From a virus (taxonomy: Duplodnaviria > Caudoviricetes), in the IMG/VR virus record IMGVR_UViG_3300031555_004271, positions 1 to 64,000 of that record: 64,000 nt of DNA. The stretch is one strand, 5' to 3'. How positions within the stretch are numbered: the first letter of the stretch is position 1; every line of letters begins with the position of its first letter. Both the position numbers and the translations under genes were made by a program. The notes under the pieces were generated by a model that saw only the letters and a program-made list of their open reading frames with translations, was not told the DNA's origin and searched no databases. Below are positions 1 to 64,000 of the stretch, piece after piece.

Positions 1-90
1 TTTTTTAAAGATGTTGAAAATATTTTTTTTTTTCAAAATTAAAAAAAATTACCGGTGGATGAAAAATTTTAATAAAATTAAAAAAAAAAA

Positions 91-130
91 AAAAAAGAAA
101 CCCTCAATTAAGAGGGTTTCTTTTTTTTTT
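91..130. terminator. Bidirectional intrinsic terminator
   Basis: gaaaccctc-aattaa-gagggtttc flanked by A and T runs, just after the stop of 133..693. Confidence 0.8.
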
Positions 131-132
131 AA

Positions 133-693
133 TTACTCTTCATCGTTATCGATAATTTCTAAATCCTGCTCATCTTTATGAACATACAATTTAGAAAAAT
201 CTACACTATTATAAATCTGATTTAGTTCTTTATACTCAAAAACTAAGTTCTTATTTAAGGTAAACGTACCATCTTCTTTTAATCTACCAATCCACCAAGA
301 TGTTACATGTTCACCAGTTTCTGCATCTTTAATAGCAAAACATAATTTGTTAAAATTCTTTGAATCGGACTTTGAATCAAGATACAGACCTACATGAGAC
401 ATAAAATCCTTATACTCAGGTTTTCTTGCTTTAAGATTCTTGATTCTAAATCCTTTAAAGAACTCATGATTGATAGTACCATTAGGGTAAATGGGACTAA
501 ACTTATCTCTAAAGATTTCCTTGTTTCTTAAAACAAAATCAGCCTGTTCAGGAGTATAATCATCAGAAGGCTTCATCATTTTAATAGACTCTAGAATAAT
601 TGCATCAGTTAACAAATTCTTACAACCACTATAAATGTTCGTTAATACATCTGATGCTCTCTTTAAATTCTCAATTCTGCTTTCGTACTTCAT
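133..693 (-). CDS. Hypothetical protein, 186 aa
   Basis: ORF with gaaagga RBS and downstream terminator; no recognised motif. Confidence 0.8.
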   Translation of the reverse strand: MKYESRIENLKRASDVLTNIYSGCKNLLTDAIILESIKMMKPSDDYTPEQADFVLRNKEIFRDKFSPIYPNGTINHEFFKGFRIKNLKARKPEYKDFMSHVGLYLDSKSDSKNFNKLCFAIKDAETGEHVTSWWIGRLKEDGTFTLNKNLVFEYKELNQIYNSVDFSKLYVHKDEQDLEIIDNDEE

Positions 694-730
694 TTTACTA
701 ATTATCCTTTCGTTTATAAAAATTTTATAA

Positions 731-764
731 AATGGGTATCCTTTGGTAGATAAGGATACCCATT
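731..764 (-). terminator. Hairpin/terminator after the vWA gene
   Basis: atgggtatcc...ggatacccat inverted repeat. Confidence 0.6.
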
Positions 765-773
765 CTACATTAC

Positions 774-3041
774 TTAGTTAAAGTATACCTTTTCGTAACT
801 AGTTTTGACAACCAAAGTATTGTCATCCTTAGTATAAATATACTTGTCCTTATCAACTACCAATTCTTCCCACCAAGAACTAGTGAGAACCTTAGCAATC
901 TTAATCGTATTCAATTCAATACGATTCTCAATCAACTTACTCTTAATACTCTTCAACAGAGATTCAAGTTCACGCTTTTCTTCTTTAGAACCTTTAATAA
1001 AATCCTGAAGAACAATCTTTTCCACATATTCATGGTAATTATGAATCTCGGAACACACAAAATTTGATGCTTTATTCTTAGCTAGATTGGTATTGTAAGT
1101 CTCTAGACCCTTCTGAATAGAAGGAATGGAAGCACTACCCTTAAGCTGGAATTCGAGTTCTCTAGCTTCATAGTAGTCATTCTCATTCTTTTCAGTTACC
1201 TTACGATTAACACCACCGTAGGTTAAGAACTCATTCAGACCATGTTCCTTTAGAACTTCAACCTGTTCTTCAGTATATGCAGTAGTACCATCAGGTTCAG
1301 ACATATACTCTTTGAAGGGATGAATACCAATCAGATAGTTAACAACCTTTTGCTGAACTTCCAGCTTAGTATTTTCAATAACAGTATCCATTACCTTATC
1401 AATACCAGAATCCTTTAGATACAGACGATTGATAATGGGAAGAACAGTTAGATCGATATCAAAGATGTTCTCACTATGTCTATCAGTAGAAGTCAAGAAA
1501 CACATAGCATCAGTACCAATTAGATCATTCTGAATGCCAACTAGAGTATCACGAGTTTCATCACTCAGCTTTACTCTAATAGTATCCATATTTAGATGAC
1601 CATCTTTTACGATAGTATGAGTCTGGAACTGCTTAGAATCAATTACTTCAGGTAGACCGACCTTCTTAGCACTCTTAGGATTGAGAGTTACAACGCCATC
1701 TCTGGTGAACTTGATAGAGATATTGAGCATGGTCTTGTTGAAAACTAGATTGTCATTGAAAGGTGCAAGAATCTCATAATCTCTCTTAGGCTCAAACAGA
1801 TTGAAAGTATCAACTACCTGTAGACCAATTCTCTTGTAGGAACTAATGGAAGGAATGTAGTAGTTGCCTTCATTGGATAGAATCTTTAGAAGATCCATAA
1901 CGCAGAAAGCATCATCAGCAGGAACATAATTCTCAGGTGCTTCACCAGACTTCATTCTTTCCTTATTGACGAAGATAGCCTTGTTCAGAGACTTAGTGAA
2001 CTTACTAGTTTCATCAATGGTAAATGCTTTCAGCTGCTCATCAATGAAGTACTTATCCTTAACATCCTTTAGAACGTCTAGACATACTTCTCTATTACCG
2101 CTATAGTAGTTCTCATGAGCATAAGCATACAATAGATTCAGAACAGTAGTATCAAGGATTTTACCATTCTTCATAGTTCTATACTCTACAGGATTGTCAT
2201 TGATAGTAATAGTTGTAATAGCATTCTCAGGTAGAATTACCAAGAACTGATTCTTACGCTTTTCAATGGAAGACAATTCCATATTGTTCTTCATCAACTT
2301 AGCAGACTTGCTATTCAGATATAGAATCTCGCAATCAGGTGCTTTGATTTCTACATGTTCGACAACCATATCCTTAACTCTTTCATAGTTGTGAGTAAAG
2401 ATTTCAGAGTATTCCTTGATGTTAGAGGAGTGTTCGTATTTACCAAACTCAGAACCTTCTGCTAGAGTAGTTAAGAACTTCTTGTCATAATAGTAACCAT
2501 AACCTAAAGTGTTTAGAGCCATGATATCCTTGCTGAAAGAATGTGCAATATCACAAGTCTTGTTATAATCCTTTTCAGGAGAAATATAACAGCAAGAACA
2601 ACCATCAGTGAATAGAGTTACATTGTAGTAGGGGCATAGAGGCTTCATTTCATCAATGATGGACTTTACAAGTGCCATAGGTTCATGAAAACAAGTACAT
2701 CCAACACAATGCTTGATAGAATCGATTAGTTTGTCTACACCCTCAAAATCGTCATTCTCAGTCTTTCTATAACCTTTAATGACAATACCATTCTGACCTT
2801 CAGAAGAGAACCATACTACAGAAATGTAGTCACCTACAGGAATAGCTCTGAAAGTCTTCTTTACATCTTCCATTAGAGCTACAATACTTCCAGACATAGA
2901 GTAGGATCTGTCTAAAATGTGAATATGATGCATTCTATCAATGGTTTTGCTTTCCTTCTCATTCTCAGGGCTATAGTTGATGAGAAGAACGTCACGGGGT
3001 TTGCCTGCGATTTTGATTGTGGACTTCTTGTAAGTTGACAT
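774..3041 (-). CDS. von Willebrand factor A (vWA) domain protein, 755 aa
   Basis: HIHILDRSYSMSG (DxSxS MIDAS), GCT and TLFTDG motifs in the N-terminal third; aaaaggag RBS. Confidence 0.8.
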   Translation of the reverse strand: MSTYKKSTIKIAGKPRDVLLINYSPENEKESKTIDRMHHIHILDRSYSMSGSIVALMEDVKKTFRAIPVGDYISVVWFSSEGQNGIVIKGYRKTENDDFEGVDKLIDSIKHCVGCTCFHEPMALVKSIIDEMKPLCPYYNVTLFTDGCSCCYISPEKDYNKTCDIAHSFSKDIMALNTLGYGYYYDKKFLTTLAEGSEFGKYEHSSNIKEYSEIFTHNYERVKDMVVEHVEIKAPDCEILYLNSKSAKLMKNNMELSSIEKRKNQFLVILPENAITTITINDNPVEYRTMKNGKILDTTVLNLLYAYAHENYYSGNREVCLDVLKDVKDKYFIDEQLKAFTIDETSKFTKSLNKAIFVNKERMKSGEAPENYVPADDAFCVMDLLKILSNEGNYYIPSISSYKRIGLQVVDTFNLFEPKRDYEILAPFNDNLVFNKTMLNISIKFTRDGVVTLNPKSAKKVGLPEVIDSKQFQTHTIVKDGHLNMDTIRVKLSDETRDTLVGIQNDLIGTDAMCFLTSTDRHSENIFDIDLTVLPIINRLYLKDSGIDKVMDTVIENTKLEVQQKVVNYLIGIHPFKEYMSEPDGTTAYTEEQVEVLKEHGLNEFLTYGGVNRKVTEKNENDYYEARELEFQLKGSASIPSIQKGLETYNTNLAKNKASNFVCSEIHNYHEYVEKIVLQDFIKGSKEEKRELESLLKSIKSKLIENRIELNTIKIAKVLTSSWWEELVVDKDKYIYTKDDNTLVVKTSYEKVYFN

Positions 3042-3064
3042 GATGTTTTACTCCTTTTCTGTTA

Positions 3065-3337
3065 TTAGTAGTTTTCAAATAGATATTCGTACATTTTATG
3101 TGCTAATGCTTCACAGATTCTTTGCTTATCTGTATTTTTAATTGCTTCATCAAATTTCTCTACAGATATATCCCAAACTCTACTATCAATAGCTTCTCTG
3201 ATATATCTTTCGATAATTTGATCATTGAAAATATACTTATTTTCTTTAAAGTATTTGTCTACATAACTAGTAACTCTTGAAACTACTGTTTTCTTAATTA
3301 GTTCTTGAATTTCCTCTTCATTGAGTTGTATATTCAT
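3065..3337 (-). CDS. Hypothetical protein, 90 aa
   Basis: ORF in operon, gaaaggtga RBS. Confidence 0.75.
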   Translation of the reverse strand: MNIQLNEEEIQELIKKTVVSRVTSYVDKYFKENKYIFNDQIIERYIREAIDSRVWDISVEKFDEAIKNTDKQRICEALAHKMYEYLFENY

Positions 3338-3351
3338 GTTCTAATCACCTT

Positions 3352-3738
3352 TCAAGTAAAAATATCTCCCTCTTCAGAATATGCTAGATGAAATCTAGTA
3401 TCATCGATATCTGGTAGACGATTGTCACTAGTCATACCAGGTAGAACTACAATACCACCAAACATTCCATCTTCAGTATGGAAGTGTATCTCATTTTCTT
3501 CATCAATTAACTCTTCTTCAAGTACTACTAATTTTAAACCAGTAACATTATTCACATCTTCAATGAACTTCAAAACGTCTTTTTCATTATTTGCAGTTTC
3601 TTCAGTCATGATAGTATAGAAGCCACCTGCATTTACAAATGAATTATGCACATGATAACCAGCTTCTTCTATGACTTTCTGTAAGGTTTCCTTTGGATCT
3701 GCAATATTCAGATCAAATTCGAATTTCTTGTTAAGCAT
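3352..3738 (-). CDS. FDL-family paralog (divergent, acidic)
   Basis: Start moved to MLNKKFEFDLN behind ggagg RBS; C-terminal NRLPDI. Confidence 0.7.
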   Translation of the reverse strand: MLNKKFEFDLNIADPKETLQKVIEEAGYHVHNSFVNAGGFYTIMTEETANNEKDVLKFIEDVNNVTGLKLVVLEEELIDEENEIHFHTEDGMFGGIVVLPGMTSDNRLPDIDDTRFHLAYSEEGDIFT

Positions 3739-4117
3739 AATTGTAATATCCTCCTTCTGTGTTATACCACTTAAAACAATAACCTGAAATGTAATTAGGA
3801 AAGTTATTAAATGTTTCTGATGGTGGTATTTTATATCTATCAAGTATTTGACAGAATTCATAATCGGTATATAGTCCATATTCTTTATGTGTATAACAAA
3901 TACAAACTACATTCAAATTATAAAGACTATAAAAACCTACTGATTTACTGGTAACACATTTAAATCCTAAATCATCTAATAATTCTACTATAGAATGTTT
4001 ATCAAAACAAGTTTCAAATCTAATTGCTATTACTTGATCATTTCTATATGAAAATGACTTAAATACTGATGTATTTAAGTCAAATTCAAATCTTTTTCTA
4101 ATTTTTTCTTTTGTCAT
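3731..4117 (-). CDS. FDL-family paralog
   Basis: MTKEKIRKRFEFDLN...NNFPNY; start at the ATGA overlap. Confidence 0.8.
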   Translation of the reverse strand: MTKEKIRKRFEFDLNTSVFKSFSYRNDQVIAIRFETCFDKHSIVELLDDLGFKCVTSKSVGFYSLYNLNVVCICYTHKEYGLYTDYEFCQILDRYKIPPSETFNNFPNYISGYCFKWYNTEGGYYNYA

Positions 4118-4488
4118 TTTTCTGCCACCGTAAAGTTCCAAGCATCACCTAATTCATAGTATAGGTCATATTTATTAAATATATTTGAAAATTCTTTAAG
4201 AAGTTTGCGACTACACATTCTATAACCATTTAGAGTATGATACAATGGACCTTCAAAGGACATAGACAGAATATGAGGATCAGCTACCCATTCAAAATAT
4301 GTTTTAGGATTTCTATCTTCATATTCGTATAGATTTTCTCCAATTTTCTTACCTTCTACACCTTTCCAATCACTCCAAGATGCCCATGCTTTACCATTAA
4401 AATAAATACAATTATCACCCCAGACTTCTCTTTTTATACACCAGTTATAGATTTCTTTTGCTAACTGTTCTACTTTGACTTTATCCAT
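4114..4488 (-). CDS. Hypothetical protein, 124 aa (not FDL family)
   Basis: ORF coupled to its neighbours. Confidence 0.75.
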   Translation of the reverse strand: MDKVKVEQLAKEIYNWCIKREVWGDNCIYFNGKAWASWSDWKGVEGKKIGENLYEYEDRNPKTYFEWVADPHILSMSFEGPLYHTLNGYRMCSRKLLKEFSNIFNKYDLYYELGDAWNFTVAEK

Positions 4489-4883
4489 CTTTCAACCCTA
4501 CTTTCTATAAGTTTTAGTACTGGAAATCTAGCATAATCCAGTATGTATTCAGGTACTATATTTACATCATTACGATTTGGAAACCAGTGAAATGAGTAAA
4601 AACATTTATGGTATGTTTTGTCATTAGTGCATACACATATACCTTCTGGTTCATTGTATATCTTAATTTTTTCTTTAGAATGTGTATAACCCATTTCTTC
4701 TAATACTGTTATAATTTTCTTATAATTGTGATCAAAATAACGATAGAAAAAGTATTTTGTATTAGGTTTACTTATAGAAATTATAGATTCATGAAAGAAT
4801 CCCATTTCTAAATCGAATTGAAATCTTTTTACTATTTTTTGGTTATTTTCCTTTATAGCTTTTAACTCTTCGATAAATTTCAT
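4470..4883 (-). CDS. FDL-family paralog
   Basis: KRFQFDLEMG...NIVPEY. Confidence 0.85.
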   Translation of the reverse strand: MKFIEELKAIKENNQKIVKRFQFDLEMGFFHESIISISKPNTKYFFYRYFDHNYKKIITVLEEMGYTHSKEKIKIYNEPEGICVCTNDKTYHKCFYSFHWFPNRNDVNIVPEYILDYARFPVLKLIESRVERWIKSK

Positions 4884-4898
4884 ATAGAACTATCCTTC

Positions 4899-5285
4899 TT
4901 AGAAAAACGTTTTATAATCTAGTATATAATCAGGTATCTTATTATAACTAACCATATCATCATAACTAAAATAATAGTATGCAAATTTAAACTCTTTAGT
5001 TTCTGGATATATAACTAATCCAACTGGTGGTGATGGTAAATAAGGAAATAGATTAATATAGTTATGTCTATATTTTAGCTTTTCTAATATTTTGATAAGC
5101 ATTTTTTTATCTTTACGATTTTTGCGACTATTAAATTTGAATCTATATTCTTTGGGAGTAGTAAAAAAGTCAGATATTCCGTATGAATTATCTCTAAATA
5201 ATTCCATTTCTAAATCAAATTGGAATCTTTTTACTATCTTCTGATTATTCACTTTTATAGCTTTTAACTCTTTTATAATCTTCAT
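4899..5285 (-). CDS. FDL-family paralog
   Basis: MKIIKELKAIK...KRFQFDLEME...NKIPDY; N-terminus nearly identical to 4470..4883. Confidence 0.85.
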   Translation of the reverse strand: MKIIKELKAIKVNNQKIVKRFQFDLEMELFRDNSYGISDFFTTPKEYRFKFNSRKNRKDKKMLIKILEKLKYRHNYINLFPYLPSPPVGLVIYPETKEFKFAYYYFSYDDMVSYNKIPDYILDYKTFF

Positions 5286-5764
5286 TTCATCAACCAACTC
5301 ACTATTCTATCCCATAATGTTAGTTTGTATTCTAAAACATAATCTGGAATTTCATTAATCTTAGAACTTGCAAAATCTTTAAATAGTTCAGGTTGTTTCT
5401 CTTTAATCTGCATAAATTTAGCTAGATGATAATTCATATCTTCAAAAACATTACTGTATTTTGAATCAATTATTCTAGATGGAGAACCTTCATGAACGTA
5501 TAACCATGCTCTTTTAGAAGTGGTATTAATTGAAATACCAATAGGTACTTGACTGATATCGTAAAAATCTGTAATTAAATATCCTAATTTTCTTAGGATA
5601 TTTTTAAAAGCTTTTAGTTTTAGGTAATCTCTGTCTTTATGGAATTTAAAACTATACACTCTAGAACCTAATACATTCATTGAATTTAATCGACCAACAT
5701 TTAAATCAAAATCGAATCTTTTTATAATAGTGTCATTCTTTTTCTTTTGATCTTTGATTTTCAT
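5282..5764 (-). CDS. FDL-family paralog with amphipathic C-tail
   Basis: KRFDFDLNVG...NEIPDY..LWDRIVSWLMK; start at ATGA overlap. Confidence 0.8.
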   Translation of the reverse strand: MKIKDQKKKNDTIIKRFDFDLNVGRLNSMNVLGSRVYSFKFHKDRDYLKLKAFKNILRKLGYLITDFYDISQVPIGISINTTSKRAWLYVHEGSPSRIIDSKYSNVFEDMNYHLAKFMQIKEKQPELFKDFASSKINEIPDYVLEYKLTLWDRIVSWLMK

Positions 5765-6270
5765 CAGAAGTACATCCACCATTCTTTTAGTTTTTGATGT
5801 AATGGTAATTTGTAATTAACAATGTAATCTGGTAACTTATAGGTCTTAACATTTCTTTCATTTAGAACATATACGTTATAAGGAATACTATTAGATTTGA
5901 CTAACAAGCCAGGATTACTATTATAGATTTTAGAACACTCATAACTTAACTCATACATATTGAAGTTTGTACTATTAGTAACTATTTTCCTACAACTACT
6001 ACCATATGCATAAAACCAAAATTCTTTAGTATTTTGATTTATAGAAATTCCTTCAAAATTTCTTCTTAAATTATATCTGTATTTTTCAATATCATATTCT
6101 GTACGATAACCTAATTTTTTGAATACTTTGATAAAGAAGTATTCAGAGTTATAATGGCATGATTCATCAAACTCAAAACAATAGATGTCGTCATTTATTA
6201 CTCTTGTAGGTTGAAATAAGATTCCTAAATCAAACTGAAATCTATCTTTAATAGTTGTCTTCTTCCGCAT
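5764..6270 (-). CDS. FDL-family paralog with amphipathic C-tail
   Basis: DRFQFDLG...YKLPDY..LHQKLKEWWMYF; start uncertain (6270-6318). Confidence 0.75.
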   Translation of the reverse strand: MRKKTTIKDRFQFDLGILFQPTRVINDDIYCFEFDESCHYNSEYFFIKVFKKLGYRTEYDIEKYRYNLRRNFEGISINQNTKEFWFYAYGSSCRKIVTNSTNFNMYELSYECSKIYNSNPGLLVKSNSIPYNVYVLNERNVKTYKLPDYIVNYKLPLHQKLKEWWMYF

Positions 6271-7192
6271 ACAACTCACTCGCCTTTTTAGGTTCATTGA
6301 TATTAGTAAAGTAGTCAAATAAGAATTCTTTCTGAGCTTTAGTTAGTCTTTTTATCTCATTCTTTGTAATAGATGGAATTCCTAAACCTGGACTATGAAT
6401 TAGTACCCACCCCTTTTCAGTTAGGAAATCTGCACCACATTCAAATCCAGTTAAATAGTCTTTATCCTTATAATATGCTTCAAACTCTTCTTTATAACGT
6501 GATAAATCAATAAGTTCAGAATCATGGCTACTCATATATCGTTCAGGATCTCTAAGCATAATACAAGAATAAGGCCAACATTGATGATCTCCCCATTCTA
6601 CTTTATAAAATTTGCCACTAGGGTCTAGCCAACCATATTCTGGTTTTACTTTAGTTGCTTTTAGATAAGAATCTAAAATAGGTTCACTAGTATTAAACTC
6701 TGTATTTTTCATAGATGGAGATTTGGCATAATTATACATACACTCAATACTTTCTAGAATGTCTGAAACATAATTGTCTTTTATACTACTTGTATCTAAT
6801 TCACCATTTTCTCTCCAATCCAATAAACAGTCAATGAGATCACTATAAATTCTATTAGTCTTAGCAGATTCTTCCTTGATCTTCTTATTTTCCTGTGTTA
6901 CCTTAGAATACTGAGTGAAGATGTTATCGTTATTCAAATCATCAGTTAGATATACTAGTTCAAATGTACCGTCTCCACTATTACCTCTAAACTCAGCATT
7001 GCCCATTAGAATGTTTTGAACATGAATTTTCAGTTTACCTAATGATTCATCACTACCTTGCATACAAGAAAGTAATAATTCCTCTACAGTCTCATAAGGT
7101 TTATGCTCTATGAAAAACCATTCTTTGGCAATTCTAGTTATGAAACTACCTTCTATACTGAATTGTAATTTCTTAGTCTCCAACGCTATCAT
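6248..7192 (-). CDS. Hypothetical protein, 314 aa
   Basis: Long ORF; YGWLDPSG...GDH motif, function unknown. Confidence 0.8.
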   Translation of the reverse strand: MIALETKKLQFSIEGSFITRIAKEWFFIEHKPYETVEELLLSCMQGSDESLGKLKIHVQNILMGNAEFRGNSGDGTFELVYLTDDLNNDNIFTQYSKVTQENKKIKEESAKTNRIYSDLIDCLLDWRENGELDTSSIKDNYVSDILESIECMYNYAKSPSMKNTEFNTSEPILDSYLKATKVKPEYGWLDPSGKFYKVEWGDHQCWPYSCIMLRDPERYMSSHDSELIDLSRYKEEFEAYYKDKDYLTGFECGADFLTEKGWVLIHSPGLGIPSITKNEIKRLTKAQKEFLFDYFTNINEPKKASELYAEEDNY

Positions 7193-7472
7193 CCTTTACT
7201 TTTAGATTGATTTCATTGATTTTCTTTATAGTTTCATTGTGCTTCTTAAGGTTATTAGTACATTGAAAAATGAGTATTCTATCAGTTACTTGATTGACAG
7301 TTATACCATCCCAGTAGATTTTTTGTCCACATTCATGGCAATACTTTTCTCTTTCCTCATAGTAATGAAATACTGTACCACATTGAGGACACTTAAATAT
7401 GACTTTTCTCATATCTTCCCTACCCCATGCATTGATTCTATCTGCAATGGGTAGTAAACCTTTTTCATTCAT
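7173..7472 (-). CDS. Zinc-ribbon protein, 99 aa
   Basis: CPQCG...CHECGQKIYW. Confidence 0.7.
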   Translation of the reverse strand: MNEKGLLPIADRINAWGREDMRKVIFKCPQCGTVFHYYEEREKYCHECGQKIYWDGITVNQVTDRILIFQCTNNLKKHNETIKKINEINLKVKDDSVGD

Positions 7473-7839
7473 AGTTAAACAAATCCTTTCCTTCTTTTCT
7501 TACTATAGAGTATCCTTCTAATAAGTATTTAGGAATTTCGTTTACATAGTCTTGCATAAAGAACAATACTTCATCTGTTGTATAAAATGTTTTAAGATTG
7601 TGATTTACAATTACACCAGTTAAAGTATAATTAGAAATACTACCTGTTGAACATTTAAGTCTTCTATAGCCTAAATCGTCTAAAGCACGAGTTAGTATTA
7701 AGTAGTCTGGAAAATAGTTTTGATGATTTTCATCTAGAAAGAATATAGTCGAATGTGGTCTATCTGGATCATAAGGTTTAAATACTCCTATTTCTAAGTC
7801 GAATTGAAATCTTTTTAGAATTTCATCATTCTTTTTCAT
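7465..7839 (-). CDS. FDL-family paralog
   Basis: KRFQFDLEIG...NEIPKY. Confidence 0.85.
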   Translation of the reverse strand: MKKNDEILKRFQFDLEIGVFKPYDPDRPHSTIFFLDENHQNYFPDYLILTRALDDLGYRRLKCSTGSISNYTLTGVIVNHNLKTFYTTDEVLFFMQDYVNEIPKYLLEGYSIVRKEGKDLFNYE

Positions 7840-7841
7840 TT

Positions 7842-8180
7842 TTAAACTATCCTCATTAATTCATATAGGTAATCTGGAATTACATTATTTCTAGATGACT
7901 GTTCGCTAATTCCGTCTTCAGCAAACATCCAATACGACTTGTTTTCTAAAAGTATAGAAATTCCATATCGATTATCTAATTCACAAATATCCGTTCTTTC
8001 AAAACCAATCTTGTTAAGTGTATCAGCCAAAAGATATATGTCTCTTTTACTATTAGAATCCATTGTAAAAGGACATATTAGTTTTCCCTTACTTTCATGT
8101 AGTTTATAAGTAATAGTTACAAATCTACCTACATTTATATCAAAACTAAATCGTTTCATAATTTCTTCAATTCTGTCCAT
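7842..8180 (-). CDS. FDL-family paralog
   Basis: KRFSFDINVG...NVIPDY. Confidence 0.85.
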   Translation of the reverse strand: MDRIEEIMKRFSFDINVGRFVTITYKLHESKGKLICPFTMDSNSKRDIYLLADTLNKIGFERTDICELDNRYGISILLENKSYWMFAEDGISEQSSRNNVIPDYLYELMRIV

Positions 8181-8502
8181 TTAAATCCTCCATATATTCA
8201 TACAGATAGTCTGGAATCTCATTATCATCGTAACTATCATCACCATCATCTAATGTATAAAACCAGTATGTTTTATTTGTTAGATTTATAGAAATACCAT
8301 CTGCGTTCTTATAAGTAAAATATGTATTATAGTTCCTTTCGAAACCTAGTTTTTTAAAAATTTTCATTAAAAATTCTAGATCTTCTTTATTGTCATTTTC
8401 AAAAGGACAGATTGTATCACCATCTGTATTACTAATATGTCTAAGTCTTCCAGTCATTACATCAAATTCGAATCTTTTTAGAATTTCTTCATTGTTTTTC
8501 AT
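8167..8502 (-). CDS. FDL-family paralog
   Basis: KRFEFDVMTG...NEIPDY. Confidence 0.85.
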   Translation of the reverse strand: MKNNEEILKRFEFDVMTGRLRHISNTDGDTICPFENDNKEDLEFLMKIFKKLGFERNYNTYFTYKNADGISINLTNKTYWFYTLDDGDDSYDDNEIPDYLYEYMEDLNGQN

Positions 8503-8821
8503 TACCTAATCTCTCCATGTATTCATATAGATATATTGGAAGTTCATTATCAGTATATTTTTCTCCACTAAAACATTCTTGATAGTAACTGTATGTCTTT
8601 TTAGTTATATTGATATTCACACCATCTATTGTCATAGGAACATTCCAGATATTAGTATTTTTAAATCCTAGATTACTAAAAATCTCAGCTATAAAAATTA
8701 CATCCTCACTATTATCTCTTTCAAAAGGACAAATTATGAATCCAAATGCAGAAGTATATGATCTAAGTCTTCCAGTCATTACATCGAATTCGAATCTTTT
8801 TAAAATTTCATCTCTAGTCAT
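8489..8821 (-). CDS. FDL-family paralog
   Basis: KRFEFDVMTG...NELPIY. Confidence 0.85.
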   Translation of the reverse strand: MTRDEILKRFEFDVMTGRLRSYTSAFGFIICPFERDNSEDVIFIAEIFSNLGFKNTNIWNVPMTIDGVNINITKKTYSYYQECFSGEKYTDNELPIYLYEYMERLGNEKQ

Positions 8822-9132
8822 GTCATTCCCTCTTTGAAATACTCTGGTAGTTCATTATCAAAGTCAGAAAATTCTTCTGATTCATCATCCTGTTCAAAGA
8901 ACCAATATTCCATATCTTCTTTACTTACTGAAACTCCATCATAGTCATCAAATGAATACAAACTACAATAATGATCTTTCTTAAAACCTAGTATTTCTAA
9001 AATAGCTATAAAGAATTTTCTTGTAGGTGGATTACCGACTATAAAAGCACAAGTATCTTCATCTGGAATATTTTTAAATCTACCCATTTCTAGGTCAAAT
9101 TTGAATCTCTTAGCTATTTCTTCATTCGTCAT
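8818..9132 (-). CDS. FDL-family paralog
   Basis: KRFKFDLEMG...NELPEY. Confidence 0.85.
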   Translation of the reverse strand: MTNEEIAKRFKFDLEMGRFKNIPDEDTCAFIVGNPPTRKFFIAILEILGFKKDHYCSLYSFDDYDGVSVSKEDMEYWFFEQDDESEEFSDFDNELPEYFKEGMT

Positions 9133-9448
9133 ATAGTTTCCATTCCTTTAAATAGTCCGGTATTTTAATGCAATACTTATCAATATCAGGATTCAGTTCT
9201 TGCCAAGTCCAAAAATTCTCAGCACTTTTATCAATTGATATACCATCAGCAAACCTAGCTTTTAGTAAATCTTGAGGGATATAGTAATCTAATTTCCTAA
9301 GAATACTTTTAAAAACCTTAAATTCTCGTTCTCTATCATTTAATACTTCACTGAATTTGAATATACTTAGATGAGAGTTTAAACTAGAACTGAAAAGACC
9401 CATTTCTAAATCGAATTGGAATCTTTTTAGAATTTCTTCATTCGTCAT
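9122..9448 (-). CDS. FDL-family paralog
   Basis: Start moved to MTNEEILKRFQFDLEMG behind gaaagg; IKIPDY. Confidence 0.85.
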   Translation of the reverse strand: MTNEEILKRFQFDLEMGLFSSSLNSHLSIFKFSEVLNDREREFKVFKSILRKLDYYIPQDLLKARFADGISIDKSAENFWTWQELNPDIDKYCIKIPDYLKEWKLYDE

Positions 9449-9452
9449 TATG

Positions 9453-9803
9453 TTACCTTTCTTGATACTGGTAATCCAATAGATACTCTGGATAGCTATT
9501 ATGTACAAGTTTTCTACCTGCTGAATATGTAGTATATGAGTTAGATAATCTAAAATTTTTCTTGTTTGTATTTATAATTATTTCTGCTATATTCATAAAA
9601 TTACGAGGAGTACTGTGATCTTCATATCCTAGTTTCTTTAAAGCCATCATTAACTTTAGAGTTTTATCACTGATAGAATGATCAAACTGTTTGTAGTGAT
9701 TCTCATCAACGATATCAATTATACATAATATATTGAAGTTAGATTTAAATAATCCTAAATCTAGATCGAATTGGAATCTTTTTAGAATTTCTTCATTTGT
9801 CAT
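9453..9803 (-). CDS. FDL-family paralog
   Basis: Start moved to MTNEEILKRFQFDLDLG behind gggag; NSYPEY. Confidence 0.85.
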   Translation of the reverse strand: MTNEEILKRFQFDLDLGLFKSNFNILCIIDIVDENHYKQFDHSISDKTLKLMMALKKLGYEDHSTPRNFMNIAEIIINTNKKNFRLSNSYTTYSAGRKLVHNSYPEYLLDYQYQER

Positions 9804-10134
9804 TATAATTCTCCCTAACATATTCAGTTATATAAATTGGAATGTTATTTGTAGGATAAGTATCATTTGGATACAAGTAACTATACAGTTTATATCTTAA
9901 ATCTACTATAAGTCCTGCAATAATTTTTGAAGTAGCAAAGAATTGATTAGCTGGATACGATCTATATCCTAATATAGTTAGGATTTCTGCAAGAACATGA
10001 ATTTCTAATTTATTGAAGGTTGAAAATGAACATAATGCATCACCATGACTCGTTATAAATAGATGCATATCCATATCAAATTGAAATCTTTTTATTATCT
10101 TTTCATCAATAGTAATATAAGATTGATCCATCAA
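9793..10134 (-). CDS. FDL-family paralog
   Basis: KRFQFDMDMH...NNIPIY. Confidence 0.85.
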   Translation of the reverse strand: MMDQSYITIDEKIIKRFQFDMDMHLFITSHGDALCSFSTFNKLEIHVLAEILTILGYRSYPANQFFATSKIIAGLIVDLRYKLYSYLYPNDTYPTNNIPIYITEYVRENYNDK

Positions 10135-10522
10135 CTCTCAACGGCTCCTTTTTCTCAACAGTATATCCACAATCACTATATTCTATGTCGTACCTTGATA
10201 GCATATACTCAATAGCTGGTTTAAAGTATTCTGGTATTTCATTTTTATCCTCTAATGTAAAGAAGCTTAATCCATCAACAACCATAAAATCATTGTTTAA
10301 TCTATCAATTGCTATACCTTCTGGATGTGGAATTTCTATAAATGTCGAATTTTTATAATTCATACAACTTTCTAAGAGTTCTATAAAGAACACTATTTCA
10401 TAAGGTTTATCAGTTCTAAAAATTACTAAATTCTGATCGCCATTTTTAGAAGGATTAAATCTACCCATTTCTAGATCGAATTTGAATTTCTTAACTATAT
10501 CTAAATTGTAAACTTCATTCAT
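10106..10522 (-). CDS. FDL-family paralog
   Basis: KKFKFDLEMG...NEIPEY. Confidence 0.85.
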   Translation of the reverse strand: MNEVYNLDIVKKFKFDLEMGRFNPSKNGDQNLVIFRTDKPYEIVFFIELLESCMNYKNSTFIEIPHPEGIAIDRLNNDFMVVDGLSFFTLEDKNEIPEYFKPAIEYMLSRYDIEYSDCGYTVEKKEPLRVDGSILYYY

Positions 10523-10863
10523 TTTAATTCCACCTTTATTCCTTGGAGATATGAAGGTATTCCATTTGTTAATGATATTGTATATTCACTTAAATGCGTA
10601 ATAAAACTATATCGTTTTCTATCAATATCCATTAGAATTAGTAATGGAAAATTATCTGTAAGGAAAAAATGTTTTATATCACTACAAAATATAGTATCAT
10701 ATCTAATGTAGTTCAAAATATAAGTAACTAATAGAAATTCATCTCTATTACATACTCTGATAACACCAAAGTTATACAAATCAGTCCTTATATAATCATT
10801 TTTAAATATACCCATTTCTAAATCAAATTGAAATCTTTTAACGATATCATAGCTAACTTCCAT
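10519..10863 (-). CDS. FDL-family paralog
   Basis: KRFQFDLEMG...NGIPSY. Confidence 0.85.
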   Translation of the reverse strand: MEVSYDIVKRFQFDLEMGIFKNDYIRTDLYNFGVIRVCNRDEFLLVTYILNYIRYDTIFCSDIKHFFLTDNFPLLILMDIDRKRYSFITHLSEYTISLTNGIPSYLQGIKVELK

Positions 10864-11176
10864 TTTCTAAATACTCCTTTATGTAATCAGGAATTTCATT
10901 ACATATTTTATAATCATCTTCATTAACATATACTGTAAGCAGTGTATTATCAGTTGTATCTATAAGTATACTATTTGAACATCCAAATCTATTTTTTGGA
11001 TTAACATACCAACTAAAGCCAATTGAAATGAGTAAATTAGAAAAAGCTTTTAAGTCATTCAAGTTTCCTTTAAATGTATAAGCATTGTTAACATATTCAT
11101 TAAATCTACCCATTCCTAGATCGAATTTAAATTTTTTAATAGGATTTGATATGATATCACTTGGCATTAGCAGCAT
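10853..11176 (-). CDS. FDL-family paralog
   Basis: KKFKFDLGMG...NEIPDY. Confidence 0.85.
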   Translation of the reverse strand: MLLMPSDIISNPIKKFKFDLGMGRFNEYVNNAYTFKGNLNDLKAFSNLLISIGFSWYVNPKNRFGCSNSILIDTTDNTLLTVYVNEDDYKICNEIPDYIKEYLENGS

Positions 11177-11483
11177 ACTCCTTTATATAGTCAGGTACTT
11201 TGGTAACACTTGAATTTGTATCCTTTACATAACATAGTGTGTATAGTTTAGAGTTACCTTCAATTAATACTGCATTATACACGATTAACAAATTTTCTTC
11301 TTTAGCAACTTCAAATGATACTGAATATTTATGTACATGAAAACCTAAAGTATCCAATATTTCAAACAGAACTTTACTTTCATTTGGATGATCATAAAGT
11401 AATAGACAATATGACGATTTACCGAATCTACCCATTTCTAGATCAAATTTAAATCGTTTAACGATGTTTTCATAAGTCTCCAT
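11157..11483 (-). CDS. FDL-family paralog
   Basis: KRFKFDLEMG...TKVPDY. Confidence 0.85.
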   Translation of the reverse strand: METYENIVKRFKFDLEMGRFGKSSYCLLLYDHPNESKVLFEILDTLGFHVHKYSVSFEVAKEENLLIVYNAVLIEGNSKLYTLCYVKDTNSSVTKVPDYIKEYAANAK

Positions 11484-11826
11484 TTTTCATATACTCCTCT
11501 ACATAATCAGGAATTTCATTGACATCATTATGCTCTCCACAAATAATTATAGTTTCTGGATCAAGGTACTGATAGATTTTACCTGTTATTTTATCTTCGT
11601 ATACAATTATATATGGTACAAAGTCTATATGATTCATCATATATCCACCAAATATAAATCCACAATTATTTAAAAATCTTTTAAAATTTTTTAATTCCTT
11701 GTAAGTCAAAATCCGAAATATATATTTTTTAGTTCTAGGTTCATACCAATAATGTGATACACTTTTAAAAATACCCATTTCTAAATCAAATTTGAATCGT
11801 TTAACAATATCCTGATTGATTTCCAT
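11470..11826 (-). CDS. FDL-family paralog (first gene of array A)
   Basis: KRFKFDLEMG...NEIPDY; aggagg RBS. Confidence 0.85.
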   Translation of the reverse strand: MEINQDIVKRFKFDLEMGIFKSVSHYWYEPRTKKYIFRILTYKELKNFKRFLNNCGFIFGGYMMNHIDFVPYIIVYEDKITGKIYQYLDPETIIICGEHNDVNEIPDYVEEYMKNGDL

Positions 11827-11856
11827 AGTATTAAAACCTCCTATTCCTTATAAAAA

Positions 11857-11870
11857 GAATATATAGATAA
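11857..11870 (-). promoter_or_regulatory. Putative early (virion RNAP) promoter
   Basis: minus strand ttatctatatattc, upstream of array A; motif recurs before early units. Confidence 0.55.
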
Positions 11871-11907
11871 AACCATTTTTAACAGTTTAAAAATAAAAAT
11901 TCATAAT

Positions 11908-11919
11908 AACAAATAATTG
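11908..11919 (+). promoter_or_regulatory. Putative late promoter AACA-N6-TG
   Basis: aaca-aataat-tg upstream of hsp20. Confidence 0.45.
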
Positions 11920-12028
11920 CAAAGAGTTATCTATGATACTAGCTAATAGTTACTTTTTATTTTATTTATAATTTTTCGCCTCACCCCCCCTTATATTTTA
12001 TTCTTATTATTTCTGGAGGTTTCTTATC

Positions 12029-12409
12029 ATGGATTTAATGACAACTCTTAATTGGTTAATGGACTGGGATCAACCATCTTATAAATTTAATCGTTCAGTT
12101 TTAGATTCTAGACCTTACCAAATTAGAAAAAAAGAAAATAGTGTTATTATCACTCACAACTGCCTTGGTATTCCTGAAGAGAATATTGATATTTCTATTC
12201 AGACCGAAAACCATCGCTCCTATTTGGTAATTCAAGGTAGCTATACTGATGAGGATACTAATAACAATTATTCTGTGAATTCTCGTTTCACTGTTGATGA
12301 AACACAGATAAGTGATATCGAATGGGCAGCTAAGAACGGTATCCTTACTGTTGAAGTTAAGTTCAAAAAACCTGAAACAAAGAAGATTCCTATCAATAAA
12401 AAGAAGTAA
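12029..12409 (+). CDS. Small heat-shock protein (Hsp20/alpha-crystallin)
   Basis: LGIPEENIDISI, AAKNGILTVEV, C-terminal KIPI (IxI) motif. Confidence 0.85.
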   Translation: MDLMTTLNWLMDWDQPSYKFNRSVLDSRPYQIRKKENSVIITHNCLGIPEENIDISIQTENHRSYLVIQGSYTDEDTNNNYSVNSRFTVDETQISDIEWAAKNGILTVEVKFKKPETKKIPINKKK

Positions 12410-12442
12410 TTTTTCATTTTTACAAATGCTAGTTAATAAAAA

Positions 12443-12476
12443 AAAGAGAAGTACCTTATTATAGGTACTTCTCTTT
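12443..12476. terminator. Bidirectional terminator between convergent genes
   Basis: aaagagaagtacct-tattat-aggtacttctcttt. Confidence 0.85.
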
Positions 12477-12482
12477 AAGTTT

Positions 12483-13445
12483 TTATAGTATATGCCAATG
12501 AATATGGTTTTCTCTTAACATATAGTCATAATCATAATTATAATTACATCTATTACTAGGTCTAGTACCATTATACTGTTTATATTTAACAAAGTATCTT
12601 TTCCATTCGCTAAAAGCGTTTACTGCAGTTTCAGGTAGTTCATTAATATGATCTTTAAAGAAATCTAATGGTAACTCTAAACCATTTATATGTCTTGCAA
12701 TTCGATAAGTGTTATAGTTTATAACATCTTTCCAATTTATAGAATTTTTATATTTCAGTAAAAATTCTTCATTCAATATCAACTTTAATCTCTTTTTCAT
12801 GAATGAGTCATTTGGAAAGTGTACATTCAATATACTAGTAAACGCATACACGTTAATGTAATCCTTATACGTTTCAAAATTCCTAGGTTCATTTAATACA
12901 TTTGCTTTAAGTGATACTGTATTCCAATCTAACTTTTCTTTATACTGTTCTATTGTCTTAATATTAATATCAGCATTTGATGATAATGATAAAATTAAAC
13001 TCTCTTTATTTTCTTTACCATTTAAAATATACTCTCTAGTTTCACTAGGTAGATTTTTTAGTTTTACAATTGCAGTATAATAAGGTTTTAATTCATCTTT
13101 GAAGTTCTTGAGAAATTCTATACTAAATCTAGAACCGCTACTTTCATAGACAAAAGTACCCCAATTGATGTAGTCTCTATTCTTATCTAAAAACTCGGTA
13201 TGCATACTTGGATGTACATTTATCTTTGGAATTACTCCAGATATATTTTCCCAGAACTCATCAATGAACTCATTACTTAAAGTTTTACGTTCTATAATGT
13301 TATGCCAACCTAACTTATCTTTATACTTTCTAACAAGTTCTAGATCATCAGTTCTAATACGTCTAGTAAGTTCATACTTATTATCACCATATTTTAACAG
13401 TATATCAAACTCTTTTTGTTTAGCAGTTTTCTTTTTAGTTCCCAT
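12483..13445 (-). CDS. Tryptophan-repeat helical protein
   Basis: Periodic (L/I)(D/N/G)W repeats (KLGW, YINW, KLDW, SINW); paralog of the next gene. Confidence 0.7.
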   Translation of the reverse strand: MGTKKKTAKQKEFDILLKYGDNKYELTRRIRTDDLELVRKYKDKLGWHNIIERKTLSNEFIDEFWENISGVIPKINVHPSMHTEFLDKNRDYINWGTFVYESSGSRFSIEFLKNFKDELKPYYTAIVKLKNLPSETREYILNGKENKESLILSLSSNADINIKTIEQYKEKLDWNTVSLKANVLNEPRNFETYKDYINVYAFTSILNVHFPNDSFMKKRLKLILNEEFLLKYKNSINWKDVINYNTYRIARHINGLELPLDFFKDHINELPETAVNAFSEWKRYFVKYKQYNGTRPSNRCNYNYDYDYMLRENHIHWHIL

Positions 13446-13466
13446 AATTTTTCTTCCTCACTTTGA

Positions 13467-14408
13467 TTAAAATTGCCATATATACTTTTCAGCTAGTTTT
13501 ACATGTTTGAAAATGTCGTCTTTATGGTTATTAAATTCTTCGATTGCCTTATCAATTTCTTCTTTAGGTAAGATATCTCTATACTTTTTGAAGAAGCTAT
13601 TAGATACTATATCAACTTTAGTATCATCTCTAGCTACTACATCTATTGATTGAAAAGTATACCAGTTGATTGTCTGACTCCAATCTAGCATATCCCTATA
13701 TTCTAATAGGAAATCTTCTTTTAAGACAATATTAATACGTTTTAGTATACTAGAATATTGTATACTGTAATTATCAAACATATCATGTAATTTTGTAAAT
13801 TCAGAAATGTTAATTCTATCTTTGTACTTTTCAAAATTTTTTCTATTACATAACTCATTAGAACTATAAGACAGTAAATCCCAATCTAAAACATCCTTGT
13901 ATCTATCAATATAGTTCATACTGACAGTTGGTAGATTTGATAGAGTCCTAATTGCATTTATATGCTTCTTCTCTAATAGTATATAGTCCATTGTTTCTTG
14001 AGGTATATTCTTTACATGATCCATTCCACGATAGATAAAACTACCAAGATAGTCATCTAATTTGTCTTCAAACTTTTTATAAAAGTCTAAAGTAAATCGA
14101 AATGGACTTATAGTAGTAACGATATCATACCATCTAATGACGTCTTTACAAGCTTCTAATATGTCAATTTTCATATTAAAAGTATGGTCAGTTATATTCA
14201 TATAGGTCTTTATATCTTCCCAAAACTCTTCAATTATTTCATTAGTTAGTTTCCTATTAGCTAAAGTTAACCAGTCTATTTTATCTCTATTATTTCTGAT
14301 TATATCGATATCCGTTATTTTTATTTTCTGAGTAAATTCATGTTTGTTACCATTGTAATTCAATACCATATCGAATTCTCTTTGTTTTGGTGTTTTTGAT
14401 CTAGTCAT
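13467..14408 (-). CDS. Tryptophan-repeat helical protein
   Basis: KIDW, VIRW, VLDW, MLDW repeats; N-terminus KQREFDMVLNY matches KQKEFDILLKY. Confidence 0.7.
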   Translation of the reverse strand: MTRSKTPKQREFDMVLNYNGNKHEFTQKIKITDIDIIRNNRDKIDWLTLANRKLTNEIIEEFWEDIKTYMNITDHTFNMKIDILEACKDVIRWYDIVTTISPFRFTLDFYKKFEDKLDDYLGSFIYRGMDHVKNIPQETMDYILLEKKHINAIRTLSNLPTVSMNYIDRYKDVLDWDLLSYSSNELCNRKNFEKYKDRINISEFTKLHDMFDNYSIQYSSILKRINIVLKEDFLLEYRDMLDWSQTINWYTFQSIDVVARDDTKVDIVSNSFFKKYRDILPKEEIDKAIEEFNNHKDDIFKHVKLAEKYIWQF

Positions 14409-14452
14409 AACTATATCTAACTAAACTCCTTTCATTTATGTTTTTACTAAGT

Positions 14453-14468
14453 TTAGAATATATATCTC
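14453..14468 (-). promoter_or_regulatory. Putative early promoter
   Basis: minus gagatatatattctaa upstream of 14408. Confidence 0.55.
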
Positions 14469-14506
14469 TATAGAACTTTAACTTTTTAATGTCTTATATA
14501 TCCAAA

Positions 14507-14518
14507 AACAAAGTATTA
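14507..14518 (+). promoter_or_regulatory. Putative late promoter AACA-N6-TA
   Basis: aaca-aagtat-ta upstream of an RNAP gene. Confidence 0.6.
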
Positions 14519-14552
14519 ATGTCTATAAAATGAAAGGAGGAAATCCAAAAAT

Positions 14553-16297
14553 ATGCCGAGAGTATTAACTGATCAAGAAAAGAAATACCTTCTATCATTA
14601 AAAAAAGAGGATATGTCACTTGATTTACTAAAGGACTTATTTGCAGTTTCTCAGAAGAATCCTAAAGCTAAGTTTGAACCAAATGATAAAGTTCAGTTTA
14701 AAACTAAAGAGTATTATAATGCTAAACTAGTTACTACTACAGTTGGTAGGTTCATTGTAAATAAATGCTTATTAGAACCAAAGATTATCGAACTAATTGG
14801 TTATCAAGATATAATTATTGATAAAAAGTCTATGAAGGGTCTAGATCAGAAAATCATAGATGAGTGTTTATTAACTGAAAAGATTACAATGACTGATTAC
14901 CATGACTATCTAGACCAATGTAACTGGTTAGCATATGGTTGTACTTACTTTATTGTACCTTCTTTGGATACTAGTATGTTTATAGTAGATAAAGAAATTT
15001 TAGATATGAAACAAAGACTAATTGAGGAAAATAAAGAAGCTGTACAAAATAACGATGTTAGTACAATTTTCAATATAGAACAAGAGCTATTAAAAGCTTC
15101 TAAAGAAAAAGTAAAGGATATTCCTGGATACCAAATCTACGCATCTGGTGCTAGAGGTAGTTTTGATAACAACTACAAGAACAGCTGCCTCATGAGAGGT
15201 TCTGTTATGAACTTCACTGATCCATCTAAATTTGAAGCATCTATGGCATCCTTAGTAGATGGAATTCCCAAAGAAGATTTCCATATTTATGCCAACATTT
15301 TAACTGCAGGTACTTATGCAAGAGCTAAACTATTACACTTGGTTCTTAAATTCTTTAATTGCTGGGAGAGTAACTTACTTAATCAGCAGCTTATATAAAA
15401 TCGTAAAAAAAGAGAGCCTAGTTGCAGCTAAACTCTCTTTCTCATTTAGAAATTATCGAATGTAATTCAATACACTATGTACTTTACTATTAGTATTTTT
15501 ATAGTGGATTGCATTCAATAATTCTTCCTTCTCCTTTTCGTTAATGTTTAGGTTGGAAACTGTTACCATTAGCTTAAAAGCATCAGAATTATCTTGTCGA
15601 ATTTTCATATCTTATATCAACTCCATTCTGTGAATAAGCAAGATTTGTATCACGATAAAACACTTATCCTTATCCCATCAGAATTATAATATATAGATAT
15701 AAAAAATTTCTTTACGGTTTTATATAAGTTCAACGACTAAATAGAATCTGAATAGATTCTAAATAAGAATTACTAGAATTTTCTAGTAAAGATATAGTCT
15801 TATCTTTAGTGTAATCTAAAGTTTTATAGCATAGGACTAATAACCCTATGCAAAAATGTATGAAGAATACTGAAGTTGGTGGTTATCTAGTAAAACAGAG
15901 TCGTTCAGGCTATCAACATCTAATGTTAGACGAAAAAGATTCTGATTGTGGAACTAAAAAGTTCCTTGAGATACTACTAACTGATAAAAATAAAGGCTTA
16001 TTCCTATTAAGATGGATACAGGATTCTGATGGAAAGTTAGTTCTATTAGATGCTGATAATGTAAAATCCTATATTGGAAAGAAAATTAGAATTAGATCTC
16101 CTCTATATTGTACCAATGATAGAATCTGTAGTAAATGTGCAGGTGAGTTGTATTATAAACTTGAAATGCCAAATATTGGCTTAATTGGTGACCGTATAGC
16201 CAGTACTATCATGCAGAAGTCTATGAAACAATTCCACGACAGTACTATCAAGACAACTGTCATCGACTATGAATCTCACTTAGAGAGAATCGGTTAA
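14553..16297 (+). CDS. rpoC: RNA polymerase beta-prime C-terminal-part subunit (probably virion RNAP), spliced: join(14553..15326,15863..16297), 402 aa
   Basis: Splicing restores bridge helix TYARA|KNTEVGGYLVKQ, followed by SDCGT, RSPLYC..ICSKCAG and KQFH; the track splits it into two ORFs. Confidence 0.85.
15405..15440 (-). terminator. Terminator of the intron-embedded antisense gene
   Basis: minus RNA AGAGAGUUUAG-CUGCAA-CUAGGCUCUCU-U6; G.U pairs form only on the minus strand. Confidence 0.75.
15453..15608 (-). CDS. 51-aa ORF inside the intron P6 loop, antisense to the intron
   Basis: MKIRQDNSDAFKLMVTVSNLNINEKEKEELLNAIHYKNTNSKVHSVLNYIR; ggagttga RBS of the same form as the amidase gene; own promoter and terminator. 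Confidence 0.65.
   Translation of the reverse strand: MKIRQDNSDAFKLMVTVSNLNINEKEKEELLNAIHYKNTNSKVHSVLNYIR
15686..15700 (-). promoter_or_regulatory. Putative early promoter inside the intron
   Basis: minus atatctatatattat. Confidence 0.55.
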
Positions 16298-16304
16298 TGT
16301 AAAA

Positions 16305-16347
16305 AAAATTGACTTAATACCCTATAAAAAGGTATTAAGTCAATTTT
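16305..16347. terminator. Bidirectional terminator
   Basis: aaaattgacttaatacc...ggtattaagtcaatttt. Confidence 0.85.
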
Positions 16348-16350
16348 AAT

Positions 16351-16893
16351 TTAAAATCGAATATTGTTGAAAAGTGTAAATTTATCAATATCCTTTCTTG
16401 GACCATCATCTAAAATACCCCAACCACCAATTGCAATAGGTCCATCCCATACTTTATCTAATTCTACATGGAGTATATTAGTATTCCTAACTTTACTTAT
16501 TACAATTGAATGATTATAAACTCTTTTACCATTTATAAAAACTTTATATGATTTATAGTCATCATCTTTTTCTATTTTTCTAAATTTTCTTTCTTTTTTT
16601 AGTTCTTTTATTAAATCTCTCACAAATTTATGTTCTGTTTCTATTAAGGATAAATCAATATTGAAGCATTTTACTCTCATATTGTAATCTTTTGAAAATT
16701 TCCTAATAAATCGTCTTAATTTAAATGGTGATGGTATTGTATCAAATGTAATACAGAAGAGTTTAATTCCCTCAAATTGGAAATCGAAAAGAAATTTCTT
16801 AAAAGGAAATTCATTATCAAAATTCTCATCAGTCATTTCATATGTATAGAACTTAGGTAAACATATTTCTAAACCTTCCATTGAAAGAAACAC
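16351..16893 (-). CDS. Divergent FDL-like protein, long form
   Basis: FKKFLFDFQFEG; shares FxxxPS..xxRxFI with the next gene. Confidence 0.7.
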   Translation of the reverse strand: MFLSMEGLEICLPKFYTYEMTDENFDNEFPFKKFLFDFQFEGIKLFCITFDTIPSPFKLRRFIRKFSKDYNMRVKCFNIDLSLIETEHKFVRDLIKELKKERKFRKIEKDDDYKSYKVFINGKRVYNHSIVISKVRNTNILHVELDKVWDGPIAIGGWGILDDGPRKDIDKFTLFNNIRF

Positions 16894-16904
16894 ATCCTTT
16901 CTAA

Positions 16905-17420
16905 TCAGAAATCTATGTTTTCAAAATCCACTAATACAGTTTTCGCTTCATCCTGATAACTGCTAATGTTTATAAATATGTCATATATACGACCATTAGA
17001 TGCATGTAAACTTACAATCGTTTTATTATCATTAAACCATTTGTAAATGCCAAAAATACATTCAAACATAGGTTTGTTGTTTACATAGATATGCGATTCC
17101 TTTTTATCTAATCTTTTTTGATTAAATATATTATACATTTCTTTAACTGTTAAATCTAATTCATGTCTTCCTTTATAATATCTTTTTGATTGGTAAGTCT
17201 TTATTCGATATTCTTCGTTTATAGCTTTTATAAACTTTCTAAAATTCTCTCTAGAAGGTACTTTATGAAATACAATTATATAGTCATGAGTATCCATTTC
17301 TACATTGAAAATCATACTTTTTAAAGATATTCTTTTACTAAATTCTGATTCATTAATTTCTATCAGTATATTGTCTTTAGGCGAATATCTACTATTACTA
17401 CTGAATCCGATTTTTGCCAT
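16905..17420 (-). CDS. Divergent FDL-like protein, long form
   Basis: LKSMIFNVEMD...FHKVPSRENFRKFI. Confidence 0.7.
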   Translation of the reverse strand: MAKIGFSSNSRYSPKDNILIEINESEFSKRISLKSMIFNVEMDTHDYIIVFHKVPSRENFRKFIKAINEEYRIKTYQSKRYYKGRHELDLTVKEMYNIFNQKRLDKKESHIYVNNKPMFECIFGIYKWFNDNKTIVSLHASNGRIYDIFINISSYQDEAKTVLVDFENIDF

Positions 17421-17438
17421 TATAAGATTCTCCCTTTG

Positions 17439-17747
17439 TTAATTCCTTATAAATTCGTTATCTCCAATTTGTATGTAATCATCATATCCAGCAATAGATG
17501 ATGCTATGAATGTAAGTTTAGTTATTCCAATATCACAGTTTTTACTAAAGATAACTATTCTAGTTGCATCTTTAAAGTATATGCTTCTTGTATTAGTTTC
17601 ATTAACACAGCCCTTAGCTTCCAGTATCTTTATGTAGTTTTTAAGATGTCTATTATTCAGAAATAGTATCTTAGTTGCACCTTTAATACCTAAGTGTAGA
17701 TCAAATAGGATCTGCTCTATTTTAAATGTATCTTGTTCATTCATCAC
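17439..17747 (-). CDS. FDL-like paralog (array B)
   Basis: IEQILFDLHLG...IGDNEF. Confidence 0.8.
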   Translation of the reverse strand: MMNEQDTFKIEQILFDLHLGIKGATKILFLNNRHLKNYIKILEAKGCVNETNTRSIYFKDATRIVIFSKNCDIGITKLTFIASSIAGYDDYIQIGDNEFIRN

Positions 17748-18016
17748 ATATCCCTCACTCTTATAAACTCATCATCTTTTATATGCAGATAATCAGAACC
17801 TATTTTAATCCATATTCTACCTCTAATGTTTAGATTTAAACCATTACTATCTATAAAATGCATGACTTTCTCACAATCTTTTCTTTTGGCAAGTATTTGT
17901 AAGAATGGATCAATGTCAGATCTATCTGCAAATTCTATTCTAATACATTCATTTAATCCTAATAATAGTTCGAATAGAATCTGTTCAAAAGTAATTATTT
18001 TATCCGTTAATAGCAT
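17744..18016 (-). CDS. FDL-like paralog (array B)
   Basis: TFEQILFELLLG...IKDDEF. Confidence 0.8.
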   Translation of the reverse strand: MLLTDKIITFEQILFELLLGLNECIRIEFADRSDIDPFLQILAKRKDCEKVMHFIDSNGLNLNIRGRIWIKIGSDYLHIKDDEFIRVRDM

Positions 18017-18293
18017 AAAAATCCATCCATTCTACAAATGAGTTATCGTTTATTTGGTAGTATTCGTATTTTTTATTATAATTATAATTATCAAAATACC
18101 CTCCTCTATAGATTACTAAATGAATAGGTGTTCTTACATATATAGATAAATCATTACGATGATACTTATTATCTATTATCAACTTATAGTATTTAGATCT
18201 TTCTGTTTCATCAATAAAACGTATTTCAACCATATCAGTTATATGTAATTTTATATCCATTATAATTCTTTCAAAAGTAAATGTATTATACAT
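18000..18293 (-). CDS. FDL-like paralog (array B)
   Basis: TFERIIMDIKLH...INDNSF. Confidence 0.8.
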   Translation of the reverse strand: MYNTFTFERIIMDIKLHITDMVEIRFIDETERSKYYKLIIDNKYHRNDLSIYVRTPIHLVIYRGGYFDNYNYNKKYEYYQINDNSFVEWMDFYAING

Positions 18294-18309
18294 TAAACTA
18301 TAACCTCAC

Positions 18310-18579
18310 TTACCATAGTTTCTTAAATCTATTATCATCTACTTGAGTGTATCTTTTCTCAGCATACCAACTCTTACTAGGATCAGTATACATTAATATA
18401 CTAGAAAGTGTACTTACAAATATTGTCATCTGATTATCATATTTTTCGTCTTGTAACTTCAAGAAATATTTTGCTCGTTCTTTGGAATCCCAAAATTCAA
18501 TTTCAACACATTTATCAATTCCTAGAAGTACATCAAATAGAATCTGTTCAAAAGTAACACTATTTTCTTTATCACTCAT
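18310..18579 (-). CDS. FDL-like paralog (array B)
   Basis: TFEQILFDVLLG...VDDNRF. Confidence 0.8.
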   Translation of the reverse strand: MSDKENSVTFEQILFDVLLGIDKCVEIEFWDSKERAKYFLKLQDEKYDNQMTIFVSTLSSILMYTDPSKSWYAEKRYTQVDDNRFKKLW

Positions 18580-18856
18580 TTTTCTTAAACCTCTTTATCT
18601 CATCAATGAATTCATCGTATTCTATATGTCGGAAATCAGCACCTTTACCACCATGTTTTCCGTGTTGATTGCTATATACAATAAGCATCTTGTTATAAGG
18701 TTTTATACTATCAAGACTTAGATGTCTAAACTCAAAAAGTTCTATTCTGTTTCTAAAATCATCAACTACGCTTATATCATCAAAACGCAATCTTACTACT
18801 GTATATACTCCTAGAGATAAATCCATTAAAATCTTTCTAAATGTCACTGTTTCCAT
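18572..18856 (-). CDS. FDL-like paralog (array B)
   Basis: TFRKILMDLSLG...IEYDEF. Confidence 0.8.
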   Translation of the reverse strand: METVTFRKILMDLSLGVYTVVRLRFDDISVVDDFRNRIELFEFRHLSLDSIKPYNKMLIVYSNQHGKHGGKGADFRHIEYDEFIDEIKRFKKNE

Positions 18857-19124
18857 ATTCTATTCCTCTTAATTGAAAGTTATTGTCTTTTATATAGTCA
18901 TATGTAGCATGATTAAAATTTTTACTTGCGTAATTGTACATTGATATATGATAATCTTTCCAATCCAAATCAAATAAAAGATTTTTAATTTTAACATTTT
19001 TTAACTTGAAATAGAAATCTCTAGCTATAAAGAAATCACCAAAGTATATTCTAACAGAATTATAGATGTCTAGTTGTATATCGAATAAGATTCTTTCAAA
19101 AGTTACAGTATTTTCCTGCTCCAT
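18837..19124 (-). CDS. FDL-like paralog (array B)
   Basis: TFERILFDIQLD...IKDNNF. Confidence 0.8.
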   Translation of the reverse strand: MEQENTVTFERILFDIQLDIYNSVRIYFGDFFIARDFYFKLKNVKIKNLLFDLDWKDYHISMYNYASKNFNHATYDYIKDNNFQLRGIEYGNSDI

Positions 19125-19142
19125 AAAATCCCTCTCTTCTAA

Positions 19143-19424
19143 CTAACACTTAGTAAGACAATCATTATCTTTATCATACATATAATGTGCATCATAAGCA
19201 ATACATTTATAAGGTTTCGGTGCTTTTACTATTAGCATATGTTTATTAAAAGTAGTATCATAGCAAAATAGATAGATTATATTTTTACTATTTTTTGGCG
19301 GTTGTATATATTTCTTTACAAAACTTTTCTTGCAAGATAGATTTTCAAAATACACTACAACACTTTTATGAAAACCCATTTCTACATCAAATAGAATCTT
19401 TTTAAAGGTAACTATATTTTCCAT
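19143..19424 (-). CDS. FDL-like paralog (array B)
   Basis: MENIVTFKKILFDVEMG; start moved to the internal Met. Confidence 0.75.
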   Translation of the reverse strand: MENIVTFKKILFDVEMGFHKSVVVYFENLSCKKSFVKKYIQPPKNSKNIIYLFCYDTTFNKHMLIVKAPKPYKCIAYDAHYMYDKDNDCLTKC

Positions 19425-19446
19425 ATGTAATTTCCCTTTCATCTAA

Positions 19447-19872
19447 TCAAAAAATGTGTCTTTTCTCATAGAAAATTTTATCAAAATTATAACCATCAAC
19501 TGTTACTTCGTCAAAAATTTTCTCAGAATATTGAATATATTTCATGTATCTTTGTTTTCTATAATGTTCTTTATAAAAACAAATTGGTCTATTATGAAGC
19601 TTCACAATAGCTATTTGATTTAGATCACCATTTTGATTTAGATATTTTAATACTATATCTACATTATCTGATTCTAATTCATATTCATGCCAAATAAGAG
19701 ATCGATCTTCTATCTTATAATCTTCTTTTAATGCTTTTGCATATTTCTTAAGCTCATAATAGTTCAAAAATTGAATGCATAATTCATTATTCTTATAAAG
19801 ACCTAACTCTAAATTAAAAAGTACTAAATCTAAAAACTTATGTACTACATCTTTATCTTCCATATATTTCAA
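19447..19872 (-). CDS. FDL-like paralog (array B, first gene)
   Basis: LDLVLFNLELG; gaaagg RBS. Confidence 0.7.
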   Translation of the reverse strand: MKYMEDKDVVHKFLDLVLFNLELGLYKNNELCIQFLNYYELKKYAKALKEDYKIEDRSLIWHEYELESDNVDIVLKYLNQNGDLNQIAIVKLHNRPICFYKEHYRKQRYMKYIQYSEKIFDEVTVDGYNFDKIFYEKRHIF

Positions 19873-19905
19873 TTTTCCTTTCTTTTAAGAAAATAGTAGA
19901 TTTTT

Positions 19906-19917
19906 AACAATACAATA
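19906..19917 (+). promoter_or_regulatory. Putative late promoter AACA-N6-TA
   Basis: aaca-atacaa-ta. Confidence 0.6.
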
Positions 19918-19951
19918 AAACTATATAAATCCACAAAGGAGGTTTTATAAA

Positions 19952-20296
19952 ATGACACTTGCTCAATACAAGACTCTTATGGATGGTTTAGATGTCAATA
20001 AAGATGTTGCATTTATCTTTACTGCTGAAAATACTAAAATCATGCCAGAGCGTTATCCAAAGATCGAAATTGATGAAGCAAATGAACTATTAAAAGCATA
20101 CATTATCCATCCAGGTTCTAAGACTGATAAGCCAATCTATACATTATCTTTCGTATGTACATTAGATTCTGTATTTGCTATTCAGTTTAGAATTAGAGAT
20201 GGTGTATATACTACTAATGAAAAGGGTGAAAAAGTTTTTACACCTAGTCTACAAGAACAAGTTGATGATGCATACTACATCGGACGCTATAGCTAA
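19952..20296 (+). CDS. Hypothetical late protein, 114 aa
   Basis: aaggagg RBS, own promoter and terminator. Confidence 0.8.
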   Translation: MTLAQYKTLMDGLDVNKDVAFIFTAENTKIMPERYPKIEIDEANELLKAYIIHPGSKTDKPIYTLSFVCTLDSVFAIQFRIRDGVYTTNEKGEKVFTPSLQEQVDDAYYIGRYS

Positions 20297-20328
20297 TTCT
20301 TAAATCAAAAACTTAAACCAACTTAAAT

Positions 20329-20375
20329 GAACCTTATACCAATTTAGAATATTGGTATAAGGTTCTTATTTTTTC
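20329..20375 (+). terminator. Intrinsic terminator
   Basis: gaaccttataccaat-ttagaat-attggtataaggttc followed by a T-rich tail. Confidence 0.8.
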
Positions 20376-20378
20376 AAA

Positions 20379-20394
20379 TTTAGAATATATATTT
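20379..20394 (-). promoter_or_regulatory. Putative early promoter pointing to array B
   Basis: minus aaatatatattctaaa, same as the 14453 and 63551 motifs. Confidence 0.45.
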
Positions 20395-20432
20395 CAAACT
20401 ATCTTTAATTCGAAAAACTCATTTTTTCTTTT

Positions 20433-20447
20433 AAATATATATACTAA
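20433..20447 (+). promoter_or_regulatory. Putative early promoter
   Basis: aaatatatatactaa. Confidence 0.55.
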
Positions 20448-20481
20448 CATTGTATTATTATAAAGTAAAGGAGAACTTTAT

Positions 20482-20781
20482 ATGTCAATTAGAGTAAAAC
20501 TTATAGTCAAGAGAACTAACGAGGAAATTGATGAACCCATTATTTGTCCAGAAGCTATGAATGATCCAGATAATTTAGCTATGAGAAAAACTAAAAAAGA
20601 AGAAAAGAAATTTGTTAAGGATTATGACACTATTAAAAAAGAATTAGATAAAGTTATGAATAGAATTGATTCTTTAATGGACGATTATAATCATCCGAAT
20701 TATTGGGATAATCTTAAAATGTTAAGCAATTTTGCAACAGTATTAAAATGGGTTTTAGATGAAGGTAAATCAGATTTATAA
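20482..20781 (+). CDS. Hypothetical protein, 99 aa
   Basis: aaaggag RBS. Confidence 0.8.
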   Translation: MSIRVKLIVKRTNEEIDEPIICPEAMNDPDNLAMRKTKKEEKKFVKDYDTIKKELDKVMNRIDSLMDDYNHPNYWDNLKMLSNFATVLKWVLDEGKSDL

Positions 20782-20810
20782 ATCCAAAGAAATGAGGTAA
20801 TGCGAGAACT

Positions 20811-22423
20811 ATGAAAACCGAATTTGTAAATCTAGAAAGTTTGTATGATCCAGAGAGAGTTATTACAAATCCACAACCACTAACAAAGGAAAAGACTTTC
20901 TCCGATGATGGTCTTTTCTCAGAGAAACTATTTGGTAAGAACAACAGTGACAATGACCTACTATCATATTCTTGTGAATGCGGTAAATACAAAGGAAAGT
21001 TCTTAAGAGGTTTTACTTGTGACGAATGTAAAACTGAAGTAAAGTTCCAAGAACCTATGTTAGAGAAGCTAGCATGGATTTCTCTAGGTAAGTATCACAT
21101 TATCAATCCCGTATTCTATTATGAAATTGCTAAACTAACATCTGGTGTTCAGAAGTTAAATGACATCATTTCTTATGATAAGAAAATTGACAAAGATGGT
21201 AACATTATTGATGATGAAAAAGGAAAGTTCAATAATTCTGGTCTAGTATTTTTCAAGGAGAATTTCTTTGAGGGCGAGAAGATTCTAGACTATCTATATG
21301 AGAATTCTAAATATAAGAACAAAGATACTGTGTATAATCTGTTACTAGAACATCAGGATAAGATCTTCCTACAACATATTCCAGTATACGACACTCTATT
21401 GAGACCTGCAAGTGTGACTTATAAGGACAAACCTGTGTTTAAGTTTGATGAGATCAATAACTCCTATAACTTCATCATCAAACTATCTAACATGATTAAC
21501 AAAGAATCTAAGGATTTTGATTTAGTTGTACTACCTAACTTGTTCAACATTCAGAATAAGATGATTCTAGTATTTAATAAGATTATCGAAAATCTTGCAG
21601 GTAAGAGTGGCTTTATCAGATCCTCAGTGCTCGGTTCTAGACTTAACTATAGCAGTCGTTGTGTTATTACACCTATGGAAGCTGGTTATGATGTAACCGA
21701 AATCGTATTCCCTTATCTAGCATTTGTTGAACTGTATTCCTTCCAGTTAATCAATATGTTAAGTAAGCTAAAGAAGATTTCTATGTTAGATGCACAAAGA
21801 ATTGTATATGAAGCACAGGCTAATTTCAATAGAGAGGTTTACAATCTATGTCTAGAATTGGTTAAGAAAACCAAACATGGATTGTTAGTAATAGGTATTA
21901 GAAACCCGACAATTGCAAGAGGATCTGTACAGGTACTTCGAATTGCTCATGTAAAGGAAGACATTTCAGATTTAACAACGTCAGTTCATAACTGTATCTT
22001 AGAGTTATGGGGTGGGGATTGAAATTTCGTAGTCGTCTGTGTTAGTAATAATACAGAGTATCATTTCAAGAATTGCTGGAAAACCTTAAAAGATGATCAG
22101 CATCCAGTTATATACTGGTTCAACGACTAATACCTTAAGAATTTAGGGTTAGTATGAAACATTCTTTATAGAATGAAGATATAGTCTGAACTCTATAGTT
22201 ATATAGAGTTTGTAAGTCTAATAAACTTACTTCAACATGTAAATAGTACGATGGTGACGTTGTTAACTTCTTCCCACTAATGGATAATGAATACAAGACT
22301 GAGTTCTACAGAGTTTTCAGTCCTGATAAGATGTTCATTAGTAACAATACTGGTGCATTTAATGCTAAACTTTCTATTGACCGTGATCAAGTTATTGGTA
22401 TTCATCAGTTTAATCTAGACTAA
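20811..22423 (+). CDS. rpoC: Non-virion RNA polymerase beta-prime N-terminal subunit (AR9 gp270-like), spliced: join(20811..22019,22247..22423), 461 aa
   Basis: FSDDGLFSEKLFG, CECG..CDEC zinc site, RLNYSSRCVITP, RNPT; splicing gives catalytic GGD|YDGDVVNF. Confidence 0.9.
22020..22246 (+). ncRNA. Group I intron (227 nt) inside the catalytic DxDGD motif
   Basis: IGS ucgua-Guc pairs the 3' exon uacga (P10) and 5' exon gaU (P1); P aauugcugga 22071, R guucaacgacua 22118, P8 cauucuuuauagaaug, S 22176, terminal G 22246. Confidence 0.9.
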
Positions 22424-22437
22424 TGAGGTCATTTCAC

Positions 22438-22920
22438 ATGAGTAATATTTACGAAGGTTTAATAGAAGGATTAGAAGAAGCTCTGGAATACGAAAAAGGT
22501 AATTTAGAGCTTCCTACTAAAATCCTAACTACAACAAAAAATAAGTACAATCTAAAACCTAGTGATATCAACAAGTTAGTCATATTAGATAGATCTCAGA
22601 TTGAAGAAAATCCTATGTTTTGGAGAAATGAAGTAATACAAGCGTATTGTATTACAAGAGAATTTGGTAGTCCTGCTGATTTTAGATTTAGTACAGAGAA
22701 TTCTGTATGGATTGGTATCTATGATGAAGATGCTAAAGCTTATAAGAACAAAGTAAGATATTTTTGCACTAGTTATGGTGGAATGTGTGGTTATAAGTTT
22801 AAGACATTCTTCAATGAAAAAGAGATAGATAACAACAATGATCTAAGTGCTCAGATATTCCTATTAGAGACAATAAATTCACTATTAGATTTAGGAATTT
22901 TAGGATTACCTAATAAGTAA
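22438..22920 (+). CDS. Hypothetical protein with an antitoxin-like N-terminal helix
   Basis: Start moved to MSNIYEGLIEGLEEALEYEKG behind gaggt. Confidence 0.7.
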   Translation: MSNIYEGLIEGLEEALEYEKGNLELPTKILTTTKNKYNLKPSDINKLVILDRSQIEENPMFWRNEVIQAYCITREFGSPADFRFSTENSVWIGIYDEDAKAYKNKVRYFCTSYGGMCGYKFKTFFNEKEIDNNNDLSAQIFLLETINSLLDLGILGLPNK

Positions 22921-22926
22921 AGTATA

Positions 22927-22970
22927 AAAAGGAAAGATTAACCAAATGTGTTAATCTTTCCTTATTTTTT
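22927..22970 (+). terminator. Intrinsic terminator
   Basis: aaggaaagattaac...gttaatctttcctt plus T run. Confidence 0.8.
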
Positions 22971-22971
22971 T

Positions 22972-22983
22972 AACAATACATTA
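22972..22983 (+). promoter_or_regulatory. Putative late promoter AACA-N6-TA
   Basis: aaca-atacat-ta. Confidence 0.6.
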
Positions 22984-23037
22984 GAAACTTTAAACCATTA
23001 AAATTTTTATTACAAAAAGAGAGTTGGTGAATATCAT

Positions 23038-23772
23038 ATGGATTTTGATATCAATTCTTTTCTTGAACTTCTTATTGGTAGCGTAAAAGGAAGAGAGATT
23101 CCTTTTATTTACTATATGATAATTCTGATAGCATTATTGACTTTTTTTGCTATCAGAGATTTTTTATTAGTAAAGAAAGAGGATTTAGAAGAAAATAGAA
23201 AATCAAAGATTTCTGATTTTACATTAGATATAGTAACATCTTTAGTATCAAGTGTTATTTGTCTATCTTTATCAGAAAATACTTTAGTTTCTGTTCTTCT
23301 TGGTATTTTAAGTGCTATTTATATAGTACCTAAAATATCACCTAAGATTATCAAAAAGAAAGATAGTGGAAAAGAAGATAAAAAAGCTATTGAAAATAAT
23401 GTAAATGTTGTAATTAACAATAACACTGACGATGAAAAAGAAAGTCTATTACCATCTTTCTATGATCCTAACAATTTGAAGCTACCTGAGAACATAACTT
23501 CTTATAATCAGCTCAATATCATAATGATTCTTGAGATGTATGGTTATATTTCTCCTAATCAGAAGTTCAAAATGATTACTCAGTCATTATTTGAAACTCC
23601 TGATGAACAAGTAGAAAAGCTATTAGAAATGTATGTTTTGAATAAAGACGAATTAGACGAAGCTAGAGCTATATTAAATCTAATAAAGCTAAACAATCGT
23701 TTAATCTCTAAAGAAGAAGCATTACATTGTATAATGGAAGTAAAAAATAAAGGAAATCAGAAAGGGGGGTAA
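23038..23772 (+). CDS. Membrane protein (holin-like, about 3 TM) with a soluble C-terminal domain
   Basis: Hydrophobic segments at about aa 21-40, 60-78 and 82-98, then a charged linker. Confidence 0.55.
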   Translation: MDFDINSFLELLIGSVKGREIPFIYYMIILIALLTFFAIRDFLLVKKEDLEENRKSKISDFTLDIVTSLVSSVICLSLSENTLVSVLLGILSAIYIVPKISPKIIKKKDSGKEDKKAIENNVNVVINNNTDDEKESLLPSFYDPNNLKLPENITSYNQLNIIMILEMYGYISPNQKFKMITQSLFETPDEQVEKLLEMYVLNKDELDEARAILNLIKLNNRLISKEEALHCIMEVKNKGNQKGG

Positions 23773-23780
23773 TTGTATAA

Positions 23781-24890
23781 ATGAGAAAAGTAAACGTTAG
23801 TGATATAGCTAAACATGAGGGAGAATTTCTGGCAAGAGACGTCTTTCATAATGGACAATTACTCGCCCAAAGTAACTCTGTAATTGATACATCACTTATT
23901 AATAGAATAACTGAATTAAGTGATCATATTTTCTATATTTTTACTTATAGTAGTGATACCTTAAATAACGACATTACAAATCTTATTACTGATGACATCT
24001 TAGACATCATTAAACATGAAATGGATTTGATACTTAAACGTTATTCACATTCTGGTATAGAAGATATAGATTTACTCAAAAAAATCATAGATATTTTCTT
24101 AAACAATATCCTAAGAGAGAAGTATTTCAAGAACTATCTAGAGAATTTGTTTATTCTAAACTCTAAACTATTTGGTCATTCAATCAGAGTTACTATTATA
24201 TCTCTTATTTTAGCTATAAAGGCTAATTTAAGTAGCGATCTAATCAATGGCATTGCTATTGGTAGTATCTTACATGAAATTGGTAGAAACAAGTTATTTA
24301 TAAAGTTTCCAATTTTAGCAGAAACTAATCATAGTTATAGTTTCGAAGAATATACTTTAATTAAAACAGTTCCAACGCTAGGTTATAATGAAGTTCTTAA
24401 TAACAAGCTAGTACCACCAGTTAGTAAAAAAATTATCTTAATGCATGATGTATGGGAGGACTTTGATAAGTCATATGATGAAGATAAAAAACTCCATATG
24501 TCATTTCCATCATACTATCAAGATAAAAAAATTGAAAGCGAACAAAAAGGTATAGCTGTAAATATTGTACAGGCTGCAAACTATTTTGATATGTTTGCTA
24601 TGAAGTTTAAGAATAGTTTCCCATCACTAGATGATCGTAAAAATATAAACAAGTTCTTTGTAAAAAATTCTAATAACATCTTCTCTAGAGAAGCATCTGA
24701 ACTCATAACAAAATATATCTCATACTTTTCAGTAGGTGAAAAAGTAACACTCTCTAATGGTAAAAAAGCAACTATAGAAAAACATACTAATGATCCAATG
24801 CATCCAATTGTAAGATTAAAAGACGATACTATACTAAATCTATCTGATGTTAAAGATAAGATTTCAATTGTTAGCATGATCAGCAAATAA
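23781..24890 (+). CDS. HD-GYP-like protein, degenerate active site
   Basis: FLARDVF..GQLL N-terminus, HSIRV, LHEIG, PTLGY, FSVGEKVTLSNG..A..HPIVR C-terminus. Confidence 0.75.
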   Translation: MRKVNVSDIAKHEGEFLARDVFHNGQLLAQSNSVIDTSLINRITELSDHIFYIFTYSSDTLNNDITNLITDDILDIIKHEMDLILKRYSHSGIEDIDLLKKIIDIFLNNILREKYFKNYLENLFILNSKLFGHSIRVTIISLILAIKANLSSDLINGIAIGSILHEIGRNKLFIKFPILAETNHSYSFEEYTLIKTVPTLGYNEVLNNKLVPPVSKKIILMHDVWEDFDKSYDEDKKLHMSFPSYYQDKKIESEQKGIAVNIVQAANYFDMFAMKFKNSFPSLDDRKNINKFFVKNSNNIFSREASELITKYISYFSVGEKVTLSNGKKATIEKHTNDPMHPIVRLKDDTILNLSDVKDKISIVSMISK

Positions 24891-24915
24891 AAAAGGAAAG
24901 AAGTGATAAGAATTA

Positions 24916-26178
24916 ATGAAAGGTATGTCAAAGAAAACAGTAATAACTTGTAATGTTTCTAACTCTATTTGCTCTCTCTTAAGTTCTATGACAGGCTTTG
25001 CTAAAGATCTTATCATGGATTTTTTCCCAGATGAATACTTTAAAAGTGTTTATGTTTCTACTGCATTAGCCTCATCTGAACAAGCTGGTGTAAACGATGA
25101 TGATATTCCATTAAAACATTATCCACAGTTATCAATAACGCCTTCATTTGTCCCGGATTATGATGATACTTATGGTGGTCCATATCCTACTTGGAGACGT
25201 GGAGTATTTCAAACATTTAATCACTATTCTGATCGATATGGTTATAAGAAAGTTTTTTACAATGATGAAGATAACCTTATAATCTCTGCTATACCTAATA
25301 GAATCAAATTTTCTTTTGATTACAAGATAAAAGTAGAAACTTATTTACAAAAGATGGATGTTGTCTATATGCTTAGACAAAAATTCCATAATAATGACAG
25401 AGTCTATTGGAATAACCAGTTATTAAAAGCTCAAATTCCAAATACTCTTATAAAAGCATTATCTAGTTGTAAAGATTTAGATATCAAAGATCCTCATGAC
25501 AGAGAGAAATTTTTAGACTATCTTAAAAATCATTCTCAAGGTCATATAGAACCAGTTATATATACTGGTAGTGGTAATCATACATTTGTCCATACCTATG
25601 CAGCTAATATTCTAGTAACTGTTGAAAATCCTCCAGATACTGATGAGAAAAATGTTAGTAAAGTCAATATGGCTAGTCATGAAGAGGTAGTAGAAATGAC
25701 TCTAAATATGGAACTATGGATTCCTTCAAACTATATGTTTGAATGTAATTCTTTACCAACAGGTAAGTATGAACCTACTTTAGAAGAAAGTAAGGTGTAC
25801 ATTTTTGGTAATGTTCCTCTTAGACCAAACAATACTTTCATGGATAAAACTCTTATCAAATGGCAAGAACTTCTAACTGAAGTAAATACTCCACTAGATA
25901 GTATAGACATGGACGATTTCTTACCTTTTGAAACTCTAGAATATGTAAATGAACAGTTAGAAAAAAGAGATTATGAATGTCTTGATTGTACTTTTATGTT
26001 CGTTTTATATAGAGATAGGAAAAAACTAGAATATGGTAAAGATTTTCTTGTTGATTGGAAAAACAAGAAAGTTGTTTTGGTTAACCCTTTATTTAATTAT
26101 AATCATTATATTGGTTGCTATGCTAATCAGGCGACCCTATATGAATGGAAAGAAATAAAGAGAAGAAAAGAAGAATAA
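24916..26178 (+). CDS. Hypothetical (probable virion structural) protein, 420 aa
   Basis: Long ORF in a late operon; no motif recognised. Confidence 0.7.
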   Translation: MKGMSKKTVITCNVSNSICSLLSSMTGFAKDLIMDFFPDEYFKSVYVSTALASSEQAGVNDDDIPLKHYPQLSITPSFVPDYDDTYGGPYPTWRRGVFQTFNHYSDRYGYKKVFYNDEDNLIISAIPNRIKFSFDYKIKVETYLQKMDVVYMLRQKFHNNDRVYWNNQLLKAQIPNTLIKALSSCKDLDIKDPHDREKFLDYLKNHSQGHIEPVIYTGSGNHTFVHTYAANILVTVENPPDTDEKNVSKVNMASHEEVVEMTLNMELWIPSNYMFECNSLPTGKYEPTLEESKVYIFGNVPLRPNNTFMDKTLIKWQELLTEVNTPLDSIDMDDFLPFETLEYVNEQLEKRDYECLDCTFMFVLYRDRKKLEYGKDFLVDWKNKKVVLVNPLFNYNHYIGCYANQATLYEWKEIKRRKEE

Positions 26179-26179
26179 A

Positions 26180-26215
26180 AAAATGGAGAATCACATTTAG
26201 TGATTCTCCATTTTT
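26180..26215. terminator. Bidirectional terminator
   Basis: aaaatggagaatcac...gtgattctccatttt. Confidence 0.85.
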
Positions 26216-26224
26216 AATTAAAGA

Positions 26225-26527
26225 TTAATCCTGAGCAGCAGTTTTACCATCATCTTCGCTCTGAACAGCAGTTACGTCAGTTAAAACTACTTCATAAACA
26301 GCACCCTGGACAGGAATTGCATTAACAGCAAATAAAGGACGATCTAAACCTAATGCATCATAAGTGGTAACACCAGCCTCAACCATAATTACTTTATGAC
26401 CTGCATCAGTAGCCTCAATTTTAGTTACCTTGCAAACTTTACCATCAAAACGAACTTTGTCACCAACTGCGACCCAGCCCTCTAGACCTAGAGTCTTAGA
26501 CTGAACTCTCTTAATTACCATAGCCAT
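26225..26527 (-). CDS. Small beta-rich late protein (probably structural)
   Basis: Start moved to MAMVIK behind gaaaggag; high-expression codon style. Confidence 0.7.
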   Translation of the reverse strand: MAMVIKRVQSKTLGLEGWVAVGDKVRFDGKVCKVTKIEATDAGHKVIMVEAGVTTYDALGLDRPLFAVNAIPVQGAVYEVVLTDVTAVQSEDDGKTAAQD

Positions 26528-26581
26528 AATTCTTTTATCTCCTTTCAAAATTTTATTTTTTAACTAATATATAATTAGTTT

Positions 26582-26596
26582 TATTAATATGTTGTT
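26582..26596 (-). promoter_or_regulatory. Putative late promoter(s) AACA-N6-TA
   Basis: Overlapping aaca-acatat-ta and aaca-tattaa-ta on the minus strand. Confidence 0.55.
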
Positions 26597-26732
26597 TGTT
26601 AAATATTCCAATTTTTCTTCATTTCCTTTTTAAGTTTTAATGCAACTATTAGATTTCTAACATTTATGATAAGTGCTATAACATTTATAATTAATGCGAC
26701 ATAACATAAAACTATAATAAAAATCCTTTCAT

Positions 26733-27794
26733 TTATATGAAATTTGACTTTAGCTTTATACGGTTTAACTTAGTTCCATAATCCTTTTCTATAGAATTAT
26801 AGAGTATTTTTACTCGATTACTACCCATAACTGAATTTTGTCTTTTCAAGTTATAATACAAACCCATATTTACATCAGCATCAGAATAGATAGTAATATC
26901 CATATTGAGAAATCCTAATCTAGCAAAATGGTTTACTATCAAACCATAACCTTTACCATTAACTGAAGTAAAGATTTTGTTTTCTGTATTTCCTTTATAG
27001 AAATACTCTCTAATACCAACTATATCAAATGGACCTTCTGACATTACTAGCTCTATCTTTGGTGTTAATAAATCTATCCTAGAACTACATGTATAAAATC
27101 TTTTTCCAGCTTGATTATTAAAAATGTTATACATATAGTATCGTTCATTTTTCTTACAATTAGGATCTATATTACGGAATATAATGTATGATTGATCGGA
27201 ACTTAAGAAACCTATATAGTTTCTAATAATGTTCTTTAGCATATAATCATTTAGATTTATATCCTCAATCTCATTTTGTTCTATAAACTGCTTAAATGAG
27301 AATATAACTTTATAATCTTGTATATATTGTTCTGGTTCTAGATCAAAACTATAGCGAGAGTTAATGTAGTCTAACTTTGCTTTTTCTCTAGAAGTTCCAT
27401 TAAAATCTGGTAGTACTAGATTCTCCTTTTTCAATAAAGACTTTACATCATAAGTACTGTCTGAAAATTTTTTATTTTTTCTTGTTCTTGTATTTTCCTT
27501 ATTGAATTTTTCCAATTCTCCCATGAGTACATAATCTAGAACATTTATATCCTTAAGAAAGTTTCTATCAACATTTCCAGAACTAGTACATTTCTGACAG
27601 TAATATGGAAAACAGTAAGCATTGTCTAATCCAATATACATATGAGTATGAAGTGCTGACTTTTGTGAATCTCCACAGTAACAACACCGTATCATCAATT
27701 CGTTCTTTGCACTGTTTAAATTAGCAGGATGTACATTTGATTGTATACTTTTAATAAGTCTTAATTTTAAGTCTTCATGTGTCATATCAATCAT
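26733..27794 (-). CDS. DNA primase (T4 gp61-like, Zn finger plus TOPRIM)
   Basis: RCCYCGDS...YCQKC, SEGPFD, YSDADV. Confidence 0.85.
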   Translation of the reverse strand: MIDMTHEDLKLRLIKSIQSNVHPANLNSAKNELMIRCCYCGDSQKSALHTHMYIGLDNAYCFPYYCQKCTSSGNVDRNFLKDINVLDYVLMGELEKFNKENTRTRKNKKFSDSTYDVKSLLKKENLVLPDFNGTSREKAKLDYINSRYSFDLEPEQYIQDYKVIFSFKQFIEQNEIEDINLNDYMLKNIIRNYIGFLSSDQSYIIFRNIDPNCKKNERYYMYNIFNNQAGKRFYTCSSRIDLLTPKIELVMSEGPFDIVGIREYFYKGNTENKIFTSVNGKGYGLIVNHFARLGFLNMDITIYSDADVNMGLYYNLKRQNSVMGSNRVKILYNSIEKDYGTKLNRIKLKSNFI

Positions 27795-28602
27795 CCATTT
27801 CTACTCTATATGATAAAAGTGACTCATATAGTATATTAGGAATCTTATCTTTATATTCATCAGCTACTTTCTTAATTAAAGCTTCTTTTTCTTCTTTATA
27901 CCATTTAAATGCAGTTATTTCATCTTTAAAGAATTTTGTTTTTTGTTTACCCAAAATATTTAATCCTGCTTGATAGCAATCGTATTTTTTAACATATTTT
28001 ACTCCAATTACACAATCTCCTCTAAACTTTTCATTTCTTATAAAAAGTTTATTAATTCTATCTGGAACAAAGCAACAATTATCACTATTGTAAATCTTAT
28101 TATGCTTAACTATAATATCTTTATCTAAACACATAGTTTCATTTTCTACAGTATAATAGTTTTTGTCAAACCAAAATGCAAAATTATCGTAATTAAGCCA
28201 TTCATCACTAACTTTACAATCTATATAAGTTGGAAGTTTCTTTAAAGACTTTTTATCATAACATCGCACTAACATATCACGCCATGTATCATAACATTTA
28301 CTATGTTTGCCATTTTCCATTATTAAATGGCTATGTTCTTTATAAAGACCTAAACATCCAACATCTAAGATAGTTTTTTGAAATGGATTCTTTACATTAT
28401 TTTCTAAAATATGATCTAGTCTCGTTATATACGTATATTCATTCTCATCTAAAAATTTAATTTCAACTTTTTTATTACTTTCGTAATTTACAATTTCAAA
28501 AGGTGTATTATTTATAGTCTTTATATTTTCTTTAAAATCATCTTTATTTAAAGGATTGAACGTTCGTCCAATATATTCATCTTTTAAATTAGTATAAAAC
28601 AT
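27787..28602 (-). CDS. Free-standing HNH homing endonuclease
   Basis: YDTWRDMLVRCY, CLDKDII..NKIYNSDNCCFVP..IN, AP2-like C-terminus. Confidence 0.8.
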   Translation of the reverse strand: MFYTNLKDEYIGRTFNPLNKDDFKENIKTINNTPFEIVNYESNKKVEIKFLDENEYTYITRLDHILENNVKNPFQKTILDVGCLGLYKEHSHLIMENGKHSKCYDTWRDMLVRCYDKKSLKKLPTYIDCKVSDEWLNYDNFAFWFDKNYYTVENETMCLDKDIIVKHNKIYNSDNCCFVPDRINKLFIRNEKFRGDCVIGVKYVKKYDCYQAGLNILGKQKTKFFKDEITAFKWYKEEKEALIKKVADEYKDKIPNILYESLLSYRVEMDD

Positions 28603-28635
28603 ATTACCGATTATTCTCCTTTCTAATCAAAAAAT

Positions 28636-28674
28636 TTTCCCTATAATTCTTAGTTTTTAAGAATTATAGGGAAA
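28636..28674 (-). terminator. Intrinsic terminator
   Basis: tttccctataattctt...aagaattatagggaaa. Confidence 0.8.
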
Positions 28675-28682
28675 TAAAATTT

Positions 28683-30179
28683 TTATATCAGTTTTATAAA
28701 GCTTAGAATTTCATCAGCAAGATCGTCCACTCTACAGATAATTTCTTCTGGTTCATACTCTTCAGTCGGATTGTACTCTTCAAAGGGGATTAGATAATTG
28801 TACTTACTAACAGAAATATTACCAACTAGTTTGATTATCAGTTTAGACTGAATAATGTTTTGACTAATGTAACTGTACTTATTACGAATTAGATCTTTAT
28901 AAGTTCTAGATTCAGTAATTCTTTCAAATAGTTTAGAATTCTTAGTTGTCATACGTTTTTCATTGAGTCTATCTGGGAGCGCTATGATATACTCAGCTAA
29001 ACAACTATAATCGTTCATCTTTAACCATTTGTAAAGTAGAATTACTAGATAGATATACTCATCACGATTACAATTATACAGATTACTATAAGAACCCATA
29101 TATTTTGCAAAGAATAGAAATAACAAGTTAGTCTGAAACTTATTAATGTGAATATGTTTTTTGTAATACTCAAATTCATCCTGAGAAATTCTAATTTTAA
29201 ACTCATTCTGAATATTTTCAATCTGATACTGAATGGAAAGCTGATTAATAATGATTTTACTCTCGTCTCGCTTACTCATATTAGCTTCCCATTTATCAAA
29301 CATTGTTAATCCTTCACGATCAACTTGATTCAGATTAACAGGTTTAAACGTAATCTTGTAGTTCTTAGAGAATTCAAATGTAATCTTACGTTTAATAACG
29401 ACATGGAATAGATTAATGATATTTCTATCACTAATAGTTTTAGGTAGAATACCAATTACTATGTCCTTCAAAAACTCCATAGTAATGACATTTACATCTT
29501 TGGATTTATTAGTTAGTAGATTCCAGATAGTCTTATCACTATATTGTGTGGATACAACACGAGAATAAACAAATCTGTGAATCTTGTTCATCATTTCAAT
29601 TTTTCCTTGATAAAGCTTTATAATAGCTTCAAAAACATCATATAAAGTATCATTTACCTCGTGTTTTCTTCTCTCGCAAAATTCAGTAATTAAAGGAATA
29701 GATAGTCGAATACTTTCTGCTGCTTTTAATAGGATTTTTACATGTTCATCTGTGAACTGTAATTCTTGGTTGATCTTCTTAGTCTTTTTAGTTTCCTCTG
29801 TCTGTTCATCAAGCTCTTCTACATAATTACCGTTTATATACTCACTAACAAAATTTTTCACTGTTTTGTTATTAATAACAGTAACTATATCATTGATCAT
29901 TTCTTCTTTAGTATATTCATTTTCTAGATTCTTTACTTTATATGCAATTTGTAGGTAAGGAAGTATAATTTTTTCATTACAAGTATTAAAAACTCGTTTT
30001 ATAGAATCTGTTATAAGATTATTGATGGTATAGTATGAACGTTTCTTTAATGAGAAATCATTCATGTGGGATATTCCATCTTCATTGAAAATCTTATCGA
30101 ATTCTATGATAACGAATTTTCCATCTTCATTTTCATGTATAAAATCATCATAGATAATCTTCGCATTTCCTATTTCCAA
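28683..30179 (-). CDS. Promoter-specificity (sigma-like) subunit of the non-virion RNAP, AR9 gp226 / phiKZ gp68-like
   Basis: Motifs recalled from AR9 gp226 in the same order: FDKIF..DGISHMNDFS..KRSYY, KKINQELQFTD, YSRV..T.YSD..IW, C-terminal D.LADEIL..I.LI. Confidence 0.75.
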   Translation of the reverse strand: MEIGNAKIIYDDFIHENEDGKFVIIEFDKIFNEDGISHMNDFSLKKRSYYTINNLITDSIKRVFNTCNEKIILPYLQIAYKVKNLENEYTKEEMINDIVTVINNKTVKNFVSEYINGNYVEELDEQTEETKKTKKINQELQFTDEHVKILLKAAESIRLSIPLITEFCERRKHEVNDTLYDVFEAIIKLYQGKIEMMNKIHRFVYSRVVSTQYSDKTIWNLLTNKSKDVNVITMEFLKDIVIGILPKTISDRNIINLFHVVIKRKITFEFSKNYKITFKPVNLNQVDREGLTMFDKWEANMSKRDESKIIINQLSIQYQIENIQNEFKIRISQDEFEYYKKHIHINKFQTNLLFLFFAKYMGSYSNLYNCNRDEYIYLVILLYKWLKMNDYSCLAEYIIALPDRLNEKRMTTKNSKLFERITESRTYKDLIRNKYSYISQNIIQSKLIIKLVGNISVSKYNYLIPFEEYNPTEEYEPEEIICRVDDLADEILSFIKLI

Positions 30180-30277
30180 TTTAGTCCACCTATCCTTCCA
30201 TTACTATTTACACTTTTGGTAAAAAATAAGTCTTGTTGACCTATTGATAATATATTTTTATAGAAAAGTTTAACGTT

Positions 30278-30532
30278 TTAAAATTTCTTATCTACGTCAT
30301 TGAAAAACAAATCTTCAATAGGAAATACGAAGAACTTACCATCATCCCAATCAAAACCAAGTCCAGCAAAAGGAAGACAAATAGTGCATGGACTAGGACC
30401 TATATATGCTTTACCAGATAAAGGTTTAGATCTTATAGCAATAGGAATATCTTTATTATCATCATTTACTATTTCATTTAGAACGTCTTTTAGTTGTCCT
30501 ATAGTTAAATACTTTTTTTCTTGATTTTTCAT
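30278..30532 (-). CDS. Hypothetical early protein, 84 aa
   Basis: ggagg RBS, early motif upstream. Confidence 0.75.
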   Translation of the reverse strand: MKNQEKKYLTIGQLKDVLNEIVNDDNKDIPIAIRSKPLSGKAYIGPSPCTICLPFAGLGFDWDDGKFFVFPIEDLFFNDVDKKF

Positions 30533-30566
30533 TTTTTAAATACCTCCATTTTTTATATTGCTATTT

Positions 30567-30581
30567 TTAAGATATATAGTC
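30567..30581 (-). promoter_or_regulatory. Putative early promoter
   Basis: minus gactatatatcttaa. Confidence 0.5.
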
Positions 30582-30607
30582 ATAACTAATTTTAAACTAT
30601 GACTTAA

Positions 30608-30619
30608 AACAATTTTATA
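30608..30619 (+). promoter_or_regulatory. Putative late promoter AACA-N6-TA
   Basis: aaca-atttta-ta. Confidence 0.6.
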
Positions 30620-30690
30620 ATAGAGTATAATGAAAAATGTATTTTTTTTTATACTAAAGATTCTATAATGAAGAAAGGAATGTAATAAAT

Positions 30691-31743
30691 ATGGATAATG
30701 TTAAATTTTGTCAAGCTGTTCCTTCTTTAGAAGTTGTTTTAAAGTTTTTTTATGATGACGAGACTATTAAAGAAGTAGTTATTGAAGAAGGTAAATTATT
30801 AAAAAATGTATCTTATCTAGATATGGATAGTGGTGAAATAAAAACTGTTAACGGTTTATTGAAAGCTATTAACTTTACTTCTAGAGCATTTACATCTGGT
30901 AGAGATTATTGTATTCATGATGATGAATCAGTATTTGATAAATATGTAAGAATTAATTCTTTAATTCTAGACTGTTCTGATAAATATGAATGTAATGTAA
31001 TTTCTATTCCAGTTAGAATGTTAAAAGATGTTGGAGGCATGGAAAATGCTCCTGTTATTGCTATTAATGGTGTAAGATATGCAAATATGGCTACAGCTAT
31101 TGCTAATGCTGAAACTGGTAGTACTGTTACATTAGTAGAAGATACTGCTGATGATGGTATTAAAATTGAAGAGGGTAAAGAGATTGTAATTGACTTAAAT
31201 GGTCATACTTATTCATTACTAGGTGGTGTTGGTAGTCCTGGTACTACTGCTAATGGTCTACAACTACTAGAAGGTAGTAACGTAACTATTAAGAATGGTA
31301 CTCTAACAGTTCCTTATACTCATAAGGATAAATTTGGTACTGGCATCCAAAACTATGCTAACCTAACATTAGAAAATGTAATTCTTGATGGTAAACATCT
31401 AGATAGACATGCTTTTAACAGTGGTGTATCTTATGCACTATCCAATAACTGTGGTACTATTAACATTATCGGTAACACTAGTATTATCGCTAATGACGAT
31501 GGTGATAAGGCATTTGCATTTGATGTTTGCAAGTTTAGGGATTATGAACCTCCTATCGTAAATGTTAATACAACTGGTACTATTCGTGGTAACATTGAAG
31601 TCTCTGAAGGTTTAGATGCTAACTTAAGAATTACTGGTGGTACATTTACTATGGATGTATCTAAATGGGTACCTGAAGGCTTTGCTGTTACTGCAAATGA
31701 AGATGGTACTTATACTGTTAAGGCAGAAGAAGTTACTGAATAA
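30691..31743 (+). CDS. Probable virion protein with a pectin-lyase-like beta-helix domain
   Basis: INGVRYANMATAIANA..GSTVTLVED, IVIDLNGHT, VTIKNGTL, LTLENVILDG repeats. Confidence 0.6.
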   Translation: MDNVKFCQAVPSLEVVLKFFYDDETIKEVVIEEGKLLKNVSYLDMDSGEIKTVNGLLKAINFTSRAFTSGRDYCIHDDESVFDKYVRINSLILDCSDKYECNVISIPVRMLKDVGGMENAPVIAINGVRYANMATAIANAETGSTVTLVEDTADDGIKIEEGKEIVIDLNGHTYSLLGGVGSPGTTANGLQLLEGSNVTIKNGTLTVPYTHKDKFGTGIQNYANLTLENVILDGKHLDRHAFNSGVSYALSNNCGTINIIGNTSIIANDDGDKAFAFDVCKFRDYEPPIVNVNTTGTIRGNIEVSEGLDANLRITGGTFTMDVSKWVPEGFAVTANEDGTYTVKAEEVTE

Positions 31744-31750
31744 AAATTTA

Positions 31751-31786
31751 AAAGTAAGTATAGGCTTAATTGCCTATACTTACTTT
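31751..31786. terminator. Bidirectional terminator
   Basis: aaagtaagtataggc-ttaatt-gcctatacttacttt. Confidence 0.85.
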
Positions 31787-32598
31787 CTTTTACTAAATAC
31801 GGATTTAAATCCAGATGCTTTCTTTTTATTAATTGTTTTACTAGTACTAGGTTTCTTAGCAGCTGCTTTTTGTACAGCTTGATTATATTGTGTATTAGAA
31901 TTTCTAGCTTTAGCTTCTCTTTCTTTTCTCTTTAGATCAGCATACTTTTTCTTAACAGCTTCATATTGCAAGTACTTAGATTCTTGAGACATTATAGAGT
32001 TAAGTAATTCTAATCTAGTAGTTTTTGTAATTTCAGTTGAATTTCTTTCAATTTCTGATTTTGTATATAATTTCTTTTCATTAATGTATTTACAAGCATA
32101 ATAGCATGATTTTTCAAAACCAAATATCTCTACTGGATTAGTTACTTTAGGACGATTCTTTAAAGCTTCTTTAGAGTATTTTGTAGATTTCAACATATCT
32201 ACTAAAAGATGTTCTTGATTTAATACATATGTGTAAGTAAACATCATATGAGGAGAATTACTAAAGAAATTCATGGAGTAATCATTAATAGTAGAGAACT
32301 TTTCTTGTGTTTTATCTGTTGGAACAAACTCTAAAACCACATCATAATAGATTTCTTTATAGGTTTCTGATGGGATCTTAAACCAAAAGAAGTATACATT
32401 TTTATCTATATAGACTTTATAACTAAAAGTACCATTTTTAGTAGAATTTTTAAGCAAACTATAGTATTTCGCATTAAGGTTCTTTTTGATTTCCTCACGT
32501 TTACCCATCATAGAACTACCTTTACCCGTTGGATTGGTAAGAAATTGATCAAGTGTTATAATAGTTCTTCCATTGAATATAGGAAAATTTAGTGGCAT
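31780..32598 (-). CDS. Hypothetical late protein with a basic C-tail, 272 aa
   Basis: ORF with a late promoter at 32621-32632; Lys-rich tail. Confidence 0.75.
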   Translation of the reverse strand: MPLNFPIFNGRTIITLDQFLTNPTGKGSSMMGKREEIKKNLNAKYYSLLKNSTKNGTFSYKVYIDKNVYFFWFKIPSETYKEIYYDVVLEFVPTDKTQEKFSTINDYSMNFFSNSPHMMFTYTYVLNQEHLLVDMLKSTKYSKEALKNRPKVTNPVEIFGFEKSCYYACKYINEKKLYTKSEIERNSTEITKTTRLELLNSIMSQESKYLQYEAVKKKYADLKRKEREAKARNSNTQYNQAVQKAAAKKPSTSKTINKKKASGFKSVFSKRK

Positions 32599-32620
32599 TT
32601 ACAATCACCTACTTTCTTTA

Positions 32621-32632
32621 TAATAAAGTGTT
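32621..32632 (-). promoter_or_regulatory. Putative late promoter AACA-N6-TA
   Basis: minus aaca-ctttat-ta. Confidence 0.55.
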
Positions 32633-32657
32633 TAAAGTATGATTAAAAAGTCAAAAA

Positions 32658-32686
32658 AAAAGTGAACTATGAGTTAGTTCACTTTT
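32658..32686 (-). terminator. Intrinsic terminator
   Basis: aaaagtgaact...agttcactttt. Confidence 0.7.
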
Positions 32687-33080
32687 AAGTTAGATAGTAT
32701 TCTAGAAAATCATACACAAATAAATCATCTTCTATATCATAATTTGGTTCTATATTATTAGTCTTTGCTTCTGCCCAAATAATCTGATTCTTAAAATCCT
32801 TAAGAAATTCTGAAATAAAATCTTTTCCATGTTCTTCAATATAGACATTCATAGTAATAAAGGGTGATGTTATTACTCTTATAAATTCTATCCAGAAATT
32901 AGAATTGTTATACCATTCTTCTCCATAATCTCTAATACACCAAGTATTTGCCGCAAAGTATTTTGTATCAGAACATTCTTTTATGTAATATATATTGGGT
33001 TTTGGATATTTAAAAATTTTTTCATAGTTTCTTAATTTACAATTGAAGATCTGTTTTTTAGTTGGTTTAGGAAAATCCAT
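32685..33080 (-). CDS. Hypothetical protein, paralog of the next gene
   Basis: FP..TKKQIFN.K..NY, YGEEWY.N..FWIEF. Confidence 0.8.
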   Translation of the reverse strand: MDFPKPTKKQIFNCKLRNYEKIFKYPKPNIYYIKECSDTKYFAANTWCIRDYGEEWYNNSNFWIEFIRVITSPFITMNVYIEEHGKDFISEFLKDFKNQIIWAEAKTNNIEPNYDIEDDLFVYDFLEYYLT

Positions 33081-33491
33081 TTAAATCCTCCTAGGTTTTA
33101 TAATCTTTTCTTCATTAAAGAATCTTTCTAAAAACTCAGTGTCATCTTCTTCAAGATATTTTCTATTGATAAGTGGTAATTCTAACTGACATTGAGTGCT
33201 AAAAGCTTCTCCATAAAGTATCTGTTTCTTAAAGTCTATAAAAAATTCCATAACCAGTTTTTTACTACCATTGTTTATAAAAAGTTGTAAGTAACCATAC
33301 ACCTCATATATACGATCTACAAAATCAATCCAAAATGCTGGATTAAGATACCATTCATCTCCATATTCAACGATATTCCAATATAGAATCTTTTCATTAT
33401 CACCATACCCTTGTATACATTTGAAAATTTGATTGTAGTTCTTTACTTTTATATTGAATATCTGATTTTTAGTAATTATAGGAAACTTCAT
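33081..33491 (-). CDS. Hypothetical protein, paralog of the previous gene
   Basis: MKFPIITKNQIFN.KVKNY, YGDEWYLN..FWIDF; start moved to the internal Met. Confidence 0.8.
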   Translation of the reverse strand: MKFPIITKNQIFNIKVKNYNQIFKCIQGYGDNEKILYWNIVEYGDEWYLNPAFWIDFVDRIYEVYGYLQLFINNGSKKLVMEFFIDFKKQILYGEAFSTQCQLELPLINRKYLEEDDTEFLERFFNEEKIIKPRRI

Positions 33492-33524
33492 TATATACAT
33501 TCCTTTCATAATAGTATTCTACAT

Positions 33525-33540
33525 TTAGTATATATAGATA
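33525..33540 (-). promoter_or_regulatory. Putative early promoter
   Basis: minus tatctatatatactaa. Confidence 0.6.
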
Positions 33541-33560
33541 AAATAATGATAAAAATCTAA

Positions 33561-33598
33561 AAAAAAGAAAGTCTTAAACATAGTAAGGCTTTCTTTTT
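33561..33598 (-). terminator. Intrinsic terminator
   Basis: aaaagaaagtctt...aaggctttctttt. Confidence 0.7.
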
Positions 33599-33604
33599 AT
33601 ATCT

Positions 33605-33814
33605 TTATTCCTCCTTATTTTCCTCTTCTTTTCTGAACGTTACTTCATGTTCATAGAAAACCAAGTTAGAACCATGGGAATCTCTAACCTCAACAAGCTT
33701 TCTACCAGCACAATTTCTAGAGTATCTAATGACAACACCATCATGCCACCACAAACCACACTCGGTATAAGATACTAAGTCACCTACTTTGAACTTATTT
33801 TCTCTTTCAAGCAT
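33605..33814 (-). CDS. Small KOW/SH3-like protein, paralog of 34236..34430
   Basis: ENKFKVGDLVSY...DGVV..NC.G..LV. Confidence 0.7.
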   Translation of the reverse strand: MLERENKFKVGDLVSYTECGLWWHDGVVIRYSRNCAGRKLVEVRDSHGSNLVFYEHEVTFRKEEENKEE

Positions 33815-33841
33815 ATTTGTTACACATTCCTTTATAAAATT

Positions 33842-34204
33842 TTATGAAGCAATATAGTCTTTATACTTAACCATATCCTGCTTAAAACGAATCCAGTCAC
33901 CAATAGAAGGTGTAGGAAGTCTATACTCCTTATTAGAATAGTAAGAAGTAGTCAAAAAGATACCGAATTCCAAATTACGATGTTCGATTACCTTTCTGTA
34001 ATTTTGGTTTTTACCAGATTTAGTATGTAGAAATGTATATCTACCAAACTCATTAACACTTCTAGTGTTTACTTTGACGATATCATTTCCGCATTTAATT
34101 TCTACTAATCCGTCAGGATTCTCTTGGTAATTAATACCCCAAAGATCATTTGCATAGTTTAACAGATTTACATAATCAGGGGAAGAAGCAGGTTGGATAT
34201 TCAT
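33842..34204 (-). CDS. Hypothetical protein, 120 aa
   Basis: gaaagg RBS. Confidence 0.75.
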   Translation of the reverse strand: MNIQPASSPDYVNLLNYANDLWGINYQENPDGLVEIKCGNDIVKVNTRSVNEFGRYTFLHTKSGKNQNYRKVIEHRNLEFGIFLTTSYYSNKEYRLPTPSIGDWIRFKQDMVKYKDYIAS

Positions 34205-34235
34205 ATAAAACCTTTCCTTTCTATCTAATACATTA

Positions 34236-34430
34236 TTATTTTCTTAACATAATTTCACTTTCATATAAAACCAAAATAGAACCATTAGAAGTTCTAATAC
34301 GGACTAAGTTCTTTCCAGAACAGTTTTTCAAGTTCCAGACAACTACACCATCATTTTTCCAAACACCACGATTGTAATAGATGACTAAATCACCTATCTT
34401 GAACTTATTTTCTTCTTTTGTTATATCCAT
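34236..34430 (-). CDS. Small KOW/SH3-like protein, paralog of 33605..33814
   Basis: ENKFKIGDLVIY...DGVV..NCSG..LV. Confidence 0.7.
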   Translation of the reverse strand: MDITKEENKFKIGDLVIYYNRGVWKNDGVVVWNLKNCSGKNLVRIRTSNGSILVLYESEIMLRK

Positions 34431-34432
34431 TT

Positions 34433-34621
34433 TTATTCACCTTCTTTATTAAATTTTGCCTTATTTTGTTCTATAAGTGCTTCAAGACTCATAGTTTCAA
34501 TAAGACGGATATTAATAGATTCTATATTTTTCTTTTTATTAGTTTTATTGTTTACTTTTTCATTAACCTCTTTCTTAGCTCCTTCAATATCTCGTTTTCC
34601 AAATTCATTAAACATACTCAT
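34433..34621 (-). CDS. Hypothetical protein, 62 aa
   Basis: gaggag RBS after an early promoter. Confidence 0.7.
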   Translation of the reverse strand: MSMFNEFGKRDIEGAKKEVNEKVNNKTNKKKNIESINIRLIETMSLEALIEQNKAKFNKEGE

Positions 34622-34651
34622 AATCTCCTCTTTATTATATTTATTTCTATA

Positions 34652-34685
34652 TTAATGATATATATCTATAAAGTCTTAAAATGCG
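34652..34685 (-). promoter_or_regulatory. Putative early promoter with an upstream CGCATT box
   Basis: minus cgcatt-N15-tatatatcattaa, same spacing as at 47703-47736. Confidence 0.6.
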
Positions 34686-34688
34686 AAA

Positions 34689-34728
34689 TTTTAGAGTATA
34701 ATCCTTTAATTGGATTATACTCTAAAAA
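34689..34728 (-). terminator. groEL terminator
   Basis: tttagagtataatcc-tttaatt-ggattatactctaaa. Confidence 0.8.
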
Positions 34729-34734
34729 TACTTT

Positions 34735-36474
34735 TTATCTACTCATAGGATTTGTAGTAATAAACTGATTACTAGTAGCTAATAGACCAATGATAGAGAA
34801 GCTAGCTTTAATGATCTCGATGTCAGTCTGAGCGGAGTTAATTACATTAGTTTCATTATCTTTCTCATATCTACGTAACTTTACATTATAGACCTTATCT
34901 TCATTCAAACAAGTATCCATAATCTTTTCAGCTTTATCATTGGAAATATGAGCATTATCTAATACAGTTAAGAAAGATTTCTCAAATGCATATAGAATCT
35001 TTTCAATGACGAAAGTAATAGCACTCATGAAACTATCTCTATCATCATAAATGTTACTTAGATAATTTAAACGATCATCATTTACAGTATCTTCAATGAT
35101 AACATCTTCATACTTCATAATTAGTTTAGGTAGAATCATGTTACCACCGACTACATAACCATACTCAATTGAAGAACGACATGCATATACAGCGTCTTCC
35201 ATTAGGAACTTTCTAGTAGTTCTTTCCATTTCAGAACCACCACCAACATAGAGAGTTGCCATAGAAGATGTTAAAGTAGCAATACGCTTCTTAATTTGGA
35301 ATAGATCCTTTTCACGATTATCATGAACTTCGTCCATATGGTATAGTCTTTGATATTCGTCTTCTAGATTTTTTATATGTTCCTGAAGTGCATTTGCATT
35401 AGAAGTATAACCATCACCGTCAATAAATGTAGTTCTTAGATCATCACCCTTGATTCTCTTACATCTACCTAGATCTTTAATAGAGAATTCTTTGATATCT
35501 TCCATACCATTATACTTATCATAGTAGTGACAACCTAATGCTAGAGCTAAATCCTCAAATCTTTCTCTACCATTTTTAGTAGAAGCATCAATGTCGATAG
35601 CGACTACTGGAAGGTGTTTATTTTTTTGTAAATTAGCATCAAAGAAAGACTTAACAGAACTAGTATAATTAGTAGCAATTAGTACTAAAGGAATATTCTG
35701 TCTGATACATACAGTATCCATAACACTAGCAATAAAATCGATTTCATCATCAGACATGATATCATTCATCATGAATACTAAAGCATTTTCATACTCTACT
35801 GAAATACGATCACTTTGGTTGGCCATTCTCGCATTAATCCAACCTCTAGGTACTTCAATACCTTGTACTTTCTCGAAATAGTCCTTACTAGACTTACCAT
35901 TTTCTAGATTAATGAAACCATAACGACCGATGGACTTGAAAATATCACAGAATAGTTTACCAGATTCTTGATTGTTATTGCAAGAAATAGTGGCAATTTT
36001 AGTAATAGTTTCATCAAAATTATCATCAGTAATTTGGGTTGCATTATCTAGAATCATAGTTTCAAACTTTTCAGATAATACAGTGAAAATCTCTAGAATA
36101 TCCTGTGGAGCTAACTCTAGTTCTTTTGAAATTTCATTAATAGAATTGAATAACTCATTAGCAATAATGACTGAAGAAGTACTACCATCACCAACAGTTC
36201 TAACTAGGGACTTAGAAATCTTCTTAACGATATCTAATACAGTACGAGAGATATCATAATTGTAGTTCATAGCCTTTAAGATAGTATAACCATCTTTAGT
36301 CATATAGTGGTCACCAAGTCTATCTTCAATGATAGTAGTAGAACCATATGGACCTAGAGATTTACTAACTTCTTGTGCTATTTTGTTTAAAGTAGACTTA
36401 ATCTTTTCTTTAGCTTCAGTTTCATCTATAATGTTAGAATTAAGAAATATGTTATCGATTGTTGTTTGAGCCAT
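34735..36474 (-). CDS. groEL: GroEL-like phage chaperonin, 579 aa
   Basis: SLGPYG, TKDGYTIL, VGDGSTSS, LYVGG, VVGG motifs. Confidence 0.95.
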   Translation of the reverse strand: MAQTTIDNIFLNSNIIDETEAKEKIKSTLNKIAQEVSKSLGPYGSTTIIEDRLGDHYMTKDGYTILKAMNYNYDISRTVLDIVKKISKSLVRTVGDGSTSSVIIANELFNSINEISKELELAPQDILEIFTVLSEKFETMILDNATQITDDNFDETITKIATISCNNNQESGKLFCDIFKSIGRYGFINLENGKSSKDYFEKVQGIEVPRGWINARMANQSDRISVEYENALVFMMNDIMSDDEIDFIASVMDTVCIRQNIPLVLIATNYTSSVKSFFDANLQKNKHLPVVAIDIDASTKNGRERFEDLALALGCHYYDKYNGMEDIKEFSIKDLGRCKRIKGDDLRTTFIDGDGYTSNANALQEHIKNLEDEYQRLYHMDEVHDNREKDLFQIKKRIATLTSSMATLYVGGGSEMERTTRKFLMEDAVYACRSSIEYGYVVGGNMILPKLIMKYEDVIIEDTVNDDRLNYLSNIYDDRDSFMSAITFVIEKILYAFEKSFLTVLDNAHISNDKAEKIMDTCLNEDKVYNVKLRRYEKDNETNVINSAQTDIEIIKASFSIIGLLATSNQFITTNPMSR

Positions 36475-36513
36475 ATCTAGACTCCTTTCTTTTCTTAATC
36501 TATATGAAAAAAT

Positions 36514-36554
36514 AAAAAAAGAAACTGCCTTGTTCCCAGCAAAGCAGTTTCTTT
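36514..36554 (-). terminator. Intrinsic terminator 40 nt upstream of groEL
   Basis: minus aaagaaactgctttg-ctgggaa-caaggcagtttcttt-U run. Confidence 0.8.
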
Positions 36555-36560
36555 ATAAAT

Positions 36561-36754
36561 AGAAAAGTATACTTAGAGAAGTCACTCAAGTATATTTTAA
36601 TTATAACCTTCTCCAGAACTATAACAAAATATCTTCTCTAAGTAGTACTTTCTTTGTAATAAGATAAGTGTTATTTGAAAATATACATCCGCCATCCCAC
36701 TGAAATCAAGATATATAATTCTCAAAAAACTTATATTCGTCTCTATCTTATTAC
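36561..36754 (-). ncRNA. Candidate structured RNA with two long hairpin domains
   Basis: Arms 36744-54/36656-66, 36710-26/36674-89 and 36633-53/36561-81; G.U pairs favour the minus strand; early motif at 36759-72. Confidence 0.55.
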
Positions 36755-36758
36755 ATCT

Positions 36759-36772
36759 TTAAAATATATAAC
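36759..36772 (-). promoter_or_regulatory. Putative early promoter
   Basis: minus gttatatattttaa. Confidence 0.45.
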
Positions 36773-36794
36773 TATAAATCATTATAATACGTTT

Positions 36795-37136
36795 TTAACG
36801 AATCATAATTTTTATACAGTTTTCATCTATAACCAATGTTTTAAAAATTTCATTACATTTTTTAGAATTATTAAAAAATTCAATCACATTTCTTATTTCA
36901 CCATCAGACACTTCTAAAACAATGTCTTTAAACTTATTACAATTATTGTTATAAATGGTATAACCTTTAAAACCTTCCAATACTTTATACTTAATAGATC
37001 TTTCATCTAATAATAAAAGTAATTCGATAAACTTAAAAGCTTCATTTAAAAAAAGGGTAGCTTCTAATAAGTTTTCAACCTTGTTATCATCTACCCATGT
37101 AGTAAGTACTTTAAATTTTTTCAATTTTGGATTCAT
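36795..37136 (-). CDS. Hypothetical protein, 113 aa
   Basis: aggtga RBS. Confidence 0.7.
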   Translation of the reverse strand: MNPKLKKFKVLTTWVDDNKVENLLEATLFLNEAFKFIELLLLLDERSIKYKVLEGFKGYTIYNNNCNKFKDIVLEVSDGEIRNVIEFFNNSKKCNEIFKTLVIDENCIKIMIR

Positions 37137-37227
37137 TATTTTGAATCACCTGACTTTCTGTAATTTTATCAATCATCAATAAATGGTATTTTCGCCTAAT
37201 TACAGAAATCAAAATGAATGAAATTTT

Positions 37228-37496
37228 TTAACGTTGATTGTAGATTTTATTCATATCACCATAAGCTTTATCCTGTTCGATCTTAGCCATGGCTTGTGCT
37301 TTTGCCTTTTCTTTTTCTTCTAAGAGTTTAGTTCGTGCTTCACATATTTCTTTTAAAAAAGCAATCTCACTATTAAGAACTTCGTCTAAAGAAATTTGTC
37401 CTGCAAACAGGTCTAAAACTGAGACAATGAAGTCACTATCAGCTGCTCTTGAAAGTTTATAACTTACGTTGCCGTGCTCGTCCTGTTTATTCGTGT
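37228..37496 (-). CDS. Start-less open frame: probable -1 frameshift extension of the upstream gene
   Basis: About 90 open codons (YTNKQDEHG...QISLDEVLNSEIAFLKEICEARTKLLEEKEK...) in the -1 frame after CCTTTTT at 37497-37503; no usable start codon. Confidence 0.6.
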
Positions 37497-38984
37497 AAAA
37501 AGGATTGTTTCGATATCTACAGGAATGCCAGGTAGCTTAGTCTTACAGTGAGAACAAGTTACATTATGAATTTCATAATCAATCTTATACTTACCTAGCT
37601 TCTCCTCAATAGCATTCTCTAACTGTTCGCCATCCTTATTGGATAACTTCAGTAGGATATTTAACAATCTAGCCTTATCAGCAACCTCATAATAAGTTGC
37701 CTTACCAGTATTATATGTCTGAGCTAAGTCTAGCATGTACATATGAGAGATGAATAACATAGCACTAAATGCATCAGCATACTCTTGTAGAGTCTGCTGA
37801 TTAGAGATCTTAAGTAGAGATAGATGATCATGTAGAGAAGGAGTAGATACATCTACGATAATCTTACTATCATTTAACATAACTCTTTCATCCTTATGAA
37901 CAATAGATGCAGCAACTAATTCTTCACCAGTCTTAATAGAACCAATGATTTCATCACGCTTCTCATAAGTAGCTCTATCTCTAACTTCTACTAGAGATTG
38001 GTTGTTTACAGTTACAGAGGTAGTTTTACCACACTTACCACAGGTAATATCAAAATCATTGTTATCAATGAAAGTTTGACAATAAATACCAAATAGTAAA
38101 GTAGATAGATCATTAAAGGATGTAATCTTAAGCCAGTTATTGAAATCAGGCTTAGGGATAGACATGGTATGGATCTTGTTATAAACAGTTCTATATAACT
38201 TTTCTCTCATCTGGAAAATATTACCATCAGAGTTATTAATAGCATTCTTTTCAGCTAGAGTTAAACCAGACATATTTGCTGTATAACCAGACTGACAACA
38301 AATAACAGTAAATGTAGCAACATTATTATTGAAAACTAGATCAATATCCTGTGCTTGCTGAATTGCAGGTTTATTAGTAATAGTAATCTCATTTAGATCA
38401 ACTGTAATCTTATCCATAAATGCTAATTTAGGATTATTACCTCTAGAAGAGACTCTGTTATTAGCATAACTATGATAGATATACTTTTCTTCATTTTTAG
38501 ATTGAGTTACAGTTTCTTCATTTAATGCTTCTTCTACAGATTTATCAGAAGATTCCTCTTTAGAAAAATCAATGTCATCTGCATTAAAATCAATACCGAA
38601 ATCAATATCGTTATGGATATAATTGGCTTCTTCTTCAGGTTCTTCATCAAGATTTCCTAATACAGAACTAAGTCCTGCAGATTCATCCATAGGAATATCT
38701 GAAATATCTAAAGTAGATTTAACATGAGTTTCATTAACTTTAGCATCAATTGAAGTGACATTGGCTGTTATTACACCATTTGCTTCTTTAGTAACCTCGT
38801 CTCTTACAGCATTTAGTTTAGCTAAAATCTGTTCTTTATTACCAGATTTTAGTAGTTCGTCTAAAGACGCTTCTTCAATCTTAGTTTCTCTTGCAGAAAG
38901 TGTATTATCATCAATCAAAATATTGTCAATTTTAGAATTTTCATTTAGAGTATCATTAAACTCTACTGGAATATTTTCAATCAA
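37464..38984 (-). CDS. Baseplate hub / tail assembly chaperone (T4 gp26-like C-terminal domain)
   Basis: Two CxxC pairs (ITCGKCG, VTCSHCK), acidic N-terminal half, downstream of a gp25-like gene. Confidence 0.55.
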   Translation of the reverse strand: MIENIPVEFNDTLNENSKIDNILIDDNTLSARETKIEEASLDELLKSGNKEQILAKLNAVRDEVTKEANGVITANVTSIDAKVNETHVKSTLDISDIPMDESAGLSSVLGNLDEEPEEEANYIHNDIDFGIDFNADDIDFSKEESSDKSVEEALNEETVTQSKNEEKYIYHSYANNRVSSRGNNPKLAFMDKITVDLNEITITNKPAIQQAQDIDLVFNNNVATFTVICCQSGYTANMSGLTLAEKNAINNSDGNIFQMREKLYRTVYNKIHTMSIPKPDFNNWLKITSFNDLSTLLFGIYCQTFIDNNDFDITCGKCGKTTSVTVNNQSLVEVRDRATYEKRDEIIGSIKTGEELVAASIVHKDERVMLNDSKIIVDVSTPSLHDHLSLLKISNQQTLQEYADAFSAMLFISHMYMLDLAQTYNTGKATYYEVADKARLLNILLKLSNKDGEQLENAIEEKLGKYKIDYEIHNVTCSHCKTKLPGIPVDIETILFTRINRTSTAT

Positions 38985-39057
38985 AATCTTTTACCTCCTC
39001 TTTAAAATAACAAGAATTATTTTAGTGTTACTATATACTTTTTATTATAAAAAATTC

Positions 39058-39480
39058 TTAAATATATACTTTACTAATAATCTTACCAGTTTTACCAACT
39101 TTTTCAAAAGTTAAAACCATATTGTCTTTAGAATTAACTAGGTTTATAAGAACACCAATAGTATTCTTCTGTCCACCTTTATCGCTATCAATAACCTCTA
39201 CTAGAATATTCCCTATTTTAGAATTAGGAATATATCTATTTATTTGATTTCTAGCTCTTTCATTTATCTCACTCAATGTAATCTTATCCATAAATTCAAA
39301 TTCATAATTAGCAATTCCAATACCCATATCTGGATCATCTGGATAACTCATAGGTTGCATTATAAAAAGTCTTTGGATTAATCTTGCTAATGCTGGCAGT
39401 TCACCATATGTAGATACTTTTCCAAAATCATCAATTGATAGAAAACATTCATTTTTCATACATTCTTCAATATTAGCCAT
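39058..39480 (-). CDS. Baseplate wedge protein (T4 gp25-like)
   Basis: IQRLF..QPMSYPDDPDMGIGIANYEFE. Confidence 0.7.
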   Translation of the reverse strand: MANIEECMKNECFLSIDDFGKVSTYGELPALARLIQRLFIMQPMSYPDDPDMGIGIANYEFEFMDKITLSEINERARNQINRYIPNSKIGNILVEVIDSDKGGQKNTIGVLINLVNSKDNMVLTFEKVGKTGKIISKVYI

Positions 39481-39520
39481 TCTCTATAATCCCCTTTCTT
39501 ATTCATTTAAAGATTGTTTG

Positions 39521-39545
39521 TAATTACTTGTTAAACAAATATATA
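39521..39545. promoter_or_regulatory. Back-to-back late promoters
   Basis: minus aaca-agtaat-ta (39521-32) and plus aaca-aatata-ta (39534-45). Confidence 0.6.
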
Positions 39546-39586
39546 AACAATAAAAAACTTGCTTTATGAAAGACGGTGAAAAAATA

Positions 39587-40414
39587 ATGGAATTTTTAAA
39601 CGAAAAATTATTATCTGAAGGACTCTTTAGTAGTTCTTTACAGGAAATTTCATATACAGATGTTTTAGAACAATTCAAAAAGCTAAATAAACAATTATCT
39701 GAGGCTATTAAAAAAACTACTGCTTGTAAATCTATTAAAACATATGAAGAGATTTATCCTAACATATTTGTTATATCCAATAAGGATTATAGAATGACAA
39801 TGCAGCAGTATGTTAGTGAGACTTTCTCTATTTTTGATTTAGCTAGAGAATCTGAAATGACTGAGAATATCGTTATTAGTGAACTTAATAGTATCTTTGA
39901 TGAGATTAACTATGCATATAAAGATGTATCTATTACATTTTTAAGAACTAATGAAGGTAGTGATACTTATAGATTCTATGCTTATTTAGATTTTAAGAAA
40001 TGTCTAAAGAATATTTTAAGTTACAAGCAACCTAAAGAGCAATTATTTGCTAAAGATATGATCAAAGAGTTTAAGGATAAAAAGGATACTGTAATTACTA
40101 CTATTAAAAAGCATCCTTTAGGAAAATCTTTACGATTTGATAAATCCTATGAATCTGAAATTTATAAATACCAAGCTACTTCTGGTAGTGGTATTTGCTA
40201 CTGTTTACAGAGTGATACTAATGGCTTTATAGATAAAGATTTTAGTAACTTTACACCTAAACTAAGTTCATGGTCAGTTAGTATGAATCTGGCATATGAG
40301 TTAAGTGAAACTATTTTAAAGGATACTCATATGACCTTAACTAGATTCCCTAATAGAAATGGTAGTTCTAGTTTATGGCTAATTAGTAATCCAAATATAA
40401 AAATAACATATTAA
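39587..40414 (+). CDS. Probable internal head protein (LxE N-terminal motif)
   Basis: MEFLNEKLLSEGLF; late promoter; start moved to the internal Met. Confidence 0.6.
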   Translation: MEFLNEKLLSEGLFSSSLQEISYTDVLEQFKKLNKQLSEAIKKTTACKSIKTYEEIYPNIFVISNKDYRMTMQQYVSETFSIFDLARESEMTENIVISELNSIFDEINYAYKDVSITFLRTNEGSDTYRFYAYLDFKKCLKNILSYKQPKEQLFAKDMIKEFKDKKDTVITTIKKHPLGKSLRFDKSYESEIYKYQATSGSGICYCLQSDTNGFIDKDFSNFTPKLSSWSVSMNLAYELSETILKDTHMTLTRFPNRNGSSSLWLISNPNIKITY

Positions 40415-40430
40415 AAGGAGTTGAAATAAT

Positions 40431-41390
40431 ATGGCTTTTAAAATAGCAATAAGTGCTGGTCATGGTCGATATACTGCTGGTAAACGCTGTATGAAAGCTA
40501 TTGACCCTAATGAAACAAGAGAATGGGTATTAAACTCTAGAATTGCTGAAAAAGTAGAAAAAATTTTAAAAGAATATTCTGATTGTGAAGTCCTACGTGT
40601 TGATGATAGAGATGGTAGTACTGACATTAGATTAATTGATCGTGCAAATGCATCTAATAATTTTGACGCAGATTTTTATTTAGCTATCCATCATAATGCT
40701 GGTATTAAAGGCAATTCTGGTGGTGGTATTATGGTATTCTCATATAAGTATGGTTCTACAGAATCTTTTGAATGGCAAAAAGAGCTATATAATGCGCTAA
40801 TTAAGGAAACTGGTTTAAAAGGTGACAGAAGTAATCCAATAACTAAATCTAGTTTATATGAATGCCGTGTACCCAAAGCACCTGCAATTTTATTAGAATT
40901 AGGTTTTATGGATAGCACTACTGATACACCTATTATCTTAACTGAAAAGTATGCAGATCAATGTGCAAAAGCTATTACTGATGTAATTATTAAAAGAGAA
41001 AAATTAACTAAAAAGATAGTTAGTAAACCTGTTGTATCTGAACCTAAAGAAGAAATTATTATCGATAAAATAGATGAGTATTCTTTAACTGATTTTGTTA
41101 AAGACGTTCAGAAAGCATGCGGTGCTAAAGTTGATGGTATTGCTGGTTCTGAAACTCTATCTAAAACTATCACTATTTCTGCAACGAAAAACAATAAACA
41201 CGCAGTAGTTAAGGCTATTCAAAAGAGATTAACTACTCTAGGTTATACTCAAGTAGGTACTATTGATGGCGTTGCTGGTGCTAAATTTACTACAGCAGTT
41301 AAAGCTTTCCAAAAAGATAATAATTGCACTAAAGATGGTGAAATTACAGCCAAAATGACTACTTGGAAAAAATTATTAGGTATGAAGTAA
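40431..41390 (+). CDS. N-acetylmuramoyl-L-alanine amidase (Amidase_3) with peptidoglycan-binding domains, endolysin
   Basis: ISAGHG, NE..E, LAIHHNA, LLELGFMD; C-terminal IDGVAGAKFTTAVKAFQKDN..KDG. Confidence 0.92.
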   Translation: MAFKIAISAGHGRYTAGKRCMKAIDPNETREWVLNSRIAEKVEKILKEYSDCEVLRVDDRDGSTDIRLIDRANASNNFDADFYLAIHHNAGIKGNSGGGIMVFSYKYGSTESFEWQKELYNALIKETGLKGDRSNPITKSSLYECRVPKAPAILLELGFMDSTTDTPIILTEKYADQCAKAITDVIIKREKLTKKIVSKPVVSEPKEEIIIDKIDEYSLTDFVKDVQKACGAKVDGIAGSETLSKTITISATKNNKHAVVKAIQKRLTTLGYTQVGTIDGVAGAKFTTAVKAFQKDNNCTKDGEITAKMTTWKKLLGMK

Positions 41391-41399
41391 ATTATAACA

Positions 41400-41429
41400 A
41401 ATGAGGATATCTGAAAGGATATCCTCATT
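41400..41429 (+). terminator. Intrinsic terminator
   Basis: aatgaggatatc-tgaaag-gatatcctcatt. Confidence 0.75.
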
Positions 41430-41461
41430 TAATTTTTCCCTAACAATTTTAATACATCTAT

Positions 41462-41473
41462 AACAAACTATTA
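41462..41473 (+). promoter_or_regulatory. Putative late promoter AACA-N6-TA
   Basis: aaca-aactat-ta. Confidence 0.6.
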
Positions 41474-41513
41474 ATAAGTCATTTATTCCAATAGAAGTAG
41501 GTGAAATTGTATA

Positions 41514-42089
41514 ATGAAACTAAATGAGAATCAAATTGAAATTCAATCAAAAACTATGTTTTTGAAAGATATAGCTTCAAATTTTTATAAAGAACTACCA
41601 TTTATCGATAAGTTCAATGCTACAGAAATGAATAAGATGAACTATGATTTACGTTTTGTCACTTTCAAAAAAATTGAAAGAATGATGAAAGTATCACAGT
41701 TCTACAATAGTCTATATTCAGTAAGTTTGCCTAACGAAACTAAACTCCATGAAGAAAAACTTAAACATATGAGATGGTTTGTCGATAAGTACAAAGATAC
41801 ACTAAACTATACTGATAGAATCAAATTTACATTTACACTTATAGATCCTGATTGTAACTATTCAGATGGCGTATATGAACAGTATAGTCAACTAAATTTC
41901 CAAAAGATTCTAGAAGATGGTAGAAAGATTATTAGATCCATTGCAGGAAACTTTAAGATTCTACATCAACACAATAACAGAACTATGGAAAAGTTTGAAA
42001 TATATGATGCTCCTAATAGTAATTTCGTATTTCGTTTATGTTACTATCCAAATAAGAAAGCTTGGATAGAAATCGAGAGTAAGGAGTGA
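41514..42089 (+). CDS. Hypothetical late protein (MKLNE start)
   Basis: aggtga RBS, late promoter. Confidence 0.75.
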   Translation: MKLNENQIEIQSKTMFLKDIASNFYKELPFIDKFNATEMNKMNYDLRFVTFKKIERMMKVSQFYNSLYSVSLPNETKLHEEKLKHMRWFVDKYKDTLNYTDRIKFTFTLIDPDCNYSDGVYEQYSQLNFQKILEDGRKIIRSIAGNFKILHQHNNRTMEKFEIYDAPNSNFVFRLCYYPNKKAWIEIESKE

Positions 42090-42096
42090 TTCATAT

Positions 42097-42864
42097 ATGG
42101 CTAGAACTATTTTTAAATGTCCATATTGTGATAATAGATATATAGCTAATGATAAGAAGGATTATCCAAAAGCTAAGTCTGCACTCTATACACATATGGA
42201 AACAACACATAAAGACAAATTAGGTGATTTATCACCTGCACAAGCTTACTTCAACTTTAAGTATAAAAAAACTCATGGTTCTTGTGTAATGTGTCACAAA
42301 GAGACTAAATGGAATGAATCTGTCGAACGATATGAACGATTCTGTTCTGAAAAATGTAAAGAAGCTTATCGTGAAATGTTTAAGCAGAGAATGATGAAGA
42401 AGTATGGTAAAGAACATTTGTTAGATGATCCTTCACAACAAAAAAAGATGCTCGAAAACCGTAGCATTTCTGGTAAGTATAAATGGAGTGATGGTAAATC
42501 AGAAACCAAGTATACTGGTAGTTATGAGAAAGAATTCTTAGAGTTCTTAGATGTGGTTATGAATATGTCTCCTACTGATGTATTTTCTCCAGCACCACAG
42601 ATTTTCCATTATGAATATGAAGGTAAAGACCATTTCTATATACCTGATTTCTATATTGCAACTTTAAATCTAATTGTTGAGATTAAAGATGGAGGTTCAA
42701 ATCCTAATAACCATCAGAAAATTCAACAAGTTGATAAAGCTAAAGAAAAGTTAAAAGATACTGTAATGAAAAAGCAAAAAGAACACAATTACATTAAAGT
42801 GATTGATAAAGATTACAGTATTTTCTTAAACTATCTGTTAGAACTAAAGTATAAAGAAAATTAA
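42097..42864 (+). CDS. Zn-finger plus TnsA-like PD-(D/E)xK nuclease (T4 gp4 head-completion-like)
   Basis: CPYC...H...H; CVMC..CSEKC; YTGSYEKEFL, FYIPDFYI, IVEIKDG. Confidence 0.7.
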   Translation: MARTIFKCPYCDNRYIANDKKDYPKAKSALYTHMETTHKDKLGDLSPAQAYFNFKYKKTHGSCVMCHKETKWNESVERYERFCSEKCKEAYREMFKQRMMKKYGKEHLLDDPSQQKKMLENRSISGKYKWSDGKSETKYTGSYEKEFLEFLDVVMNMSPTDVFSPAPQIFHYEYEGKDHFYIPDFYIATLNLIVEIKDGGSNPNNHQKIQQVDKAKEKLKDTVMKKQKEHNYIKVIDKDYSIFLNYLLELKYKEN

Positions 42865-42881
42865 AAGAGGTGAAATTAAAA

Positions 42882-43490
42882 ATGATCCTTAATGAAAAAC
42901 AAATAGAAATGTATAATGATTGTATTTTCTTAAATGAAGGTTTATTTAAATCTAGAGAAGAAAGACGACAGGAAAAAGAAAGAAAGCGTCAAGAAAAGGA
43001 AAGATTAAATAAATGTAAACAGGAAGCTTATAATCAAGCAAAGAATAATGCATTGAAAATGTGTCCTTCTCTACAATCAACTTGTAAGACAGCTATAACT
43101 GGTTTCAATAAACCAAAAATGCCATACCTGAAGATTGATACAGATATTAAAAAAATTAGTCAATGGATGTATCGTGGAGATAGTCCAAGTTATGAACATG
43201 GTGAGTATACGTTATATTTTTTAATACTAACTGTACCACACCCATATGCAGATTCAATTAAAGGATATGAAAAAGATGAAGATGGTGAAAATATCGGTTA
43301 TGCAAATAATTTAAAAAATTATTTAGCCTATATCCATAATTCATTAGAAAAACGAATAGGTAATAAAAATTTTAAAATAGATGTTTTTAGAGAACATGAA
43401 CATGGTGAAAAAGAATTTTATATATATGGAATTGATTTTAGAGAAGAATACAATAAAATCTTTGAATCATTAAAGAATAAGAATAATTAA
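42882..43490 (+). CDS. Probable internal head protein (LNE motifs)
   Basis: MILNEKQIE...FLNEGLF. Confidence 0.6.
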   Translation: MILNEKQIEMYNDCIFLNEGLFKSREERRQEKERKRQEKERLNKCKQEAYNQAKNNALKMCPSLQSTCKTAITGFNKPKMPYLKIDTDIKKISQWMYRGDSPSYEHGEYTLYFLILTVPHPYADSIKGYEKDEDGENIGYANNLKNYLAYIHNSLEKRIGNKNFKIDVFREHEHGEKEFYIYGIDFREEYNKIFESLKNKNN

Positions 43491-43510
43491 AGTACAATGA
43501 AAATAAAAAA

Positions 43511-43546
43511 AAAAGAGATATGGTTACAAAAACCATATCTCTTTTT
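43511..43546. terminator. Bidirectional terminator
   Basis: aaaagagatatggtt-acaaa-aaccatatctctttt. Confidence 0.85.
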
Positions 43547-43549
43547 TAC

Positions 43550-44197
43550 TTAGATTACTTCACCAGGTTTAGCACAAGATGCTAACATATCATAGATTCT
43601 ATCATAGGTTTCCTTAGAAATTTTACCCATAATAGAATACATATTGTAGCAGATACTATTTAGATTTCTTAGGTCAATATTTGCATCATATTCAATGTAA
43701 CCATTCATGAAAAGAATATGCATCATGAACTTATAGTTTTCGAAATCAATCTTTCCATTTCTGACATTTCTAGTAAATAGACCTACTAAGAATTGAGTAT
43801 CATCATCCAATGTTTGCATTTTACTAGTTACATTAGAATTGATATATTCTACAATTTGTTTAGTTTTATATTCTGTACTATTCAGACTACTAAGTTCATC
43901 ATATCTCTGTTTAAAAGCTTCTGTATTAAGCTTTTCCTGAATTGCATTGAAAGGAATATGATACCAATTATCGATAAGAACTTTATCAACTTTAGTTCCA
44001 TCAGGTCTGATAACACAGTTGAATTCTGCTACATACTTACCTACAGAAACTTCATCTTTACCCTCAATAGTAAACAGTACAGAATCACCATTTTCTACAG
44101 GAATCGTCTTGTCAAAACATTCTCCTGTAATAGTAATTCCATTGTTTTCTTCTTCAGGATTCATCATATCCTTTTCTAAATCTTGAGCGTGAGGCAT
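43550..44197 (-). CDS. Hypothetical protein, 215 aa
   Basis: aaggag RBS. Confidence 0.8.
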   Translation of the reverse strand: MPHAQDLEKDMMNPEEENNGITITGECFDKTIPVENGDSVLFTIEGKDEVSVGKYVAEFNCVIRPDGTKVDKVLIDNWYHIPFNAIQEKLNTEAFKQRYDELSSLNSTEYKTKQIVEYINSNVTSKMQTLDDDTQFLVGLFTRNVRNGKIDFENYKFMMHILFMNGYIEYDANIDLRNLNSICYNMYSIMGKISKETYDRIYDMLASCAKPGEVI

Positions 44198-44209
44198 CTT
44201 TATTCTCCT

Positions 44210-45784
44210 TTACTTTTGATTTAAAACATTGTTGATTCTTTCAAATATAGCTTCACTGACTTTTGTATTAAAGTCACCATTTAGCATTTCTGTAAAGATT
44301 TCTTTCTTCATAGACAGAATATCAGAATCTTCTATGATAGAATTAATTCTATCTAGAATTTTTACATTTAGATTCTTTAATTCGCCTTTTATCATACTAG
44401 TAAGGATTTCATTCTTAACTAATTTCAAATCCTCATCAGCTTTATGTCTTTCAGAACCAAGCCATCTACACATTTCAAAATTAGGATTACCAGATTTACA
44501 AACTGCAATACAGAAATTGTTACTTATAAACCAATCATTATAATTGATTTTTTTAATTTCCATTAATTGATCCTTAAAATACTTGAGCATTTCTTTAATA
44601 GAAAAATATTTATCTCTATCATGTAATAAGAAATCTACAAGATTTTCATCTTCAATATACTTACTAAACTTGACTACAAATTCCTTAAATCTCTTTTTAT
44701 CATTTCTACTAAAGTCTATAAACACATCTCTAGTAAATTTACTCCAATCGATTTGTCTACAATAAGTTTCATAGAAATCATTAGAATATCTACCGTAAAG
44801 AACATTAGGATTTATTGAGAAACTATCCCAGAGTATGACTTCTGGATTATGAGAATTTTTTTCTATGAATTTTTCAGTAAAATTTACATTTTGATTGATG
44901 TATATCCTATATCTTTTGAACATACTCTTTTGTTTGAATCTTAGAATAAGATTCTCAGTTATATTTTGAGTTCTAAAGATAGTAGTAAGAATATTATCAA
45001 ATACATAATCTCTTCGATTTTTCTCTAAATCTTTACATTTCTTTACTGTATTGAGAATTGTAAACAAATGATCCTCATCGAAATCATGTGAATCTAAAAG
45101 AGTTTCTAATAAATGACTAGTAGACAAACTAAACTTGTAGATATCACTAAATTCTTTACCTGAACTTAAACTTTCAATCATAAACTGTAAACATTCTTTA
45201 TCATAGGTCTGTTTCTTATTACCATAGAAGGTAGATTCATCATAAAAGTACTTAAAGTACTTCTTTACATGCTTAGTCTCTAATGGAATATTTTTACTAA
45301 GAATAGTCTTCCAATTTAGTTTGTCAGCATATTTCTCAATAATCTCATCGTGTTTCTCAAAATCCAATCTATTAGAAAGTTCACTCGGATACAGTTCAGC
45401 AACTTTGAAAATATCTACAAAAGACATAGTTATAGAATTGGTATCAATGATTCTTAAGAGGAATCTAAAATCGATAATAGGAAGATTTAAAATAAGATCC
45501 TTATAGGAGGTTCTTCTACAATCTCCATAACAGTCATAGTATAGGTATGTACCACTTAAAGCCTCATCTTCACTACGACTACAATTAGATTTAACCCTTT
45601 CACCAGTTTCTTCATCGATATGATAATAAATACATAATAGATCATGTACATTTGTCAGATCTACTAAACCTTTATAATAATCGTTTTTAATCATTGCATA
45701 GAACTTTCTTTCATCGTTGTCTTCAAATGTGAAGGTGTAAAAACCATCATCATCGTATAGTCTTCTTTTACGCATTTTCATCAC
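44210..45784 (-). CDS. Tryptophan-repeat-like helical protein, 524 aa
   Basis: EKYADKLNWKTI, ILWD, QIDWSKF repeats as in 12483..14408. Confidence 0.65.
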   Translation of the reverse strand: MMKMRKRRLYDDDGFYTFTFEDNDERKFYAMIKNDYYKGLVDLTNVHDLLCIYYHIDEETGERVKSNCSRSEDEALSGTYLYYDCYGDCRRTSYKDLILNLPIIDFRFLLRIIDTNSITMSFVDIFKVAELYPSELSNRLDFEKHDEIIEKYADKLNWKTILSKNIPLETKHVKKYFKYFYDESTFYGNKKQTYDKECLQFMIESLSSGKEFSDIYKFSLSTSHLLETLLDSHDFDEDHLFTILNTVKKCKDLEKNRRDYVFDNILTTIFRTQNITENLILRFKQKSMFKRYRIYINQNVNFTEKFIEKNSHNPEVILWDSFSINPNVLYGRYSNDFYETYCRQIDWSKFTRDVFIDFSRNDKKRFKEFVVKFSKYIEDENLVDFLLHDRDKYFSIKEMLKYFKDQLMEIKKINYNDWFISNNFCIAVCKSGNPNFEMCRWLGSERHKADEDLKLVKNEILTSMIKGELKNLNVKILDRINSIIEDSDILSMKKEIFTEMLNGDFNTKVSEAIFERINNVLNQK

Positions 45785-45983
45785 CTTTATGTTTTAGATT
45801 TCTTTCAACTTCGTTTAAATAGATTTGATCGATACTGACAAATTCTTGCCTAGTATCTTTTTTTATTCTATATGTTATGTTTGACTTAGCTTTTTGAATA
45901 GATGGTGCAGTAGTGTATGCTTTATAGTTTCCGATAAAACCACTGTTACTATATACGGGTCCGTCATACAAGTATGTTTTCAT
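45768..45983 (-). CDS. Hypothetical early protein
   Basis: Start moved to MKTYLY behind aaaaggag. Confidence 0.7.
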   Translation of the reverse strand: MKTYLYDGPVYSNSGFIGNYKAYTTAPSIQKAKSNITYRIKKDTRQEFVSIDQIYLNEVERNLKHKGDENA

Positions 45984-46025
45984 GTTGTCATTCTCCTTTT
46001 TAGTATTTATCATTGGTTTCTACAA

Positions 46026-46040
46026 TTAGTATATATATTT
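46026..46040 (-). promoter_or_regulatory. Putative early promoter
   Basis: minus aaatatatatactaa, identical to 20433-20447. Confidence 0.6.
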
Positions 46041-46080
46041 AAAAACCAATTAGGTACTTTTTATAGAAAAAACATGGAAA

Positions 46081-46092
46081 AACAACCTTTTA
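46081..46092 (+). promoter_or_regulatory. Putative late promoter AACA-N6-TA
   Basis: aaca-accttt-ta. Confidence 0.55.
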
Positions 46093-46116
46093 ATTTCCAT
46101 TAAAGAAGGTGTATTT

Positions 46117-46596
46117 ATGAGTTTCATAGACAAACTAGCCATTTTTATATCTAGAACTGCCAAAGTAGCCAATATAGTTTCAAAAGGACTTTCCATCTCA
46201 GATGAAGTTATAAAAGAATTCAGTAAAAGTGGTACTGATCCTAGATTATCCAGACCTGTTAGAGAAATAATGGAAGTATTAGATACATACAATATCCGTT
46301 ATGAAACTGAAAAGAAGTTTGATGATTGTAGAAACATCCGTTGTTTACCATTTGATTTTTGCATTTATACTAACAACAGATTTTTCTTAATAGAGTATGA
46401 TGGATTGCAACACTATGAACCTTGTTTTGGATTAAATGAAGAACAGAAATTAGAGAACTTTAATCGTACTAAATACAATGATAGTATAAAAGAACAGTAT
46501 TGTCGGGATCATAACATTACACTTCATAGAATTAGGTATGATGAAGATCATGTAACAAAAATTACAGCTATTCTAAGAAGACATAGAATGATATAG
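46117..46596 (+). CDS. Vsr/DUF559-like PD-(D/E)xK endonuclease
   Basis: EKKFDDC...LPFDF, IEYDGLQHY, D..K..YC..HNI.L.RI.Y. Confidence 0.8.
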   Translation: MSFIDKLAIFISRTAKVANIVSKGLSISDEVIKEFSKSGTDPRLSRPVREIMEVLDTYNIRYETEKKFDDCRNIRCLPFDFCIYTNNRFFLIEYDGLQHYEPCFGLNEEQKLENFNRTKYNDSIKEQYCRDHNITLHRIRYDEDHVTKITAILRRHRMI

Positions 46597-46630
46597 GATT
46601 AAGACTTTTAAAGTCTTAATCCTATTATTT
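46593..46630. terminator. Bidirectional terminator
   Basis: ataggattaagact-tttaa-agtcttaatcctat. Confidence 0.8.
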
Positions 46631-47425
46631 TTATTCATCATCTTCAAATACTACTGTTAAGTAAATAGTACCACTTTCGCCAATAGCATATGTTTCATCT
46701 TCAATATCTGTAGTATCTACAATTTTTTCAATAAAACCTAATTCTTCAACTAGATCAAATGTGTCCTTATTAATCTTATAGAACATTAGAGTATCTAATT
46801 CAACTACAGTTATAGAATTATCAATTTCCTCTTCTTGAGTCTCATCTAGATTAGTTATAATAGTTTCTTCATCATCTATAGGAGTATATGATTGATCGTC
46901 TTCATTGTAAACAACAGCAATCGTATCATTCTCAATACTAGTTGTGCTTTCTACAATACTATCGATATTCAAATCAGTTAGTTCATCATCTAACATTTGA
47001 TCGATACTACTCTCATCGTATATAACAGCTTCTTTAGAAAGTTGATGTTTATCAGGTATATATTGGAATTCATTAGCAATCTTCTTATATAGTTCAGCAG
47101 TGAAAGAATCCAAACCTTCAGAAGATTCTTTAGAAGCATTTTTCTCCTTAAATGCAAAGTCTGTAATGTTTTTCTTCATATCAGCTTTTTGCTTTATATA
47201 ATTCAGTTTTGCAGTTTTAAGGGATATCAAGTTACTAGTTTGATCTTTAACGAATGATAGACTTCCTCTAGCTTGTGATCCTTTTATAGCATCAAAATGT
47301 CCTTTTAATTCACTGTATAAACTATCTAACTCATCGATCTCTTTATTGATCATTTCCATTTCATCATCAAAAAGACTCTTATCATACATTGATTCTTGTT
47401 TCTTTTCATTAGTCACTTCTATCAA
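46631..47425 (-). CDS. Hypothetical late protein, coiled-coil plus acidic
   Basis: gaaaggag RBS, late promoter at 47452. Confidence 0.8.
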   Translation of the reverse strand: MIEVTNEKKQESMYDKSLFDDEMEMINKEIDELDSLYSELKGHFDAIKGSQARGSLSFVKDQTSNLISLKTAKLNYIKQKADMKKNITDFAFKEKNASKESSEGLDSFTAELYKKIANEFQYIPDKHQLSKEAVIYDESSIDQMLDDELTDLNIDSIVESTTSIENDTIAVVYNEDDQSYTPIDDEETIITNLDETQEEEIDNSITVVELDTLMFYKINKDTFDLVEELGFIEKIVDTTDIEDETYAIGESGTIYLTVVFEDDE

Positions 47426-47451
47426 CTCCTTTCAAAAAAAGGTAAAAATTT

Positions 47452-47463
47452 TATAGATTTGTT
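47452..47463 (-). promoter_or_regulatory. Putative late promoter AACA-N6-TA
   Basis: minus aaca-aatcta-ta. Confidence 0.55.
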
Positions 47464-47490
47464 ATTCTCTATACTTTTCTGTATAAAGAA

Positions 47491-47522
47491 ATAAGAGAAG
47501 AGGGGTTACCTCTTCTCTTATT
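47491..47522 (-). terminator. Intrinsic terminator
   Basis: ataagagaagagg...cctcttctcttat. Confidence 0.8.
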
Positions 47523-47532
47523 ATAATTTTTA

Positions 47533-47616
47533 TCACAAAGGTCTCTCACTTACATAATTTACATCTAAAATATCTTGAGTACGGTTTGTTTTCATATATA
47601 GGGATGGTGTATACAT
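47533..47616 (-). CDS. 27-aa peptide MYTPSLYMKTNRTQDILDVNYVSERPL
   Basis: aaaggag RBS 9 nt upstream, early promoter and terminator flanking; below the track cutoff. Confidence 0.55.
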   Translation of the reverse strand: MYTPSLYMKTNRTQDILDVNYVSERPL

Positions 47617-47702
47617 TTTAAAACACTCCTTTGTAAACTAATGTTCCTATAGAGTTAAAGAACTAGTTTACGAATTTTGAAAGGTTAACTCTTAGTAACT
47701 CT

Positions 47703-47736
47703 TTAATGATATATAGATATAAAGACTAATAATGCG
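47703..47736 (-). promoter_or_regulatory. Putative early promoter with a CGCATT box
   Basis: minus cgcatt-N15-tatatatcattaa. Confidence 0.6.
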
Positions 47737-47748
47737 TAAAGATTCTTC

Positions 47749-49484
47749 TTAATCTCTAGTTAGAGTGTATAATGTCTGAATACCCTCATTACGAAGAACT
47801 CTAGTAGTTTTACCTGTAACGTCTAGTAGGTATTTAGATGAGTTAATCAACTTTTCACATTCAGCATTTGCTTCTTGTGAGTAGACAGATCTTAGTGAAA
47901 CCGTGTCACCGTCAAACAATAATCTTATGCTTTAGAATTGTTAATTCTAAAATGCTTTGTATTTCAATACAAAGATGAGACTATATCTTTATATTCTCAT
48001 TTTCACTATACTTATAGTGTAAATTAGTCGTTGAACTAGTATAATTCTAGCTGCTGATTATCCTTTAGGATTTTCCAGCAATTAAAGAACTTTATAGCGA
48101 ACTTTTATGGTTAATCCGCTCCCAATGCTTCCAACATGGTATTATGAGGTATAATGGTGTCAATATAGTTGATATTTTCATCTATAACAGGACTATCCTC
48201 ACTCCTAGTAATTACAGGATACTCATCATAGTATTTATTGGCAATCTCAATCTGTTGAGTCTTATAAGTAGTCATTATCTTGATTCTACTAGGGTAAATA
48301 CTTTGATAGTTTTCAATAGGAAATCGAGTAACATATACATGTTTATCTTTACATACTCTAGTAGCGACAATATAGATAAGATCTAGTAGAGTAAACTGTC
48401 TTTTAAGCTCGTCTTGGAATAGATTTAATGGAGTATCTTTTACACTACCATCATCCATCTTAACAGGAACTAAAATAGGGTCTAGTCTGTTATCAGGAGA
48501 TTTGATGTAAAGATTCAACATTCCCTTGATCTTCTCAGTTGTAAACTTGGACATTGGATTCACCAGTGTATAGTACTTTCCATTAGCAGCTTTAAGTTCA
48601 CGTACTGAAGCAAAAGTTTCTCTAGCAAAATTATCAATCTCATATTGGAAGAAAGGATAGAAAAGGTTACATAAATGGGATAAAGGAATACCAGTATATG
48701 TAAACTTTACTAACTGATCTGCAGGTTTATTGGAATTAACACGACCTGCTGAGATAACACCTCTAGTACTATAGTCCACTGTCTTGCCGAGCAGACTATT
48801 CTTGAGAAGTCCACTCTTACCCTTAATATAGCTAGTCAAGTATTCATAAATCTCAACTAATTGTTTCTGTAATCTACTTTCAGTAATATGACCCATAAAA
48901 TCAAAGTCACTATTAGAACTAGCTAGGGAAATTAGATTAGCATACATTTTGTTAATCTCATCTTCAGAAACTTTACCATGGTCTAATTTCTGTATATTAG
49001 AATCTCGGTAGGATGCAGGAATTACCAACCAGTACTTGACAAAGATCTCATCAATATCTAACTTGTTAAGTAAGTCTATAGTTCTATCACGTTCACCAGA
49101 TCCAGATTTTTTGAACTTTAGTTTCTTAAAGTTGTCATACAACCAATTAATACCAGTATTACCATTTACATTGTCGGCAACTAACTCGCCTTTCTCATTA
49201 ATTGAGAAATAACCACTACCATCAATGACTCTGACAAAGTTTCTATTCATCTTAGTAAGTCTCTGGTATAATAAAGGATGTAGAAAATGTCCTTTTAAAT
49301 CTATATATCCGAATAAGGTTCTTCTATCATAACTACCAACTTGACCAAAGATTCTATAAGAAAGTAGACCGTCATCAGTAGGATACCATCCTTGATCGAA
49401 TCTAATTGGATTAGTAACTTCCTGTAAATTGTTTACTTTTATGAATTTTTCTAGGTTACAAATATCTATCTTCAAAGGAAACAT
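47749..49484 (-). CDS. rpoC: Virion RNA polymerase beta-prime N-terminal subunit, spliced: join(48114..49484,47749..47916), 512 aa
   Basis: DDGLLSYRIFG, KGKSGLLK..LLGKTVDYSTRGVIS, VTRFP; splicing gives LGAD|FDGDTVS. Confidence 0.9.
47917..48113 (-). ncRNA. Group I intron (197 nt) inside the catalytic DxDGD motif, no P8 evident
   Basis: P1 gcggaU/Guucgc, P 48075-83, Q 48051-59, R 48025-36, S 47978-89, terminal G 47917. Confidence 0.9.
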
Positions 49485-49505
49485 CCTCCTTTCATTATTT
49501 TTCTA

Positions 49506-49517
49506 TAATTGTTTGTT
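49506..49517 (-). promoter_or_regulatory. Putative late promoter AACA-N6-TA
   Basis: minus aaca-aacaat-ta upstream of the virion RNAP gene. Confidence 0.6.
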
Positions 49518-49540
49518 CTAGGATATAAAAATTGACAAAA

Positions 49541-49573
49541 AAAGATGATAGTTTTTAGAAAACTATCATCTTT
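49541..49573 (-). terminator. Intrinsic terminator
   Basis: aaagatgatagtttt-tag-aaaactatcatcttt. Confidence 0.8.
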
Positions 49574-49578
49574 GTATT

Positions 49579-50319
49579 TTAAATCACATCCATATAGAAT
49601 GTTTGTAAGTTGTAGTTATCTACTAGTTTAGTAAATCTTTCATCAGGTTTGTTATAACCATAACTAGGAATCAGGATTTCATTACCAAAACCCTGACCAT
49701 ACAGTACTATATCATAGATACACTCTAATCTATCATCTGCAAATATATCCCACTTAATTCCCATTTCCATAATAGGAATAGACTTTCTAGTATCAATAGT
49801 TGGAATAAACTCTATCTTTTCTGGATGAGCACAATCTTTAAAAAATTCTGCAGTACAATCTATTTTTGCATTGATTGAAGTATCAGATAGACAATGGGAT
49901 ACAATATAGATTTTCTCACAATATTCTTGATCTACATATTGTCGCAGGGAATATGCAAATTTTGTAAATGGAATATCCTTATAGAAATCTGGATGATTGA
50001 AGAAATCTGTAACTTCTTCTACAATATGCTTTGGTACTTCATCTACATCATTACGTTTTAACCAATCACAAGTATAGTACTTAGTTCTATCATACAGAAA
50101 ACGATTAGACATTGGTCGAATGTTCATATACTTGCGATATTCCTCTAGATTCTTAGACTCTAGAATCATTTTCAGTTGCTTTGGTACGATTAAAGCTAGT
50201 GTATCATCAAAATCTGTTACTAGTACTTTAGGCTCTTTACCAGTACGTTCCGCTGCTTCTTGTGGTGTTTGTATGATGTTATAAGGTTTGACTTCTCTAC
50301 CATTAAACAACATAATCAA
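49579..50319 (-). CDS. HAD-family 5'(3')-deoxyribonucleotidase
   Basis: VTDFDDTL motif I, YIVS, KSI, IFADDR motif IV. Confidence 0.8.
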   Translation of the reverse strand: MIMLFNGREVKPYNIIQTPQEAAERTGKEPKVLVTDFDDTLALIVPKQLKMILESKNLEEYRKYMNIRPMSNRFLYDRTKYYTCDWLKRNDVDEVPKHIVEEVTDFFNHPDFYKDIPFTKFAYSLRQYVDQEYCEKIYIVSHCLSDTSINAKIDCTAEFFKDCAHPEKIEFIPTIDTRKSIPIMEMGIKWDIFADDRLECIYDIVLYGQGFGNEILIPSYGYNKPDERFTKLVDNYNLQTFYMDVI

Positions 50320-50352
50320 TAATCATTCCTTTCTATAAAAATTTGCTAAAAA

Positions 50353-50384
50353 ATAAAGGACTGTATAAATATACAGTCCTTTAT
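50353..50384 (-). terminator. Intrinsic terminator
   Basis: ataaaggactgtat-aaat-atacagtcctttat. Confidence 0.8.
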
Positions 50385-50439
50385 TCCATCTGATAACTAA
50401 TCGATTATGCCTTTAGAAATATAGAAAGGTAAATCGCTA

Positions 50440-51282
50440 TCAGTCATCCTCCTCATCGTCATCATCTAACAAAGCCTTCATGTTAGAAGCCTTAGTTAGA
50501 CTAGAAGAAGGCTTTCTACCAGTTTTTCTAGGAGTTACTTCCTCTTCATCTTCATCATCTTCAGAAATGGCTTCAGCTCTCTTAGAACCTAGAGTGCTAC
50601 GTACAGAACGCTTTAAACCACCAGCTACCTTGCCGCCAGACTTAGCTTCACCACTTCTACCATTAATAGTAAAACCATTAACTTCAAATACGGAGTCTAC
50701 TAGGCCAGATACCATACCATAAGCAGTATTGAATAGTTCCTTAATAGCTACGATATCCATATTGACAACATCTTCAGATTCTACACCTTCATCATTGTAG
50801 AATCTTAGAGTCTGGTCGTTGCTCAATACATGCTTGTATTCTGCAGTAACTTCTGCATTCTGCACATAAGTAATGTAGACAGATACGCCATCTTCTTCAG
50901 CTACGATTTCAAACTGAGAACCATTGTTAGACTGAGCAGAGATATGGTTGATAATGATACCACCGATAGTACCTGCATCCATATCATTAGTGGGGAACAT
51001 CTGCTCTAGCTGATACTTTACCTTTGATACTTCAAGTGCAGAGAAGTTAAAGTAACCATTATCAAAAGTACCATCTTCGTTCTTAACGAACTTACCATCA
51101 TCGTCCAGAGTCTGAATTTTTAGAACCAGTTCATAGAAATTCTTATCAGACTTTCTTAGTGCTGCCAATAGAACTGTCTTATTCTCTCTCTGCCAATAGT
51201 TGGGACCACTGTTGCCCCACTTGTAAGTAATCTTTTCTCTTTCATTATTATTGCTTTTACTACCCTTATTAACTACTGCCAT
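50440..51282 (-). CDS. Probable single-stranded DNA-binding protein
   Basis: Beta-rich core, Gly/Arg linker, acidic tail LLDDDDEEDD; directly downstream of the polymerase; high-expression codons. Confidence 0.55.
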   Translation of the reverse strand: MAVVNKGSKSNNNEREKITYKWGNSGPNYWQRENKTVLLAALRKSDKNFYELVLKIQTLDDDGKFVKNEDGTFDNGYFNFSALEVSKVKYQLEQMFPTNDMDAGTIGGIIINHISAQSNNGSQFEIVAEEDGVSVYITYVQNAEVTAEYKHVLSNDQTLRFYNDEGVESEDVVNMDIVAIKELFNTAYGMVSGLVDSVFEVNGFTINGRSGEAKSGGKVAGGLKRSVRSTLGSKRAEAISEDDEDEEEVTPRKTGRKPSSSLTKASNMKALLDDDDEEDD

Positions 51283-51347
51283 TTAAAATCTTCCTCCTTA
51301 AATTTTTGGGTGTGTTAAATGTTAAAACTAGATTTAATAGAATTATT

Positions 51348-51390
51348 AAAACAGTTTCTAAATGTATTATATATGTTTAGAAACTGTTTT
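51348..51390 (-). terminator. 15-bp inverted repeat after the DNA polymerase
   Basis: aaaacagtttctaaa-N13-tttagaaactgtttt. Confidence 0.65.
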
Positions 51391-51396
51391 AACATT

Positions 51397-53328
51397 TTAA
51401 AAACTGATAAAGGTGCTATAATACTCTTTGTTATTATATTGCATGAGCTTAATACCTAGACTCTCTAATAGCAAATTACCAACACGAATGTTATCATCAA
51501 CGATATCTTCATAGTTGATAAATGGAATTAGTTCTTTAGGAATCTTAGTAACTGACTTTGGCATACAAATAGCAGTCATACCATAATGAGCTAAGTTTTC
51601 ATCATTGAAAATTTCACTCTGAATTGTCTCAAAGAACTCAGTTCCATAGATAGGTTCCAGATCAGTAATGTCATTGATCTTTAACTTCAATAGATTGACT
51701 TTAGCAGGTGTTTGGATTGTGTTATTAGGATATAACTTATTCCAAATAATAGAACCTCTAGCACTAGCTACTTGATATGCATTTTTATAAGAATCGAAAT
51801 CATTACACTTACCAGGAGTTAAAAATGTAATCTCACCATTCTTTAGAGAATTTCTAATCTCATCTTCAAATGCTTTAAAGATTCCTAAAATCTCAGCTAT
51901 GTTAATAACTGGATCGTTTAGAATCTTTTTCTCAATCATATCTGTGAAAACTTTTCTAGTACGATTGTTAACATTTGCCTTCTTAATAGACATACCCTTC
52001 ATGTCTATTTTTCTTTTGATATTACCTTCTTGTAATTCTAACTGTCCTGTGTACTGCTTCTTGTTTCGTGTAAGCATTAGTCGGGAGTAGAGGAACTCGC
52101 TCTTCATGTTGATAATTGGCTGCTTAACTTCAGTAACATTACAATTTTCTGTTAAACGATTCAATTCTTTCTGAATGAATTTTGCTAGAAATAGTATAGC
52201 TGAGTTAGGAATACTATACATCAACTTATCTGAATCTGGTAGATGTATAGTCTTGTGTACCCATTTCACATACGAGTCTAAAGCGATAAAGTTACTGTCA
52301 GTGTCGACTGTCAGTATAGTACTTCTTTCCATACTAAATGCTCTTTCAGCTCTATTCCAGTACTGATAGTCATAGACTACAAACTCTTCTAATAAACTCC
52401 ACAACTTATCTAGATTCTCTTTAGTTTCATCATTAATCTCATTAGGATCAATAATCTCAAATTGTAGAATATTCTCTAGATATTGCTTTACTTTTTCATT
52501 TTCTAAGAATTCATAGATGTTGTTCTTGTAATAGACACGATTTACAGACTCTTTATCCAATCCATTAATCAATGTCTTTAAAGCAGATTTCTCTTCTTTA
52601 GTTAGTTCAACGTCCATTATTTCATACAATTTCTCTAACAAATCTTGCTTTTTCTTTACATTTTCTTTATCTAGAACTTTTAGAATTTTCATCTCACTAT
52701 TGATGTTTTCTAGACAGTTATTGATATAAATGCAAAGATCACTGAAATTATCATAATGAACATTATTACTAAGGAAAGACTCGAAAGCTAGAATGGAAGT
52801 CGTAATTATGGAGTATCCCGTGTATGTTACAGAAGCCGGAATAACAGGATTATAGAACTGACTGTTCTTCTCACCAGTAGCACCATAATAGGAGTTATTC
52901 AATAGCTTAAATGTCTTCTGCATCATTTCATAGAATGACTCTTTAGCTACATCACCTTCATTAAGTGCTGCGAACTGAGCTTTCTTAGCAACTTTTCTTT
53001 CAGACATCAACCAGCTAACAAAGTCAGCATTTAAATTAATTGCCTTTTCATGTTGCTTGAACATAACTCCATAGCCAGTCATAATAGGTTTCTTATTCTC
53101 ATAGAAATCTAAGACATTTAATAATGTATAATCATTCTCTACATTTTCATAGTTGTTTCTAATAGTTAAATTCTTTTCATTTGAGTTAAGTTTCTGATTT
53201 TCTTCTATTTGTTTATCTATTAGTTCTTCTAAAGTTTCTCTAGGAACATCTGGTTTTAGTTTTGTTAGAGTTGCTAACATATCTCGCTTATACTTTTGTA
53301 CGAAAGTACTGTTCTGAATATCAGACAT
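51397..53328 (-). CDS. Family B DNA polymerase, C-terminal (motif B/C) subunit of a split enzyme
   Basis: ERKVAKK...KLLNNSYYG, TVDTDS, KKQY, DMKG..IKK; no DxxSLYPS or exonuclease motifs seen. Confidence 0.85.
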   Translation of the reverse strand: MSDIQNSTFVQKYKRDMLATLTKLKPDVPRETLEELIDKQIEENQKLNSNEKNLTIRNNYENVENDYTLLNVLDFYENKKPIMTGYGVMFKQHEKAINLNADFVSWLMSERKVAKKAQFAALNEGDVAKESFYEMMQKTFKLLNNSYYGATGEKNSQFYNPVIPASVTYTGYSIITTSILAFESFLSNNVHYDNFSDLCIYINNCLENINSEMKILKVLDKENVKKKQDLLEKLYEIMDVELTKEEKSALKTLINGLDKESVNRVYYKNNIYEFLENEKVKQYLENILQFEIIDPNEINDETKENLDKLWSLLEEFVVYDYQYWNRAERAFSMERSTILTVDTDSNFIALDSYVKWVHKTIHLPDSDKLMYSIPNSAILFLAKFIQKELNRLTENCNVTEVKQPIINMKSEFLYSRLMLTRNKKQYTGQLELQEGNIKRKIDMKGMSIKKANVNNRTRKVFTDMIEKKILNDPVINIAEILGIFKAFEDEIRNSLKNGEITFLTPGKCNDFDSYKNAYQVASARGSIIWNKLYPNNTIQTPAKVNLLKLKINDITDLEPIYGTEFFETIQSEIFNDENLAHYGMTAICMPKSVTKIPKELIPFINYEDIVDDNIRVGNLLLESLGIKLMQYNNKEYYSTFISF

Positions 53329-53396
53329 TTATAAAAACCACATCCTTTCTTAGTATGTAATAGATTTTTAAATGGAACTTTTTTGGATTAGGATTT

Positions 53397-53744
53397 TTAA
53401 TTTAACTTATACTCTTTTACATATTCTGGAATATCAATCATTCTACTACATAAACCAGGAAATTCACTTAAATAAGCGTTGTCAAATTTTCTTACAGCAT
53501 AAGAACTATCATTCATATCTATAGTAATATATGCTTTATTTTCCATTAATCCCTTGATATAAGGATCTTTATACATAAATACTCTATCAGGTTCATTATC
53601 ACTACGCCCAAGATTATCTAAAATTTTCAGAAGTTTAGGTGAATCTTCGTTAGTTTTGAAGTTTATAACTTTACTTGAATCTTTATTAAATACTCCCATT
53701 TCTAAGTCAAACATAAACTTTCTTTCAATGTCTCTATTTGTCAT
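53397..53744 (-). CDS. FDL-family paralog (array C)
   Basis: RKFMFDLEMG...IDIPEY. Confidence 0.85.
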   Translation of the reverse strand: MTNRDIERKFMFDLEMGVFNKDSSKVINFKTNEDSPKLLKILDNLGRSDNEPDRVFMYKDPYIKGLMENKAYITIDMNDSSYAVRKFDNAYLSEFPGLCSRMIDIPEYVKEYKLN

Positions 53745-54082
53745 ATTTGATACTCCTTTATATAGTTTGGAATTCTATTCCATCTTACTAATAATAGTTC
53801 TTTATTACTTGTAAATCTTCCAGTACAATCGCCTAAACCAAATACTTTACCTACTGGATCTATCCATACATAAGCTTCACCTTTATACAACCAATTTTTT
53901 ACTTTATCTATATCTTCACGTTCATTAAGTTCTAAATACCTATTATATCCGATATTGTATAAAAGATTGTATAACTTAAAGGCTTTTTTACCTTTTCTGA
54001 AGTATATAGTATGAAAAAATAGATCAAATCTTCCCATATTCAAATCAAATAAGAATCTTCTTTCAATTTCTTCATTAGTCAT
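53741..54082 (-). CDS. FDL-family paralog (array C)
   Basis: RRFLFDLNMG...NRIPNY. Confidence 0.85.
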   Translation of the reverse strand: MTNEEIERRFLFDLNMGRFDLFFHTIYFRKGKKAFKLYNLLYNIGYNRYLELNEREDIDKVKNWLYKGEAYVWIDPVGKVFGLGDCTGRFTSNKELLLVRWNRIPNYIKEYQI

Positions 54083-54420
54083 AATTTACACCCCATATTC
54101 AATTTAGTGTATTCCAATAGATAATCTGGTATCTCATTAAAGTATTTAAAAGCTGCTTCAGTACGTACACTAATATGACCAGTAGTATATGAGTTATATT
54201 CGTTTGAAAACCATATATACGAAGTTGAATATTCATTAGGAAAATGCTTTATTGCTTCATCAGAACCATCTCTAAATCCTATATTGGTTAATAGGATAAA
54301 CAGATTCTTATATTTGAGTGTGTCTCTAGTTTTGAAGAAAAACATACCAGCATCATCTGTTATAAATCTTCTCATATTCATATCAAACTTGAATTTCTTT
54401 TCAATCTGTTCATTAGTCAT
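54079..54420 (-). CDS. FDL-family paralog (array C)
   Basis: KKFKFDMNMR...NEIPDY. Confidence 0.85.
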   Translation of the reverse strand: MTNEQIEKKFKFDMNMRRFITDDAGMFFFKTRDTLKYKNLFILLTNIGFRDGSDEAIKHFPNEYSTSYIWFSNEYNSYTTGHISVRTEAAFKYFNEIPDYLLEYTKLNMGCKL

Positions 54421-54758
54421 AGTTGATAGTCCTTTATATATTTTGGTATTTGATTTACATTTGGATAATCACATTTATAAGTATATCTTTCAGATTTCAT
54501 AAATTCCTTTTTTTCAGGAAATAAATTTACATAGAATGTTCTAGGATTTTTATTCCGTTTCCATTCTTTTAATATACCTTTCTCTAAAAGTCCTTTATAA
54601 TAGTCTTTATAGCCAATATCTTCTAAACACTTAAGAAATTTATCATAATTAACATTTCCTTGAAAACTTATTCTAATACAATTTCTATTATCTTCTCTTT
54701 TGAATCTATCAAAATTTAAGTCAAATTCTAATCTTTTTCTAATTTCTTCATTAGTCAT
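54417..54758 (-). CDS. FDL-family paralog (array C)
   Basis: KRLEFDLNFD...NQIPKY. Confidence 0.85.
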   Translation of the reverse strand: MTNEEIRKRLEFDLNFDRFKREDNRNCIRISFQGNVNYDKFLKCLEDIGYKDYYKGLLEKGILKEWKRNKNPRTFYVNLFPEKKEFMKSERYTYKCDYPNVNQIPKYIKDYQL

Positions 54759-54764
54759 CTAATT

Positions 54765-55091
54765 TCACTCCTTTATAGATTCCCTTATAAAATCTGGAAA
54801 TCGATTTTTAGGTGTTGATTTACTATCAAAATATGGAGCAGATGGTACGATTCTATAGTTTCTTCTATCTAAATAGACCTTTATAGTATTACTATTTTTA
54901 TATTGACCACTTACATGTCTATATCCAATTCTGTCTAAAACCTTTTTTAGTTCGATTAACATACTATATGATTCACGATGATCTAAAACAAAATACACTA
55001 TTCTATGATTCTCAGTACGCTTTACTTTATAAATTCCAAGTTCTAGTTCTAGATCGAATTTGAATCTTCTAACAACATTTTCATCAATCAT
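54765..55091 (-). CDS. FDL-family paralog (array C)
   Basis: RRFKFDLELELG...NRFPDF. Confidence 0.85.
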   Translation of the reverse strand: MIDENVVRRFKFDLELELGIYKVKRTENHRIVYFVLDHRESYSMLIELKKVLDRIGYRHVSGQYKNSNTIKVYLDRRNYRIVPSAPYFDSKSTPKNRFPDFIRESIKE

Positions 55092-55399
55092 ATTTTATAC
55101 CTTTTCACATAGTCTGGTACTTTATTGTAATACCAATCAGGATTTAAATATTCGTTATTTCTTATATTGTACTTTTTATTACGAGTACTTATTGTTACAA
55201 TTATCATATTTCTTGGAGATAGGTGATATTCGTTTCTTTCAAAACCTAAATTATCCAGAATACTTATTAGTCTAAATCTAGATTTATCTCTTTTTCTTTC
55301 TATAAATCTAATTACTGTTGGATAATCACCATTTATACATCTAAATACTCCCATATTCAAATCAAATAGGAAACGTTTTTCTATTTCTTCATTTGTCAT
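55088..55399 (-). CDS. FDL-family paralog (array C)
   Basis: KRFLFDLNMG...NKVPDY. Confidence 0.85.
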   Translation of the reverse strand: MTNEEIEKRFLFDLNMGVFRCINGDYPTVIRFIERKRDKSRFRLISILDNLGFERNEYHLSPRNMIIVTISTRNKKYNIRNNEYLNPDWYYNKVPDYVKRYKI

Positions 55400-55414
55400 A
55401 ATTCTAATACCTCT

Positions 55415-55696
55415 TTAATAAAGCCTAAAGTCCTTTATATATTCTGGTGCTTCATAACTTCTATAAGTCTTATCTTTCATTCCATAAGTGAAAGTTCTAT
55501 TTACCTTATTTATGAGAATGTATTCTATATTTTCATAATCATGAGAATATATTGATGTATAAGAATAACCCCATAATTGTACTATTCTCATTATTCTTCT
55601 AGTAATTCTATATGGGGCATAAAATATTACTGAATCACCACTATATTTGATTTGTAAATCAAAATCAAATCTTTTCATAATTTCTGTATTAGACAT
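55415..55696 (-). CDS. FDL-family paralog (array C)
   Basis: KRFDFDLQ...YEAPEY. Confidence 0.85.
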   Translation of the reverse strand: MSNTEIMKRFDFDLQIKYSGDSVIFYAPYRITRRIMRIVQLWGYSYTSIYSHDYENIEYILINKVNRTFTYGMKDKTYRSYEAPEYIKDFRLY

Positions 55697-55704
55697 AACA
55701 TCAC

Positions 55705-56031
55705 CTAAAAATTATCACGTATTGAATATTCTCTAACATATTCTGGTATAGGATTTGTTACTAAACCAGATACTTTAGTGTATCTGCTATAAATGGAATA
55801 TGTCTTATTTGATATTATAATTCCAATGTATACAAAATGATTCATACTCGTTCTTGAGGCATAATTACTACGACATTCAAAACCTGCATAATTTAACAAT
55901 TCACATAAAGGATTGCATTCAAAAATACTTTTAGTTTCAAACCATATATGAAAATCATCTGAACTTAATTTTTTAAATAATCCCATTTCTAAATCGAAAA
56001 AGAATCTTTTTTCTATTTCTTTATTTGTCAT
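55705..56031 (-). CDS. FDL-family paralog (array C)
   Basis: KRFFFDLEMG...NPIPEY. Confidence 0.85.
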   Translation of the reverse strand: MTNKEIEKRFFFDLEMGLFKKLSSDDFHIWFETKSIFECNPLCELLNYAGFECRSNYASRTSMNHFVYIGIIISNKTYSIYSRYTKVSGLVTNPIPEYVREYSIRDNF

Positions 56032-56036
56032 ATACT

Positions 56037-56373
56037 CTAATCACTATCCTTTGTTAGAATGTACTCTGGAATTGGATTTTCATAATAGTTATATAATCTA
56101 GTATAATCATCATAGTAGCTATAAAGTTTACTAGTTGTATTTATAAGTATACCATCTCTAGCTAAGACTAAAACACTTATATCTTCATAGAAACCTATAA
56201 CCAATCTGATTTAAAAAGTTTTTCATCTCTTTCATTTTAGCAAAGTTCTTATTATCAAATGGATAATCTTCCTCTTTAAATACTATAATTTTTCCATATT
56301 TAGTTTCGTGACCTTTTATTAAACCTAATTCTATATCAAATAAGAATCTTTTTTCTAATTCTGTATTACTCAT
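56037..56373 (-). pseudogene. Frameshifted FDL-family paralog
   Basis: 62-aa ORF stops at 56185; the +1 frame continues FYEDISV...NPIPEYILTKDSD to TAG at 56037; total 337 nt = 3n+1. Confidence 0.75.
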
Positions 56374-56744
56374 ACATAGAATCCTCCTATAGTGTATTTC
56401 TTACAATTATGAGATATTACATAATCTTTGATATACTCTGGTAATTCAGAAATCTCTTTACTATGAGGTAAACTACGAATGCTTATATTATCATAACATT
56501 GAAAGTATTTTTCTCCATTATATATCTTGATAATTCTCTTAGATTTTCCATACTCATAGTATCCATAAACATTCTCATCTAAAAATGAGAATTTCTGTGA
56601 ATATCCATTGAATGCAAGTATGGTTTCTATATCTGAAATGTTATCATAAAAGTCATAGAAAACTATAGAACCATCGTCATTGGTTTTAAATACTCCCATA
56701 TTTAAATCAAATAAAAATCTTCTATCTTTTTCTTCTTTAGTCAT
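56370..56744 (-). CDS. FDL-family paralog (array C)
   Basis: RRFLFDLNMG...SELPEY. Confidence 0.85.
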   Translation of the reverse strand: MTKEEKDRRFLFDLNMGVFKTNDDGSIVFYDFYDNISDIETILAFNGYSQKFSFLDENVYGYYEYGKSKRIIKIYNGEKYFQCYDNISIRSLPHSKEISELPEYIKDYVISHNCKKYTIGGFYV

Positions 56745-57088
56745 TTACTATCAACTTCTTTCTTACTTATATCGTATCGTTTTATGTAATTCGGTATGGT
56801 GTTATAATAATTTTCATAACAATGCAATCGATCAACTATATGAAATTCTTTATTTTCAATGGATATATTTATACTGAATCTTTTATTAAAGTTTCTTAAA
56901 TCTTTCCTAGTGTATTTATATCCTTTTACAGTAACTTCCTTAAAACCATTATTTTCCAATAATCTTACTAGTCTTATGATATTTCTATCACATTTAAATG
57001 CACACAATTTATCGTAATGACCATATGGTTTAAATATACCCATATGAAGATCGAATAAGAATTTTTTCTCTATTTTTTCACTATCCAT
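56741..57088 (-). CDS. FDL-family paralog (array C)
   Basis: KKFLFDLHMG...NTIPNY. Confidence 0.85.
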   Translation of the reverse strand: MDSEKIEKKFLFDLHMGIFKPYGHYDKLCAFKCDRNIIRLVRLLENNGFKEVTVKGYKYTRKDLRNFNKRFSINISIENKEFHIVDRLHCYENYYNTIPNYIKRYDISKKEVDSK

Positions 57089-57099
57089 TTATAATACTC

Positions 57100-57441
57100 C
57101 TAAAGAGGTTTTTTCATGTAGTAGTTATTTACATAATCTGGAATTTCATTTACTAATCCTTTTGATATATAGAATGTGTGTATTGTAACATTGTTATTAG
57201 AGTAATGGAAAGAGTATTTTTTATCTAACCTATCAATTTCCAATATATCCTCATTACCACAGTAGTAATTGTATTCAGATTCTTTATAACCTAACTCTTT
57301 TAATATATTTGAGATCTTAAATAAGGATTCACTAGAACCCTTAAAAATCAAAAATTCCTTACCATATATTTTCTTAGTCTTAAAAATACCTACATCTAAA
57401 TCAAATTGGAATTTCTTTTCTATCTGTTTATAGTCTGTCAT
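57100..57441 (-). CDS. FDL-family paralog (array C)
   Basis: KKFQFDLDVG...NEIPDY. Confidence 0.85.
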   Translation of the reverse strand: MTDYKQIEKKFQFDLDVGIFKTKKIYGKEFLIFKGSSESLFKISNILKELGYKESEYNYYCGNEDILEIDRLDKKYSFHYSNNNVTIHTFYISKGLVNEIPDYVNNYYMKKPL

Positions 57442-57785
57442 GTTTTATAATCCTTTACATAATCTGGAAGTAAGTATATAGATTTATCCATACGCACATC
57501 ACTTTCATACTTTGTTGCAATAAACAATTTCAATTCATTATCTATACCAATTTTAATATATTTATAGTTGGTATATGGATAATCTACAGGTTGTCTAGTA
57601 TAATAATCAGTATCATGACCACAAAGATCTTTATAACCATTCTTTTTTAAAATAGTTATTACTATTAGTACATTCTGTATAGTATCACCAAAAGTTACAT
57701 CATTACGCAAATCTTTTTGATATACAGTATTTAAATCAAATATGAATCTTTTCTCTATTCTTTCATTACTTTGTCTATCATACAT
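57438..57785 (-). CDS. FDL-family paralog (array C)
   Basis: KRFIFDLN...LLPDY. Confidence 0.85.
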   Translation of the reverse strand: MYDRQSNERIEKRFIFDLNTVYQKDLRNDVTFGDTIQNVLIVITILKKNGYKDLCGHDTDYYTRQPVDYPYTNYKYIKIGIDNELKLFIATKYESDVRMDKSIYLLPDYVKDYKT

Positions 57786-58105
57786 TTGTAATACTCCTTT
57801 TCATCAAATTCGTCAATGTAATCTGGTATTTCATTAACAGTGTCATTAAAATGTCTAGCAAATATTCCATATGGTGACATTATAACATAATTTCTAGATT
57901 CCTTATAGATAGCAATTGGACTATCCCAATATATTGGAAAACCACCCTTGTATTCTAATGTGATTAGTACTTTTACAAGTTTTCTATTATCTTTTGCTCT
58001 AAAAATATAGTATCCACCCTCATTAACATTTGTATTTATAGTAAACTTGAATAAACCCATTTCTAAATCGAATTCGAATCTTTTTAAGATTTCTTCATTA
58101 GACAT
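57755..58105 (-). CDS. FDL-family paralog (array C)
   Basis: MSNEEILKRFEFDLEMG...NEIPDY; start moved to the internal Met. Confidence 0.85.
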   Translation of the reverse strand: MSNEEILKRFEFDLEMGLFKFTINTNVNEGGYYIFRAKDNRKLVKVLITLEYKGGFPIYWDSPIAIYKESRNYVIMSPYGIFARHFNDTVNEIPDYIDEFDEKEYYKCMIDKVMKE

Positions 58106-58644
58106 TTTAACACATCCTTTATACAATCAAATACAGTATACTTATACTCACTTACATATTCTGGAATTTCATTAATAGAGTTTTCCTCAAATTTACCAGT
58201 TGATCCACATAAATTAACCCAAGTATGAAATTTCTTTTCATCCTTATCTATACATAAAAATACTAATGTAATATAGTTTCTATTTTTATTATCTTTAACA
58301 AAATACTTATCATGATTAAGATTTATTTCATTTACAAAGTCTAATTCTTCTAGAATTTTTATTAACTTTAAATATAGCTTTTTATTATATGGAGGAATAG
58401 AAAATAGTATTTCTCTTGTAGGTCTATCTTCAACTTCACTAATATACATATTACCATTTGCATATGTTACAACTGTTCTACTACCATATGCAAAACTACT
58501 ATTACCAAAAGTAACAGTATTAGCACTATATGCATAGCTTCCATTATGATGATTATTTAAAATAGATTTTTCTTTAATAGATTCTTTGAATCTACATACT
58601 TCTAGATCAAATTGAAATCTTTTCAAAATTTCTTGATTAGTCAT
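58084..58644 (-). CDS. FDL-family paralog, long form (first of array C)
   Basis: KRFQFDLEVC...NEIPEY; insert with SNTVTFGNSSFAYGS repeats; amphipathic C-tail. Confidence 0.85.
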   Translation of the reverse strand: MTNQEILKRFQFDLEVCRFKESIKEKSILNNHHNGSYAYSANTVTFGNSSFAYGSRTVVTYANGNMYISEVEDRPTREILFSIPPYNKKLYLKLIKILEELDFVNEINLNHDKYFVKDNKNRNYITLVFLCIDKDEKKFHTWVNLCGSTGKFEENSINEIPEYVSEYKYTVFDCIKDVLKCLMKKS

Positions 58645-58681
58645 TTAGTTCTCACCTCTTTTATAAAACTTTCTATCTTAA

Positions 58682-58693
58682 AACAATTATATA
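58682..58693 (+). promoter_or_regulatory. Putative late promoter overlapping a divergent early-type motif
   Basis: plus aaca-attata-ta; minus caaatatatataatt upstream of array C. Confidence 0.5.
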
Positions 58694-58741
58694 TATTTGA
58701 TAAACAAATTAACTCTACAGAAAGTAGGTGACTTATAAACT

Positions 58742-59179
58742 ATGGCAAGAAAATGGATTTATTTAGATGAAGAAGTTAATACAAATGAAATAAAGGATCA
58801 AACTGGTGTTGATGCTAAACGTAAAGAACTTACTGATCGTAAGGAAGAATTAAGAAAAGAAAGAGCAACACTAGCTGGTCAGGTTAAAAACAATCTAGTT
58901 AATACAAAAAATAACTTTAATGATGAGAGAAAATTAAGACAACATGAAAAGAATCTTAATGCTAAAAATAATAACCCTCAAGTTCAGCAGGGTATAAATA
59001 CTGGTACTGCTTCATCCTCTTTATTAGATGAAGAAAAGGAAGATGCTTCCATTAAGGATAATACTTCTAAGGACGATTTCACTAAAGAAATGAAGAAAAA
59101 TCCTGAAGAAAGTATTAAAAATGAGAAGCAACCTTTACAGGAATTTGTAGAACTTTTCAAATCTTTTAAGACTCTATAA
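58742..59179 (+). CDS. Hypothetical late (probable virion) protein
   Basis: aggtga RBS; YLDEE motif, coiled coil. Confidence 0.75.
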   Translation: MARKWIYLDEEVNTNEIKDQTGVDAKRKELTDRKEELRKERATLAGQVKNNLVNTKNNFNDERKLRQHEKNLNAKNNNPQVQQGINTGTASSSLLDEEKEDASIKDNTSKDDFTKEMKKNPEESIKNEKQPLQEFVELFKSFKTL

Positions 59180-59229
59180 TTTTTCTGTGTTCCTAGTGTT
59201 GTTTTTTACTTATTAAATCGAAAGATTTA

Positions 59230-59241
59230 AACAATCTAATA
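59230..59241 (+). promoter_or_regulatory. Putative late promoter AACA-N6-TA
   Basis: aaca-atctaa-ta. Confidence 0.6.
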
Positions 59242-59303
59242 AAGCTTTATATGAGACTTTTATTTTTCACATAAATCAAATTAAGAAAGAAAGGTGTTAA
59301 AAT

Positions 59304-59795
59304 ATGTTACTTGATGATTACAAGAATGTAAATAAAAAGCTAACTTCTGAGGAAGTTGAAAAAGAGCTAATTATGCAGGAAGACTTCGATGCTATCGTTG
59401 AATGGATTCAGGAGAGTGGCTATCTAGCTAACTCTGATGAGTATTCTGTTTATGATGAAGCTGTTAGTATTCGTACTAAGAAGCTAACTGGTAAGGAAGT
59501 TATGAGTAAGGAGCAGTATGAGTCTCTAGTTCGTTCTAAGGCTGCTCTAGCTGCCGCTAAGTCTGCTGGTAGTGCTGACTACGCTAAGCTAGTTAAGGTT
59601 TCTCGTCTACGTAAGAAGCTAATTGCTAAGATCAACAAGCAGTATGCTTCTACCGCTAGAAAGACTGCTAAGGCTGCTGTTAAGGCTGCTAAGAAGACTT
59701 CTAATACTGTCGTTAAGACTGCAAAGGAAGGCAAGGGCGGTACTAATGGTACTCCTAATAAACCAAAGGTTGTTAAGGAAAGCGATAAGAAGTAA
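59304..59795 (+). CDS. Abundant basic Ala/Lys-rich late protein (probable internal DNA-binding virion protein)
   Basis: Acidic N-terminus with xxE motifs, KAAVKAAKK tail, strong codon bias. Confidence 0.65.
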   Translation: MLLDDYKNVNKKLTSEEVEKELIMQEDFDAIVEWIQESGYLANSDEYSVYDEAVSIRTKKLTGKEVMSKEQYESLVRSKAALAAAKSAGSADYAKLVKVSRLRKKLIAKINKQYASTARKTAKAAVKAAKKTSNTVVKTAKEGKGGTNGTPNKPKVVKESDKK

Positions 59796-59848
59796 TTCTT
59801 TTAGTTTTCAATAACTTTACTTTAACTAAAAAATAAAATAAAAAACAC

Positions 59849-59890
59849 AATCATACTAACTGGGTTTATTACCAGTTAGTATGATTTTTT
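59849..59890 (+). terminator. Intrinsic terminator
   Basis: aatcatactaactgg...ccagttagtatgatt plus T run. Confidence 0.85.
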
Positions 59891-59902
59891 ACTTTAGTTT
59901 CA

Positions 59903-59916
59903 TTTATATATACTAA
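59903..59916 (+). promoter_or_regulatory. Putative early promoter
   Basis: tttatatatactaa. Confidence 0.55.
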
Positions 59917-59973
59917 TAACGATAATAGTTTAACTATATCAATCTATTAGTAAGATAAGGAGAATCTAGTTAA

Positions 59974-60339
59974 ATGAAAATAGCAATGGTTTCGCAACCA
60001 ATGACAGGAAAATCAGAAGAAGAAGTTAAACGAGTTAGAAAAGATGCTATCAAAAAACTATGTGAATTAGGATATGAAGTAGTTGCAACTACTTATGTAA
60101 ATGAGGAAGAACATAAGAAATATCTAAAAAGTAAAACTATAATTCAACATCCTATTTTCTATTTATCCAAAACATTAGAACAAATGTCTTTTTGTAATGC
60201 AGTATATTTTTGTAAAGGTTGGAGTAATTCTAAGGGTTGTATGATTGAACATTATGTAGCATCTATTTATGGATTAACTATGATTTATGAGGATGATAAA
60301 GAAAGGATTGATTTCATAAATGGCAAAGAAAACTATTAA
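59974..60339 (+). CDS. DUF4406 / nucleoside-deoxyribosyltransferase-like protein
   Basis: MVSQPMTG, CNAVYFCKGWSNSKGCMIEH. Confidence 0.7.
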   Translation: MKIAMVSQPMTGKSEEEVKRVRKDAIKKLCELGYEVVATTYVNEEEHKKYLKSKTIIQHPIFYLSKTLEQMSFCNAVYFCKGWSNSKGCMIEHYVASIYGLTMIYEDDKERIDFINGKENY

Positions 60340-62230
60340 TCTAAATGAATTGATAGCTAATAAGGAAGAATTCTATCAAAAACTAGATCTGTATGAAAGA
60401 AAAGTATTAGATGTATATAAACGAAGAAAGATTGAAGTTACATTCTCTCTTAATGATGTAGTTTATGAATGTAGTTTAGCTAATCTAATTACTCAGATGA
60501 TTCTGTTTATTCCATTTGTTAATTTGAATGAAATTCCTTCTAACGATTTTGTAATTCTAGACAAGATTAAGAACTTCAGTAAAGGTACAATAATCTCATA
60601 CTTCAATGACATTATCAATCACGTTATCAATGAACTAGAGATTACTGACAAAGAGTATTATGACAAACTAAATGTTTCTATTAAGGAATCTATTAATCAC
60701 TTATCTGACTTGAGTGGTAAGTTCAATGTCTACTCTGGTAGTACTATCATGCTTCACGATTTGATAAATCTTTATAGCGAGAATGAAAGATTTAAAGAAC
60801 TAGTTGATGAAGAAGTACCTAATGGATTAGACTTCTCTGAGATTGAAGAGTTTGTCAATAAGGAATTTGATGAATTGATGAACATTCTTGAAGTAGAGGA
60901 TACTTGTTTTAGACCTTACTTTAATGCTAAGACTGGTATTAACAGAAAACAGTTTAAAGAAATTGTCTCTACGATTGCTCTGAAAGCTGACTTGGATGGT
61001 AATTTGATTCCTTATTGTATTCAAGCTAACTATCTTAAGGGTTTGAACAATATTACTGACTTCTTTATTGTTTCTATTCTGGCAAGAAAAGCCTTGATAA
61101 CTAGCCATAAGCGAGTGAAAGAAAGTGGGTATTTGACTAGAAAATTGTCACTACTTTTGATGGACACCTTCTTATCCAAGGAAGAGGATTGTGAAACTGA
61201 TGAGTATATTGAAGTTTTAGTAGATTCTAAGGATACTGCAAAACGTTACAATTTGAGATATTTCCTGAATAAAAAGGAAAATTGTCTAGAAAGATTTGAT
61301 ACTAAGTTACATGAAAACCTAATTGGTCAAACTCTAAAGTTCCGTAGTCCTATTAAATGTAAATGTAAAGATGGTAAAATCTGTCATACTTGTTATGGTG
61401 ATCTATCTAATGTGAATAATGATATTCATGTAGGTATCCTAGCAGTTCTAGAGCTTACTGAACAGCTTACTCAGAAATTGCTTAGTGCTAAGCACTTACA
61501 GACAACTGCCTCGGACGTTATCGATTGGCCTAAAGAAATGTTACAATACTTCATTGTAGATAAGGGTTCTGTATACATTGATACTGAGAAAGAAAAGTCT
61601 GGTGCATTTATCGTAATTGATGATGATGACATTGAAAGAGACGATGATGATAATAGCATCATTATAAACAAGTTCTCCATTAGAAGTCGTCTAGGAACTG
61701 AAATTGAGATTACTCCTCCTATCAGATTAGTATTCTCTAGAACACTTACTGATCTAATTGAGAATAATCCAGTAAGAGATTCCAATAACAAAATTACAAT
61801 GAGTGTTAAATCTCTATGTGCTATTAACGATGCTATCTTTACTTTCAATCTAGAGAATAATGAGCTGTCTACTTCCCTACAGGCAATTATTAATCTGATT
61901 GAAAGTTCTGATCATCTAGGTATTAGTAACATTGATGAAATGACAAATAAGTTCCTAGAACTACTAAATGAAGGTGATATTGGACTAAATGCAGTTCATG
62001 CTGAATTGATTCTAAGAGAACTATGTAGAGATGCTAATAGTCTCACTAAGAAACCTGAAAGATATGATAATGAGGAGAATTATCAGATTCTAAAGGTTTC
62101 TGATGGTATTTTCAATTCTCCTTCTTCTGCTGTATCTCTAAGTTTCGAGCATTTGAAGAAACAAATCCAGTCACCTGAACTTTATGAAAAGGATGGTACA
62201 TCTATTCTAGATGACCTGTATTTTAACTAA
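60320..62230 (+). CDS. rpoC: Non-virion RNA polymerase beta-prime C-terminal subunit (AR9 gp154-like), 636 aa
   Basis: ARKALITS...ESGYLTRKL, EDC, RSPIKC..KICHTCYG, VGILAVLELTEQLTQKLLSAKH trigger loop. Confidence 0.9.
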   Translation: MAKKTINLNELIANKEEFYQKLDLYERKVLDVYKRRKIEVTFSLNDVVYECSLANLITQMILFIPFVNLNEIPSNDFVILDKIKNFSKGTIISYFNDIINHVINELEITDKEYYDKLNVSIKESINHLSDLSGKFNVYSGSTIMLHDLINLYSENERFKELVDEEVPNGLDFSEIEEFVNKEFDELMNILEVEDTCFRPYFNAKTGINRKQFKEIVSTIALKADLDGNLIPYCIQANYLKGLNNITDFFIVSILARKALITSHKRVKESGYLTRKLSLLLMDTFLSKEEDCETDEYIEVLVDSKDTAKRYNLRYFLNKKENCLERFDTKLHENLIGQTLKFRSPIKCKCKDGKICHTCYGDLSNVNNDIHVGILAVLELTEQLTQKLLSAKHLQTTASDVIDWPKEMLQYFIVDKGSVYIDTEKEKSGAFIVIDDDDIERDDDDNSIIINKFSIRSRLGTEIEITPPIRLVFSRTLTDLIENNPVRDSNNKITMSVKSLCAINDAIFTFNLENNELSTSLQAIINLIESSDHLGISNIDEMTNKFLELLNEGDIGLNAVHAELILRELCRDANSLTKKPERYDNEENYQILKVSDGIFNSPSSAVSLSFEHLKKQIQSPELYEKDGTSILDDLYFN

Positions 62231-62239
62231 TTAAAAATT

Positions 62240-62280
62240 TGTAGAATAAGTATATAACACATACTTATTCTACATTTTTT
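62240..62280 (+). terminator. Intrinsic terminator
   Basis: tgtagaataagtat...atacttattctaca plus T run. Confidence 0.8.
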
Positions 62281-62290
62281 TGAAAGGAAG

Positions 62291-62851
62291 TTGCAAAAGA
62301 TGATGAATTTTGAATCTGAATTTAGACAGTTACAGAGTGAATTTTATAGAATACGTAGTGAATTTGATAGTTTCCAAGGTCAGATAAATACTAAGCTAAA
62401 TAATAAGTATGATTGTGATTCCGTAGAATACAAACTAGAACAGATAAGACAAAGTATAATGATTTTAGAAGCTAGAATAGAAGAAAAATTTTCACTATTA
62501 CCCCATCAGCAAGTATTAAATGTTTACTACTTAGAACATAAAGAGAACTATAATAGTGTATTCTATGATCTATATGAATTATCAGAATTCTTAAAGGAAA
62601 AGATCTTTAAAGATGAAAATGTTCATTTTAAAGTATTTAGTTATAATACTGAGTATTCTTTTCATGTAAATCTAAACTCTAGAGATACATATTTCCAGTA
62701 TTCCAATTTTGAAGCTAGAGATTTTCTAATCAAAATTCCATGTTTTGATGAAGAAAATCCAACTCTAGAACACTATAAGTATTGTATAAATACTGAAGTA
62801 TTAGTTAGAAAACTAAAAGAGACTATTTTCAATGGTATTATGACAAACTAA
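62291..62851 (+). CDS. Hypothetical protein, N-terminal coiled coil
   Basis: gaaagg RBS; C-terminus NTEVLVRKLKETIFN resembles the next gene. Confidence 0.75.
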   Translation: MQKMMNFESEFRQLQSEFYRIRSEFDSFQGQINTKLNNKYDCDSVEYKLEQIRQSIMILEARIEEKFSLLPHQQVLNVYYLEHKENYNSVFYDLYELSEFLKEKIFKDENVHFKVFSYNTEYSFHVNLNSRDTYFQYSNFEARDFLIKIPCFDEENPTLEHYKYCINTEVLVRKLKETIFNGIMTN

Positions 62852-62861
62852 TAGAAAGGAA

Positions 62862-63527
62862 ATGATTGTAATGACAAATTATCTTGATGCTAAATCTGCT
62901 ATTTCAACTTGTGAAAGCTATGTAGATAATTCTATCTCTTCAGTTTCAAACATTAATGTTACTGATGTTTCTTTAAATTCTATTCTCTCATCTAAAACTA
63001 TAGATGATTCAGGACTAAGTGATTGCGCAACATCATCAAAAACAATTACTATTAATTCAAATGATATTAGTAGTAATTGGTGGACTACTACAGGTGGTAC
63101 TTCTATAGGTACTATTAGTCCTAGTTATGATTATGTTACTGTATCTGGCACTTTAAATGGTTATCTTAGTAATAATGAAGCAAAAATACAATTTAGTATT
63201 TTAGAAAGATATTTTAAGATGGGTTTTGTTAAGTCTAATAAATACGATAAAGAGCTAACTAAGAGTGAATTCCTAGATTTAGTAACACTCTATATAAACA
63301 GACTTACTAAACGAGATGATTGTAAAGTAAGTTTTGATAAGGATATAATGTTAGAAACACTTACTTTTAATATTGATAGATCTACATCTTTCACTCTAGA
63401 TAATGATAAAGACTTATTACCAGAAACTTACCTATACTTTATGGACAAATTCTATGTAAATACAGAAAATCTCTTAGCTATTCTAAAGAAAGCTACATTT
63501 AACAGACTTCTAGATGTACAAGTATAA
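62862..63527 (+). CDS. Hypothetical protein, Ser/Thr-rich N-terminus
   Basis: C-terminus NTENLLAILKKATFN. Confidence 0.75.
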   Translation: MIVMTNYLDAKSAISTCESYVDNSISSVSNINVTDVSLNSILSSKTIDDSGLSDCATSSKTITINSNDISSNWWTTTGGTSIGTISPSYDYVTVSGTLNGYLSNNEAKIQFSILERYFKMGFVKSNKYDKELTKSEFLDLVTLYINRLTKRDDCKVSFDKDIMLETLTFNIDRSTSFTLDNDKDLLPETYLYFMDKFYVNTENLLAILKKATFNRLLDVQV

Positions 63528-63550
63528 AAATCTGTAATAAAGAATTTTTT

Positions 63551-63565
63551 AAATATATATTCTAA
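63551..63565 (+). promoter_or_regulatory. Putative early promoter
   Basis: aaatatatattctaa followed by a 10-bp leader hairpin (63569-63602). Confidence 0.6.
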
Positions 63566-63642
63566 ATTTGTATAGTACGTAAATCTTTCTATGTACTATA
63601 CAGATAAAACTTTTTTACTATTTTTAAAGGAGACTAAACACT

Positions 63643-64000
63643 ATGACTAATCCCACAATTACTAATGAATTAACTAAGAAGATCAAATCTAGTAAGATCT
63701 ATGGCTTTTTCCATAACGATCTGGACGGATATGGATGTGGTAAAGTAGGAGACTGCTTCGTAAATCTTGCAGGCGCAAGCTATCTAACTTACGGAAAAGT
63801 AGATAGCGCAATCGATGAATACTGCAATAAGACATACAAAGAATATGATGGTCTGATTGTAGCAGATCTTAATCTAAGTATGGAAAAGTTGGAAAAGCTT
63901 AACAAGCTGGTCGAAGAAGGTCATATCGTTATGTATTTTGACCATCACTTCAAGTCTTTGGATCAGTTTGATTTCTTTAAGAAGTCCAATATCATCTTCA
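63643..64000 (+). CDS. DHH-family phosphoesterase (partial, runs off the window)
   Basis: Translated by hand: MTNPT...FFHNDLDGYG...IVADLN...YFDHH; aaaggag RBS; absent from the track. Confidence 0.85.
   Translation, partial: MTNPTITNELTKKIKSSKIYGFFHNDLDGYGCGKVGDCFVNLAGASYLTYGKVDSAIDEYCNKTYKEYDGLIVADLNLSMEKLEKLNKLVEEGHIVMYFDHHFKSLDQFDFFKKSNIIF

Follow-up and report, generated by a model that had tools for sequence, protein, structure and literature searches.

Can a group I intron that seems to lack helix P8 interrupt the active site of a virion RNA polymerase and still be a working ribozyme? The question arose from an initial annotation of the 64,000-nucleotide stretch of DNA analysed here (the window; positions 1 to 64,000 of the IMG/VR record IMGVR_UViG_3300031555_004271), in which a 197-nt intron without P8 was proposed at 47917-48113. 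The complete record is an 85.8-kb fragment, representing about one-third of the genome (33% complete, estimated) of an AR9-like jumbo phage, and the whole of it contains five Rfam matches to group I introns. The intron occupies 48113..47917 of the minus strand, on which all of its features described below also lie, and splits the motif GAD|FDGD of the N-terminal subunit of the virion RNA polymerase beta' chain. Exon 1 (48114..49502, minus strand; ORF 48111..49502) ends in ...LEALGAD and is orthologous to AR9 g145, which is annotated as the virion RNAP beta' subunit, and exon 2 (47749..47916, minus strand) begins with FDGDTVSLR and runs to the stop codon. No Pfam family was found for exon 1; the identity of the gene is based on tblastn, in which exon 2 matched the beta' N-terminal subunits of AR9 (g145), PBS1 and BpSp.

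The exact borders of the intron could be fixed from genes that do not carry it. The beta' gene of BpSp is contiguous across the splice point and reads ...LGGDYDGDTVSLR. Five loci in our scan (L265-L269) proved to be relatives of exon 1, and one of them, L265, is intron-less and encodes a protein that is 90% identical, its GAT codon running directly into TTT GAT GGT GAC. Because L265 reads through the predicted ligation point, the intron is bounded exactly by 48113 and 47917 and is 197 nt long. It contains no ORF; its first three bases form an in-frame TAA stop codon, and its last base is the G at 47917. The last codon of exon 1 is GAU, so that a U.G pair is placed at the 5′ splice site. At L266, a different, nuclease-bearing intron is inserted 8 nt downstream of this site, and the AR9 intron, which carries a Hef-like endonuclease, is inserted 6 nt downstream of it. 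Because these differing introns lie only a few nucleotides apart, the codons of the DxDGD loop are a hot spot for independent insertions. Loci that bear on this hot spot also include L267 from position 2157 onward, L227:600-2500 and window positions 21988-22252, where the DxDGD motif of the second polymerase of the phage is likewise split by an intron.

What, then, is the anatomy of this RNA? P1 (48096..48120) is a helix of 7 bp, with the U.G pair at the splice site, formed between the last 7 nt of exon 1 (48120-48114) and the internal guide sequence (48102-48096); it was assigned by reading the sequence and was recovered in the minimum-free-energy (MFE) fold. P2 is absent between P1 and P3. 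The 6-nt 5′ strand of P3 (48085..48090), identified by covariation, directly precedes J3/4 and P4. The Rfam alignment, our covariance model and the MFE fold all place P4 (48081-48075 paired with 48057-51) around P5 (48071-67 paired with 48064-60), the two together spanning 48051..48081, and the first two of these sources place the P6 hairpin at 48036..48050. J6/7 and the 5′ strand of P7 (48025..48033), which make up the conserved guanosine-site element, are invariant in all 11 aligned introns. A single peripheral hairpin (48004..48019), which in the alignments corresponds to P7.2 of td-like introns, and a 5-nt joiner then lead to the 6-nt 3′ strand of P3 (47993..47998), again identified by covariation. 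At the position of P8 there is only the linker AUA (47990..47992), seen both by reading the sequence and in the alignment, and it is followed by J8/7 (47989-84) and the 3′ strand of P7 (47983-79), an 11-mer (47979..47989) that is invariant in all aligned introns. The P9 hairpin (47955..47974), which has a 4-nt loop, is supported by the Rfam alignment and the MFE fold, and the P9.1 hairpin (47932..47950) by the MFE fold and by two fully compensatory pair changes relative to an orthologous intron; a short tail and the terminal G complete the molecule.

The intron thus has a P3/P7 pseudoknot around P4-P6, conserved J6/7, P7 and J8/7 elements, a terminal G and an exact, in-frame junction, as is characteristic of group I, and the hairpin 48019-48004 is the extra hairpin (P7.1/P7.2) between the P7 5′ strand and the P3 3′ strand that characterizes subgroup IA2. 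Its G+C content is 28%. The MFE z-score of −5.4 and the 112 bits scored by its core against the covariance model built in this analysis place the structure beyond chance. In the MFE fold, the P3 3′ strand, the linker, J8/7 and the P7 3′ strand (47979-47998, minus strand) can also form a local hairpin that would compete with P3 and P7 and that is not conserved in other P8-less introns.

Two lines of evidence bear directly on the absence of P8. First, the Rfam model RF00028 aligns with the intron end to end (46.2 bits, E 2e-10), and the P8 segment of the model receives 0 nt. The score lies below the gathering score of 50, so that no match was obtained in the window at the gathering threshold and the intron was recovered only in E-value mode; this shortfall matches the deleted P8 and P2 segments. 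Second, we aligned three paralogous introns of the same phage, namely the sister intron at 15327 (15327-15862), that at 21988 (21988-22252) and one near 82 kb of the record. In all three, P7, one hairpin and the P3 3′ strand are followed by a P8 hairpin of 14-18 nt, and an alignment of the 3′ halves shows a clean gap of 17-23 columns at P8 in our intron and its orthologue. Together, the empty P8 segment and the paralogue gap confirm what the initial annotation had claimed. Its coordinates also hold, both for the linker (47992-47990, the only 3 nt between the P3 3′ strand and J8/7) and for the hairpin, which it had placed within 48021-48001 and which lies exactly at 48019-48004. The order P7, hairpin, P3 3′ strand, 3 nt and J8/7, and the comparison with the sister intron on which it was founded, likewise stand; the label P7.1 does not, as the hairpin aligns with P7.2 of td-like introns.

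Could the same sequence be a conventional core in another register? The hairpin 48019-48004 would then be P8, preceded by P7 and a short P3 3′ strand. A single hairpin between P7 and J8/7 is indeed found in many phage introns, where it is P8 (e.g., those of the Madawaska and Jug types described below), but there the hairpin abuts J8/7, whereas 14 nt intervene here. Moreover, P3 would be reduced to about four A-U pairs and J3/4 would be extended to 9 nt. To decide on the register, we built a covariance model from 10 P8-less introns and aligned 11 introns to it. Across the 11 introns, the 6-nt strand next to J3/4 covaries with the one next to the linker: pairing in P3 reaches 97%, both partners have changed in five of the six pairs, and none of 500 shuffles reached the observed values. 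P4 is 100% paired, and the strands of P7 are invariant and complementary. When the 3′ partners were slid by 1-3 columns, whole-structure pairing fell from 88% to 32-48%, and in a plain MAFFT alignment, not fitted to the model, P3 was still 83% paired and five of six pairs covaried. Those paralogues that have both hairpins align the hairpin of our intron with their first one, and td-like members place their second hairpin where the displaced P3 strand would have to sit. The P3 covariation and this second hairpin rule out the fold with the hairpin as P8, which was the alternative mentioned in the initial annotation and which we regard as very improbable; the covariance alignment supports P3 as 48090-85 paired with 47998-93.

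A P8 hairpin might also have been lost through a deletion during sequencing or assembly, as assemblies can lose hairpins. However, the intron recurs, again without P8 and at the identical site, in three loci from three different metagenomes (L267, L268 and L269). These orthologues are identical to one another and differ from our intron at about one position in eight, and in place of the 3-nt linker they have 4 nt of a different sequence. Because such a layout is, in addition, common to at least 13 distinct introns (see below), the chance of an artefact is negligible. The initial annotation had held that reads restoring P8 would overturn its claim; the objection is answered without reads, since three independent contigs are P8-less and the intron-less allele fixes the junction. 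We also scanned metagenome contigs with the string formed by the P3 3′ strand, linker and J8/7, with room for as many as 30 nt in case P8 had been retained, and obtained one chance match without an intron core; that scan yielded no orthologue with P8 at precisely this site.

The differences between the two orthologues are informative about selection. The two wobble pairs of P3 in our intron are Watson-Crick pairs in the orthologue; a wobble pair replaces one pair in the P7.x hairpin and one in P9 there, and two pairs of P9.1 are altered on both sides and remain paired. P5 is weak in the orthologue. The linker, by comparison, varies in both length and sequence, as is expected of a mere connector. 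This pattern of substitution indicates that the structure of the intron is under selection. It also bears on the suggestion that the intron no longer splices and is decaying, in a phage that is defective or a copy of the gene that is dead. The record is indeed a metagenome fragment, of which only the estimated one-third is present; however, neither exon is damaged or out of frame, the helices survive the changes relative to the orthologue, the record of L268 is 319.6 kb long and complete according to CheckV, and no second copy of the beta' subunit was seen. Decay is thus an unlikely explanation. We consider it highly probable that selection has kept here a genuine group I intron of the IA2 type, whose P8 has shrunk to a 3-nt linker and which has no P2.

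Is this intron alone in lacking P8? We scanned IMG/VR for sequences in which P7 and J8/7 lie close together, carried out a second scan aimed at this layout, and located the strands of P3 with a script. At least 13 distinct introns have only 3-6 nt between the P3 3′ strand and J8/7. They interrupt essential genes, splitting the Walker A codons of the terminase (L071 and L180), the portal gene (L198 and L271) and another site of the beta' gene (L044), and the complete 319.6-kb genome G002 (CheckV 100%) contains four of them. The layout is found in phages of very different G+C content, L071 and L180 being richer in G+C than our intron. The linkers are of two kinds, A-rich and 3-4 nt long, as in our intron, or bounded by C...G and 4-6 nt long; those of the second kind may be a vestige of P8 consisting of one pair. 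Introns at L096/L104 and L040 also look P8-less, their P3 5′ strands not having been located, and the intron at L187, P8-less according to the script, was dropped because reading revealed a normal P8. From these comparisons, the loss of P8 in our intron is real and unusual but not unique, and the intron is one of a recurrent class of P8-less phage introns.

On the contig of L265, in which the active-site intron is absent, the P8-less intron L044:3838-3954 lies upstream in the beta' gene, after ...LLG, and is followed on its 3′ side by an apparent 24-nt mini-exon and then by a second intron with an ORF. At L076:2170-2551 (G002 185761-186142), two P8-less introns are arranged in tandem, separated by an exon of less than 100 nt, and the pair is closely preceded by a third intron, whose P8 is normal.

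How might an intron of this kind be spliced? All of the active-site elements are intact: P1 with its U.G pair, J3/4, P4-P6, J6/7, P7, J8/7, the P3/P7 pseudoknot and the terminal G. Because the active-site junctions are all conserved, a guanosine-initiated reaction is the natural reading, and the intron would be excised by the ordinary two-step pathway, so that GAD is joined to FDGD and the beta' subunit regains its Mg-binding loop. The usual place of P8 is in a stack below P3, from which it leads the chain back to J8/7. A linker of 3-6 nt could make the same return, so that the loss of P8 would remove stabilizing stacking and a docking surface but no catalytic group, and its cost would likely be one of stability and not of chemistry. 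We infer that the intron splices in vivo, and the naturally minimized ribozyme proposed in the initial annotation is the interpretation that fits it best. An IA2 core is not known from biochemistry to work without P8.

It is conceivable, though in our judgement rather improbable, that the intron is removed in vivo only with the aid of a protein that holds the P3-P7 pseudoknot of the P8-less RNA; an RNA chaperone, a phage factor or a ribosome stalled at the in-frame TAA would be candidates. Folding of the T4 td intron is assisted by the ribosome, and the in-frame stop codon at the start of our intron fits such a role. The low G+C content (28%), the 6-bp P3 with two wobble pairs, the loss of both P2 and P8, and the competing local hairpin in the MFE fold would all be in keeping with a need for help. 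In Bastillevirinae phages, moreover, splicing of four out of eight spliced genes was seen in infected cells but not in vitro (PMC11878797). On the other hand, there is no candidate maturase: the intron has no ORF, and the neighbouring ORF 46117-46593 gave only a sub-threshold match to DUF5889. That the P8-less layout occurs in phages of such different G+C content, and presumably of different hosts, also argues against a specific partner. The neighbouring ORF (plus strand, 159 aa) is free-standing and lies 1.3 kb from the intron on the opposite strand; its C-terminal half resembles, by eye, an endonuclease of the Vsr/PD-(D/E)XK type, and it may be a free-standing homing endonuclease.

To return to self-sufficient splicing, the P8-less IA2 introns could form a distinct and widespread subclass of fully autonomous ribozymes, in which P8 is dispensable for both splicing steps and which, at about 155-200 nt, would be among the smallest natural self-splicing RNAs; we hold this broader proposal tentatively, at slightly less than an even chance. 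To our knowledge, no group I consensus is drawn without P8, which is counted in the catalytic P3-P9 domain. In one review (PMC3984707), P8 is assigned to the catalytic domain and P2 is the only helix said to be missing at times. We found no description of P8 loss in phage group I introns in the literature, in which "P8" itself is not searchable as a term. These introns are relevant both to ribozyme structure and to the engineering of minimal introns. A single phage lineage offers a series of paralogues with P8, orthologues without it and intron-less alleles, and this series is a ready-made test of the role of P8 in folding and catalysis. Compact self-splicing introns without ORFs are also wanted as scaffolds for RNA circularization and trans-splicing tools. 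Furthermore, because P8-less introns score below the Rfam threshold, annotation can easily mistake the split active-site genes of jumbo phages for fragments.

How does the intron compare with those already known? Subgroup IA2 is represented in phages by the introns of T4 td and Twort, among others. Among phage IA2 introns, those of the phiNIT1 ribonucleotide reductase gene, 201phi2-1 gp273/274 and AR9 g145 have J6/7-P7 and J8/7-P7′ strings that are near-identical to those of our intron. As in our intron, the segment from P7 to the 3′ strand of P3 contains at least one peripheral hairpin and then a GAAA-like joiner, the loop of P9 has 4 nt, and the insertion site lies in conserved codons of an essential gene. 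A BLAST search of the locus against named phages returned only matches to the core strings, in Staphylococcus and Acinetobacter phages. In contrast to our intron, the five named-phage introns that we read (from phiNIT1, phiAGATE, 201phi2-1, a Vibrio phage and an Acinetobacter phage) have a tetraloop-capped P8 of 5 bp immediately downstream of the P3 3′ strand, and P8 is likewise kept by every named td-like relative of the P8-less intron L071. The AR9 intron has a P8 hairpin as well; ours has 3 nt in its place, a single P7.x hairpin and no P2. In vitro, the intron of the phiNIT1 ribonucleotide reductase gene splices itself (PMC11878797). A further comparison is provided by the same-phage paralogues, which have the same core strings and the same position of P3, the P3 of the sister intron being identical to that of the orthologue of our intron; P8 (14-18 nt) is present in all three, P6 contains an antisense gene in two of them, and P2 occurs in one.

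Similarly small introns have been shortened in other ways. In the "Jug" jumbo gut phages, ORF-less group I introns of about 200-206 nt fragment essential genes, and metatranscriptome reads support splicing for 37 of 76 (Sci Adv 2026, PMC12880540); that study contains no secondary-structure analysis and does not mention P8. When we read the introns on Jug contigs, we found a short P8 to be kept and the P7.x hairpin to be absent, the opposite of our intron. In the Staphylococcus jumbo phage Madawaska (W03), the covariance model identified 12 miniature intron cores of 95-114 nt (e.g., 225359-225453 and 237810-237904). The Madawaska intron that we read closely has likewise kept P8 and lost the P7.x hairpin, so that it and our intron represent opposite ways of shrinking the same core. 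Finally, degenerate miniature group I introns in the nuclear rDNA of Phialophora and lichen fungi, reportedly described by Harris and Rogers in 2008, are said to be without much of the core, P8 included. Most of the helices are gone from those introns and their status as ribozymes is disputed, whereas in the phage intron described here only P8 and P2 are gone and all of the catalytic junctions are kept.
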